A stretch of 64,000 nt of DNA from Macrostomum lignano (lineage: Eukaryota). Under the pieces are notes generated by a model that had not been told where the DNA came from, did no database searches, and was given only the letters and a program-made list of their open reading frames with translations. Of the stretch, positions 1 to 64,000 are shown piece by piece (positions within the stretch are counted from its first letter, which is position 1; every line of letters begins with the position of its first letter). The translations under genes and the position numbers were made by a program. The stretch is taken from NCBI GenBank assembly GCA_002269645.1, contig NIVC01000493.1, forward strand, positions 310,001 to 374,000. Direction: 5' to 3'.

Positions 1-1
1 G

Positions 2-1680
2 CTGCTAACCTGGATGCATCGCTTCTCAAAAGGCATCAGCTGGGCTAGACGAGACGAACGCCCGATGACCCGTTGCGAAGCGGACTACCAGCTGATCCCG
101 TACGAGGGCCTGTTCGAGGAGTACCTGGAGATGGTGCTGCAGTTCGGCTTCATCACCATCTTTGTGGCCGCGTTCCCGCTGGCCCCGTTCTTCGCTCTGC
201 TGAACAACTGGCTGGAAATTCGACTGGACGCCAGCAAGCTGGTCTGCGAGACGCGTAGGCCGGTGTCTGAGAGGGCGCAGGACATCGGGGTCTGGTTCAT
301 CTTGCTGGACGTCATTGTGCAACTGTCGGTTATCTCTAATGTAAGAGCTGTATATGAATTACATGTTGATCACTTTGCGCAGTGGCGATTTTCTAGGATC
401 ATCATCAAGTCGCCTTCCCAAGTGCTCATTATTAAGTGAAGTTTATCAGTGACCATATTCGAATGAGCGTTAATAAAGTGACCGTCTTAATTCGCGACAC
501 AAACGAAGACAATCCTCAACTATGATTCCTCATTTTTTTCTATTGAAAGTAAACTTACAACTTCTCCAGAACTAGCTAAATGATTCACCGCGTTCTCTAT
601 AATAATCATAATGATGCTGATACTCCATACCTCCCACTTTTCCCGCTTCCTCAAAGGCATTCCTGATCGCCTTCACGTCCGAGTTTCTGCCCAGGCAGCT
701 CTACATGTATCAGTACGACAGCCAGCTGCGAGGCTATACAAACTTCTCCTTGGCGTGGTCGCCAAGCAACACTACGGCGCAGCCGTGTCGCTACAAAGCG
801 TTCCGCGATGCTGACGGAAGTCACAGTGTCTTCTATTGGAAACTGCTGGCTGTGCGGCTGGCATTCGTCATCGCTTTCGAGGTTGGTAAAAAATGATAGC
901 TAGAACCAGAGAATATCTAGCTGAATATTTAGCTGGCGCCCCTTGGTGCTGGCGCCCCTTGGTGCTGGCGCCTCTTGGTGCTGGCGCCCCTTGGTGCTGG
1001 CGCCCCTTGGTGCTGGCGCCCCTTGGTGCTGGCGCCCCTTGGTGCTGGCGCCCCTTGGTGCTGGCGCCCCTTGGTGCTGGCGCCCCTTGGTGCTGGCGCC
1101 CCTTGGTGCTGGCGCCCCTTGGTGCTGGCGCCCCTTGGTGCTGGCGCCCCTTGGTGCTGGCGCCCCTTGGTGCTGGCGCCCCTTGGTGCTGGCGCCCCTT
1201 GGTGCTGGCGCCCCTTGGTGCTGGCGCCCCTTGGTGCTGGCGCCCCTTGGTGCTGGCGCCCCTTGGTGCTGGCGCCCCTTGGTGCTGGCGCCCCTTGGTG
1301 CTGGCGCCCCTTGGTGCTGGCGCCCCTTGGTGCTGGCGCCCCTTGGTGCTGGCGCCCCTTGGTGCTGGCGCCCCTTGGTGCTGGCGCCCCTTGGTGCTGG
1401 CGCCCCTTGGTTGAAATTTCATAACTTCTAAATGAATTTTCAGTTCTACATGTATCCCTGCTCAATATTCCATCCTTAGCACGTGGTTTTCTTCATCAGC
1501 CGGATGCTCGACATTCTCATCCCGGACGTGCCGCAATCGCTGCAGCTGAAGATCAAGCGAGAACAATACCTGGCTAAGCAGGCTCTGCAGGACGCCGAGA
1601 TTGCGATGGGCCGTGCCCGTCAGCGAATCGGCAGTGGCGTTCAGCAGACAGGCGACGACGCGGTCGACGATAGCGCCTGA
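2..1680 (+). CDS. Anoctamin/TMEM16 family Ca2+-activated channel/scramblase, last three exons (5' part lies outside the window)
   Basis: Exons 2-340 (donor GTAAGA at 341), 657-881 (acceptor AG at 655-656, donor GTTGGT at 882) and 1480-1680 (TGA) join in phase 0. Translation LFEEYLEMVLQFGFITIFVAAFPLAPFFALLNNWLEIRLDA...SN/AFLIAFTSEFLPR...VRLAFVIAFE/HVVF...IPDVP carries the hallmark TMEM16 motifs, including the acidic Ca2+-site residues. Paralog not resolvable. Confidence 0.95.
932..1411. repeat. Minisatellite, 16-bp unit GCTGGCGCCCCTTGGT, about 30 near-perfect copies, in an anoctamin intron
   Basis: Periodicity read directly; it explains the repetitive ORFs at 868-1465. Confidence 0.97.
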
Positions 1681-3621
1681 TCTTCAAGGCTCAATTACGA
1701 GAGATTCGTAGATCTACGGCAATCATATTCTCCACTCACTGAATTAGCCTACATGTAAAGTGCCTCTATATAGCAATACGGTGCACATTAACTTCGAAAA
1801 CTGAGGACTCATTACTGCAAAACGCTAAGGAAAGGATAGTAACTATAGCAAATTTTCTTGCTGCGCTTTACATGCATATTAAATTCAATATTAGTCTATT
1901 CAAATACAATTTACGAGTTGTTGATTCTTATTAGATAATAACATAAAATGTTATGATAACGTAGCATAAAGTTTTACGTGATTTGAAATTGTCATGGTGT
2001 GAGGAAATGCGTCTAAATTTTTACCTATAGTGTAGTATGTCACTTTGTCAATCTGCGACTGCAGCTTCGGATTACACCGAATTCGTCAACATCTCGCACC
2101 CCAGAAGGTTCAAATAGGTTCGAACTAATATGCCGCACACATTTACCTTGCTCCTTTTAAAAATCCCCAGTTTGCGATCAGGGACAACTAAAAAAGACAA
2201 CTAGAAGACAGCCTTTTCTAGTGCCTGTACGTTACATTGCATTCAATTTGTGTTCAGCAGTACGATCGTATGTAAACAATTAACATTTTACTTTCCATTT
2301 AGCGGACGTATAATTATTGGCTCTTTCCTTTACTTGCTTATCCATGTGAATCTACAGTACACATACTATAGCATGTACATCTTGTGTACAAATTTTTAAC
2401 AGACGTGCAAATACATCAATTGCAAATGTAACCTTGTCTAATTTAGTTAAAGCATATAATTCCAACTTTAAATTAATTTTTTTTAAGCTTTTAACTGTCA
2501 TTAATGCATTGGGCTATAAAGCTACCATTTATAACATTGTAGTTTGTTTTACCAGTAATAAAAACGTTTTCAAAGATTTTTAAATCTATTAAATCTACTA
2601 TTTTTTACTCTAATTTCTGACGTAGATGGTGCAAATGCAAAACTGAATATATCTGGTATATAGTATTATATTAGCTGACCCGATTTTTTCGGTGCAGAGG
2701 GTACAGTGTGTAGATTAAGTAAGCCATCTATTGTTTCAGGCAGGCAGGCAGCGAAAAGGCTTTTTTCTCTCGCAGACGCCAGACGGTGCGTCATCCTGAC
2801 TAGGCCTAGGCCTATGGTTTATAAGAGCGCTGAATGCTATTACAACCTTTTTGTGATAAATTGTATTTGTATTAACTTTGCAGGATGCAAAGGTAAACCT
2901 AAAAAAGGTAACCTATATATATGTAAAATGTAGGTCAGGTCAGTACAAGGCCTAGGGCTAGGTGCAAATTCTCGCACTAATTGAAGTAATTGAATTATCA
3001 AGGGTGAAACCGAATTCGTCAACATCTAATTCGTCATCTCTGTTGACGAATTCAGTTTACCTTATCAAGCATTGTTGACAAATTCGGTTACCTGATGATA
3101 TGCTATTGACTAGCTAGTATATTTTTATAGGGAATTATATTTGTATGTACAAAGAGCTTGCGTGCACGGCAGCTGTTCACATAAGCTTAGAATTGCGTGC
3201 ATGGCAGGGCAGCCATTCACGTAAGCTTAGAATTGTGGGACTTCTTCAAGTTTATGTTGATAAAATACTTCCGATTTTTCGATTTTTCTGAAACTTGCAG
3301 TGGAGACTTATGGGGCACCCAAAATTACAAAAATGCAAAAAAAAAGTGTAGAAAGTTACCTGTATGGTTGAAGCAATGACGATTTACTTGATTCCCTATT
3401 CTCTTAATGAGGTTCGGTAAGAAAAAGTTTCTACAAATACATTTTTGAAAGTGTATCCACTTGACTTTTAATTTTATGGCACATGTGCTAGAACTTCATT
3501 AGGCCAATTAAAGATGAATATTAATATCTACAAATTAATATGCAAATGTTTTTTATGTTTGCGGATTATAGTTTTTCAATTTAGTTATAATGCATAGACA
3601 GTGCCATGTCACTGTGTGCTT

Positions 3622-4000
3622 GGGTCTCCCTAAAACACGCCCCGCACCACCCTGCAGCGCTACACATTAAAACAAATTGGACTATAACTGAAGACTAAAA
3701 AAATGCGTTTTCTGTTAAGCTTCAAAGCTTTTATTAAATTTAGTTTTTTTAATTTGAAATATAAAATTCAGTGAATAATAAGTGATATTAATAATAATAT
3801 TATTCAAGTAATAATAATATAATTTAATAATGAAAACGAGAATATAAAAAATAATAACAATATTTATAATAATAATTAAAGATATTTATTCTATTACTCT
3901 TACAACAAATAGTTTTCCTTGCAATCAAATACTGCATTGACAAAAAATGTTATAATGTGTAGCAGTTTGGGGCGGTGCGGTGCATGTTTTAGGGAGACCC
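3622..4000. mobile_element. MITE nested in the previous element, 8-bp TSD
   Basis: About 50-bp imperfect TIRs starting GGGTCTCCCTAAAACA; perfect TSD GTGTGCTT at 3614-3621 and 4001-4008; very AT-rich interior. Confidence 0.85.
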
Positions 4001-4267
4001 GTGTGCTTTTTTTTAAAAACTGCGACGTCACAACCCGCTCAATCTTTGCACTTGCACTTTCACTGCACCCAGCCAAAGCAATGTTTAAAACACGCACTTG
4101 TATTTCGCACCTCAAAACCAACTACTGTATAAGGCTAGATTACTAATTCTATTGTATTAAGGTAGTAACAGCACTTAATTTCGGTAAGCAAATTCATTTA
4201 GATAAAGTTATGTTGATTCAAGTTTATGTTGATATAATTAAACAGAGATTCATTGTCAAATAAATTC

Positions 4268-4760
4268 CAACTTGTTTCAACCCCCCCCCCTATTAGAATT
4301 GGAATTTATCAGCACAATCTTGAATAGGTCTCCATGCCTCTATTCAAGTTTATGTTGATAAAATCAATCCCCATGAAGAATCTCCCCACCCTAAACCCCC
4401 CCCCATTCCCCATGCCCCGGTGGTTGGTTTTAAGCTACAACCCCCCCCCCCCTATTAGAATTGGAATTTATCAGCACAATCTTGAATAGGTCTCTATGCC
4501 TCTATTCAAGTTTATGTTGATAAAATCAATCCCTATGAAGAATCTCCCCACCCTAAACCCCCCCCATTCCCCATGCCCCGGTGGTTGGTTTTAAGCTACA
4601 ACCCCCCCCCCCTATTAGAATTGGAATTTATCAGCACAATCTTGAATAGGTCTCTATGCCTCTATTCAAGTTTATGTTGATAAAATCAATCCCTATGAAA
4701 AATCTCCCCACCCTAAAACCCCCCATTCCCCATGCCCCGGTGGTTTGTTTTAAGCTACAT
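4268..4760. repeat. Tandem triplication of a ~161-bp unit inside the 3238-4891 element
   Basis: Three copies of poly-C-TATTAGAATTGGAATTTATCAGCAC...GTTTATGTTGATAAAATC...TTTTAAGCTAC. Confidence 0.9.
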
Positions 4761-5853
4761 ATAATTGGGTTAAAGCTACCTAAAAATGGAGCTCAAATTT
4801 GAAATCAGCACCATCAAAAACCCCTATAGAGACAAAATTATGATCCTATCCAAATTGAAACTATTTTATCAACATAAACTTGAAGAAGTCCAAATTGTGC
4901 CCACAGCATGCGTTTCTAACTTCCTGAATGTAGGAATGCAAACTTTTCATTCCAGGTTCCGGCCATTTTTTTAATTTTGCTGCCCAGGAAACTTTATTTC
5001 TTCAATTCAGCTCATATAGCATATATGATGATGCATGCATGCATTATTGTGCTTTAAGTTAAAATTAACTGGTTTTAGCTGGTTCTAAAGTTTGCTTGAA
5101 ATGAAATGTGCCACACACAGTTTACCAATTTATGGTCAATCTATGAAGCTGAAAGCCTGAGACCCCTCTTTTAATTGCTGATGCATATCATGGCATGCAT
5201 GTATAGTATTACAACATTTATCTGTATTACATCTAAGTATTATAATGAAGCATGGAGCATGTATGTACAGTATTATGACATTTATCTGTATTACATCTAA
5301 GTATTATAATGACTTTGACAATTTGGTCGCCTATCTAGACCACTCTCGACCAGCTAGAGGTGCACTCTCAGGCCGCCTAACTGACAGAAGTAGAATGTGG
5401 TTGGGCTATAGAGCAAAGAATTAAAGAGTGTAGGGCTGTCATGCACACGCTTAAGTGCGGCACTTTGCTGCTTAGATGATGGTGAGGCAAAAAAAGAAGG
5501 AAGTGTGAGGCTTGATTGCCAAAAACATGAATGGTTACATATATATAGTCATGATCCAACCCCCCTCCTCTTCAAGCCAGATGATGGGTGTTAAATGTTA
5601 GTAATCCTTCAGACTCCCTCGCATTGCAAGTTAGGTTGTCTTGGTAAGTATAGTGTACTCGTACATTATATAGTACACCTTAATTTCATATTAAATGTTC
5701 TGCCTTTTTCTATCATTGATATAAAGGATGTTTTTCAGCATCGAAAGTAAGTAACCTGCGCTGACTGATGAGAACAAATTATTAGTGAACAATTATTAGA
5801 GGTGTTGTGTATTGCAAAGGCATGCAAGGCGTAGGGGTAGTTCGGGGACAGCA

Positions 5854-5951
5854 TTTCTAGAAACTTCTACCGCGGACTTGTTTATGCATAGTTCCAGAAG
5901 TTTCCTTCCCCGGTCTTTCTAGAACTTTCCTTCCCAGTGTGCATAAATATA
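5854..5951 (+). promoter_or_regulatory. Heat-shock-type promoter: three perfect 3-unit HSEs plus a TATA-like box
   Basis: nTTCnnGAAnnTTCn at 5854-5868, 5891-5905 and 5916-5930, followed by CATAAATA at 5942-5949. Confidence 0.75.
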
Positions 5952-6723
5952 CAAGCTGCCCTCCTATTGGCCAAGCCCTCTTTTGGTACCACTGAGCGCC
6001 TGGATAATTATCTATCTTGTTTTTGTGTTCGTTAATTCAACAATAGAACAAGAGGCTCGCAAGAGAAATGGTGCAAGAGAGCTAAAGGGTACATAGTTTA
6101 TTTGTCAGACAAAATTCTTATACCATTACACTGTATAATGGGAAGCCAGGCATAAAGGGGAGGTGCACAAATAGTGACGTGAGTCATCTGCCATTGCAGA
6201 CACATCTAGTTGGGTAGGAGTCACCCCGTGCAATGCGTGCTGGAGCCTGCATGCAAGTTCGAATGCACCCTACTATAGCTCTCTCATAAACGTGTCTGTG
6301 CATGCACCGCCACAAGACAATTTTTCATATGTCAATCAATGTTGAATGAATGAGGTTAGATTGTCTGCCAACAAAAATTTGAATATTCAGCATTTAGCCT
6401 TTCGATCATATGCTGGCACAAATCAATTAATTTTACTTTGTCCTTTTTAGAACTCGGAAGATATATCTCAATATGAAGTATTATACACTTGGAATACTAA
6501 AACATACAAGAAAAGGGAAATCTTAATATGGCAATACTCAGACATACCTAGTAGACATACAGCTATATCGTATATCTACATGTGCATGATATGTACATTG
6601 TACATCATGACATATATGCTGTCGCCATGATATACTGCAGCAATTAAAAGAGGGGTTTCAGGCTTTCAGCTTCACAGACCGATCATAAATTGGTAAACTG
6701 TGTGTAGCACATTTCATTCAATG

Positions 6724-6916
6724 CCGTGTACGCAATTCTGAGCTTACGTGAATGGCTGCCATGCACGCTATTCTGAGCTTACGTGAATGGCTGCTGTGCA
6801 CGCAATTCTGAGCTTACGTGAATGGCTGCCGTGCACGCAATTCTGAGCTTATGTGAACAGCTGCCGTGCACGCAATTTTGAGCTTGCATGAATGGCTGCC
6901 GTGCACGCAAGCTCTT
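6724..6916. repeat. 35-bp tandem array (GTGCACGCAATTCTGAGCTTACGTGAATGGCTGCC), about 5.5 copies
   Basis: Read directly; an inverted ~2.5-copy version lies at 3152-3237. Confidence 0.9.
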
Positions 6917-9195
6917 CGTTGTATATATGTGGATTTTAAATCTGCTAAATTCAGTGAATTGCAATAAATCCCTGGAACTTTGTACACATTTTAAAATCTA
7001 AAGTCATACTTTGTGAATAGTTAAAGAAATAACAAACTTGGAATAAAAATTGAATTAAAGTGACCTGCTTCACTCTAAAGATGCAATAAACTATAATGAA
7101 GCATATACAGCACACAAACACCCAATAGACTAGCTCTTGATATACTTGCATCTGGATACTCAACTAAATAGATAGAATATAGTACATATATTATGTACAT
7201 AGCATTGATTGAACAATTCATTAGATTTGAGTTGTATATGCACAATAGCATTTAGAATGAGTACTCATGAAGTCTTATTGAAGTCTTTGGCAATATTTTG
7301 CTCATTGAATAAAAAAAATTATGATTATTGCTTCAAGCAATAAACTTTTAGTAAGTCTGTCTTGTTGTTGACAAATTCGCTCAGCTTTTTAACTGTTGAC
7401 AAATTTGATTTCCTTCAATTTCTTAAATTTTAGGTCTGTTGACAAATTCAGTATAACCCTGCAACAAGATGTCAAATGGGCTATTCCATTTTTTGCAACT
7501 TTACTAAAAACTAAAAGAAAATAAAAATTCTCATCTTTGCCCAACAATCTAGATCTAAAAATGGAAAATTGCATAAAAATGCATTAGAAATCATATTATA
7601 ACAAATATGAGACATTGAGACATAACAACATGCAGCTTAAAAAGATTCCCTAAACACAAAATATTTAATGTAAAAAATCTTTCTCATTTTTATTTCAATG
7701 GCTAGAGTTTTGGCAGTTGCAAATCTATAAAATTTTGAATGGGGATACAGATTACTAAGCCAAGTAGCAAGCTATGTATATATGTCATATAAGATTTTAA
7801 AAATGGCAATATATGATATCATGCCCAACCTCAAAATTTCACCCATCCAGTGCAACTTTGCAACTTTGTTTTTCTCAATTGTGACTTAGTTCCTCTCAAT
7901 TGCAACTTAATTTTCACTTTGTAATATGAATTTTTTTGCCTTTTACTCTTTTTTCTCTTTCCTCTTTCCCCTCTCTTTCTTCTCCTTCCTTTCTTTTCCT
8001 TTTCTCTTTCTCTCCTTTTTCCCCCAATTTTTCATTTTTCGTGTTTTTCAATTTTGAGACTTACCTTAGCTAGCGGCCATTTTGGTCAGGTATTGGGCAT
8101 GTATTATATGATATTATATATAATGTATTGTTTGCTTGTGGTTGCCATTCAAATTTCTGTGTTGAAGTAAAAAAAGTGAAACAAGTCAAAAGATGTTGCC
8201 AGGTCAATCAAGTTTGAGGTTTGTAAATGTAAATTTTAGTTAATAGTATATAAGGCCTATCTGTTTTAAAATTAGAAACTGTTTCTAATTAAATATTTAG
8301 TTTGAGAACTATTAGAATAAGGCAAACAATTAACTTATGTAAATAAAACAAGTATTAAGCTCTACTTATTTTTCCAGTAAGCTTTTAAAAGACCTCCAAC
8401 TACCTTCCTAGTCAATCCTAGATCCTCAATTTGATAAAGATTGCAACTATCCTTAGTTTTTTATCTTTAAATAATCTAGAATTTTATATATTTTATTTTT
8501 CTAAAGTAAAATAAACTTGCAAAATTAATTGAAAAGTGTACCTATAAGTAATTGTCCATAGTCTACAAAGCCTTAAAGCCTATATGGTCTTAGAGTCCTT
8601 TGAAATTTCACAATAGGCCCTAGCAATATAGCTAAGTCAAGGCTTATGTCTCTTTTCAGCCATCTTCTTTCTAATCTCTTTTCCTCTCCTTTACTTTCTT
8701 CTTTTCTTTTTTCTTTTCTTTTTTCTATCTTCTCTTCTCTCCTTATTTTTGTTGCCTCTTTTCTGCTATCTCTCTTCTTTGTCTCTATTCCTTCTTCTCT
8801 CTTCCCTTTTCTAGACCATTGTCATACTCTAGGCCCCTAGTTTTTCTATTTGGAACTTAAATAAAAAGTTTGGCAATCCCTGATTTAAAAAATGATCTTT
8901 ATGCTAAGATTCCTGAATTTAGTATTCTAGCTATTCATCTTTGTTTGATATATAGGTTGGTATAATATCAGCTACATAGATGAAGGCTAATAGGGTTGGC
9001 ATGCTTAGCATAATGTTATAAGAATTTGAACATTTTGATCAAATATAATTATATACTAGCAGCCTACCTAATGTACTTGAAGAATATAACTATAAGTTAG
9101 ACATTTGATTATAATAAATAATTGTCATTGGGACATTGAAGGACAGGTTGGTTTTAGGTTAATCACTAATTTATTAGAATATAATATTATATATG

Positions 9196-10104
9196 AGGGC
9201 TGTCCAAAAAGTAGTATTACTTTTCACTAAATCTCTTGTTCTGCTGATCCAAATAACATCATTTTGCACAGATTTATGGTGGCAACTCTCTTCTTTATGT
9301 TAACTTTAACATCATTAAAAGCAGACAATGGAAACAAAAGTTATAAACTAAAATGTAGTAGGACCTCAACAATAGACTTACAGTAAGTAAGCAACTGGCC
9401 ACAGTAAATGACTGCAAAAGACCCATGAGCCTATGAAAGTTGAGCATGAATCTTGACTCAACTGTCCCCACGTCCCCTAAAGGGTATATATCATACTCCT
9501 TTGAGCAACACTTGAATGCACATCTAGGAATTTTTGCATAGCAAAAAGAGGGAACAAACAGTACTATAGTTGAAGCCCAGTTTAAAATATTCTGTTGCTT
9601 CAACAAAATATGCTTCTCTAATTTTCCATAGATATCTTTTTGTCACAGTAGCCTAACAAAGAAGTCTGAGTGCATTCTATCAAAAGTACTTTTGCTACTT
9701 TCCACTAACTTGTTGAATTACTGTAAGTCTATGGTCAAGGTCCTGCTACATTTAAGTTTATAACTTTTTATAAAGTTAAAGTTAACATGTATCAGATTAA
9801 ACATGCCTTTTGAGGGAGTTATTTGTATAAATCATGAGGGCCTGAGGCCCGAGGGATTTATGAAAATAACTCCCGAAAAAGGCATGTGTAATCTCGTATA
9901 AACCATAGACATAAAGACTTTATGGGATATTATTGAATATTACCAAATAAAATCCCGGAGAACGCAAATATTGTCACGGAAAGTCTTTATTTCTATGGAT
10001 TATAAAGAAGATAGTTGCTGCTATAAATCTTTGCAAAATGATGTTATTTGGATCAGCAGAACAAGAGATATAGTGAAAAGTAACACTAATTTTTGGACAG
10101 CCCT
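9196..10104. mobile_element. Non-autonomous TIR transposon (mariner- or Harbinger-like termini)
   Basis: About 95-bp TIRs AGGGCTGTCCAAAAA...CTGCTGATCCAAATAACATCATTTTGC at 9196-9290 and 10010-10104; TSD degenerate (TGA/TTA); no transposase ORF. Confidence 0.8.
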
Positions 10105-10215
10105 TAGCTTGTATATATATTGTTAAATATGCATATTTTTTGTTAATTGTAGACTTGCTGAATTTTTTTCCAAAATTTCCAAATTAAATATTATTAATAT
10201 TGATCCCAATCATTC

Positions 10216-10560
10216 ATGCAAATGGCTAGTAGTGCTGACCCATCAAATTCAGCAGCAGATGGAGACAATTTCGCATCAGACAAGGCCTCTCAGCCAGGTG
10301 TTGACCAGATGATTGATGCTATTGATGATGGCACTTGGGGTGGCTGGATCAAGAAGCACCTGGCCATGCTGCTTGTGTATGCGGCAAATAATCCTACTAC
10401 ATTTGTTTACTATGTGCTAATAGTGATGTCTCCATTGCTGATTCTCAGTGCAATATGCGCCTACAAGTTGGCTAAGGAGATTGAACAGCGAAACAAAGAC
10501 CAGAAGCGGAAACAGCGCCGAGATGCAAATATTAAAAAATCTCGCAGTAAGAAAGAATGA
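10216..10560 (+). CDS. SMIM15: Small integral membrane protein 15 homolog with an acidic N-terminal extension
   Basis: W..K.L..YAANNPTTFVYYVLIVMSPLLILSAICAYKLAKEIEQRNKDQKRKQRRDANIKKSRSKKE matches the SMIM15 pattern (WAAKDPYGF...PLF..SA.LSWKLAK.IE.REKEQK.KQKRQ.NI). Upstream acceptor AG at 10151-10152. Confidence 0.9.
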   Translation: MQMASSADPSNSAADGDNFASDKASQPGVDQMIDAIDDGTWGGWIKKHLAMLLVYAANNPTTFVYYVLIVMSPLLILSAICAYKLAKEIEQRNKDQKRKQRRDANIKKSRSKKE

Positions 10561-11389
10561 AAGATAATTAACAAAAAGTTTCCCACTGTATTCTCACTGT
10601 ATTAACAAATTTACTCTGTATTACTTCAGTGTATAATAGATGGAGAAAATTGAAAATTATGCGCATTTTACCAACTTTGTTTGTAAAAAATGTTTTTTTC
10701 TTGGTGCAAATTTGCTTTTTTAATTTGGTCGTATTTTGTCAGTAATTCGCTTTGACGCTACTTTCAGCAAGTATAAAGTGTTTTATTCCGAAATTTGATT
10801 GGAAAGATATAAAAAGATCGTCTAATCGGTAAATACTTCTACTTAAATTTATTTAATTTCATAAGCAAGCTTATTCTTTAAGTCTGCTTTAGCTGTTCGT
10901 TTTGTCATGAAATCATGGAACCTCTTAATTATTTTAAATCGATTGTCTGATGTTAGTCAGTTAGTGTAGTTTTTCATATAATATATTGCTTTCATTTTTT
11001 TCTATCTAAATTTGAGCTATTCACGCAAAATATATTGTAATGAATTAGCTTATTGTTTTTGTTACTACTGCTAATAATCAAAATATGTATTAATTAAAAA
11101 TTAAATCTAACGGTTAACGCTAACTGCCGTCTTAACTCTAAGTCTAAGTCTAATATAATGTTATAGCTGTTATATTATACTTAGTATTTGATTATCTGTT
11201 TTCATAAACATGATACAGAGTTAAATAATTCATTATGCACATTACGTCGAAATTTAATTGTGGTAGTTACTAAGGCTTCTTGTTCTTGCAAGTTGCAACT
11301 AGAAAGAATTAAATGATGCGCATTGGCTTCGATTGCCGAAAACGGTATGAATAGGGTTATAATACACAGCTTCTCTGCCATTTGATCGG

Positions 11390-11462
11390 GGTCCCATGGT
11401 GTAGTGGTTTAACACACTGGACTTTGAATCCAGCGACCCGAGTTCGAATCTCGGTGGGACCT
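11390..11462 (+). tRNA. trnQ-UUG: tRNA-Gln, anticodon TTG
   Basis: GGTCCCA/TGGGACC acceptor stem, GTGT/ACAC D-stem, CTGGA-CTTTGAA-TCCAG anticodon arm and GTTCGAATC T-loop; Pol III T6 terminator at 11488-11493. Confidence 0.97.
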
Positions 11463-13777
11463 AGCTAAATAAGCGGCCCATGACGGGTTTTTTACATCAT
11501 TTTTCACATTCATTACAATTTTACGTTCACTATAGTTACCGTCTAAAGAACAATTCAATCAATTTTTTATGACCGGAGGTCAAGAAATTTTTTTAAGAGA
11601 GCATTGTACTGAGTACTTTTATACTAAAGTTGTACCTACCACATATATGTAAATAAATGGCTAGGAATACAATTTTGCGAAATTTTGGTAATAGTAAGAT
11701 AAAATTAATTCATTTGCTCAATAATTTTAAATTAAATTCTTCACTGCAAGACAAATTCTAGTTGGCCCGATATGTTGAGTAGATAACTTTATAAGGCGTA
11801 AAATGCAATTGAGGACTTGTTTCTGTTTTTGGAAATTCTCCATGAGGTGAAATCAAATGACGCAGCAACTGTCATTTACGCGATAGTTTATTAAAGTAAA
11901 AGCTTTTTTTAAATATTTGCTTGCATCAGCTTGCGTGGGGTTGTTTCGCGTCGAATTGCTCTGGAGAGATACGAGACTTCACAAACCTGAATGGCTGAAA
12001 TATGGTTGTACATGTATGGAACCTAACATAATCAGTGAGCTAGACTTCAGAGTTGCAAGAGGAATAATTATTTTATGCGCTGAATTAGGTAATCATTGTT
12101 GAGCTAATAATTCATTTCTTTATTCAAGGTTAAAGCTAACTAATTTTTACTTCATGGTGCTTCAAAAAGTTTTACATGCAATTTGCTTAGCAACTTTTGG
12201 AAATGAAAACGAAGATTGAGGAATGGGAAGTGCCAAAATTTTGCTTCGGCTTCGTGAAGTATCCCGAGAGTCTTTCCAGTGCACCTCGGGGTTGTGAAAC
12301 GGCTGGTTAAGAATTTAGACAATGTGAAGTTTCGGGATCTGCTCATGTCCCAATGCGAATAATGTAAATATCTGAGTCTACCATAAATAGCGCGTCTTGA
12401 TATGGAAATCGCTGTCATACATTTATGAACTCATCAATGTGTGGCCCGGGACATGTCTATGGTCTAAGCTTGGGGGGGGGTCGAAAAAACCATTTAAAGA
12501 TCTTAAGCTTGCGAGTCTGTGTGACTTATCAGCCATGCTTGTGAGTTGTGACGTGAGTCTATAAAGCTCTGATGTTGACTGTATGGTGTGCAAACTATAC
12601 ACTGTACACGGTGTGTACATGTTATAATCCCTGCGATCCCGATCGGGATTTTTGCGACCCCTGGTTTCTGAGCAACACCTGCCGCTGTGCTGCATCTGGA
12701 GACGTGCCTGCCGTACAAGAACCAACTGAACTGTAGATGGTGAAATTTGCGTCACAAGGCCCAGCTTAGGCTGGTAAAAAACTGCAGAGAGTGGAGAGTT
12801 ATCGATCTGCCACTTGTATGCTGACCACTGGTTTCGGGGTGGGCTGATTTTAGTTTCTTTCTTGCAATTACTGCATGTCTCCTGCTTTTTATAAGAAAAT
12901 GGAAGATTAATATGTCGATGCCGCGTGACTTGTGCCATAGACTATTTTATCACAAAGCATCGATATATTAGTGTCATTGTAATCTCAATAGTATATTTCA
13001 TAGACATGCGGCTTCGCTTCTTACACGCTGCACTGAATCGCCGTCACCCATAGAGAACTCTCCTTTCACACTGACTTTAAGACTATAAGAAAGGAAAGGA
13101 GTAATCTAAGATTGAGATAGCAAATAGAACTTTAGAATGGAGCCCGCTCTAATTAAAGGACCGTGGATATCGCGGTACCTTCGATTTGGCAGTCGACGAG
13201 ATGCCGAGATGCGGCAAATGTCACAGAGTCTGTCGCTGTGTCGCTGCATTCCGATGGCAAGAATCTGGTATCAGCCCGCAAGAAAGATCCCACATGTATG
13301 CCAATAGCTGCCAGGCAAGAAGGCGCGGTTGTTTCAACTATCGAGTCAGTGACAATTGGTCAGTCAATCAATACATTTACCGTCTGCCACTGTTACACGG
13401 ATTCGTCTACGATTGGCAATCGACTTAATGGTGTTCAATTTCCACTGACAACTCTACGACTGAGTGTTTCGTGGTTCGAGACGACATGGATGATGGAATC
13501 ACTGATTTACATTGTGAGTTTACTTTCTATGAACGGTGTTGAATTTGCTCTGTGTAAATATAATCAGTTTACTTGCATCCTGAAAAAATAAATATACGTC
13601 GTACTTTGGTCAGCGCGTAATCGATGCAGTTGTCTATGGTCCAGACACTACGTTTCTTACACGCGGACCTGCGTTTTGTTCACGCTGCTCGACCGCGCTT
13701 TGTTTAATGTGTTCAAACCAAGAAAACTGCGTTTCTTACACAGTACACAAGTCATTTAACACACGCACTACGAGCGT

Positions 13778-14292
13778 ACACCTTTTTGCGCTCTATTTCG
13801 ATAAAACTGCATTAAATTTCGGCAAACTGACTTTCATTTTCGGCATCAGCTACGGCCGCACATCCAAACTACATTCGAATTCGACAAACCGAGAAACAAT
13901 TTCGGCAAACTGCATTCAATTTCGGTAACTCGAGTTTCCATTTAGACAAACTGATATTCAAATTCGGCAAACTGCATTCAATTTCGGCAGCCAGCAGCGC
14001 CTCAGACACAGACTGTCTATGGAAATAAGCGCATCTAAACCCAAAACTTATTTTCAATTTCGGCAAACTGCACTCAATTTCGACAGCGCCAATCTAAGAA
14101 GGGAATAAAGACAGAATTAGAGAGGGATTTCTTAGATTCTGAACAAGTACTGCATTTGGAGTACAGTTAAAGTGTAATTGAACACGCAAAAACCTGTGCA
14201 CTCATCAGCAAGCAAGTTTGGATGTACGAGTACGGCCGTAGCTGATGCCGAAGTTGAATGCAGTTTTATCGAACTAGAACGCAAAAAGGTGT
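13778..14292. mobile_element. MITE with ~90-bp imperfect TIRs and internal degenerate ~21-bp repeats (AATTTCGGCAAACTGCATTC)
   Basis: ACACCTTTTTGCG...TTCGGCATCAGCTACGGCCG..ACATCCAAACT at 13778-13870 pairs with 14215-14292; no clear TSD. Confidence 0.7.
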
Positions 14293-16076
14293 CAAGACTC
14301 AAGACTCAGATACATTGATATATTCCTGCACGGTCACGAGTGCACGATGTCCTTCACGCACGAGTGAACGTGAAGGAATTCCATTGTCGGATGATTCATC
14401 GTGCAGGAATGCACAAAACCGTGCAGGAATGCATTTCTGCGCCTAATGCTTTTTCAGTGAGATTTTACCATAGACATCCATTCCTGCACGCAAAAGAGTG
14501 CAAGAATGCCATTCTTGCATGGAAAATCAGCCGACAATGTCTCACTTCACGGTAATAAACCCCTGCTTAATGGCTGGTCATTAACTGAGTCTTGTTTCGA
14601 CCACAGACAATTCAATCAATGCAGATACTACGCACATTCGTGACCAAAGAATACTGAGCTATTCTTTGCTCGTGACCTTTGACCATTAACTTAAATTTTC
14701 GCTTCATATTAACCTTCCATTAATCATAAACTAACTAGAGTCTATACTCAGCAACATTGAAAAGTCGCCACCCTTTGCCCCAGTGAGCAGTGTCTTTCGA
14801 CCAGCATCTATCACCTGGCCAACCATTTTGATATTAAAAAATCTTGAAAAAAACAATGAAAACCGGGCGGAGGTTTCAATCCATCCAATCTTCGTCCTCC
14901 GCTCTTCCCAATCCCTCCTCACCCAGCCCAACTCTGCGTCGCGTGGCGCAAGTTGCGTCACTCAAAAGTCAATAATACTGAGCTAGAATTTACTGCGCAC
15001 TCTCAAAGGTTGCGACTTTTCAATGTTGTTGAGTATATACTGCCGAGCATGGGCAATCCATTGGCCATTAGACGCAGAGAAGCAGGAGTGAGTGAACGTG
15101 GTCTTTCGGCAGCAGGGCTACCAACTGGAATTGCCTAGTTTTAGAAGATAAAATAAAATCTAGCCACTTTTATCTATGGCAAAAAGCTTCTTTGTTTTAT
15201 ACTTGATGCATTTCATTGATATTCTCGCAATCCCTACTATAAGTAATAAAAATCATACCACTAACTATAATGTACTCGAAGGTACAAAAAAGTACTAAAT
15301 TCTCGAACTCTCTTACTTTCAGCCATGGACAATAATACAATAGCTTAAAAGAATGAAATACAGGCTAGTCGGGCCCGTCTGTAGGATATATATTAGAGAC
15401 TAAACCGGCTCAGAATATTTAGCACTACAAGTCCCAAATCTTACTCTCTTAGCAGACGCATTGTGTCCCATTGCAATCCTTTCGATCAACTCTCACGGAT
15501 CAATTAACTGCATAGCATAATAGCTCATTCAACAGTTGAAGGATTTTTCATCAGTAAGTATAGGTGAGTCATCATGTCTGAGTCGTCAGTGCATGCACTT
15601 GTAACCTTGGTGTACTTTTATCTTACTAAGTTGTATTTGTTGTCCAAAACAGAAGCTGTTTTGCTAATTGGAAGGTGATAAACAGCTAGTAAGTCTTCCA
15701 TGGCGGCCTTATTGTACAATGAATGTACCAGCGCTAGGCCAATTAGCGATAAGAAATGACCTAATTAAGCTAGTGTACACAGAGTCAATAGAGCTATTCA
15801 ATTTATAGAACTCGCAGTCTAGTCGACTGATAATTATCGATCCGCCCCGATTCAGTTCAGACCTGTGCAGACTGGAATTACCTGCAAGCCAAGCCGATTC
15901 AATTAATTATAAAACACACCTCTGGCCTAGACAGGCCAATCAGAACTGTCCAATTTATTATTGCGAAATAGAGGCGCAACTAAGCTACGAATTAGGCTTA
16001 AGCGCAGTGCACAACAGTCTGAACTTGGTGAGTTAGTCTCTCTGCCACACCCCCGACTGGAAGCCAAGCCGCTGTC

Positions 16077-16083
16077 TATATAA
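16077..16083 (+). promoter_or_regulatory. TATA box of the small HSP gene
   Basis: TATATAA about 115 bp upstream of the ATG at 16198, with an initiator-like CTTCAAT about 35 bp downstream. Confidence 0.55.
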
Positions 16084-16197
16084 CCAGGCCAGACTCGCTG
16101 GCTGTCTCTTCACTGCCACTTCAATAACATTTTGACGCTTCCTGTCTGCAGATTGTCCTGTTTTCTCCTTTCTCTTCTCAGAGCTAACTTGATTAAG

Positions 16198-17025
16198 ATG
16201 TCCGCCCTCTATCCGAGCAACGTGTTCAAGTCGTTCGAGTATCCGAACCGGATGCAGAGCATCTTCGAGGACTTCAACGACCTGTTCAGCGATGCCCTGT
16301 TCCACCCGTTCTACGAGCTGGAGCGCAACCTGCAGCCCAAGCGTCACCGGGCCGCCCATCACCGCTACTTCAGCACCGCCGTCAAGCTGAGCGACTTCCG
16401 CGCTGACGAGGTGGCCGTCAAGGTAGAGGATCGCAAGGTGCGCATTCACGCCAAGCGCCAGGAAGGCGAAGACATGTCCGAGGTGCGCAAGACCGTCGCC
16501 CTTCCGGAGGATGTGGACGCTGACAAAGTGGAGACTCTCATGACCAAGGAGGGCTTCCTCGTCGTGCGGGCGCCCTACATCCGCGCTGAGAAGAGCGGCA
16601 GCGGCGACGCCAGCAACGCCCTGGCCCAGCTGGGTGCTAACAGCTGGGACGAGATGCGTAGCCTGCTGCGCGGTCCGGGCATCACCTCCGTGCACGAGCA
16701 GCTGGTGAAGGACGAGAAGACCGGCGAGACTCGCTTCCAGGTCACCGTGCCGGTTCGCGACTTCCACCCGGAGGAGGTTACAGTGCGCCAGGTCGGCGAC
16801 CGAGTTGTCGTCCGCGCCGAGCATCGCGACGAGCGTGAAGGCCAGCTGGTGCACCGCAGCATGCACCGAGAGTTCACCCTGCCGCAGGGCGTCGACCGGG
16901 AGCGTCTGGTCAGCCGGCTGACCGATTGCGGCACCCTGCAGATCGAGGCGCCGGCGCCGAATCTGGCGCTGCCGGAGCCGCGCGACATTCCGGTGGAGAA
17001 CAAGATGGAAGTGACCGAGAAGTGA
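16198..17025 (+). CDS. Small heat-shock protein with two alpha-crystallin domains (p40/major egg antigen/Tsp36 type), intronless, 275 aa
   Basis: ACD1 FSTAVKLSDFRADEVAVKVEDRKVRIHAK...LPEDVD...EGFLVVRAP; ACD2 FQVTVPVRDFHPEEVTVR...REFTLPQGVD..LVSRLTDCGTLQIEAP; C-terminal IPV motif; GC-rich codon usage; AATAAA near 17262. Confidence 0.95.
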   Translation: MSALYPSNVFKSFEYPNRMQSIFEDFNDLFSDALFHPFYELERNLQPKRHRAAHHRYFSTAVKLSDFRADEVAVKVEDRKVRIHAKRQEGEDMSEVRKTVALPEDVDADKVETLMTKEGFLVVRAPYIRAEKSGSGDASNALAQLGANSWDEMRSLLRGPGITSVHEQLVKDEKTGETRFQVTVPVRDFHPEEVTVRQVGDRVVVRAEHRDEREGQLVHRSMHREFTLPQGVDRERLVSRLTDCGTLQIEAPAPNLALPEPRDIPVENKMEVTEK

Positions 17026-17494
17026 ACGGAGAATCAGCGGCGAGACGCAGTCGGGACACTTGCAGTTGTTGGCAAACTAGAATTCCCAATACGGACTTAA
17101 GCGCAGGCTGGGCTGGGCCAATTCCCATTTCTTCCCCAATACTTGCCATTTTTCATAAGTCAATATTCCTCTTGGAAAATACTCCGCACTCTCTAAAATA
17201 ACATTTTTTAATTCCTCATTGGCAAGCAGAGTAGTTGTTGTTGTGACGTTCTGATTCGCAAAATAAATAGACCAAGTATATATCAGCACATAGGTTGTTC
17301 ATGTAGCCTTATTTCGAAAACCAGCGTCTTTATTTAATTTTATTTACACTTAAAAGCGGTTGAAAGCGGTTGCAATATTTCCACGCTCGTTGATTGGCTT
17401 GCGCAGTTAAATATGTGGCTGGCAAATGATTCGAATTAGCTTTTCAACTACAGACTGAGATTCCTACTCGGCAACAGTCAAAAGTTCCACCCTA

Positions 17495-18688
17495 CACGCG
17501 AGATAAATTTCTCTCGTACTTATTGCGAGTGACGCAACTTACGGCACGCTGGAAGACTGTATCTGCTTAATGGTACCATTACGCCGACACACCGAGCTGA
17601 TGCTGTTAGTCAGCTGCGCACTCTGCACTAGCCTTCCCGGTCCCCAATCCCATCGAGCATGTCTGGGATTTCCTAAAACGCAGCATTGTACCATGACCTT
17701 TGTGCCCGCGCGCTCGCGGCTACGCGGCTTCAGCTTACGCAATTGCTGCCGTGAAAGAATCTGTCTATGTCGACGGCGCCCTCTGATTTCTCATTAACGC
17801 CCTTAAAGCATGGGTATTAATGTACTATTCGAAAAGAGAATCCACCACAGAATGTTGCGGAGCTGCGTCATGCCATTGAAAACGCTTGGCAGCAGCTTCC
17901 CCAGGACTTTCTGTGCCGCCTCATCCTGGGGATGCCCCGCAGAGTAGCCGCATGCACTTCTGCGTGCGAGGGGATCTCACACGCGTTGTTAAGCATCGCG
18001 ATTCTAACTGCATATTGCATAATAAATAAACTGTTGATTTTGTGCGACCGACGTTTATTATTGATTCAATCAACTTTCCCTTCCAAGTTGCGTAACCGGG
18101 GGTGTTTCTCGAAACTCACGTAAGTTCTATGGTAAGTTAGATCGCAAGAAAGAAATTTACGTGTAGCGTAAGTTTGCTCGTAAGACTTTCTCAAAACTCA
18201 CTTAGACTTTGCGTGGCTTACGCTGTTCGTAAGTCGTATCTGAAACGAAAAGTTGCATGTCTATGGTCATAAATCTGCAAATATCTTTACTTAGTCTATC
18301 GTAAGTTGCTTTCGAGAAAGACCCACCTTCGATAAAGTTTAACATGACTTGGCTTGACTAAAGCTTCACGTACTATGCGATTAGTGCTTAAGTGCGTCTT
18401 ACGACTGATACCGAGCAGTCGTAGGGTTAAGATCAACCTTACGAAAGACCATAGACATACGAACGTTTCGAGAAACAGTCTTTTGCGCAAAGTTACGAAC
18501 TCGTAAAGTTGCGATCAATCTTACGCATAGCTAACTTGCGAGCCCTTCGAGCAACCCGTAAGTGTAGCTTACCCAACTTACGTCTATGGTCGATCGTAAG
18601 TTGCTTTCGAGAAAGACCCCCCCCCCGGAGGGTTTAATTGTGAGTGAGAAGTTGCCGCAATAAGTGAGAAAATTTTCATCTCGCTTGG
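17495..18688 (+). mobile_element. Internally deleted Tc1-like transposon carrying nested insertions
   Basis: TA followed by CACGCGAGAT...CTTATTGCG pairs imperfectly with 18650-18688. 17837-17990 encodes ENPPQNVAELRHAIENAWQQLPQDFLCRLILGMPRRVAAC, a Tc1 transposase C-terminus. Confidence 0.75.
18096..18628. mobile_element. MITE inserted in the Tc1 relic
   Basis: TIR CCGGGGGT(G/C)TTTCTCGAAA at both ends; many internal CGTAAG/CTTACG subrepeats. Confidence 0.75.
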
Positions 18689-18757
18689 AGGGTGGAATTT
18701 TTTACTGTTGCTGTGGCAATCAAATGAATGATGTCGGAGCAAGAATTAGAATCTTGT

Positions 18758-21700
18758 TCACAGCACGGACTCCTTCTGAACCACCCGTCCCTCTGTCGAG
18801 CTCTCCCTGTCCTCTGTCGTAATACTCTGACGCTCCTGATGCTGATGAGCGGCATTTCTGATGCTGGGGTGCATGTATAGAATCTCTGGCTGCTGCGGGC
18901 CGCGGACCCAGTGGCTGCTTGCCGTTGCTGGGGGAATACTGTCGGCAGACTCTCCCAAGGAGGCCTGTTCTTCACCAGCTGCAGTCGTGAGCGGTGGTGG
19001 TGGCGGCGGCGGTGGCGGCGGCGGCACTGGCAGGTCATCCTGGAAGTGGACCAAGCCCGCGTGACGATGAGATCTCGGGCGACGCTTTCCAGCGGCAGTC
19101 TGGCACGACGATGTCGAAAACGATGCTGATGACGCCGGCTGCTGATCCTGCAGCTGCTGCTGCGAGTGGTGCCGCTTCTGACTGTGAGCAACCTGCTGGC
19201 ACTGGTGCAGGGCAGGCTGAGACTGGCGGGCGCAGTTCGAGTCCCGCCTCTCGGAGACTGCGACTTCGTGCAGCGGCAGAAGTTTTTGCGCAATTTCTCC
19301 CTGATTACTGAAAATAGAGGATGGGAGCAGAGGAAGGAGTCTTATTGCATGTAATGCTAAATCAATTACTCAGAAGTACGAGTAAACATATTGTCATTAG
19401 TGTATTGGATTGATCCATTTCTAGGCCTTATAAAAACAGCCAGAAAAGGTGAAGCAAATTCTGAATAGAACACTACATATGGTTTCCAAGGTTTAGATAC
19501 ATGTATTTTTAGTATTATGGATACTAGCAATCTAGTGCCCCTTCGAAGCGCTGCGTAAGCAAGAGATGAAAATTATTTATGTGAATCTTGCCTTGACATC
19601 TCAGCATTCCCCCCAAGCCTTGACATCTCAGTATTCCCCCCCCCCAAGCCTTGCCATCTCAGCAATCCCCCCAAACCTTGACATCTAAGCAATTCCCCCG
19701 TAAGCCTTGCCATCTCAGCTATTCCCCCCGTAAGCCTTGCCATCTCAGCAATTCCCCCGTAAGCCTTGCCATCTCAGCAATTCCCCCGTAAGCCTTGCCA
19801 TCTCAGCAATTCCCCCCGTAAGCCTTGCCATCTCAGCAATTCCCCCGTAAGCCTTGCCATCTCAGCAATTCCCCCCGTAAGCCTTGCCATCTCAGCAATT
19901 CCCCCCGTAAGCCTTGCCATCTCAGCAATTCCCCCGTAAGCCTTGCCATCTCAGCAATTCCCCCGTAAGCCTTGACATCTCAGCAATTCCCCCCGTAAGC
20001 CTTGCCATCTCAGCTATTCCCCCCGTAAGCCTTGCCATCTCAGCAATTCCCCCATAAGCCGGAAAATGTGAAGCAAATTCTGAATAGAAATCTGCATGTT
20101 TTCCAGGTTCAGGTAATACGTTAGTCATAGACACGTAAGCATAAGAAACAATATTTAATAATTGAAAAGCGAAAAATGAATGATTCGCGCAATGTCTATT
20201 GCAGCAAAATTGAGATAAATTTTACACAAATTTTAATGGCCATGAACCTTAAATTCGGAGGAGACACCAACACCCATAGTGTCAAGATAGAATATTGTTA
20301 ACTCACCAGTTGGTAATTCTCAAATACTCCTGTCCATTGTTGCCGATAGTTGTCGGAGCGGAGTCGGTCACGGCTCTGGTTTCATTTTCTGAAGTCGAAG
20401 TCGCCGTCTGCAAGCGTCCGTTGAGCATGCCTTCCAGTCGTTGCAGTTTGCGTTTGGTGGTGTCCAGTTCGTGACGCAGTTTCCATAGCTGGGTCTCGCA
20501 GATCGGGTTTTGGCACTTGTGATGCTTGATGAGGTCGACTGTCTGGTTCACTGACTGCTCGAATGACAGCAACTGGCCCATGCTCTGTTTGGTTTGGATG
20601 AGTTGGATTGCGCAGCGATTTAGTCGAAGGGAATCGCAAGACTTGGCAAAACAGCCTTAAGGGGGAGTGAGGGGCAGGGAGTGAGGGGCAGGGAGTGAGG
20701 GGCAGGGAGTGAGGGGCAGGGAGTGAGGGGCAGGGAGTGAGGGGCAGGGAGTGAGGGGCAGGGAGTGAGGGGCAGGGAGTGAGGGGCAGGGAGTGAGGGG
20801 CAGGGAGTGAGGGGCAGGGAGTGAGGGGCAGGGAGTGAGGGGCAGGGAGTGAGGGGCAGGGAGTGAGGGGCAGGGAGTGAGGGGCAGGGAGTGAGGGGCA
20901 GGGAGTGAGGGGCAGGGAGTGAGGGGCAGGGAGTGAGGGGCAGGGAGTGAGGGGCAGGGAGTGAGGGGCAGGGAGTGAGGGGCAGGGAGTGAGGGGCAGG
21001 GAGTGAGTGGCAGGGAGTGAGGGGCAGGGAGTGAGGGGCAGGGAGTGAGGGGCAGGGAGTGAGTGGCAGGGAGTGAGGGCAGGGAGTGAGGGGCAGGGAG
21101 TGAGGGGCAGGGAGTGAGGGGCAGGGAGTGAGGGGCAGGGAGTGAGGGGCAGGGAGTGAGGGGCAGGGAGTGAGGGGCAGGGAGTGAGGGGCAGGGAGTG
21201 AGGGGCAGGGAGTGAGTGGCAGGAAGGGGTTGGAAGGGCAGTGAGTGAGTGAAGTGCCTGGAACGGATTTGATGCGACAAGGGGAATTGAAAGTTCTTTA
21301 CGCATGGTTCTTTATTTGTTCTCGTTTATCTAATTGAGTTGCAGTCATTTTTACAGTAAAAGCTACAAAGCAGTCAGCAGCAGTCCAGAAGGATTAGGGC
21401 AGAACCAGCTGTATTATTTTTCTTCCGCTTCGATTCAAACTTCAAAATGTTTTGTTTTGAACAGAGTTGACAAGTGCAGAAAAACAAATTGAGAAGTAAA
21501 TAAGCTTGAATATAAATAAGCTCTGTCAGACAGCCACTCATCATTGAGTTTTATCTCGTATAGGTCAGTCCATGAATCGCTGGGTCTATAAGAAACCTGA
21601 CTCACTCTATAGCAGCCAGAATCTAGCAAAATTTATGAGTAATTCAAGATGCGTGCCTCAAAACAGAATGAAATATAACACGAACCCTAGTGGGCGAGTA

Positions 21701-24700
21701 CTATTCGAGACTTGATTGATTTCTAGACTCATTTTTTGTGCTGGGATTTTGTGCTTTTTTGTAGGATGTGTGTTTCTTTTGGTTTTCTGGGTGACGGCCA
21801 GTCAGCTTGGTTGCTTTATTTTTTTTTCTGTTGCTTTCACAGCCACAGTTCGTACATTATTTATTAAGCGGTGCTGCTCAGAGGACAAAATGCTTTATCC
21901 GCTCTGTTTTCTTACTTTTTCTAAACCTCATCCTGCTGATACAATTATCAGATGTGCCAAGTAGGGAGTGAGGGCCAGGGAGTGAGGGGCAGGGAGTGAG
22001 GGGCAGGGAGTGAGGGGCAGGGAGTGAGGGGCAGGGTGTGAGGGGCCTGGAGTGAGGCAGTGAGGGGACTGGGTTAAGTTGAGGCAGTGAGGGGCCTGGA
22101 GTGAGGCAGTGAGGGGACTGGAGTGAGGCAGTGAGGGGCCTGGAGTGAGGCAGTGAGGGGCCTGGAGTGAGGCAGTGAGGGGACTGGGTTAAGTTGAGGC
22201 AGTGAGGGGCCTGGAGTGAGGCAGTGAGGGGCCTGGAGTGAGGCAGTGAGGGGCCTGGAGTGAGGCAGTGAGGGGCCTGGAGTGAGGCAGTGAGGGGCCT
22301 GGAGTGAGGCAGTGAGGGGCCTGGAGTGAGGCAGTGAGGGGCCTGAAGTGAGGCAGTGAGGGGCCTGGAGTCCCTATATCAGAGCAGTGCAGCCCGTCAG
22401 CGGCTCACAATGGACACGAGGCCGCAGCAGCCGTAGCGATCCCATTTCTTGAGTTGCGGTCTCAGCCGCCTGTAGAAACAGTGCTCTAGCAGCAACAGCA
22501 GACAGCAGAACAGCATGCCGCCAATCAGGAGGATAAAAGCGCTGATGAAGTTCTTAACGCCCAGGGTCTGGTTGGTGTTCCTGAGCTTTCCGCTCTGCTG
22601 GCAGGCGCCCGTGATCCAGTACTTGCTCCAGCGCTCCAGCAGGCCTGCGGCAGTTGAGGTTTTCTAGTGGCTGTTCCATCTCAATCCAAATGCCAATCCC
22701 AATCCACATCCCCATCCCAATCCAAAGCCCCATCCCAATCCAAATCCCCATCTCAATCCCAATCCACATCCCAATCCCAATCCCAATCCAAATCCCCATC
22801 CCAATCCCAATCCACATCCCCATCCTAATCCAAAGCCACATCCCAATCCAAATCCCAATCCTAATCCCAATCCACATCCCCATCCAAATCTCCATCCCAA
22901 TCCCAATCCCCATCCCAATCCCAATCCCCATCCCAATACCAATCCCTATCTCAATGCCAAACCTAGATCCCAATTCCAATCCTAAATGTACATTCCAATC
23001 CCATCTAAATGAAGACATAGAATTCTAGCGGGCTAAAACGCAGGCAGCATACCGGAGCTCCTGTAGGACAGGATCCTGTGGTTAATGCGGTGCCGCCATT
23101 TGGATCCCTTGGGCAGGCCGATCCCGTAGCCGGTCATGGAGTACCAGTTGCCCACCGTCTTCAGCTTGCAGTCTTCGTCGTTGCCAACCCGGTACTGCAG
23201 CACCGTTGCGTCGTAAATGAAGGCGTCGATTTCGCTGGATTGAAAGGCAAACTGTTGTTGTAGTTTCCTCAAGCCCTTTCTCCCTGCCCTTTCTCCCCTG
23301 CCCTTTCTCCCCTGCCCCTTTTCCTCTCCCCTTTCTCCCTGCCCTTTTTCCTCTGCCCTTTCTCCTCTGCACTTTCTCCCTGCCCTTTCTCCCCTGCCGT
23401 TTCTCCTCTGCCCCTTTTCCTCTCCCCTTTCTCCTCCACCCTTTCTCTGCCCTTTCTCCTCTGCCCTTTCTCCCTTGTCTTTCTGCCCTGCCCCTTCTCC
23501 TCCTCTCCCTGTTCTCGGATCCCCTTGGCTGCCTTCTCCTATCGTTCGAGTCTCTGTCTATCCACGAGTATTTATTTCGATATATAGTTTTAATTTTGGC
23601 AATAAAATAAAATAATCTTACAAAGTTTTCAAAGTGCGAATGCCCTCGTCAATATTGCTTTTGCTATAGTTGCGCATGTGATTCGCAATGTCCGGATAAT
23701 TCATCCGCATGTTCTCCTCAGTGGCTCCGGACGGTACCGTGGCGAAACGGAACGGCGGTCGATGGCTGGTCGGATCCCGTAGACGCCAGTCGTTGATGCC
23801 GGACAGGTCGTAGTAAGACTCCTCGGCGATCATGAAGGCGGCAAGGTTGGCCGTGTACGAGGCCAGGAACACCAGGGCGAATAGGGCCCAGATGTTGCCT
23901 AGGAAACGGCTGGCAACGCCGCGCGGGTTGTCAGCGTTCACCGCGGCGCCAAATAGCATCGACCAGATCAGCCAGAGAGAACGGAATAGGCTGAACTTGT
24001 GCTCTGCGGGGGGGTGGTGTGAAGGTTGTAAAATAGGCTGAACATTTGCTCCGTGGGGTTGGGGTGGGGGTTGTAGAATAGGCTGAACTTGTGCTCTGTG
24101 TGGTTGGGTGCGGGATGTAGAATAGGCTGAACATTTGCTCCGTGGGGTTGGGGTGGGGGTTGTAGAATAGGCTGAACTTGTGCTCCGTGGGGTTGGGTGC
24201 GGGATGTAGAATAGGCTGAACATTTGCTCCGCGGGGTTGGGGTGGGGGTTGTAGAATAGGCTGAACTTGTGCTCCGCGGCGTTGGGGTGGGGGTTGTAGA
24301 ATAGGATTGTCAGCTGAACTTATGCTCTGCAGAGCGGCGGCTTTTTGGAATAGATTGAGCCTTCTTTTCCTCACCCCTGGGCGGCACGTTGCCTTTATCG
24401 AGGCCTTGCGGACTGAGCCACTCGAACAGGAACAGGGCAGCGCCGCAGGCGTGCACTGAGAACACGAGAATGAGACACCAGGACGGATAGTCGTACGGCT
24501 CTGCAAAAAAAGAATCCAAATGGAAGCGGCGCTAAAATTTCCTAATGCGCATAAAGTGGCAACGAGAGGGACTCACTGAGAAAGGCCTTAGTAGAAATGG
24601 CCCCCTCGCGAAGAGCTACCAGAATCGTGATGCCGGTTCTATGAAAGGGCACGCTGAACTCGATCTGTTCACTACGATTCGGCGTGATCTTCAGGGACGT

Positions 24701-27700
24701 GACAACCATGTCGGCCTGGCCCTCCAGCAGCACTCGGACCAGTCCGTTCCACTCGTTGTTCTGGTTTTGGGAGTTCCAAGGGGGTTCAGCAGCTTAAGTA
24801 TGATACTAAATAAAATCATTTTGTGTCATTTCTGAAATTTTAGTAAATCGTTAGTAAAATATATGAACTGCTTTTGTTGCAGTGTATTTTTTCGTACACT
24901 CGGCCTTCAAATATTTTCTAGGAAACATAAGCCACAGACCAGCTTACCGTCCAGCCGCCCCACTTCTTGTCGGGCACCTCGAACAGATCCACCTCGAAGT
25001 TCAGATCTTTCATCAGCTCTCGAAGCAGATCGATGGCCAGACCGGAGCAGCAGCTGGCAGTGTAGGGCAGGCTCTCCGACTGGTTTCCAGCTGACCAGTT
25101 GTAACTGGGAGAGAAATGTGCAATTTGATTATATACAAATATGGCGCTGCTAGTACCAATGAGGGATAGCGAGTCAGGAGGTCATTGTAGGTGTCAGAAG
25201 GTCATTGTAGGTGCCAGTAGGTCATTGTAGGTGTCTGGAGGCCATTTTGGGTGTCAGTGTCAGCAGAAAGTCATAGCCAGTGTCAGCGGGCAGTCATAGC
25301 CAGTGTCAGCGGGCAGTCATAGCAAGTGCCAGCATGCAGTCATAGCCAGTGTCAGCAGGCAGTCATAGCCAGTGTCATGATGCAGTCATAGCCAGTGTCA
25401 GCATGCAGTCATAGCCAGTGTCAGCAGGCAGTCATAGCCAGTGTCATGATGCAGTCATACGAGTAGCCAGTGTCAGCAGGCAGTCATAGCCAGTGTCATC
25501 ATGCAGTCATTGGTGTCATCATGCAGTCATAGCCAGTGTCATCATGCAGTCATAGCCAGTGTCATCATGCAGCATTGGTGTCATCATGCAGTCATAGCCA
25601 GTGCCAGTCCCTCACCGGTCGGGCAGGCTGGCATTCTCGGCCAGCACCCGGCACGGCAGGGACACCGGGTCGCAGGCCTCGCTGCCGGGCGGCTCCGGGG
25701 GCCTGTAGCGCACGAACGGGTCCTCTTTAAGCGTGGCCGCTCGCAGCCGAAATTTCTTCGGCCGGCCCAGAGGCGCCTGGCTGGCCAGGCCGGGCCAGGT
25801 GACGCCCTGCATGTCGAATGAGGTGCCGCCCAGAGACTCGTGCTGGCTGCTCATGGCCCAGCGGCCAACCGGGTGCCAATAGGTGGAGTCCTTCAGACTG
25901 TTGGGCCGCGAGTTCAGCAGCACGAATTCGGTTGTGTTGAGCAGGCCGCGACGGTCGAAACCGATGTACTCGCGTTTGTCCTCGTTGCCGCACTCGTAGC
26001 AGTGGGAGCTGTTGAGGGCCAGCCTGGGGACAGCTCGGTGGGTGCGGGATGTTGGGGATGAGGCTGAGTTGATGGTGATGAGGCTGAATTGATGGTGATG
26101 AGGCTGGGTTGATGGGGATGAGGCTGGGTTGATGGGGATGAGGCTGGGTTGATGGGGATGAGGCTGGGTTGATGGGGATGAGGCTGGGTTGATGGGGATG
26201 AGGGTGAATTGATGGGGATGAGGCTGAGTTGATGGTGATGAGGCTGAGTTGATGGTGATGAGGCTGAGTTGATGGGGATGAGGCTGAGTTGATGGGGATG
26301 AGGATGAATTGATGGGAATGAGGCTGAATTGATGGGGATGAGGCTGGGTTGATGGGGATGAGGGTGAATTGATGGGGATGAAGCTGGGTTGATGGGGATG
26401 AGACTGAGTTTATGTAGTTTATTTTAGTTTACCGTAGTTTATAATACCGAGCTCATGGGGAATGGGAATTGAATTGCTCAGATGGAGATTGGGCTTGATA
26501 CAGAGCGATTATGAGACACTCAGCAAACTCATCAAACCTGAAAATCTCCTTGCCATCGGGCCAGAACAGGCCTGTGGTATTTGAGCACTTGAATGTCGGC
26601 CGCATCCGCCTCAGGATGTCGAGGTTGGTGAGGCTGCCACCGGCTGCCACAGATTGCTGCAATAATCGCTGTTTGAATTGTCGCAGAGCCTGGAACCACA
26701 GTTGCGATGCCACTGTGACCGCTTTGACAAGATTGCTGTCGTAGTAAAGGGCTGAAATGGTTTTTAGTGGAGTGTAGAATTGCCTGTCTCCCAGCCATAG
26801 ACAGTTCCACCTGCCTAATTAGAACTCTGCCATAGACAGTTCCACCTGCCTAATTAGAACTCTGCCATAGACAGTTCCACCTGCCTAATTAGAACTCTGC
26901 CATAGACAGTTCCACCTGCCTAATTAGAACTCTCCCATAGACAGTTCCACCTGCCTAATTAGAACTCTGCCATAGACAGTTCCACCTGCCTAATTAGAAC
27001 TCTGCCATAGACAGTTCCACCTGCCTAATTAGAACTCTCCCATAGACAGTTCCACCTGCCTAATTAGAACTCTGCCATAGACAGTTCCACCTGCCTAATT
27101 AGAACTCTGCCATAGACAGTTCCACCTGCCTAATTAGAACTCTGCCATAGACAGTTCCACCTGCCTAATTAGAACTCTGCCATAGACAGTTCCACCTGCC
27201 TAATTAGAGCTCTGCCATAGACAGTTCCACCTGCCTAATATCTTTAGACATCTATCAATTGAAGACAGCTCTACCTCTATCTCGAAACCTCTATCCATCA
27301 GAGCCAAATTGGATCACTAACCAAATAATCCAGCAATTCGAATTGTGCCTAAGTTGGAATCGAATCCAGATTTTAAGTCGCTTGTCGGACTCGTCACTGC
27401 CGATGGGGACACAATCCACAGGTAGTCCTTGTCGAATAGAATGCCAAATCTGCTATTCTTGATGTGCACCCGATGTACCAGCAGTCTGAGGTCTGCGCTG
27501 CGGGTGGCGAAGTTGAGGTGGGATGGTGGATCTTAATTTTGCTACCTGCGTGAACCTGATTGTGCCACCTGGATATGCTACCTAATTACTAATAAAATTT
27601 ATAATAATAATTGCAGGGAGGGTTGCGTGCCCCCTTCGGCGACATAGTCTAACTAACAACCAGCGCTGACGGCAATTGTGCCCATCCCGCTGACTCCTGA

Positions 27701-28571
27701 GCACAAATGAGCACATACATACTTAATATAGGATGCGACACGCATGGTTCTTGTAATTTTTTGGAGGCTGGCATGGAAAATAATTTAGTGTAGATCTTTT
27801 GTTTATTTATGAAATTTTTCCAGTTTTTTTTATATAAATATATTTCCGACTCGCTTAGTATATCGTTTAGAGATGTCTGGAGACTACATTTTGCAGCACC
27901 CCTGACAATATTCGTGTACAACAAGTATGGGACTGGTTGCTCACAAGTTTCCGTGCAGGAAGAAGATTCTGTCATCGCCAGAGACCAACCGCCTCAGCAC
28001 GCTGTCGTAAGCTCGAATGCAGCCGGTTTGATTGCAGCGCCGCATGTCGGACACCTGGGCAACCCCGTCGAATGTGAGCACCTGGGTGACCTCGAATCTG
28101 GAATCAGAGGGGGAGGGAAGGGCTCAGAAAATACCCATTCTTTCCAACGTACCCCTCCCGACCCGCTGATTGGCTAACTGAGCCAGTTGAAAAAACAAGC
28201 CGATAGCCAATAGGAAAACCTGCTTGCCTGACTCTCCAGTTACCCCACAAGCTTCACTCCCGGTCTACCCCTCTGGGCTTGCTGATTGGCTAGCTGAGGC
28301 TGGCCAAAAATGAGTTTATTAGCCAATTGGAATGCAGCTTGCCTGAATACGTTGGGATCGTTCATTTCATGACTGTCATCCGCCAGATTTTTTAGGCTCT
28401 CAATAACAGCCTGCCAGCCAGGCGTCTGCTTCGAAGCGATGATGCACAGCCTGCGCCACTTGTATATAGCTAAGAAGTCTGCCACAGCTCTGGCCACGTG
28501 GTGCGCGCCCGGCTCCAATCTGATGCACATGGGCTGCTGTTCCATCTGATGGATTGGTCGGATGAAGCCAA

Positions 28572-28618
<47 letters not shown>

Positions 28619-28629
28619 GTGTGTGTGTG

Positions 28630-28694
<65 letters not shown>

Positions 28695-29523
28695 GCCTGT
28701 CCCAAGTGTCGCATCCGGGGCACATGAATTCAGTGCATACAAAGCAAAATTCTGTCATGCTTTTTTCTGCATCATCAAAAAAGTTAGAATTAAAAATTGC
28801 AAATGAAGCGAGGATAAAATTTGCAGTTTCTTAGACAACACAAAATAGCTCGTGCAAGGAGCCGGTACAGTCGCCTCCATCGTTCAATGAAAACTTTCAG
28901 TTGTGCTTCTCATGCAGCGATCATGCAAATAAATATATGCATTCGTCTCTCACCCTCGACTTGATAGGCAATTGCTGGAATTGAAAGAGTCAAAATACCC
29001 TGCATCTCTTTTCTTTTGCTCATTATCTGACGAGGCACCCCCTCATCTGCTCACTCACATCGAGCTGGGCCACCGCATTGCCCAGGTAAGTGAAGCACGG
29101 AATTCCAAGCGAAGTGAGCAGGTGCATCAGGTATTCGGTAGATCTGGTTGCTATGCGGGTGTGAACGGATCGCCGAGACACAGAGGCGATGAGCAGCGCG
29201 TTCGCGTAGCTCGGCTCGTCCAGCTCCAGCATCCGGCAGACAGTCCTGATGAGTTTTCTGGGAGTCTGGGCGCTGCTATCAAGATTCTTGAGGTCGTGCA
29301 GTACAAACTCGAAGAGGGTCTCGTTAAGTGATTTCTGCAGCGCGGCCAGACTGGTCTGCAGCTGGTTGTAGCGCGGCCCAGCCTCCTTCATGGACTCGAT
29401 GGAGTCCAGCAGCACCGGCTCCATGCACAGCTTGTGCAAGAACTGCAACTGCTGCGACTCGACGGGCCCCAGCACCAGCCACAGCTGCAGAAGCGAGGAG
29501 AACTGCAGCACCAGCGACCGCAT
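18758..29523 (-). CDS. Nmdar2: NMDA-type glutamate receptor GluN2-like subunit, 14 coding exons, 1237 aa
   Basis: Exons (-): 29059-29523, 28343-28545, 27945-28097, 27322-27497, 26538-26751, 25616-26023, 24948-25104, 24577-24760, 24375-24500, 23622-24003, 23053-23234, 22409-22644, 20307-20584, 18758-19307. They total 3714 nt with all phases compatible. Signal peptide, ATD, S1 ([16 protein letters not shown]), [10 protein letters not shown]2 (AFIYDATVL), M4, the invertebrate NR2 tail motif [18 protein letters not shown] and a C-terminal ESVL PDZ ligand are present. Confidence 0.93.
19590..20058. repeat. 29/30-bp minisatellite (GCCTTGCCATCTCAGCAATTCCCCCCGTAA), about 15 copies, NMDA intron
   Basis: Read directly. 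Confidence 0.95.
20661..21222. repeat. 14-bp G-rich minisatellite (GGGAGTGAGGGGCA), about 40 copies, NMDA intron
   Basis: Read directly. Confidence 0.97.
21963..22370. repeat. The same 14-bp unit resuming, then switching near 22040 to a 22-bp unit (GGGGCCTGGAGTGAGGCAGTGA)
   Basis: Read directly. Confidence 0.9.
22674..22985. repeat. Degenerate (AATCCC)n hexamer array, NMDA intron
   Basis: Read directly; source of the IP-rich and GI-rich ORFs. Confidence 0.9.
23270..23515. repeat. CT-rich degenerate ~16-bp array (CCCTGCCCTTTCTC)
   Basis: Read directly. Confidence 0.8.
24004..24330. repeat. 44-45-bp tandem array, about 7 units, containing a copy of the start of NMDA exon 10
   Basis: Each unit contains GAATAGGCTGAAC(TTG/ATT)TGCTC, matching 23984-24004. 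Confidence 0.9.
25190..25605. repeat. Degenerate ~23-bp array (GCAGTCATAGCCAGTGTCAGCAG)
   Basis: Read directly. Confidence 0.85.
26053..26405. repeat. 20-bp array (GATGAGGCTGGGTTGATGGG), about 17 copies
   Basis: Read directly. Confidence 0.92.
26795..27240. repeat. 35-bp array (GCCATAGACAGTTCCACCTGCCTAATTAGAACTCT), about 12.5 copies
   Basis: Read directly. Confidence 0.95.
28572..28697. repeat. (TCTG)n/(TG)n compound microsatellite
   Basis: Read directly. Confidence 0.95.
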
Positions 29524-29635
29524 GGCAACTGTGGGGTGGCGGCGGAGTTCGTGTGGGAACTGTGCCGTCAGTTCTGCTGACATTCACACTTTTCAGTGAT
29601 GCTCACAGGCTCCTACGTGTGGCGGCCCTGCCTCC

Positions 29636-29958
29636 CCCTGTGACATCCTCGTCTTTCCCGTGATATCCATGCCTTCCCTGTGACATCCATGCATCCTCCC
29701 TGTGACATCCTAGCCTTTCCTGTGACATCCTAGCCTTTCCTGTGACATCCATGCATCCTCCCTGTGACATCCTAGCCTTTCCTGTGACATCCATGCATCC
29801 TCCCTGTGACATCCTAGCCTTTCCTGTGACATCCTAGCCTTTCCTGTGACATCCATGCATCCTCCCTGTGACATCCTAGCCTTTCCTGTGACACCCGCGC
29901 CTTTCCTGTGACATCCTAGCCTTCCCTGTGAGATCCACATGCCTTCCTCCCCGTGACA
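29636..29958. repeat. Mixed ~20-bp array built on CCTGTGACATCC
   Basis: Read directly. Confidence 0.85.
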
Positions 29959-30759
29959 TCCACTACCTTAAAACCTAAGCATTCCTTAGCTTCAAAGCTC
30001 GTACACCCCCTCCCTAAGGACTCACATAACTTCTCAGGCGAAACACATTCCTAAGGACATTCCAAGGTTTACCAGAAGCAGATTCCGCAGCAATATCAAA
30101 CAGACATTACATGCAGAGTGGCCTACTTTATACAGCTAAAAATAGTGACAGTGAATTTCGGTTTAATATCTACAGGTGCACCGATGTACGTTGATTTTAA
30201 TTAGAAAGCTGAAACCAAAGCGACCCTACTTCCAAAACATCCGCACAGGTTTTCGCAGCAGCAGCAGCAGCAGCAGCAGCTGGCTTATCTTCTGCAAGAA
30301 AATCATTCTTCCTCTCTCGCCATCCCAACCAGCCTGCAAGCTTGCATGGCCGCAAGAGCGGACCCTCCATGAACAGGGCGGACCAACAGGTGGTAAGAGC
30401 TGCCTGGGGCCTCCTTTGCCATCTCCTGCGCATTAGCCGCAGTTTATTGGATTCGCGCTGCTTGCTGCTGCTGCCTTATCTTGAGTGTACAGGAAAACCT
30501 TGTCAATTTTTACACGCCAATCTCTCCCGATTGCAGGCAGGAGCTGCTCTCTTAACCAGTGCAGCCTCCGGCACCGTAAAAGGTTCTGCTTTTGCACCCC
30601 TTAATCCTTTGCCATCTGTCAAATAATAAATCTACGGGAGGCGAAAACTGAAATCTAACTTTTGCCCATTTGTCAAGTGTCAGACTGAGTGGCTGGGAGA
30701 CGGGAGGGCTGCGACCCCGAATAACTGGTGCGGCAGTCAATCTTGTTCTTTGAAACCCA

Positions 30760-31471
<712 letters not shown>

Positions 31472-32011
31472 ATAGACAGAGCTTATTTTTGCAACAACTT
31501 ATTGCCGGACAATGCAACAGTTGGGCCAGTTAAAAATGATGACACAGAAATTCTTCCGAATTCCCAACGAGGAACTTCTGGTTGCATCTCAATTCAATTT
31601 GAGGTCATTATCGGGGAAAATGACCCTTGAGGAGCCTGTGAAACATGATTTAGACTAATCTCATTACAGAGATTCCATGCCCAATCTGTTAAAAACCCTC
31701 GATGGAAATAGATAGATAAAGTTGACATCAAAGCTGTTGGAGACATCCTTTAGCATGTCTAATCCCTAAGGGCATTGGCTGCTGAGGATCTGGGAAGGAA
31801 TCGTCCCATGGCGATTTTCTTTTAAAATGAGCGAGCGGAGCCAGAAGCGCTTTGACCTGACAGATCGCTGGGGGCTCGAGGGCCCTCAGCCCATGCGCAT
31901 TTGTAAAAGTGCATGTAGCTTTAGAAAATAATTCGAAAATGGAAAAATATCCGAAGTTTATTTGGCTTCCAGCTTTCTGAGGAAATTTATTGCACAAAAT
32001 TTTTTCGACTT

Positions 32012-32402
32012 CCAATTGTCACTCTATTCAGTAGTTCCAGTTGTCACTCTATTCAGTAGTTCCAATTGTCACTCTATTCAGTAGTTCCAATTGTCACTCT
32101 ATTCAGTAGTTCCAATTGTCACTCTATTCAGTAGTTCCAATTGTCACTCTATTCAGTAGTCCCAATTGTCAGTCTACTCAGTAGTCCCAATTGTCACTCT
32201 ACTCAGTAGTCCTAATTGTCACTCTATTCAGTAGTCCCAATTGTCACTCTATTCAGTAGTCCCAATTGTCACTCTATTCAGTAGTCCCAATTGTCACTCT
32301 ATTCAGTAGTCCCAATTGTCACTCTACTCAGTATCTATCTGAGATTGTCACTCTTACTCAGTAATCCCAATTGTCACTCTACTCAGTATCCCAATTGTCA
32401 GC
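32012..32402. repeat. 25-bp array (CCAATTGTCACTCTATTCAGTAGTT), about 15 copies
   Basis: Read directly. Confidence 0.92.
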
Positions 32403-32865
32403 CAGGTCAGCAGCCAATTAGGCTCACTTCCCCTTACTCATGCATCAGAAAGCAGTCCCTGAGAATCCAGCAGCTGTGCACAACCGCAAACACATAATTA
32501 GTTCGAGTCACGCTCCTTCAGCCCGGTGGAACCAGCCACCACCAGCGGCACCCAGCGGGAGTGGTTGGGTCCCATATCGGCCCCGGTAAGCCTTCCACGC
32601 GCTCCCATCATCATAATTCCCAGCGTCACATAGCAAAAGTTTTCGAATCGATTCATTTACTGAGCCGCACTCGTTCGAGTTGCACGAATAAGCGAGGGAT
32701 AAGATAGTTAGGGTTCGGGAATTTCAAAATACTCCCCCTCCGCAGGCCCGCTGTGGCTTTGGGGACGAATTTCGGAGAAATCTGAGAAGCGGAGAGATGG
32801 AGAGAGGAGGCTGGTTCTCCTACCCCATGGAGATCTACAACTGGACCTGGAATGGCAACTCTTTC

Positions 32866-33447
32866 CCAACAGCCCCAATTCTCAGACAGCTCTAGGCTGA
32901 CAACTCCCAACAGCCCCAATTCTCAGACAACTTTAGGCTGACAACTCCCAACAGCCCCAATTCTCAGACAACTTTAGGCTGACAACTCCCAACAGCCCCA
33001 ATTCTCAGACAACTTTAGGCTGACAACTCCTAACAGCCCCAATTCTCAGACAACTTTAGGCTGACAACTTCCATCAACCTCAATTCTCAGACAACTTGAG
33101 GCTGACAACTTCCATCAGCCTCAATTCTCAGACAACTTGAGGCTGACAACTTCCATCAGCCTCAATTCTCAGACAACTTGAGGCTGACAACTCCCAACAG
33201 CCCCAATTCTCAGACAACTTTAGGCTGACAACTCCTAACAGCCCCAATTCTCAGACAACTTTAGGCTGACAACTCCTAACAGCCCCAATTCTCAGACAAC
33301 TTTAGGCTGACAACTTCCATCAACCTCAATTCTCAGACAACTTGAGGCTGACAACTTCCATCAGCCTCAATTCTCAGACAACTTGAGGCTGACAACTTCC
33401 ATCAGCCTCAATTCTCAGACCACTTGAGGCTGACAACTCCCAACAAC
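32866..33447. repeat. 41-bp array (AGGCTGACAACTCCCAACAGCCCCAATTCTCAGACAACTTT), about 14 copies
   Basis: Read directly; two unit variants alternate in blocks. Confidence 0.93.
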
Positions 33448-34444
33448 CTTAGAAAAGTTATTAATTTTGTTTGAAAATGGGGCTTTTGAGGAAGAGTGGC
33501 CACTCCAGATCCAGCTCTAGATCTCCACGCTCCACTCTCCCAGGGGAGGGGGACTCGAACTCGCGGCTGGCAAATAAACTTTCCGAGGGGAATTACAGCA
33601 GATCAGAGGGATAATAATAAGCCGAATTGGGATTCGCTGGTCGCTCCAACCCCATCCGCAGCTGATCAACCTCTTTTTTTTTAACACTCAGCAGCACATT
33701 TCGCCACCTATATAGTACTTTCTAGATCTTCTATTTTTATTTTAACCTCCGCTAAGAATCTCTGATTTTGCCAGAGAATGAACTGCAGCAACATGTGAAA
33801 CTCTGTTCGAATCTGCCTGCACTGGCCTCTGCATGGCTCCATGCCCGAGTATCCCGCCTGCCAGTGGCGGATAATGAAGGCGCACAGTGGGAGCCAAATA
33901 TAATTACACATTGGGAGTCGCCGCTGGGCGGCCGAGTCTCGAACTCGAGAATAGAAATCCCCCCCACCCCTATATTCTCAATCGGCACGCTGGACTGCCG
34001 GGGAGGGAGCGGATGGAGGGAGACGCCCGGCCAGCATCAAGAAAATCGATTTTTAGCCGAACTCTCCTTGTCGTCTCATCTCCCGCTCCCACCCCCCACC
34101 ACCCCGATCCCCGATCCCAGACCTCCTCGGGTTCCCCATCTCGCTCAGCCTTGACTTCTTTCGTCGAAGTCGCTGAATTTCAATTTTTTTTCAGGCAGCA
34201 ATCTTCTCTTCAGATGCCGCCTCGCAGAGGGTCGCCGAGGGTCAGCGAGAGCTCGGACTAGTACTCAATCCCTTTTTTAGTCACCAATTCAATTACTTGG
34301 CTTTGACTTTTCAACACTAAAATTTCTTCGCTGGCTCATTTTGTTCGTTTGACATCTTAATTCTTTGATTCGGGCTCTACTCGAAGAATTTCCGCTTCGA
34401 TGGCATGCCTTGATTTTTATCTTTGGTTCCGGATTGCATGTTTT

Positions 34445-36352
34445 CAGGCTCCTCTCTCCCTGCCCTCAGGCTCCTCTCTTCCTGCCCTCAGGCTCCTCTC
34501 TCCCTGTCCTCAGGCTCCTCTCTCCCTGCCCTCAGGCTCCTCTCTCCCTGCCCTCAGGCTCCTCTCTCCCTGCCCTCAGGCTCCTCTCTCCCTGCCCTCA
34601 AGCTCCTCTCTCCCTGTCCTCAGACTCCTCTCTCCCTGCCCTCAGGCTCCTCTCTCCCTGCCCTCAGGCTCCTCTCTCCCTGCCCTCGGGCTCCTCTCTC
34701 CCTGCCCTTAAGCTCCTCTCTCCCTGTCCTCAGACTCCTCTCTCCCTGCCCTCAGGCTCCTCTCTCCCTGCCCTCAGGCTCCTCTCTCCCTGCCCTTAAG
34801 CTCCTCTCTCCCTGTCCTCAGACTCCTCTCTCCCTGCCCTCAGGCTCCTCTCTCCCTGCCCTCAGGCTCCTCAAGCTCCTCTTTCCCTGCCCTCAGGCTC
34901 CTCTCTCCCTGCCCTCAAGCTCCTCTCTCCCTGTCCTCAGACTCCTCTCTCCCTGCCCTCAGGCTCCTCTCTCCCTGTCCTCAGACTCCTCTCTCCCTGC
35001 CCTCAGGCTCCTCTCTCCCTGCCCTCAGGCTCCTCTCTCCCTGTCCTCAGGCTCCTCTTTCCCTGCCCTCAGGCTCCTCTCTCCCTGCCCTCAGGCTCCT
35101 CTCTCCCTGCCCTCAGGCTCCTCTCTCCCTGTCCTCAGGCTCCTCTCTTCCTGTCCTCAGGCTCCTCTCTCCCTGCCCTCAAGCTCCTCTCTCCCTGTCC
35201 TCAGACTCCTCTCTCCCTGCCCTCAGACTCCTCTCTCCCTGCCCTCAGGCTCCTCTCTTCCTGTCCTCAGGCTCCTCTCTTCCTGCCCTCAGGCTCCTCT
35301 CTCCCTGCCCTCAAGCTCCTCTCTCCCTGCCCTCAGGCTTCTCTCTCCCTGCCCTCAGGCTCCTCTCTCCCTGCCCTCAGGCTCCTCTCTCCCTGCCCTC
35401 AGGCTCCTCTCTCCCTGCCCTCGGGCTCCTCTCTCCCTGCCCTTAAGCTCCTCTCTCCCTGCCCTCAAGCTCCTCTCTCCCTGTCCTCAGACTCCTCTCT
35501 CCCTGCCCTCAGGCTCCTCTCTCCCTGTCCTCAAGCTCCTCTTTCCCTGCCCTCAGGCTCCTCTCTCCCTGCCCTCAAGCTCCTCTCTCCCTGTCCTCAG
35601 ACTCCTCTCTCCCTGCCCTCAGGCTCCTCTCTCCCTGTCCTCAGACTCCTCTCTCCCTGCCCTCAGGCTCCTCTCTCCCTGCCCTCAAGCTCCTCTCTCC
35701 CTGCCCTCAGGCTCCTCTCTCCCTGCCCTCAGGCTCCTCTCTCCCTGCCCTCAAGCTCCTCTCTCCCTGTCCTCAGACTCCTCTCTCCCTGCCCTCAGGC
35801 TCCTCTCTCCCTGTCCTCAGACTCCTCTCTCCCTGCCCTCAGGCTCCTCTCTCCCTGTCCTCAGACTCCTCTCTCCCTGCCCTCAGGCTCCTCTCTCCCT
35901 GCCCTCAAGCTCCTCTCTCCCTGCCCTCAGGCTCCTCTCTCCCTGCCCTCAGGCTCCTCTCTCCCTGCCCTCAAGCTCCTCTCTCCCTGTCCTCAGACTC
36001 CTCTCTCCCTGCCCTCAGGCTCCTCTCTCCCTGTCCTCAGACTCCTCTCTCCCTGCCCTCAGGCTCCTCTCTCCCTGCCCTCAAGCTCCTCTCTCCCTGC
36101 CCTCAGGCTCCTCTCTCCCTGCCCTCGGGCTCCTCTCTCCCTGCCCTCAGGCTCCTCTCTCCCTGTCCTCAGACTCCTCTCTCCCTGCCCTCAGGCTCCT
36201 CTCTCCCTGTCCTCAAGCTCCTCTCTCCCTGCCCTCAGGCTCCTCTCTCCCTGTCCTCAGACTCCTCTCTCCCTGCCCTCAGGCTCCTCTCTCCCTGTCC
36301 TCAGACTCCTCTCTCCCTGCCCTCAGGCTCCTCTCTCCCTGTCCTCAGGCTC
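34445..36352. repeat. 22-bp pyrimidine-rich satellite (CTCAGGCTCCTCTCTCCCTGCC), about 85 copies
   Basis: Read directly; source of the 712-aa repetitive ORF. Confidence 0.96.
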
Positions 36353-36845
36353 CTTCCTCCCTTAAGAGTCGAACTGCAATGGGCAAACGCTGTCAGCAAG
36401 ACAGGAGCGCTGGTCAGCCAATGGGTTTGACACAAAGCAGTCAGAAGCCATGCATACTTTCATATAGAGCGACCGGATTCTTCGTCTCTGGGAAAACAGC
36501 ATTCGGGTCAATAATCTTCCCTGATTCTACCCACCGCTCCCCTATTCGCCCACTTCTCTAAGCTCTGGGAGAGTCTGAGCTGGCCAAAGATGAAGCTGGG
36601 AGGCGTGTGTAGATGAGCGGCCCAATTCTCCCAGGATGCGGGGAGAGAGAGTAGAAGAACTCGATTGATAGGGAAAGAATGAGAGGAGAAGCTTTAGCAA
36701 AAGTGGAGAGCGGCCTCGAATCGGTAGGGGGGGGGGGGCTGAATTCGACCGTTTTTGCTCAATGTAATCATTTCAGCAATTGTGTTGCTTGTACTACAGA
36801 CTCTACAGGTATCCGTAGCCAGCCCTACCATTAGCTCTAAAGGTG

Positions 36846-37065
36846 TCCTCAGCTTACTCTACAAGTGTCCTTAGCTTAATCCACAGTTGTCCTTAGCTTA
36901 ATCCACAGTTGTCCTTAGCTTAATCCACAGTTGTCCTTAGCTTAATCCACAGGTGTCCTTAGCTTAATCCACAGTTGTCCTTAGCTTAATACACAGTTGT
37001 CCTTAGCTTAATGCACAGTTGTCCTTAGCTTAATGCACAGGTGTCCTTAGCCTAATGCACAGGTG
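36846..37065. repeat. 22-bp array (CTTAGCTTAATCCACAGTTGTC), about 10 copies
   Basis: Read directly. Confidence 0.9.
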
Positions 37066-38194
37066 CCCTATCCAATGCTGTCTGTCAATACTGGAAGCCT
37101 ATAGGACTATACAATGCGATCCCTTTAAAAGCAGAATAATCTTTTGCGATGGAACAACTTTTTTTTAATTTTCCACCGAAGAAGCAGAAGTGCAGACGGG
37201 TGGAAAATGATTGAAAAAGAGGTTTCAGTCCCGCAGCAACAAACAGAAACGGAAGCAGGCAGGGAAAGATCGAGGGCAGAGGAGCGGATGCGGATGCGGC
37301 AGAAACTGGGTCCGATGTTTACGCTCAGCTCCCCTCTCTCGGAAACTCGTCAGAAAGATCCCGGGGAGCAAAGAAGGAGAGAGAAGGCAGCGGCAAGGTG
37401 CCGTATGCGGAAACCAGTTGGCATTTTCCACCGGATGGGGGCCGACTGGCCGCGGAAGTTGACTTACTTCCCTCGGAACTCTCCCTATCTCTAAGCCACT
37501 CTGCATGCTTCATTTGGCCGATATCAAAGGAAAAAAATGGGACAACAGTGCCATATAGGCCAGTGACGCGCGAAATTTTCGAATCCAATTATATGTCTGA
37601 TGTAAATTTCTTATAATTCTACACGCAAGTTGCACAGATACAGATAAAATTAGTAGATAGGTAGAAGAGAGACAGCATTCGGACTAGCCGACACATTCCG
37701 CCACCTTTGCACCTCGAGGTTCGGGATTGGGACAAGGATCCCGGCTAAAGTCGCAACTGGTACCAATAAGTTATCCGGGAGTATGGTTCAGCCTGTCAGC
37801 CCTGCCATGGAGAGGTCTCCAGAGACAGAGGTCTACGCTGGGGGCATTTATGATGAAGTGCGCAGGCTGGCTTGTTGACACATCCAGAATTTCAAATGTC
37901 CAACGCTTGGACTCCCCCTGTGCAGTCATCGTCGCAATACTTGGCGCAACTGACGTTTAGGAAATGTCTTTGAAACAATTTTTACTGCGCTATCTTTTTT
38001 CCAGAAATTTAGTCCAGCTGCTGCTCTGCATCTATTCAGTCGCGGCCGTGTGGCCATCACAATCATCCCCACTAAAATTCCACCGGCAGCATAAAAATTG
38101 CGCTTCTCCAAAAAAACAAGATGAAAGAGATAGCCCATCTCGACGAGTGAAAGGAGCTCAACTTTTTCCGCCTCCACTGGCCTTTTCCAAGAAA

Positions 38195-39185
38195 CAGCTG
38201 GGGCGCCTACCAAGAGACAGGGATGCCCACCAAGAGACAGGGGCGTCCACCAAGAGACAGCTGGGACGCCCACCATGAGACAGGGGCGCCCACCAAGAGA
38301 CAGGGGCGCCCAAACAAGAGACAAGGGCGCCCAAACAAGAGACGGGGGCGCCAAACCAAAAGACAGGGCCGCCCAAACAAGAGACAGGGGCGCCTACCAA
38401 GAGACAGCTGGGACGCCCACCATGAGACAGGGGCGCCCACCAAGAGACAGGGGCGCCCAAACAAGAGACAAGGGCGCCCAAACAAGAGACGGGGGCGCCA
38501 AACCAAAAGACAGGGCCGCCCAATCAAGAGACAGGGGCGCCTACCAAGAGACAGCTGGGACGCCCACCATGAGACAGGGGCGCCCACCAAGAGACAGGGG
38601 CGCCCAAACAAGAGACAAGGGCGCCCAAACAAGAGACGGGGGCGCCAAACCAAAAGACAGGGCCGCCCAAACAAGAGACAGGGGCGCCTACCAAGAGACA
38701 GCTGGGACGCCCACCATGAGACAGGGGCGCCCACCAAGAGACAGGGGCGCCCAAACAAGAGACAAGGGCGCCCAAACAAGAGACGGGGGCGTCAAACCAA
38801 AAGACAGGGCCGCCCAAACAAGAGACAGGGGCGCCTACCAAGAGACAGCTGGGACGCCCACCAAGAGACAGGGGAGCCCACCAAGAGACAGGGGAGCCCA
38901 CCAAGAGACAGGGGAGCCCACCAAGAGACAGGGGTGCCCACCAAGAGACAGGGGTGCCCACCAAGAGACAGGGGAGCCCACCAAGATACAGGGGAGCCCA
39001 CCAAGAGACAGGGGAGCCCACCAAGAGACAGGGGAGCCCACCAAGAGACAGGGGAGCCCACCAAGAGACAGGGGAGCCCACCAAGAGACAGGGGAGCCCA
39101 CCAAGAGACAGGGAGCCCACCAAGAGACAGGGGAGCCCACCAAGAGACAGGGGAGCCCAAACAAGAGACAGGGGTGCCCACCAAG
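38195..39185. repeat. ~20-bp satellite (GGGGCGCCCACCAAGAGACA) with four 147-bp higher-order repeats followed by monomers
   Basis: Diagnostic CATGAGA recurs with the ATG at 38275, 38422, 38569 and 38716; monomers run from about 38860. Confidence 0.93.
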
Positions 39186-39318
39186 GCACCAAATATTGGC
39201 GTCCCTTAGGGTTAAGTCTCTTAAGTCCCCTTAGGCCTGCTCCAATTAAAATTCCTGCGTGTGCCACTGGTTCTTTGCAGTACTATTTTCACTGGTATAT
39301 CTTACTACTATGGACGGT

Positions 39319-39880
<562 letters not shown>

Positions 39881-40329
39881 GTAAGACTAAGGGAATAACT
39901 ACCGTTAGCAACAGGAAGTTAGCACGGTTGACTTCCAATCCAGATGATGACTCAATCGACGGCCGCTCGACAGTCGGTCCGCGGAAGCCGAAGTTAAGCA
40001 AACCTGTGTGACTGTGTCTAGAACTTGACTGGGAAATACCGAAATTACACGGATCGTACAAGCCTAAAATTTACAGCCAACAAAATCAGTTCGCAGATCG
40101 CCAGTGGTTTTACAATCCGAATAACTAATTAAGATGTTCAACAAGGGCGAAAGGGCTTGCCACTGCCGGCTATTGGCTTAGACTGGGGCCAGCCAATCAG
40201 AGTTGCTGAGAGATCTTCTTTACTCCTGACGCTTACTGACTTCAGACACTCGCTTAATACACTACCGCTCAGAGTTACTTAAGTCAAGCAATACAGCATC
40301 CTATTCCTTCTTCAGCGGCATCTGCCATT

Positions 40330-42510
40330 TCTCCCGAATTTCCTTCAGTAGGAATCTGCCATTTCACCTGAAGTTCCTTCAGTAGGCATTAGCCATTCCT
40401 TCAGTAGGAATCAGCCATTCCTTCAGTAGGAATCTGCCATTCCTTCAGTAGGAATCTGCCATTTCTTCAGTAGGAATCTGCCATTCCATCTGAAGTTCCT
40501 TCAGTAGGCATCTGCCATTCCTTCAGTAGGAATCTGCCATTCCTTCAGTAGGAATCTGCCATTCCATCTGAAGTTCCTTCAGTAGGCATCTGCCATTCCT
40601 TCAGTAGGAATCTGCCATTCCATCTGAAGTTCCTTCAGTAGGCATCTGCCATTCCTTCAGTAGGAATCTGCCATTCCTTCAGTAGGAATCTGCCATTCCT
40701 TCAGTAGGAATCTGCCATTCCATCTGAAGTTCCTTCAGTAGGCATCTGCCATTCCTTCAGTAGGAATCTGCCATTCCTTCAGTAGGAATCTGCCATTCCA
40801 TCAGTAGGAATCAGCCATTCCTTCAGTAGGAATCTGCCATTCCTTCAGTAGGAATCTGCCATTCCATCAGTAGGAATCAGCCATTCCTTCAGTAGGAATC
40901 TGCCATTCCTTCAGTAGGAATCTGCCATTCCTTCAGTAGGAATCTGCCATTCCATCTGAAGTTCCTTCAGTAGGCATCTGCCATTCCTTCAGTAGGAATC
41001 TGCCATTCCATCTGAAGTTCCTTCAGTAGGCATCTGCCATTCCTTCAGTAGGAATCTGCCATTCCATCTGAAGTTCCTTCAGTAGGCATCTGCCATTCCT
41101 TCAGTAGGAATCAGCCCTTCCTTCAGTAGGAATCAGCCATTCCTTCAGTTGGAATCTGCCATTCCTTCAGTAGGAATCTGCCATTCCTTTAGTAGGAATC
41201 AGCCATTCCTTCAGTAGGAATCAGCCATTCCTTCAGTAGGAATCTGCCATTCCTTCAGTAGGAATCTGCCATTCCTTGAGTAGGAATCAGCCATTCCTTC
41301 AGTAGGAATCAGCCATTCCTTCAGTAGGAATCTGCCATTCCACCTGAAGTTCCTTCAGTAGGAATCTGCCATTCCTTCAGTAGGAATCTGCCATTCCTTC
41401 AGTAGGAATCTGCCATTCCATCTGAAGTTCCTTCAGTAGGAATCTGCCATTCCTTCAGTAGGAATCTGCCATTCCTTCAGTAGGAATCAGCCATTCCTTC
41501 AGTAGGAATCTGCCATTCCTTCAGTAGGAATCTGCCATTCCATCTGAAGTTCCTTCAGTAGGCATCTGCCATTCCTTCAGTAGGCATCTGCCATTCCTTC
41601 AGTAGGAATCAGCCATTCCTTCAGTAGGAATCAGCCATTCCTTCAGTAGGAATCTGCCATTCCTTCAGTAGGAATCTGCCATTCCATCTGAAGTTCCTTC
41701 AGTAGGCATCTGCCATTCCTTCAGTAGGAATCTGCCATTCCATCTGAAGTTCCTTCAGTAGGCATCTGCCATTCCTTCAGTAGGAATCTGCCATTCCATC
41801 TGAAGTTCCTTCAGTAGGCATCTGCCATTCCTTCAGTAGGAATCAGCCCTTCCTTCAGTAGGAATCAGCCATTCCTTCAGTTGGAATCTGCCATTCCTTC
41901 AGTAGGAATCTGCCATTCCTTTAGTAGGAATCAGCCATTCCTTCAGTAGGAATCAGCCATTCCTTCAGTAGGAATCTGCCATTCCTTCAGTAGGAATCTG
42001 CCATTCCTTCAGTAGGAATCTGCCATTCCTTCAGTAGGAATCTGCCATTCCTTCAGTAGGAATCTGCCATTCCTTCAGTAGGAATCAGCCATTACTTCAG
42101 TAGGAATCTGCCATTCCACCTGAAGTTCCTTCAGTAGGCATCAGCCATTCCTTCAGTTGGAATCTGCCATTCCTTCAGTAGGAATCTGCCATTCCTTCAG
42201 TAGGAATCTGCCATTCCTTCAGTAGGAATCAGCCATTACTTCAGTAGGAATCAGCCATTCCTTCAGTAGGAATCAGCCATTACTTCAGTAGGAATCTGCC
42301 ATTCCTTCAGTAGGAATCTGCCATTCCTTCAGTAGGAATCAGCCATTACTTCAGTAGGAATCTGCCATTCCACCTGAAGTTCCTTCAGTAGGCATCAGCC
42401 ATTCCTTCAGTTGGAATCTGCCATTCCTTCAGTAGGAATCAGCCATTTCATCTGAAGTTCCTTCAATAGGCATCAGCCATTCCTTCAGTTGGAATCTGCC
42501 ATTGCTTCAG
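40330..42510. repeat. 22-bp satellite (CCATTCCTTCAGTAGGAATCTG) interspersed with a 34-bp variant, about 2.2 kb
   Basis: Read directly. Confidence 0.96.
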
Positions 42511-43211
42511 TGGACATCCGTTATTACATTTGACCCTTCAGTGAACATCGTCATTGCTTTCCTACTTATCATTTGCACATACACGATGCCAGTTACACAG
42601 ACAACTAAAAGCCAGCAGTCCCTTCTAACAAACTTCCTATCTCAATCCTGAAAGCGGCATCATAAATGAATTAATCTTGTTCCGGTTATCATTTCCTTAT
42701 CTAGATGATAAAAATAGCCCGACGAACCCCAAGGCGCAGACTTAACAGTTTACCCAACTGCATCGAAGGGGAATCATTGTGCAAGCACTGCACTGGCGGG
42801 TGACTTGAAGGCTAGGCGGAGTTTTGCCCGTCAATCAGTCATTTTCAGGCAATACATATACAGAGCTGAAGTCTATATAAATACCTATTTAGCCTCTGCG
42901 CGACCTGACCTTCACGACAGTCGAGAGAAAAGATTTATATTCAAAACAATATAGATGTATTAAATTTCAAAAAACGGCAACTAGGACGCAAATATTGCAG
43001 CAAGAGGTGTCCAGGTTTATTTTAAGTAATAAAAAACAACACATTAGAGCTGCGTGAAATTTATAAACACTATTCTGGTCAGCCGACAATTTCTTGCCGG
43101 ACTGTGCATTCTGTGAAAACCCATTAGTCTACTATAAGTAGGAATTTTAAAATCGGGAAACTTAGATCTAGGTTATAGAATGCTGGCTAACCACTATTTG
43201 GGACAATGGCA

Positions 43212-44116
43212 TTCTCAGATTTGGAATTGGGATTCTCAGATTCGGGATTGGGATTCTCGTAGTTGGGATTGGGATTCTCATAGTCGGGATTGGGATTCTC
43301 ATAGTCGGGATTGGGATTCTCTGATTCGAGATTGGGATTCTCATAGTCGGGATTAGGATTCTCACATTTAGTATTCGGATTCTTGTGGTTGGTATTGGGA
43401 CTCTCAGATTCGTGTTTGGGATTCTCAGATTCGGGATTGGGATTCTCAGAGTTGAGATTGGGATTCTCAGATTCAGGTTTGGGATTCTCAGATTCGGGAT
43501 TGGGATTCTCATATTTTGGATTGGGATTCTCATAGTTGGGATTGGGATTCTCAAAGTTGGGATTGGGATTCTCAGATTCGGGATTGGGATTCTTAGATTC
43601 GAGATTGGAATTCTCATAGTCGGGATTGGGATTCTCATATTTGGGATTGGGATTGGGATTCTCATAGTTAGGATTAGAATTCTCAGATTCGGGATTCTCA
43701 GATTCGAGATTAGGATTCTCATAGTCGGGATTGGGATTCTCAGATTTGGGATTGGGATTCTCATAGTTGGGATTCGGAGTCGGACTCTCATATTTGGGAT
43801 TGGGATTGGGATTCTCAGATTCGAGATTGGAATTCTGGTAGTCGGGATTGGGATTCTCATATTTGGGATTGGGATTCTCATAGTTGGAATTGGGATTCTC
43901 ATATTTGGGATTGGGATTCTCAGATTCGAGATTGGAATTCTCGTAGTCGGGATTGGGATTCTCATATTTGGGATTGGGATTCTCATAGTTGGAATTGGGA
44001 TTCTCATATTTGGGATTGGGATTCTCATAGTTGGGATTGGAATTCTCAGATTCGGGATTCTCAGATTCGAGATTGGGATTTTCATAGTCGGGATTGGGAT
44101 TCTCAGTTTCGGGATT
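43212..44116. repeat. (GGGATT)-based 15/21-bp degenerate array just 3' of MRPS15
   Basis: Read directly; source of the ENPNPDY and IPIP ORFs. Confidence 0.93.
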
Positions 44117-44190
44117 TCTGCAATAAAATAGCACACAGGCAATCGCGCAGTGAAATCCTAAATCTAACAATTATCCCGCATTAAAAATCC

Positions 44191-47100
44191 CTACTTGCGG
44201 CCACGAGTCTGAGCGGCCTTAGCCTTCTCGGCCAGCTTGGCAACGTATTTAAGATGGTCCCGCTGCTCGCCGTAGTACCAGTGCAGCTGGTCCTCCAGCA
44301 AGTCGGTCTCAGCCCGGGCTCGCCTATCCGCGTACACCTCGTCTAGCACCTGTTCCAGGGTCAGCCCCAGGCTAGCCAGCTTCTCAGCCGCATCTTTTAG
44401 TTCTTTTTGGCGTCGCTGCTCGAACTCGGCCTTGGCCGCCTCGGTCCGGTCGGCCAGCTCGGCCAGTCGGCGCTGGCGAAGCCGCCTGCAGCGGTCGCGA
44501 GTCTCGGCCAGCCGGCTGGGGAAGCCCGGCTTTGGCGGCTCCGCCTCGTTCGGCCGTGGCTTATGCGCGAAGTTGAGCTCAAGGCCGGAGACCAGGCGCA
44601 GGAACTGGGCATAATCCTCGGAGCGGAGCACCTCGATCAGGTGGCGCCGCCTGTCCAGCATGGCCAACAGATTGCGCTCCAGCACTGCCGAATTCTTCTT
44701 GGACATCTGCTCGCGCTGCACCCGGATGCGCACGGTAAGGCGGACGACTGCGGGGGGGGATTGGGGAGAAACTCAGCCTCTAGGATCTCACTTAACAACT
44801 GCATCATGGGCCTCCAATCTCATCCATAATATATAATAATTCAATCCCAAATCCTCATTATTTACCCAATTCAATCCCAAATCCCCATTAATCACCTAAT
44901 TCAATCCCAAATCCTCATTATTCACCCAATTTAATCCCAAATCCCCATTAATCACCCAATTCAATCCCAAATCCTCATTATTCACCCAATTCAATCCCAA
45001 ATCCTCATTATTCACCCAATTTAATCCCAAATCCCCATTAATCACCCAATTCAATCCCAAATCCTCATTATTCACCCAATTCAATCCCAAATCCTCATTA
45101 TTCACCCAATTTAATCCCAAATCCTCATTATTCACCCAATTTAATCCTAAATCCTCATTATTCACCCAATTTAATCCCAAATCCTCATTATTCACCCAAT
45201 TTAATCCCTAATCCTCATTATTCACCCAATTCAATCCCAAATCCTCATTATTCACCCAATTCAATCCCAAATCCCCATTATTCACCTAATTCAATCCCAA
45301 ATCCTCATTATTCACCCAATTTAATCCCAAATCCTCATTATTCACCTAATTCAATCTCAAATCCTCATTATTCACCCAATTCAATCCCAAATCCTCATTA
45401 TTCACCTAATTCAATCCCAAATCCTCATTATTCACCCGATTTAATCCCAAATCCTCATTATTCACCCGATTTAATCCCAAATCCTCATTCTTCACCCAAT
45501 TCAGACCCTAATCACAATACCAAACTAGTTCCCATTTCTACAGCCAAAAATGAACTCAAATTTAACTCAATCCAATGCACTCTTACTCTCGTTGGCAGTA
45601 GATTCCTGGGCAGGGTCAAGTCCCAGTTCAATGGCTTTCTCCCTGATTACATCGGACACAGCGGCCTCCTACAACAGTGAAATACATATCATACTTTAAT
45701 ATTAAAAACTAACCTTATTAATAAGGAATACAGGAAATAAAACAGAAATACCTACAAAATTCATGAACTCAAACGAGTGGATGTTTTTGACAGATTCTGG
45801 CACACTCCTGAAAGTGAGTCATTAATAATGATATATTCAAGTGCCTAATAAATGCAATTGACAAACAAATAATTGAGCAATCTTACTCATCTAGATACTT
45901 GCGCAGCAGAGCTGGAGCGGAACTACCCTTCGGCAGCTTTACTTTAGCCCTATCCTCTGCAAATTGCAACATGCAAAATATTATAAATGGTGAGTATTGC
46001 TTCCCAGTTGAACATACTCATGAATTATTAAAAAAATTATAGCTTACCATATTTCTCTAACACCTCCTTAGATATTGGTCGGGTCATCCATTTCCAGCTA
46101 TAGTACTTTGTAAACCAATGCCCTTGGCGGATTGGAATTGCTGAAAGTTAAAAAGCAAAATTCAGCTCATCACAATGTTACAATAGAAACAGATTAAAGA
46201 GAAGGTGCTTATACAATTTTATATATGAATATTGATTCTTAATCATTAAAAAGTAGTTTTTTGCTTAACCCATTATTTGAATTGTATTAAATAAAACAAA
46301 CGAATTCATCTTTGAAAGTAGGGCTGGCAAACTAGATAAAGAGAAAGGCCAAATAAAGAATCTATAGCATTGCTATGGGCAAGATGAGATAAAGTAAGAT
46401 AAAGAAAGAGAAAAGAACAGATGAGAGATAAAAAGGGGAGACAACAGATGAAAGGGGAAATAAGATACAAGAAGAGATGAAAAAAGAGAGCAGAGGAAAT
46501 ACAGGGTATGTATGATTTCATAATTTGGTTATTTTAGTGACAAAAGGCACTTCATAATATCAATATATAGCCACACTCCGGATCATGTAGTATATTCCCA
46601 AAAATTCTAGCATGTATTGGCCTTGTTTGCACGCCTAAATTTAGAGGTGCACAGTTGGTGGGCACGACTCTTAAAAAAATAGTGTGCATCCACACCTGGC
46701 ATGCACTTCATATAATCAGGTGAAAGAGTTATTGTTAGTGTACATATTAAACTTTCTGGCTTTTAAGCTTGCTAATAATGCATTAAAACAAAAGTTTGTG
46801 TATATCAGTTTTTTGCTATAATTTCTTTTTGGCATACATATGTAACTCTTTCAATTTTTGTTTGGGCATGCACCCAGCATGATCAAGACTATGGATATAG
46901 TTATTTTGTAACTAGATTTATGATTTTAGGTCTATTTTTCAAAAATTCTATAAAATAGTTTCAAAGTTAACCCCAAAATGGCGCTGTGCACTTTTAAAGT
47001 TGAACTATTTTTTGTTAGCAAGATAGCCACCACAACCTCTGCCTGCCTGCTTCTCTTTCCTAATCTGGGCCCTGATATGTAAAAGGGTTTGTAAAATTGA

Positions 47101-48659
47101 CTAAATTTTGGCTGCCATAAGTTTGCTCCACATGAAGCAATTGGCTTCAAACTTGACACAATTTTTCATTGACTCATTCTCAGTCTAAATGTAAAGATTC
47201 AACTCTGTAACTCAATTGGAACAGAAACTGTAAGCATGTGAAGTTTGTCTGCTTTTCCTGTTGTTTGTGCCACTCACTTGCTTATTCCCCCAGATCCAGA
47301 CCAAGGGTCAGGCGATAGGGCTGAATGTACATAGCGAATGTACAGTGTTTTGGAATAGCTTTATCTATAGCCTTCTCTGCACCCCATACATGCTTGGGCG
47401 CAACCTAGGGATTCACCCGGCCATTTCTATTGGCAACACACACATGTAAGTTGCTATTGGATGGAATAGTGGTCACGTGACTGCTCTCAACCAATAGCGA
47501 CTTACATGTGTGTGTTGCCAATAGAAACGCCCCATAGAGAAACTACATTTAGCCATAACAGTTTAGTGAGGAATTCAAACCACTGCCCTCTGTATTGGCA
47601 AACTCTGCAACAGTTTAACAGGAGATGGCAATTGGCAAATCAAGGCAATCCAGCATGGTTTTTTAAAAGTGAAAGATTTATGAAAAGGCAATGCAATATA
47701 ATACAACCCTACTAAACTAGTCACACCATAGAAATTTTAAGTTTCTTTTTAAAGTACTTAAAGAGTAAGTAAAGACTGCATTGGAGCTGAAGATACACAA
47801 AATCCTTTTAGGGCTGCAGATTGGCAAGAAAGATAACATGATCAAAGCATGAGAACAACCATGAGAGTACTACGTCCCACAAACTGGCTTTCCAAGCAGG
47901 GATTAGCAGACTTTTACCTCAAAGGCCAGATAAAGAATCCAGCTCATGGTTGAAGGGCTGATGAGAGTAGAAAGAAGAAGGAATAGACAATTTGAAAAGA
48001 GGAGAGGCGAGAGAAGGGATTAGTGAAAAGATAGAATATAATAAGAATTAAAGGTGTGAATGACAATGAGAGAGGGGAGAGAGGAGAAGCAAGATGAGAG
48101 AGTAGAGAGCAACAAGAAGAGGAGAGGAGACAGAAGAGAGTAAAGATGAGAGCTTCTGATGAGAGGAGAGAAGAGATAGGAGAGTGGAGAGCAGGGAGAG
48201 AGGAAAGAGGTGAAAGGAGAGATTATAGAGTAAAGGGAAGAGAGAAGAAATAAGGTTGTAGAGATGAGAGTTGTAAAGAGTGATGAGAAATGAAAGATAA
48301 AAGATAAATGAGAGAAGAAAGTGGAGAGAGTATAGAAGAGAGAAGAGAAAGGAGAGAAGAAAGGAGAAAAGAAAGTAAGAAGTCAAAAGAGGAGAAAGAA
48401 AATAGTACAAAGGAGAGAGGTGAGAGAACATATAAAACAGTAAAGATGATAGATGAAAAGGGGGGTGAGAGAGAATGTAGAGAATGTAGAGAGAGAATAG
48501 AGAGAATGTAGGAAAGATAAGAGATAAGACAAAAGATTACAGAGATGAGAGAAGAGAAAAGAGACAAAAAGAGAGGGAAGTGAGTGAGAAGAGAGGAGAG
48601 GAAAGAGGAGAATGGAGAGGGGAAAGAGTAGAGAGAAGAGAGAGGGGAGAGGAGAGATA

Positions 48660-48690
<31 letters not shown>

Positions 48691-50714
48691 GGAGAGGAGA
48701 GAGAAAAAAAGAGAGAAGAGATAAGATAAGAGAGATAAAAGAAAAGAGAGATAAGGGAAGATATGAGAAAAGAGGAGAGAGGAGAGAAAAAAGAGAAAAG
48801 ATGAGAAGAGAGAGATAAGAATAGAGTGATGAAGGATGAGAGGGAAGAAAAGGCTGAAAAGAAACAAAAGAGAAGATAGAAGTTTCAAAGGATCCAAGGA
48901 ACATAGGAAGAGTCAAACTAGTGATGGACTGAATAAAGATTTTTGCAAGTTTCCAAAACCAAATTTGAATCCAAATATCTGAAAATAAGTGAAGGGTAAA
49001 TGGTGGGAGTTACTATGATATTTTCAGTGACGAAAATGCCTCGTCATCTATTAGTAATCATATTAGTACTGTACATTAATTTACTGACAAGATTCAATCT
49101 ATCTTGGGCTATGCTTATTCTATATCTATCTAGCATCTGAATTGAATTGAACTTAGAATTGAACTTAATTCTTATATAGCCAATCTAACTAATTCCAATT
49201 ACTAATACTAACTGACATTACGTTTGTGCAATTTAATAACTTTACTATGTACAGTGCACGCAAAGTCTGTTAGATTGGCATTTTGAAAAAAAAACAAAGT
49301 AATGATTACATTTAAACAATGATTACCTACTAATGTTTTAGAACTTTAGATTGAATGCCTCAAAGGTCCCAAAGTTAAGTAAACTAACTTAATAACACTT
49401 TACACTTAACACTTTAAAATATGTTGCTGCAAAAACTGACAATTGTAAAAATGAATAGTATAATGTTAAATTTTACATTCTCATTTTTTAAATTAACTTT
49501 CCTTTTACAAAAGTAAGGTATTTTTCTTTTATGTTTGCATAATTTTGTTTTGGTTTTTTAATTTTTTCATATTTAGAAGCACATTTGGAAATTCAGAAAA
49601 TAAAATTTCCAAATCCAAAATATTTGGATTTCTAAAAAACTGAGACTTTTTTAGAAATCTGAATATTTGAATCTATCACTAAGTCAAACATAGGCTAGAG
49701 TTTGCCAATACATGTTTTAGAATCAGATAACAAAAATTGTGTGACATTCTGTGTAGCACCCTACCCAAAAAATCAAATGTTTGCCTTAAATTAAATCTTA
49801 ATTTTATATAAATATACTTTATCATATATTTATTTTTATTATACTAATTATTGAAAAGTTTTTGTTTGAGTATAGCCTCATATTTCAGAATACATGCAAA
49901 AATAGTTAGAAAGGGTTGGAATTCCCCAGGTTCAAAATCCACAGGTTTCAACAGCTTGTTTAGATATAAACATAAAAGATCTACTATATAAAATGCCTAT
50001 TGAAAAAAGCAAAAAAAATAGGGGCCTAGTCATTAAATTTGGAAAACATACAAATACAACAAGATTGCTAATATGTAATAATAAATAAACAAAATTAAAT
50101 GAAGCAACACTTTACTGTTTTAGAAAACCTCTGAAATTATAGCTATAGATTTTATACTATTTAAGATTAGCAAAATAATTTTTTACTTGAAACCATAATA
50201 GCTATCACAGAGGGATCTTTTTTTGTAACCAAAATCACTGTTGCCAAAATATCTTATCACCAAACTGACTGTAATCACTTTGAAGGATCTACCTAGCAAG
50301 TAGGATTTACTATGTTTATTATTTATATAATTAAATGATATAGACAATAGACTTATATTATAGTATATGTCATAAATAAAGCTAAATTCAAGACAAATAT
50401 TTAAGGTTTTAATTTTTAAAAACTTGCCAAATAGCATATGATATTATTTTAATTATGAAAGAGTCTGTCTAGAATCTAGAAGACTAGACTAAAACTAAAG
50501 GCTATGGGAAATGTATAAAATCTAGAAGAAAATTGTTAGGCTTTAACAACTTATTTACTTTATTGTTGAAGATATATATTTTCAAATTTAATGAAAATTA
50601 CTTACAGAAATTTAAACCACTTGTGATGATTCTAGGACACAACGAGGCAGTACTAGGCAATGCACAAACTGCCCGCCTTATTGGTCCAATCCAGCAAAGT
50701 GTGTTGCCAACCAT
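44191..50714 (-). CDS. MRPS15: Mitochondrial ribosomal protein S15 (uS15m), 6 exons, 320 aa
   Basis: Exons (-): 50606-50714, 46048-46140, 45887-45956, 45756-45807, 45587-45668, 44191-44747; 963 nt, all GT-AG and phase-compatible. S15 core EIVRLTVRIR...LERNLLAMLDRRRHLIEVLRSEDYAQFLRLVSGLEL. Exon 1 is an Arg/Ser/Thr-rich, acid-free presequence; its assignment is less certain than the rest. Confidence 0.85.
44832..45500. repeat. 30-bp array (AATCCCAAATCCTCATTATTCACCCAATTC), about 22 copies, MRPS15 last intron
   Basis: Read directly. Confidence 0.95.
47424..47527. repeat. Near-perfect hairpin/palindrome, 37-bp arms, in MRPS15 intron 1
   Basis: 47424-47460 is the reverse complement of 47491-47527 with one G:T-type mismatch; the loop contains GTCACGTGAC. 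Confidence 0.9.
47965..48890. repeat. Purine-rich (GA) low-complexity tract
   Basis: Read directly. Confidence 0.9.
48919..49681. mobile_element. hAT-type MITE with 8-bp TSD
   Basis: Termini TAGTGATGG / CTATCACTA; perfect TSD AGTCAAAC at 48911-48918 and 49682-49689. Confidence 0.85.
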
Positions 50715-51629
50715 TATGAAGCAGAAAAGGAAAACGGTAATAAAATTGACGTTCAAAGACAAGGAAAGTAGTCAGGAATTTTTTAGGGATATTTTATAAA
50801 GACGTCTTAACTCTTTATATCAGCCTCAGCCGTTATTTACTTTTGTTGTGCTAGCACTGTGTGGCCCGTTGGTCAACTGATTTTCGCTTCGATTTTAAAT
50901 GTTTTTCTACGAAGTTTTCTACGATTTTTTAATTCAAAAATTTAGCGCATTATGTTTAACAAATAACTAGGCATTACGTTTAACAAATACCACCACTCTA
51001 TTGACTTAAAGCTGAGTTATCATTGAAATAATATTTATATTTCATAAATAATGAAATAATGATTAATATTACTATGTTTATGGGATTCATATCTCAACCA
51101 AGGACGACTTAAGTCGTCCTTGATCTCAACAAGTCTTTTAAATGGTTCTTCAGAGATGTATTAAATATTAAATGTACCGATAGTCTGCAGGCGTACCAGT
51201 CAGTGTACACGGCGACTGGTTGGTTGGTTTGGCATGATTAGTTGCAGAGTGGCCGGGTGGATATAGCGCGCCCAGGAGGCGTTTCCGGGGAGTGTAAGAG
51301 TTTGACTGCACACAAAATATTGACTCCGCCTCGGTTATTACAATTAACAAGGCGGGTCGCGAGCAAAACCCTTAGCTATAGCTGAATCATGATTGAGCAA
51401 ATTTCTCTCGCGCCTCCCGTTCCGTTCGCATTCGATAGCGACAGCCACTGCACTGTACAGCGCTGGGCTGCATAGGGTCTATGTTTAACCTATACATGTA
51501 CTGTGTCACTCCGCGATCTACATGTATGTGTGCACTAACTATACATGTATAGTGCATGTAGTGTGCAATTGAATAATGCCGTTCCCCGCGTGGGAGGCCA
51601 GTTGCGTAACTTGCAGTTGCGATCTGAGA

Positions 51630-51845
51630 AAACTCTCCCTCTGTCACTCTACTTCTCTGTCAATCTCCTCTCTGTTGCTCTCACTGTCACTCTCCCCTCT
51701 CACCTTCTCTCTCTCACACTCTCTCCGCATCTTTCGCTCTCTACCTTTCTCCTATTTCCACCCCCACTCTCCCCTCTGTCACTCTCCCTCTCTGTCACTT
51801 TCTCCTTCACTCTCCCCTCTGTCACTCTCCCTATATGTCACTGTC
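51630..51845. repeat. Pyrimidine-rich low-complexity tract (CTCTGTCACT motif)
   Basis: Read directly. Confidence 0.75.
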
Positions 51846-52465
51846 TATTTTCCCAGTTTAATTGTGGACTTGAAAAAGCATAAAACAGACATACGTCAGC
51901 ATCATCATAGTAAAACTAAAAAAGATTCCGTAACCAAATACGAATCCGGAACTCGAAAAAACCCTAAAGAGAGATTTGTGCAGTTGATGTGCAGAATCAA
52001 CTACTGTATCTATCTATTTATGATACTCATAAAAGTAGAGGGTAAAACAAAAATAACGTATTTTTTTAAAAAGTAATAAAAAAGTCGAAGAGTCGAACAA
52101 GTTGGCAATTTCATTTTTAGTTTATCATTATTAATTAATTAATTAGTACCTCCTGTCTGAGAATAGCGGAGATTGTGACGAGTGCTTCAACGAATTCAAT
52201 CAATTAAATAGTAAAGGCGGCATAGTGCAAAGAAATTAATTTTTTAATTTTGAATTGCTTAAATGAATTGTAATTTTTTCGCCGCTTGCGTTCATTGGTT
52301 GCAAATGCTCGGATCCTTGCAAAGCATATTAGACAGATTTTGAATAAATTATTTCATTTTGTGAAAAATTCACTAAAATCTATTCACCGTCAAAAAGAGC
52401 AATAAAAGTCTTGAATTCATTTGATTGGTTTATTGTGCACTCAGCATCCGTCAAATTGAACGAAA

Positions 52466-53060
52466 GGGCGCCAGTAGGACAAGGAGGGCGTCATATTAGG
52501 ACAAGTGAGGCGCCAGTAGGACAAGGAGGGCGTCACATTAGGACAAGTGAGGCGCCAGTAGGACAAGGAGGGCGTCACATTAGGACAAGTGAGGCGCCAG
52601 TAGGACAAGGAGGGCGTCACATTAGGACAAGTGAGGCGCCAGTAGGACAAGGAGGGCGTCACATTAGGACAAGTGAGGCGCCAATAGGACAAGGAGGGCG
52701 TCACATTAGGACAAGTGAGGCGCCAGTAGGACAAGGAGGGCGTCACATTAGGACAAGTGAGGCGCCAGTAGGACAAGGAGGGCGTCACATTAGGACAAGT
52801 GAGGCGCCAGTAGGACAAGGAGGGCGTCACATTAGGACAAGTGAGGCGCCAGTAGGACAAGTGAGGCGCCAGTAGGACAAGTGAGGCGCCAGTAGGACAA
52901 GTGAGGCGCCAGTAGGACAAGTGAGGCGCCAGTAGGACAAGTGAGGCGCCAATAGGACAAGTGATGCGCCAGTAGGACAAGTGAGGCGCCAGTAGGACAA
53001 GTGAGGCGCCAGTAGGACAAGTGAGGCGCCAGTAGGACAAGTGAGGCGCCAGTAGGACAA
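52466..53060. repeat. 42-bp dimeric array (about 9 copies) switching to a 20-bp monomer array (GTGAGGCGCCAGTAGGACAA, about 11 copies)
   Basis: Read directly; the switch occurs near 52840. Confidence 0.95.
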
Positions 53061-53599
53061 GGGGGGTAGAACAGTCGGGGGTGCAGTGTGACGTTGCTCA
53101 CGCCACAAATGAACTCACTGCAAGTACTTCCCGACCCTGAATTGCCCGGGTTGAAATCTGCAGCCTGAAATAAAACTCGATTTTTTGCAAAAAAGCAGAA
53201 AAACGAAAATGAATAGACAATGCATTTCATTTTTTATTTATCCTAACTGTGCCTGCAGGGACCACACTGAAAGAAAGCAAGCAATTCCATTCATTAGCTC
53301 GCCCACATCAATGGCAGGAACTATAATTAGCACACGCATATTTGTCTGCTTCAAAGTCGCCCAGCAAAAGCCAGTCATGACTGATTGTTGCAGGCTGACT
53401 AGCGATCAAAGGGGCGCCCCAATCAGTTGAAAATGAGACCCCTGATTTTGAATTGAAGCGTTTATTGAACTCGTTAAAATATCTTGACCATCGGCTCCTT
53501 CATTAGCTATGCTGTTTTAATTAATGTATAAGATAATTGAAAGCACTGCCTGTTAGTCATGCGATCATGCTGGTTTTTAAAGGGATTTCTATAGCACAT

Positions 53600-54850
53600 C
53601 CTTAGTTTCGATCCCAGATCCACATATTGAATATCAGATCCTTGATTTAGATCCCAACAGATCCTCAGTTTAGATCCCAGATCGTCAGTTTAGATCCCAG
53701 ATCCTCAATTTAGATTCCATATTCTCTTATTGAATATCAGATCCTTGATTTAGATCCCAAATACTCATTTTTTATTTCAGATCCTCAGTTTGGATCCCAG
53801 ATTCTCCATTTAGATGCCAAATCCTCAGTTTATATATCATATTCTCATATTGAATACATGTATCAGATCCTCGATTTAGATCCGAGATCCTCAGTTTAGA
53901 TCCAAGATCCTCAGTTTCGATCCGAGATCCTCAGTTTAGATCCAAGATCCTCAGTTTCGATCCAAGATCCTCTGTTTAGATCCGAGATCCTCAGTTTAGA
54001 TCCAAGATCCTCAGTTTCGATCCAAGATCCTCTGTTTAGATCCCAGATACTCAGTTTAGATTCCAGATCCTCATTTTAGATCCCTGTAGATCCTCAGTTT
54101 AGATCCCTGCAGATCCTGAGTTTAGATCCCTGCAGATCCTCAGTTTAGATCCCTGCAGATCCTCAGTTTAGATCCCTGCAGATCCTCAGTTTAGATCCCT
54201 GCAGATCCTCAGTTTAGATCCCTGCAGATCCTCAGTTTAGATCCCTGCAGATCCTGAGTTTAGATCCCTGCAGATCCTCAGTTTAGATCCCTGCAGATCC
54301 TCAGTTAGATCCCTGCAGATCCTCAGTTTAGATCCCTGCAGATCCTCAGTTTAGATCCCTGCAGATCCTGAGTTTAGATCCCTGCAGATCCTGAGTTTAG
54401 ATCCCTGCAGATCATCAGTTTAGATCCCTGCAGATCCTCAGTTTAGATCCCTGCAGATCCTCAGTTTAGATCCCTGCAGATCCTCAGTTTAGATCCCTGC
54501 AGATCCTCAGTTTAGATCCCTGCAGATCCTCAGTTTAGATCCCTGCAGATCCTCAGTTTAGATCCCTGCAGATCCTCAGTTTAGATCCCTGCAGATCCTC
54601 AGTTTAGATCCCTGCAGATCCTCAGTTTAGATCCCTGCAGATCCTCAGTTTAGATCCCTGCAGATCCTCAGTTTAGATCCCTGCAGATCCTCAGTTTAGA
54701 TCCCTGCAGATCCTCAGTTTAGATCCCTGCAGATCCTCAGTTTAGATCCCTGCAGATCCTCAGTTTAGATCCCTGCAGATCCTGAGTTTAGATCCCTGCA
54801 GATCCTGAGTTTAGATCCCTGCAGATCTTTAGTTTAGATCCCAGATCCTC
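53600..54850. repeat. Array grading from degenerate ~20-bp units into a homogeneous 23-bp unit (GATCCCTGCAGATCCTCAGTTTA)
   Basis: Read directly; homogeneous from about 54085. Confidence 0.93.
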
Positions 54851-55251
54851 ATTTCTTGCAGTTTTTCAGACAGGAATTCCAGGTAGCTGTGTTTACCTGC
54901 AAATTCGGATTTTTGTCGCTCAAAGCGACAGCTCAGGTGGTACCGGGCTGCTAATAAGGCGGCATGTCGCAGGTGTCAACACCGTGTGGACAAATATGTT
55001 TTGCATTTACAAGTACATCAGAAGCGTAATTGAAACTGATTTTTCCCATATTTGTAGAGATTTTATTGACATAAAAAGCTTTTCAGATTCCAACCAGCTG
55101 ATAGCGTGGAAAAAAGAAAAGGAAAGGGAATTTTTCGGAAAATCTCTTTAAATAAACCTGCTAGGCTCAGCTGCTTCTGTGCCTTCGCAATCTTTGATTT
55201 TAAGGGCCGTTTTCTTTTGCTTGGTCCGCAGCATTCGCTAGAAGTAGACGG

Positions 55252-55605
55252 AGGACCACTAGTGGTAAGGAGACTGAGTCTGAGGACCACCAGTGGTAAG
55301 GAGACTGAGTCTGAGGACCACTAGTGGTAAGGAGACTGAGTCTGAGGACCACCAGCGGTAAAAAGACTCTGAGTCTGAGGACCACCAGTGGTAAGGAGAC
55401 TCTGAGTCTGAGGACCACCAGTGGTAAGGAGACTCTGAGTCTGAGGACCACCAGCGGTAAGGAGACTGAGTCTGAGGACCACCAGCGGTAAGGAGACTGA
55501 GTCTGAGGACCACCAGCGGTAAGGAGACTGAGTCTGAGGAACACCAGTGGTAAGAAGACTCTGAGTCTGAGGACCACCAGCGGTAAGGAGACTGAGTCTG
55601 AGGAC
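55252..55605. repeat. 31/33-bp array (GAGGACCACCAGTGGTAAGGAGACTGAGTCT), about 11 copies
   Basis: Read directly. Confidence 0.92.
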
Positions 55606-57307
55606 TCCTAAGCCATTGTTTTAAATGTAATTCAATCTCAATGCATATTAGTTTCTACATACATACACAGTTAGTGCATACAACTTTGGGCTTATGGAGT
55701 ACAAAGAAAACAAAGAAAAATGAAATGCTAGCTACACAGCTATTATAAAACACTAGAGTAACATGTTGCGCATGCTAAATTAAAAGAATGGAATCTTCAC
55801 TGCCCCAGAGAGAGTTTGCCCTGCTGCCGTCTGCCTCGAGGCCCAAAGCCTACAGAAAGATAAAAAAACTGCGCTAAAAATTGCTTTTCAGCCAGCAGGT
55901 TGAAGGTATAACTCGAACACAGAGCATTGAGCACAGGACAATGGAAGTTGAAGAGTAATGGTGAATGCTTCCACCACTAGAGCAAGGCAAATGTGAAAGC
56001 CAAATTGTCAGTCTAAAGCGTGGGCTTGCCTATTGAGCACAATCTGCTTTTATTCGCAAGCATTTCAGACTATTTGTGTTGCCATCTTACATAAATCTGA
56101 TTAAAAATGTTCACAGCTGCAGAGATGAAAACTATTGAAAAGTTTCATGAAATTCAAACAAAACAGGTGTCATTACAGAATTACAGAATTGTGTTTAAAA
56201 GTGCTTCTATTTCCAAATGCATATGCTCAATGGTTGACATCCTCGAGATGCATTGCTGGTCGTACGTTTGAAAAGCAAGCAGCTCAGGTAACCATCTTTT
56301 TGCCAGAAAAATGGATTAATTTTTTTTATAATTTTCACAATCCAATTCAGAGATGTCTGATTTGAAACAAACTTGATCACCTCAAAAAAGCTCTAGCCCC
56401 GCCCTTAAGCTGCTAATTAAGGCGGAACAGCTACATGTAGCCTAGAGCTAATTACAAGTACCTAATTAAAAATCTCTTTAAGCACGTCTGCTTCTGCACG
56501 ATTGCCGTGGGATCCAGAGACTTCGCGGGGGCCAGCTTAGGAAGCGTTGATCGTCCACAAACACAACTGGAGAAATGCTTTCAATTAGAGCAATGAGTCT
56601 ATTAGTAATTAATAATAGCACAGCAACTGAACTTTCTTTTTGTGGAGAAGTACCCTTGCACTAATGCGAGTGTTCATTTCTTAATAAAGAAAAATTTCAA
56701 ACAGAAAATTTGTTCCTATGGGATGGTTGAATGCTTGGTCCTTGATGACCTTTTATTGCTCAGATTGTGATTACTTGAATGACGCTCGTTATGGTCAGAA
56801 AATTCAACCATTTTTAGGAGCGTAGCACAATACTCGTATATGCCTCAATAGAATTCTTCCTATTTGCAATTGATTTTGCCAGACGCGAGCAAGCGAATGG
56901 GGAAAGAGAATTTTCTGGGCTTCATAGTCTATGGCAAAATGAATCAGACATTGTCGCTAGTCAGTGCCTTTAGATAATGGGGGGTTGTCTGGAAGTGAGA
57001 ATTTGTGGTAATGGCTATAGACACGAGCGGCGACAACCATAGACTATTTTATTTTACGCTCATAGACTCATTCGCTTTCTAAAATGATATCCCGGTAAAT
57101 TGCTTTATTGTCAATTTAAAACAATGACCGGTCATTGTTTGAATGTCATTGCCTTAACGTAAATTACCATAGACATTTTGAACAATGTCCACAACTTTTT
57201 TAGAAAAAAACTGCATACCACACAGTAACAATACAATACGAGCGTACAATGCAACAATGCACAGTAACAAAAAGGTGACAAGAAACAATAAGAAATACAA
57301 TCAAATT

Positions 57308-58290
57308 TCAAATTTCAAGAGGGCTAAAGTCTCTTGAAATATTTTGGCTTGTAGAGTCAGTTGCACATGAATTCTCACAGACTGCATTGGTTGAACGTGC
57401 TGTTTTGAATGACGAAGATGTTCTTGCCATTTGGATGAACGTTTGCGAAGTTGACCGCCCACTGGACCGTTGAGCTCTGGATGTTGACTGGGCAGACGCT
57501 TGTGTTGACTGCTGGGCCATCTGTTGTACTGGCTGATGGGCGCTCGCTCCTAATAACATGGCCATCTGAATCCGGTGTAGGTTTTTCTCCATGTCCAGTA
57601 CTTTGCTTTCGGCGTCGCTGCACTTCTTTAGCAGCTTGTCACGTCTGATTGAGAGATATCGGCGAACGGTCTTTTCGCACTTCCGGCCGGTTATCGCCAT
57701 GATGTCGGTCCTGGAATGTCCAGCTGCTTCTAAGTCGCTCACCCTGCTGACTCGTAGCAACCACCAATCCAGTTATAATGGGCAGAAGGTATCGCACAAT
57801 TGTAAGCATCATGAGGCTATACGTTTGGGCAAAGGGGTTTACCTGATGCAGTGCATGGTTGGTGTACACTTTGGATAGCTTGGCCTTTCCACTCAGAGTC
57901 TTCATGAAGTTGATGAGGTAGTTTACGCCTCTCTTCTGCTCAGCACAAAACCGCCGTGCTCCAGTCGGCGAATTTCTTAGCGGTCTTGGGAACAGGGAAG
58001 TGTCCTTTGTTTCACCAGGCAGGAGAGACAAATACTCGTCTATAATTGCTGTGTCATATTTCCTGGCCTGCTTGATTTCGACGTCACTTTTGGCTTTCGC
58101 CTGATCAGCTGCCCTGTTCTTTGTCCTTCCAAGTTACATCCTTCCTTCAGAGTCGCCTTTTTTCAAAAAAAAAACCTTTATCTCCAAGCTCGACAGGTGC
58201 TCTCTGCCCCGTTTTCCCAGTCCGTACAGCAGCCGAATGCCGTACGAGTTGTGATCCCATTTTGAGCTTCTTGTGATGCTGGTGCTTGTC
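57308..58290 (-). pseudogene. Degenerate Crypton-type tyrosine recombinase
   Basis: Frame-broken motifs in the expected order: YGLGKRGRE (catalytic R), GRTKN (K), GVNYLINFMKTLSGKAKLSKVYTNH...LRVSRVSDL (HxxR split by ~100 bp), IMAITGRKCEKTVRRY (H replaced by R; Y present). Confidence 0.8.
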
Positions 58291-58784
58291 TATGGCTAGG
58301 ACCAAAAAATCGAGCTTTTGGCGATCCAGTTATATTATTCATCCATGGAAACGCCAACTCGTCCTGCTCCATGATGCTTTTCTAGCTAGCTCGTAGTAGG
58401 GTTATTAGAGAGCTTTCATTTTCTCAATCCTCTCTCTCACCTCTGTGCCTTTCTTCTTTGAAAACATAGTCAATGGCCAAAAACTATGATAAGCAGCCTA
58501 TGGCCATACAATTTCAACCAAATATTTTGTCTATGGTACTTCCGAGCGACAAAAAAATCATTGTCATTAACTTAATCAATGCAAGAAATTTGCGGGTAAC
58601 AATGTGAAAATTTGCGGGCACTATGTTAGAGATAGGCAGGAAGTTGAGAAAGTCTATGGTCGAAGGCTATTTTTTTCGGTGGATGGGGCAAATCTTTGTG
58701 CCATAGACTAAACACTGTCTATGGCCGCGTTTTGAAGCAACGATTCTAGAAAGTTATGTCTGTCTAATCAACTACTGACTAAGA

Positions 58785-59277
58785 ATGTTGAACTATGCGA
58801 ATCTGCCCGACCAACTTATCAGCGGTCTGTCAACAGAGGAGTTGAATTGGGTGTCGTCAGAGTCAGCAACCCGCTATTTGGAAGAATTGAGTGGCGTGTT
58901 CGCTCGACAACTAGACCCTGAAGAGATTCAGGACCTAAGCGAAGATCAGGACCATCGCGGTTAACACCGGCCACAAGAATTCAGCGAGCGTAGAGCGCTA
59001 TACGCGAGTGAGGCGCGATGCCGACTTCCGTGCGATGTCATTAGCGCTGAGCGTCGAGACAAGCGCCTCCCAGGTCTCTATCCGTCGTGTTGGTCAGGAT
59101 GGTGAAGTGGCGATCAGTGAGACAAGGGCTATTGAAACCAAGTATGGAGAACGGCAATCAGAGCCGGCTGCAATCGTCGTGAACTTCAACGGGACCTTCC
59201 AGAATTGCACGTTTAATCTAACTGGATCGTTGGTAAGCAGTAGCTTGGAAAAAGTAAAACGTCGTCTGATTGAATGA
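58785..59277 (+). pseudogene. Internally deleted Crypton: N-terminal stub fused to the recombinase C-terminus
   Basis: MLNYANLPDQLISGLSTEEL... stub, then out of frame IAVNTGHKNSASVERYTRVRRDADFRAMSLALS...FNGTFQNCTFN. This carries the catalytic H and Y and the typical Crypton/DUF3504 tail. Confidence 0.7.
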
Positions 59278-60189
59278 ACTAAACTAACAAGCCGAAAATT
59301 GTTGTGTTACTGTTACGAAATTATAAAAGTACGAAAGCGTAAAAGAAAACAAAATCATAATAATCCTATAAAATTATAATTTCTTTTCAAATATAAAAGC
59401 ATACTTGGTTGGAACTTGTTTTACCATAGACTACGAAAATTCGAGACGAAATTTCATTCATTGATACCCCGAAAAGGGACACTTGAGCTAAGAAAAGTTA
59501 ATGACAATCTTATTAACATAGAATTTTGCTAGTTGTCAATGTGGAATTTCGAGGGCGCAATGGCGCGGCGTGGCTAGAGCAACGACTCGATTGTCAGAGA
59601 TTGATCAATGCTTTTAATCGCGCCGCCGAGGACTGGATTTTGTTGGCCAATCAGCTGGGAATATAGCGCCAAACAGCCGACAACATCATTAAGAGATTTC
59701 AAGAGGCGGGCTGAGTTGAAACGCAGCCAAAAGGAGGCAACCAGTTGAAGGTGGTACAAACATGTGGGAGGCGCTGTTGAACAGGCTCTTCTAGTTCAGA
59801 CTCTTCTACACTCTTATAGCTGCTGATGCGTGTTGCGGAACTTTAGTCCAAGGCTGATTGGACCTCTGAAGTTTAAGCAGAGTCCATGAAGTCTGAGTAG
59901 CTCTCTCATAAACTGTAGTTGACTGCTTTAAATTTGCTTCTATAAAGCTCTGTGGTAGGGTATTTCGTATTTTTTACAGCCAGATATTTTCTCTCAAGCA
60001 TGCTGCTGCAAAACTTTTGTCCAGCGCACTATATGGTTTAAAATTAGTGGGCATTATTTAAATGATTAAGAAACTAAGGAACTACTCATATTTTTTCTCT
60101 TAGATGGCTAAGGAAACTGTTTTAATCATGCAAAAAATGATCGTCAGTTTCTGTCACAGACTAAATTCTCGGATGCAGGAACTTTTGAA

Positions 60190-60413
60190 GGCCCGAGAGC
60201 ATACCGCTGCTCGACCGGTACCTTAAGGACACGGGACAAGCTGAGTTCTTCCCCGCTGCCGGTGAGGAGGACCGTGCTGCAGGCGAGACCGACGGGTCCC
60301 CCTAAGCGACATCACTTCGATGGAAGTCATTGGTCGCCAGGGGCTAGCAAAATGGACGGTCTCCTCCATCCGCCGGACGATGCCTCCTGCAGCTAAGTCA
60401 AGTAAGTCAAGTC
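60190..60413 (+). mobile_element. Possible 3' end of a non-LTR retrotransposon
   Basis: GC-rich patch with PLLDRYLKDTG in one frame, ending in a short (AAGTC)n tail at 60395-60413; weak evidence. Confidence 0.25.
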
Positions 60414-60447
60414 AAATTCACGGATGCATATTTACATATAGCTACAC

Positions 60448-62341
60448 CAAAGAGTATTGAGGTCGCCTAGTATAGAGTGCCAATAAGGATGAAAATCTGA
60501 AGCCAATTTTTAGAATCTACCCACCCCCTCCGGTCACCAAGCTTTTTAGTCTATGGCGCAAGTTGTGGCTAGAATGGTGTACAAAGCCGATGCTCAGAAA
60601 TATAAGACATTTCACACTTAGAAAATGCATGTATCAACTAAGCAAGACAACATCGCTCAGTCACCAGACTCAGTTGCCGTCGTCGATATACAACTCCGTA
60701 ACAGCCATGCCATATAGCCCTTACGTCTGAATAACAAAAGCCATGCCACTAAAGTGTGCGGTAGCTAATTGCAATAACTGTGTTTCTGATGCATCTGTAT
60801 TAATCTTAAGCATCGGCTTTGTACACCATTCTAGCCACAACTTGTGCCATAGACTAAAAAGCTTGGTGACCGGAGGGGGTAGGTGGATTCTAAAAATTGG
60901 CTTCAGATTTTCATCCATATTGGCACTCTATACTGCACAGAATATACACAGAATGCCAAATCAAGCGATTTCCATGAAGCCGAATTAAAATTCGTGTGCA
61001 CAACTCTTTTTGTGAAGTCTATGGCCAGTACTAGTAGTATAAAATTAGCGAAGAATAATTTAGCAAAGTCTCGCAGGTAGTCAGAGACCCCACCTGGAGG
61101 ACCAAATGTAAAATTTTATCATTTTTTCGTATTTTATCATCTAAACAAACCAAACATTGAAAAACTCCAGCTAAGCAGAATTCATTCGCATCACAGTTAA
61201 ACTACAGTTAAACAGCATTTAATCGCATCAGCTTCTTCCTCTCTTCAGCTCTCTTTATTCCTGTCGTACGCCCCCGCTTTCTCTGCTGAGCGAGCGTCCT
61301 CTGACTGTTGCACCAGTGATGCAGGCGAAGTCTGGCAAACAACTTGGCCATTGCCTTAGCGTTCGCCGTGATCCGAGCTGTGCGTCTGAATATTTGCAAG
61401 AACAATAGGAAATAACTTTTCCTGAAGCCGTTTGCTCACGTCCTTCAGAAGCTCTTTGTCCGTTGTCGTGAAGGAGCGCTCCATCTGACAGACTGCAGAT
61501 ATGACTGCCTTGTTGGGAATGATCAGATTTCCAGTCTTGCCCTGTCCGTTCTTGAGCTGCAGGAAGCGCATCTCTCCCGAGCCATCGCCTTTTAACGACT
61601 GCTGGCACTCCTCGCACTTTTCCTCAGATTTGAATAGCTTGAAAAGCAGCCAGCCTCCTGGAGAATGGAGGAGAAATCTTGGAGAATGGAAAATTTTCAA
61701 GGGCAAATGTTTAAGGGGAGATGGCTTTTCTACGAACTTTTGAAAGACCCCTCATATAATAAGTTTACTCACCTCTCGCGGCTTGACGGAAATCGATGAA
61801 ATCGGGTGTCCGGAGGGCACTTGTAGGCATAGTTTGGGCATCCATAGGCTGCGCACTGGAGTCTGGATTTTCCAGCCATGCTGCGCAGAAACGCTCAGAC
61901 TGAACTTAATTTTCATTTGAAAGCAAAGAATAAAAGTCGCTCTTTGAATAGTCTATGGCAAAAACTCAAGCCCTACTTATCAAAGCTTCACAACAAGAGT
62001 AGGCTGGTGTGATTTCAATTCTTGCACTGATTTTTTAAACAAAAATTCTCGAATCGGCATTGTACCATGACCTTTGTGCCCGCTGGGCACTTATTCTTGC
62101 CTTTTTATGCCATAGACTACATTTAAGCCCGCTTGCAGGAGTCACACTTACTTTAATGCAAATTAGCGGGCAGTTAATATCATTAACTAATTTTGTCCCA
62201 CTTTGTCAAGGACACAAATGTCTATGGCACAATGATAACGGCGCCCTCTGATTTTCCCATTAACGCCCTTAAAGCATGGGTATTAATGTACTATTCTGTG
62301 TATATTCTGTGCTCTATACTAGGCGACCTCAATACTCTTTG
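60448..62341 (-). mobile_element. Internally deleted P-superfamily (THAP9-like) DNA transposon
   Basis: Perfect 30-bp TIR CAAAGAGTATTGAGGTCGCCTAGTATAGAG; perfect 8-bp TSD AGCTACAC at 60440-60447 and 62342-62349. THAP exon MAGKSRLQCAAYGCPNY...RFHRFPSSRER at 61773-61879 with a GTGAGT donor. P-transposase C-terminal fragments (GWLLFKL...CEEC...LIIP; RLRLHH) at 61208-61706. Confidence 0.88.
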
Positions 62342-62394
62342 AGCTACACAGATTATTGTTTACGTGGGGCAGCTCTGCCTTCAGACCACAGACT

Positions 62395-62748
62395 TCCTTG
62401 ACCCAGCCAAGGAGTTCTACAACCAGCAACCTGGTGTGGAAACGAGTTTTTCAGTTTTGCCTCATTAGGCCAGACTAGCATAGACAGAGTCAGACAGAGC
62501 CATAGACATTCAGTGCTGGCTCCTTATCTTTACAATTGGCATGGCCTCATGAGGTAAAGCTCGCTTCCACTCCAGGTTGCTAATTATAGAACTCCTTGAC
62601 CCAGCTGTATGGATTTTCCAGTTTTTTCCATAGACATTTTCACGTTCCGACGCTTACTCTCCTCGAGGTTTTGGCTCGTTTCAACCAAGGAGCTCTATAA
62701 TTAGCACCTTGCTAATTAGCACCTTGCTAATTATAGAACTCCTTGGTT
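62395..62748. repeat. Cluster of four inverted copies of a CCAAGGAGTTCTATAATTAGCA-type motif (MITE-like), including a 24-bp-arm palindrome at 62683-62748
   Basis: 62411-62471 pairs with 62543-62595; 62683-62706 pairs with 62725-62748 (1 mismatch). Confidence 0.75.
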
Positions 62749-63265
62749 TTAACCCTCTGCAGCCTGTCAATATTGCTCTATAACGTATTGATGCCTTATG
62801 ATCAGTTTGACTGAGATATTTCAAAGTCCTTAAAATTGCCTTATTTCAATTCATGTATCAAAACCAATTAAAATTAATTAAAAATAATTTCAATAGTTTG
62901 TAATTACTCAGATACAAAGCCTCATAAGTTATTTACTTATAGTTTGATTTTAATTTTTATCAAATTAAAAAAGTCCACAAAGTTTCAACCGATTGAAATT
63001 TGGAATGCTTGCCTTAAAGGCGTGATTTTTTTTCATTTTTAATGCAAAAACTTAGACGCGCAAATATAACCACTTGTGATTTGGGTGGCGCTGTTGGCCG
63101 CTAGATATATTTGCTGAATAAGTAGCTTCTTGTGGGAGCTTAACAGTCAAAGCCATTGGCTATGCGTTTGCAGACCACTGCGGCATGAGTTGGTTGGGAT
63201 CAACTCATAGGGTAGGGGTTGCTCATCAATGGTTTTAGTTTTAAGCAGGTTCGCGGCCCAGGTCC

Positions 63266-63913
63266 TTATTTCGCGTCGTAGGGCATGGTATAGTAGCAGA
63301 ACTTCTTGGCCCAACTGGAAATCGGTTGCAGTTGCGATGAGATTACACTTATGCTTAATGAAGCGCAGTGCTACGCAGTGTGAACTTACGTTGGCGCAGT
63401 GCAGCAGTACCTCTGCAGCATACAGTAGTTGCAGTGCCGGTAGCAGCAGGCATCCAGCACAGCACTCTCGGCTGAAATCAATTTTAATAAGGAACAAAAA
63501 TAAATCTATTTAGTCAGACGAACTCTGTACACAGCATCAAGCAGTTGCTGCGTCACGAGCTCACCAACTACACTGTTGCGCTCACCAGGGTGCATTGTGC
63601 TCCAAGGCAGTGAGCCGCCGCCCGTCTGTCTGTCGTCCGGCAGCACCTGCAGTTTGGAGAAATCGACGTCCCGCTTGGATGGAGCTTCGCCGGAAGCTTT
63701 TTTGCACGCCGCGTTGCTGGAGTTGTACAGGCCCACCTCTTTGCACAGCACCATGATGGTGCTGAGCAGTCTGCGCAAGTTGCAGGACCGGATGCGCTTG
63801 TGCGCGTACTCGTTCAGCCGGTTGGCCTCCTCCAGAGTCATCTTTGATGAAGCTGAAGCCATTGGCAGCAGCAGCAAAGGCAGCAGCAGCAGGGGCATTA
63901 GGAGAAGCGGCAT
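63266..63913 (-). CDS. Insulin-like peptide precursor, 3 coding exons, 159 aa, 10 cysteines
   Basis: Exons (-): 63565-63913, 63390-63471, 63266-63314; GT-AG, phase-compatible, 480 nt. Signal peptide MPLLLMPLLLLPLLLLPMASA; KR-IRSCNLRRLLSTIMVLC B chain; KR-delimited C peptide; A chain CCYRHCNYCMLQRYC fits CC-x3-C-x8-C. Confidence 0.88.
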
Positions 63914-64000
63914 GCACCCTGCAGACAGGTGAGGCATTGATAAATTAGACATAGGAAGTGGCTGAGCGAGAGACTGTTAGACTTACTCGAAGACCTTCCG

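Follow-up and report, generated by a model that had tools for sequence, protein, structure and literature searches.

A promoter-like module consisting of three perfect heat shock elements (HSEs) followed by a TATA-like box was identified in a 64-kb stretch of Macrostomum lignano DNA (the whole of this stretch is hereinafter referred to as the window). Judged from its sequence, the module is probably derived from a transposable element (TE), namely a solo LTR (approximately 5803-6050) of an HSE-bearing Ty3/Mdg4 (Mag-like) retrotransposon, and is not a host chaperone promoter. The LTR would have landed near the middle of a non-autonomous TIR transposon older than itself, in the TE-rich spacer between an anoctamin gene and SMIM15. 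HSE-bearing TE promoters have already been published for M. lignano, and the module is another such promoter. If its origin as a solo LTR is true, the "orphan" heat shock promoter recorded in a preliminary description of this DNA is no longer puzzling.

Genomic setting and copies of the locus

The module was located in an AT-rich spacer of 8.5 kb, with the anoctamin gene on one side and SMIM15 on the other, and 4.2 kb separated it from the SMIM15 acceptor downstream (Table 1). The genome of M. lignano is that of a hidden polyploid, and its assembly is redundant (PMC12801592). The SMIM15 protein of the window shared a 90% cluster with three M. lignano proteins (PAA61496, PAA69013, and PAA68454), and three further copies of the locus, L002 (NIVC01002027.1), L003, and L004 (NIVC01001394.1), were retrieved via the cluster members. 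Over 9.9 kb, the window and L002 shared 97% identity. In L004, the module was present with the same HSE spacing as in the window (37 and 25 nt). All HSE cores, the TATA box, and the inner inverted-repeat arms were kept in this copy, and the outer right terminus of the surrounding TIR element was recognizable, with two mismatches.

Table 1. Positions of the module, the enclosing elements, and the neighboring genes in the window.
Feature	Position	Strand	Remarks
Anoctamin gene	exons 77-340, 654-884, last exon 1480 to stop ~1678 (end ~1680)	+	upstream of module
4.29-kb block	2875-7163	.	in window and L004, absent from L002; no TSD or TIR at ends
Outer non-autonomous TIR DNA transposon	3151-6917	.	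termini AAAGAGCTTGCGTGCACGG / CCGTGCACGCAAGCTCTTC
Second TIR element	3238-4891	.	nested in left arm of outer element; 40-nt TIRs (GGACTTCTTCAAGTTTATG...); 8-bp TSD GAATTGTG/AAATTGTG
Inner inverted-repeat arm, left	5100-5194	.	pairs with 6624-6718 (95 nt, 91%)
Candidate solo LTR	5803-6050	+	248 bp, TGTTGTG...AGAACA; AGAGG at 5798-5802 and 6051-6055
HSE 1, TTCtaGAAacTTC (= TTCTAGAAACTTC)	5855-5867	+	next base t in window, c in L004
HSE 2, TTCcaGAAgtTTC(c) (= TTCCAGAAGTTTC)	5892-5904	+	trailing c
HSE 3, TTCtaGAActTTC(c) (= TTCTAGAACTTTC)	5917-5929	+	trailing c
TATA-like box, CATAAATA	5942-5949	+	13 nt past HSE 3; unchanged in L004
Donor-like GTGAGT	6179-6184	+	overlaps AP-1-like TGAGTCA; kept in L004, as is everything around
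Inner inverted-repeat arm, right	6624-6718	.	adjoins 35-bp repeat array
SMIM15 (UPF0542)	acceptor 10152/10153; ORF 10216-10560; CDS 10222-10560; part 10137-10560	+	acceptor tttttgttaattgtag/A (ttgtag/A)
tRNA-Gln(TTG)	11389-11463	+	Rfam 71.7 bits; ARAGORN; between SMIM15 and small HSP gene
Small HSP gene, two domains	16199-17025 (ATG 16199; TATATAA ~16079)	+	downstream of SMIM15

Structure of the HSE-TATA module

Both strands of the window were scanned for perfect trimeric HSEs of the form TTCnnGAAnnTTC. Three were found in the 64 kb, all of them in the module, at 13-95 nt upstream of the TATA box. The chance level was estimated with order-1 Markov sequences of the window composition, in which perfect HSEs numbered approximately 0.7-0.9 in 64 kb, and triple-HSE clusters (within 100 bp) approximately 4e-7 to 8e-7. 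The cluster is considered non-random because of this simulated expectation of approximately 1e-6 per window. Two characteristics of HSF-dependent promoters were found in the module: at least one HSE composed of three contiguous inverted nGAAn units, and HSEs a short way upstream of a core promoter (13-95 nt from the TATA box here, the usual range being approximately 40-250 bp from the TATA box or TSS). Its layout marks the module as a true promoter of the HSF type. The preliminary description had read this stretch as three perfect HSEs followed by a TATA box, as a cluster beyond chance, and as a layout of the HSF-bound type; the scan and the Markov simulation bore out the first two points, and three trimeric HSEs upstream of a TATA box make the third the right reading of the layout.

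Between the window and L004, seven substitutions were detected in 5850-5950, all of them outside the TATA box and the 27 core bases of the HSEs (P ~0.05). As an indication of constraint, the intact HSE cores and TATA box in L004 give a weak hint, the P value being marginal. The identity of the two copies was even at approximately 96% over 1.2 kb, and conservation does not single out the module.

Stop-to-stop fragments of at least 45 aa were listed for 1700-10200 on both strands, and those in approximately 3000-10200 were scanned against Pfam. None of the scanned fragments matched a Pfam family (no gag, pol, transposase, or HSP), which was in accordance with the earlier statement that no chaperone ORF lies downstream of the promoter. 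No Rfam family was found near the module on its downstream side, the sole match being the tRNA-Gln gene. The first ATG, at 6068, opened only five codons, and a transcript of the module would therefore be non-coding unless spliced.

A trimeric HSE array within approximately 100 bp upstream of the TATA box is a feature that the module shares with Drosophila hsp70 promoters and with the Mlig-hsp20 promoter, which is used in an M. lignano heat sensor (PMC6371448). In contrast to classical hsp70/hsp20 promoters, the module was not followed by a chaperone gene, was situated inside mobile DNA, and had no counterpart in one homeologous copy. Descent of the module from a host HSP gene of the hsp70 or hsp20 type, as a relic promoter left after the coding region was lost or moved, would agree with the classical layout and with the presence of a small HSP gene 10 kb downstream. 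Such an origin is nevertheless highly improbable: no HSP-like coding remnant was detected within 4 kb on either strand, a TIR element enclosed the module, the surrounding block was missing from another copy of the locus that retains the small HSP gene, and the primers for the promoter of Mlig-hsp20 (Mlig005128.g2; PMC6371448) matched nothing in the window.

Candidate solo LTR and the published HSE-bearing LTR family

A candidate solo LTR could be delimited around the module, with the HSEs and the TATA box in its U3-like part, and the same ends and flanks were present in L004. In simulated contexts, TGT...ACA ends with a 5-bp TSD pair arose by chance in 34% of cases, and the boundaries alone are not significant. 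Neither a clear polyadenylation signal nor a longer terminal inverted repeat was visible inside 5803-6050.

For LTR retrotransposons of M. lignano from the Mag, CsRN1, and Gmr1/Osvaldo clades, one to four canonical HSEs per LTR were reported, placed upstream of the TATA box/TSS (Ustyantsev et al., 2025, Mob DNA 17:3; PMC12801592). These HSE-bearing elements showed more than 250-fold induction at 37 C, mutation of the HSEs abolished the response, and solo LTRs of the HSE-bearing families occur near host genes, including mildly heat-induced ones (PMC12801592). In Mlig-id115|Mag, which is represented by 19 copies, there are three HSEs per LTR, all of the form nTTCnaGAAnnTTCc (PMC12801592).

Compared with this form, the HSEs of the window read TTCtaGAAacTTCt (with c in L004), TTCcaGAAgtTTCc, and TTCtaGAActTTCc. 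All three were TTC-first, all three had a before GAA, and the trailing c was found in two of the three, the remaining one having c in L004. Two traits of the Mlig-id115|Mag type, an M. lignano host and three HSEs of the nTTCnaGAAnnTTCc form, were found, and the HSEs were upstream of a TATA box as in the LTRs of this family (PMC12801592). As would be expected of a solo LTR, the module is an isolated promoter without coding sequence, and it has candidate TG...CA ends with a 5-bp duplication. It differs from Mlig-id115|Mag in being nested in a DNA transposon and in having statistically weak boundaries, and the two are likened by the described number and form of the HSEs. We favor an origin as a solo LTR because the HSE number and form match those of the Mlig-id115|Mag LTR and because the TGT...ACA ends and the 5-bp duplication are present. 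This origin is rated as probable and no higher, since the boundary signature alone is reached by chance at the above frequency and no clear poly(A) signal was seen inside.

No further copies of the module were found in the window, in L002, or in a paralogous SMIM15 locus (L001; NIVC01002788.1) by blastn and nhmmer. Further, concatenated six-frame fragments of the module gave no match as a query in a collection of 5.8 billion proteins, and an exact-pattern scan for the HSE2-HSE3 stretch gave none in JGI metagenome contigs.

L001, the SMIM15 protein of which showed 65% identity, contained one perfect HSE (TTCTAGAACTTTC) followed 25 nt on by CATAAAT (11307-11350), approximately 1 kb downstream of the SMIM15 paralogue. 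No homology was detected between this site and the module of the window outside the HSE. A family with a single HSE per LTR may have left this site as a solo LTR.

In Arabidopsis, the Ty1/Copia element ONSEN (ATCOPIA78) carries HSEs in its LTR, and its insertions can make neighboring genes heat-responsive. The module resembles ONSEN as a TE promoter that would use the host HSF pathway. ONSEN, however, belongs to a plant Ty1/Copia lineage and has another HSE arrangement, and the resemblance is convergent and not homologous. For annotation, the lesson is that perfect HSE arrays in M. lignano should be checked against a TE library first.

Nested transposons enclosing the module

The module was enclosed by a non-autonomous TIR DNA transposon, the termini of which matched at 19 of 20 positions. 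Subterminal 35-bp tandem repeats were arranged in inverted arrays (3158-3235 and 6722-6910), and the outer inverted-repeat pair (3149-3235/6722-6919) was made up of these repeats. The 8-bp TSD was GTATGTAC in the window (3143-3150) versus GTATGTAT on the right side in L004, with seven of eight positions matching, and the right flank in the window (6918-6925) was GTTGTATA, with a 3-bp indel. For 3151-6917, two characteristics of a hAT/P-like non-autonomous TIR transposon were found, namely TIRs and a TSD of fixed length abutting the TIRs. No transposase domain was identified in this element with Pfam, and approximately 135 kb of M. lignano DNA contained no other copy of it. L002 did not show an exact empty site of the element, the larger block 2875-7163 being missing there.

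Within the outer element, the inner arms bracketed 1.4 kb containing the module. The inverted-repeat arms that had been noticed on both sides of the promoter were confirmed, as both an outer and an inner pair. The interpretation of 5100-6718 as a decayed long palindrome centered on the HSEs was rejected, as only the 95-nt arms pair and the interior is not palindromic. The left arm of the outer element hosted the second TIR element, which contained a 162-bp unit repeated three times in tandem and a pair of 53-nt inverted repeats.

In L004, a foldback-type insertion of 2.9 kb (approximately 1765-4643), which had 470-nt arms with 97% identity (1895-2364/3500-3969), was absent from the window. It was situated approximately 35 bp upstream of the module or candidate LTR. 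Since L004 has gained this extra insertion, the surroundings of the module keep gaining insertions.

The HSE promoter could also belong to the interior of the inverted-repeat DNA transposon (3151-6917 or its core, 5100-6718) or have been captured by it as cargo, and the transposon would then be a heat-responsive element of the TIR/foldback type. This would be congruent with the position of the module nearly midway between the two 95-nt inner arms, and with the TIRs and the 8-bp TSD of the enclosing element. There is also a precedent for a DNA transposon carrying HSEs: Helitron1_CE, which is cited in PMC12801592, spreads HSEs in Caenorhabditis elegans and creates heat-inducible transcription units (Garrigues et al., 2019, eLife). 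However, the number and form of the HSEs fit a published LTR family (PMC12801592), a TGT...ACA unit with a 5-bp TSD can be drawn around the module, the DNA between the inner arms is heterogeneous and not palindromic, and the region demonstrably collects nested insertions. Considering both sides, we regard an origin of the promoter as a part of the inverted-repeat element as rather unlikely. Of the three options proposed in the preliminary description, that of a mobile heat shock promoter carried by the inverted-repeat structure came closest. Its mobile nature agrees with the position of the module inside a transposon bounded by TIRs and a TSD, and inside the block absent from L002, but a solo LTR nested in the inverted-repeat element is likelier than cargo of that element.

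In L002, the flanks of the missing 4.29-kb block were joined as ...TTTGTATTA/TAGGATG.... The block exceeded any single TE recognized within it, and no duplication was found at its ends. From the sequences compared, its presence or absence may be due to either an insertion in the lineage of the window and L004 or a deletion in L002.

The block was also considered as a Helitron, and this was rejected: its ends, ACTTTGC... and ...CAACTAAA, were without 5'-TC and CTRR-3'. The only Helitron-like traits were a 7-bp hairpin (CTTTGCAggaTGCAAAG; 2876-2892) and an A/T junction without a TSD. Unlike Helitron1_CE, the 4.29-kb block has no 5'-TC/CTRR-3' ends, and the element inside it has TIRs and a TSD, which are absent in Helitrons.

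Possible transcription from the module and relation to SMIM15

By analogy with the reporter results for M. lignano LTRs and with HSE/HSF promoters, heat stress would bring HSF trimers onto the three HSEs. Transcription on the + strand would start approximately 25-30 nt past the TATA box, with a predicted TSS at approximately 5970-5980. The transcript of a solo LTR would leave the LTR and enter the flanking DNA, yielding a heat-induced non-coding read-through RNA. Splicing of this RNA to the SMIM15 acceptor, 4.2 kb further on, may or may not occur. The donor-like GTGAGT and the SMIM15 acceptor, which the preliminary description had joined into a possible intron, were both present as motifs. Together they would allow SMIM15 to be expressed as part of a chimeric, heat-induced transcript.

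The region upstream of SMIM15 divided the four copies of the locus into two haplogroups, the window with L004 versus L002 with L003. The SMIM15 acceptor was the same in all four copies, and homology between the haplogroups started only approximately 70 nt upstream of it. Such a loss of homology is as expected for an outron of a trans-spliced gene or for an otherwise unconstrained region. Because L002 keeps both SMIM15 and the small HSP gene, with the same acceptor and without the module, the two genes are independent of the module, and presumably they are expressed without it.

These comparisons bear on the view that the module is, or became, a host promoter, which would produce either a heat-induced non-coding first exon (approximately 5975-6178) spliced to SMIM15 at 10153, or a lncRNA. 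The donor-like motif and a good acceptor shared a strand and were not separated by any gene, the HSE cores and the TATA box were intact in two copies differing by approximately 4-5%, and solo LTRs have been reported near mildly heat-induced host genes of M. lignano (PMC12801592). In contrast, L002 and L003 kept SMIM15 with an identical acceptor, L002 doing so without the module, and homology between the haplogroups began only approximately 70 nt upstream of that acceptor. In addition, the public annotation left the stretch from the module to SMIM15 without a gene, and the intervening 4 kb was TE-rich and varied between copies. On balance, a role as a host promoter appears unlikely. The other two options of the preliminary description, a heat-inducible SMIM15 through the non-coding first exon, and a heat-induced lncRNA or longer trans-spliced unit reaching the small HSP gene, are weakened as primary functions because SMIM15, its acceptor, and the small HSP gene persist in a copy without the module (L002).

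A more specific proposal is that the TE-borne promoter was co-opted in one subgenome only. Transcripts of the window and L004 would then start at approximately 5975 and be spliced from the donor at 6179 to the acceptor at 10153, and this SMIM15 homeolog would be heat-inducible, whereas the homeolog of L002/L003 would not. Although we consider this quite improbable on the present sequences, co-option in one subgenome would, if true, amount to an experiment of nature, set within one genome, on how TEs rewire the heat shock regulon of a polyploid flatworm.

With the module read as a solo LTR, its value is modest: it would provide a concrete example of a solo copy lying upstream of a host gene, at a distance of 4.2 kb. 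The L002 copy without the module would serve as a built-in control for LTR-spread heat inducibility of the SMIM15 homeolog. The gene identifiers are Mlig023540.g3 for the copy with the module in L004 and Mlig023540.g4 for the L002 copy.

Neighboring genes and minor features

The first in-frame ATG of SMIM15 in the window (10216) was not conserved, L002 and L004 having TTTCAGCAA at this position. The start common to all copies was the ATG at 10222, and the stop codon ended at 10560. The SMIM15 products (112 and 114 aa) were looked up for transcript contigs with a 5'UTR, and no record was obtained. A near-perfect hairpin palindrome of 50 nt, MITE-like, was observed at 9800-9900 (L004 9552-9652), approximately 250 bp upstream of the SMIM15 acceptor.

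The small HSP region (16132-17025, + strand) contained two alpha-crystallin (HSP20) stretches, TATATAA, and CCAAT boxes. No canonical HSE was detected within approximately 780 bp of the small HSP gene; the nearest motif, with one mismatch, was at 15300, and the earlier remark that no perfect HSE stands near the TATA box of this gene was correct. The gene is not the Mlig-hsp20 (Mlig005128.g2) of the heat sensor, as the promoter primers of the latter were absent from the window.

Exons of an ionotropic glutamate receptor were recognized at approximately 23600-29600 on the - strand (Lig_chan, with a weak ANF_receptor match), and the Lig_chan exons of the window agreed with the Lig_chan gene annotated beside the small HSP gene in L003. 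Long minisatellite arrays were present at 900-1430 and at 20.4-21.3, 30.7-31.6, 34.4-36.5, 38.2-39.2, 43.2-44.1, and 52.4-53.0 kb, the first of them within the last anoctamin intron. These arrays yielded spurious long ORFs on both strands.

A second, degenerate HSE-like layout was found at 12211-12391 on the + strand, with trimeric HSEs containing one mismatch at 12211, 12251, and 12326, followed by CATAAATA at 12384-12391. The third of these motifs (12326) was split by an insertion in L004. The layout could represent an exon (ORF 12152-12418, - strand) or a decayed promoter for the small HSP acceptors at approximately 16150/16181. The stretch at approximately 12160-12330 was nearly 100% identical among the window, L002, L003, and L004, versus a background of 96-97%.
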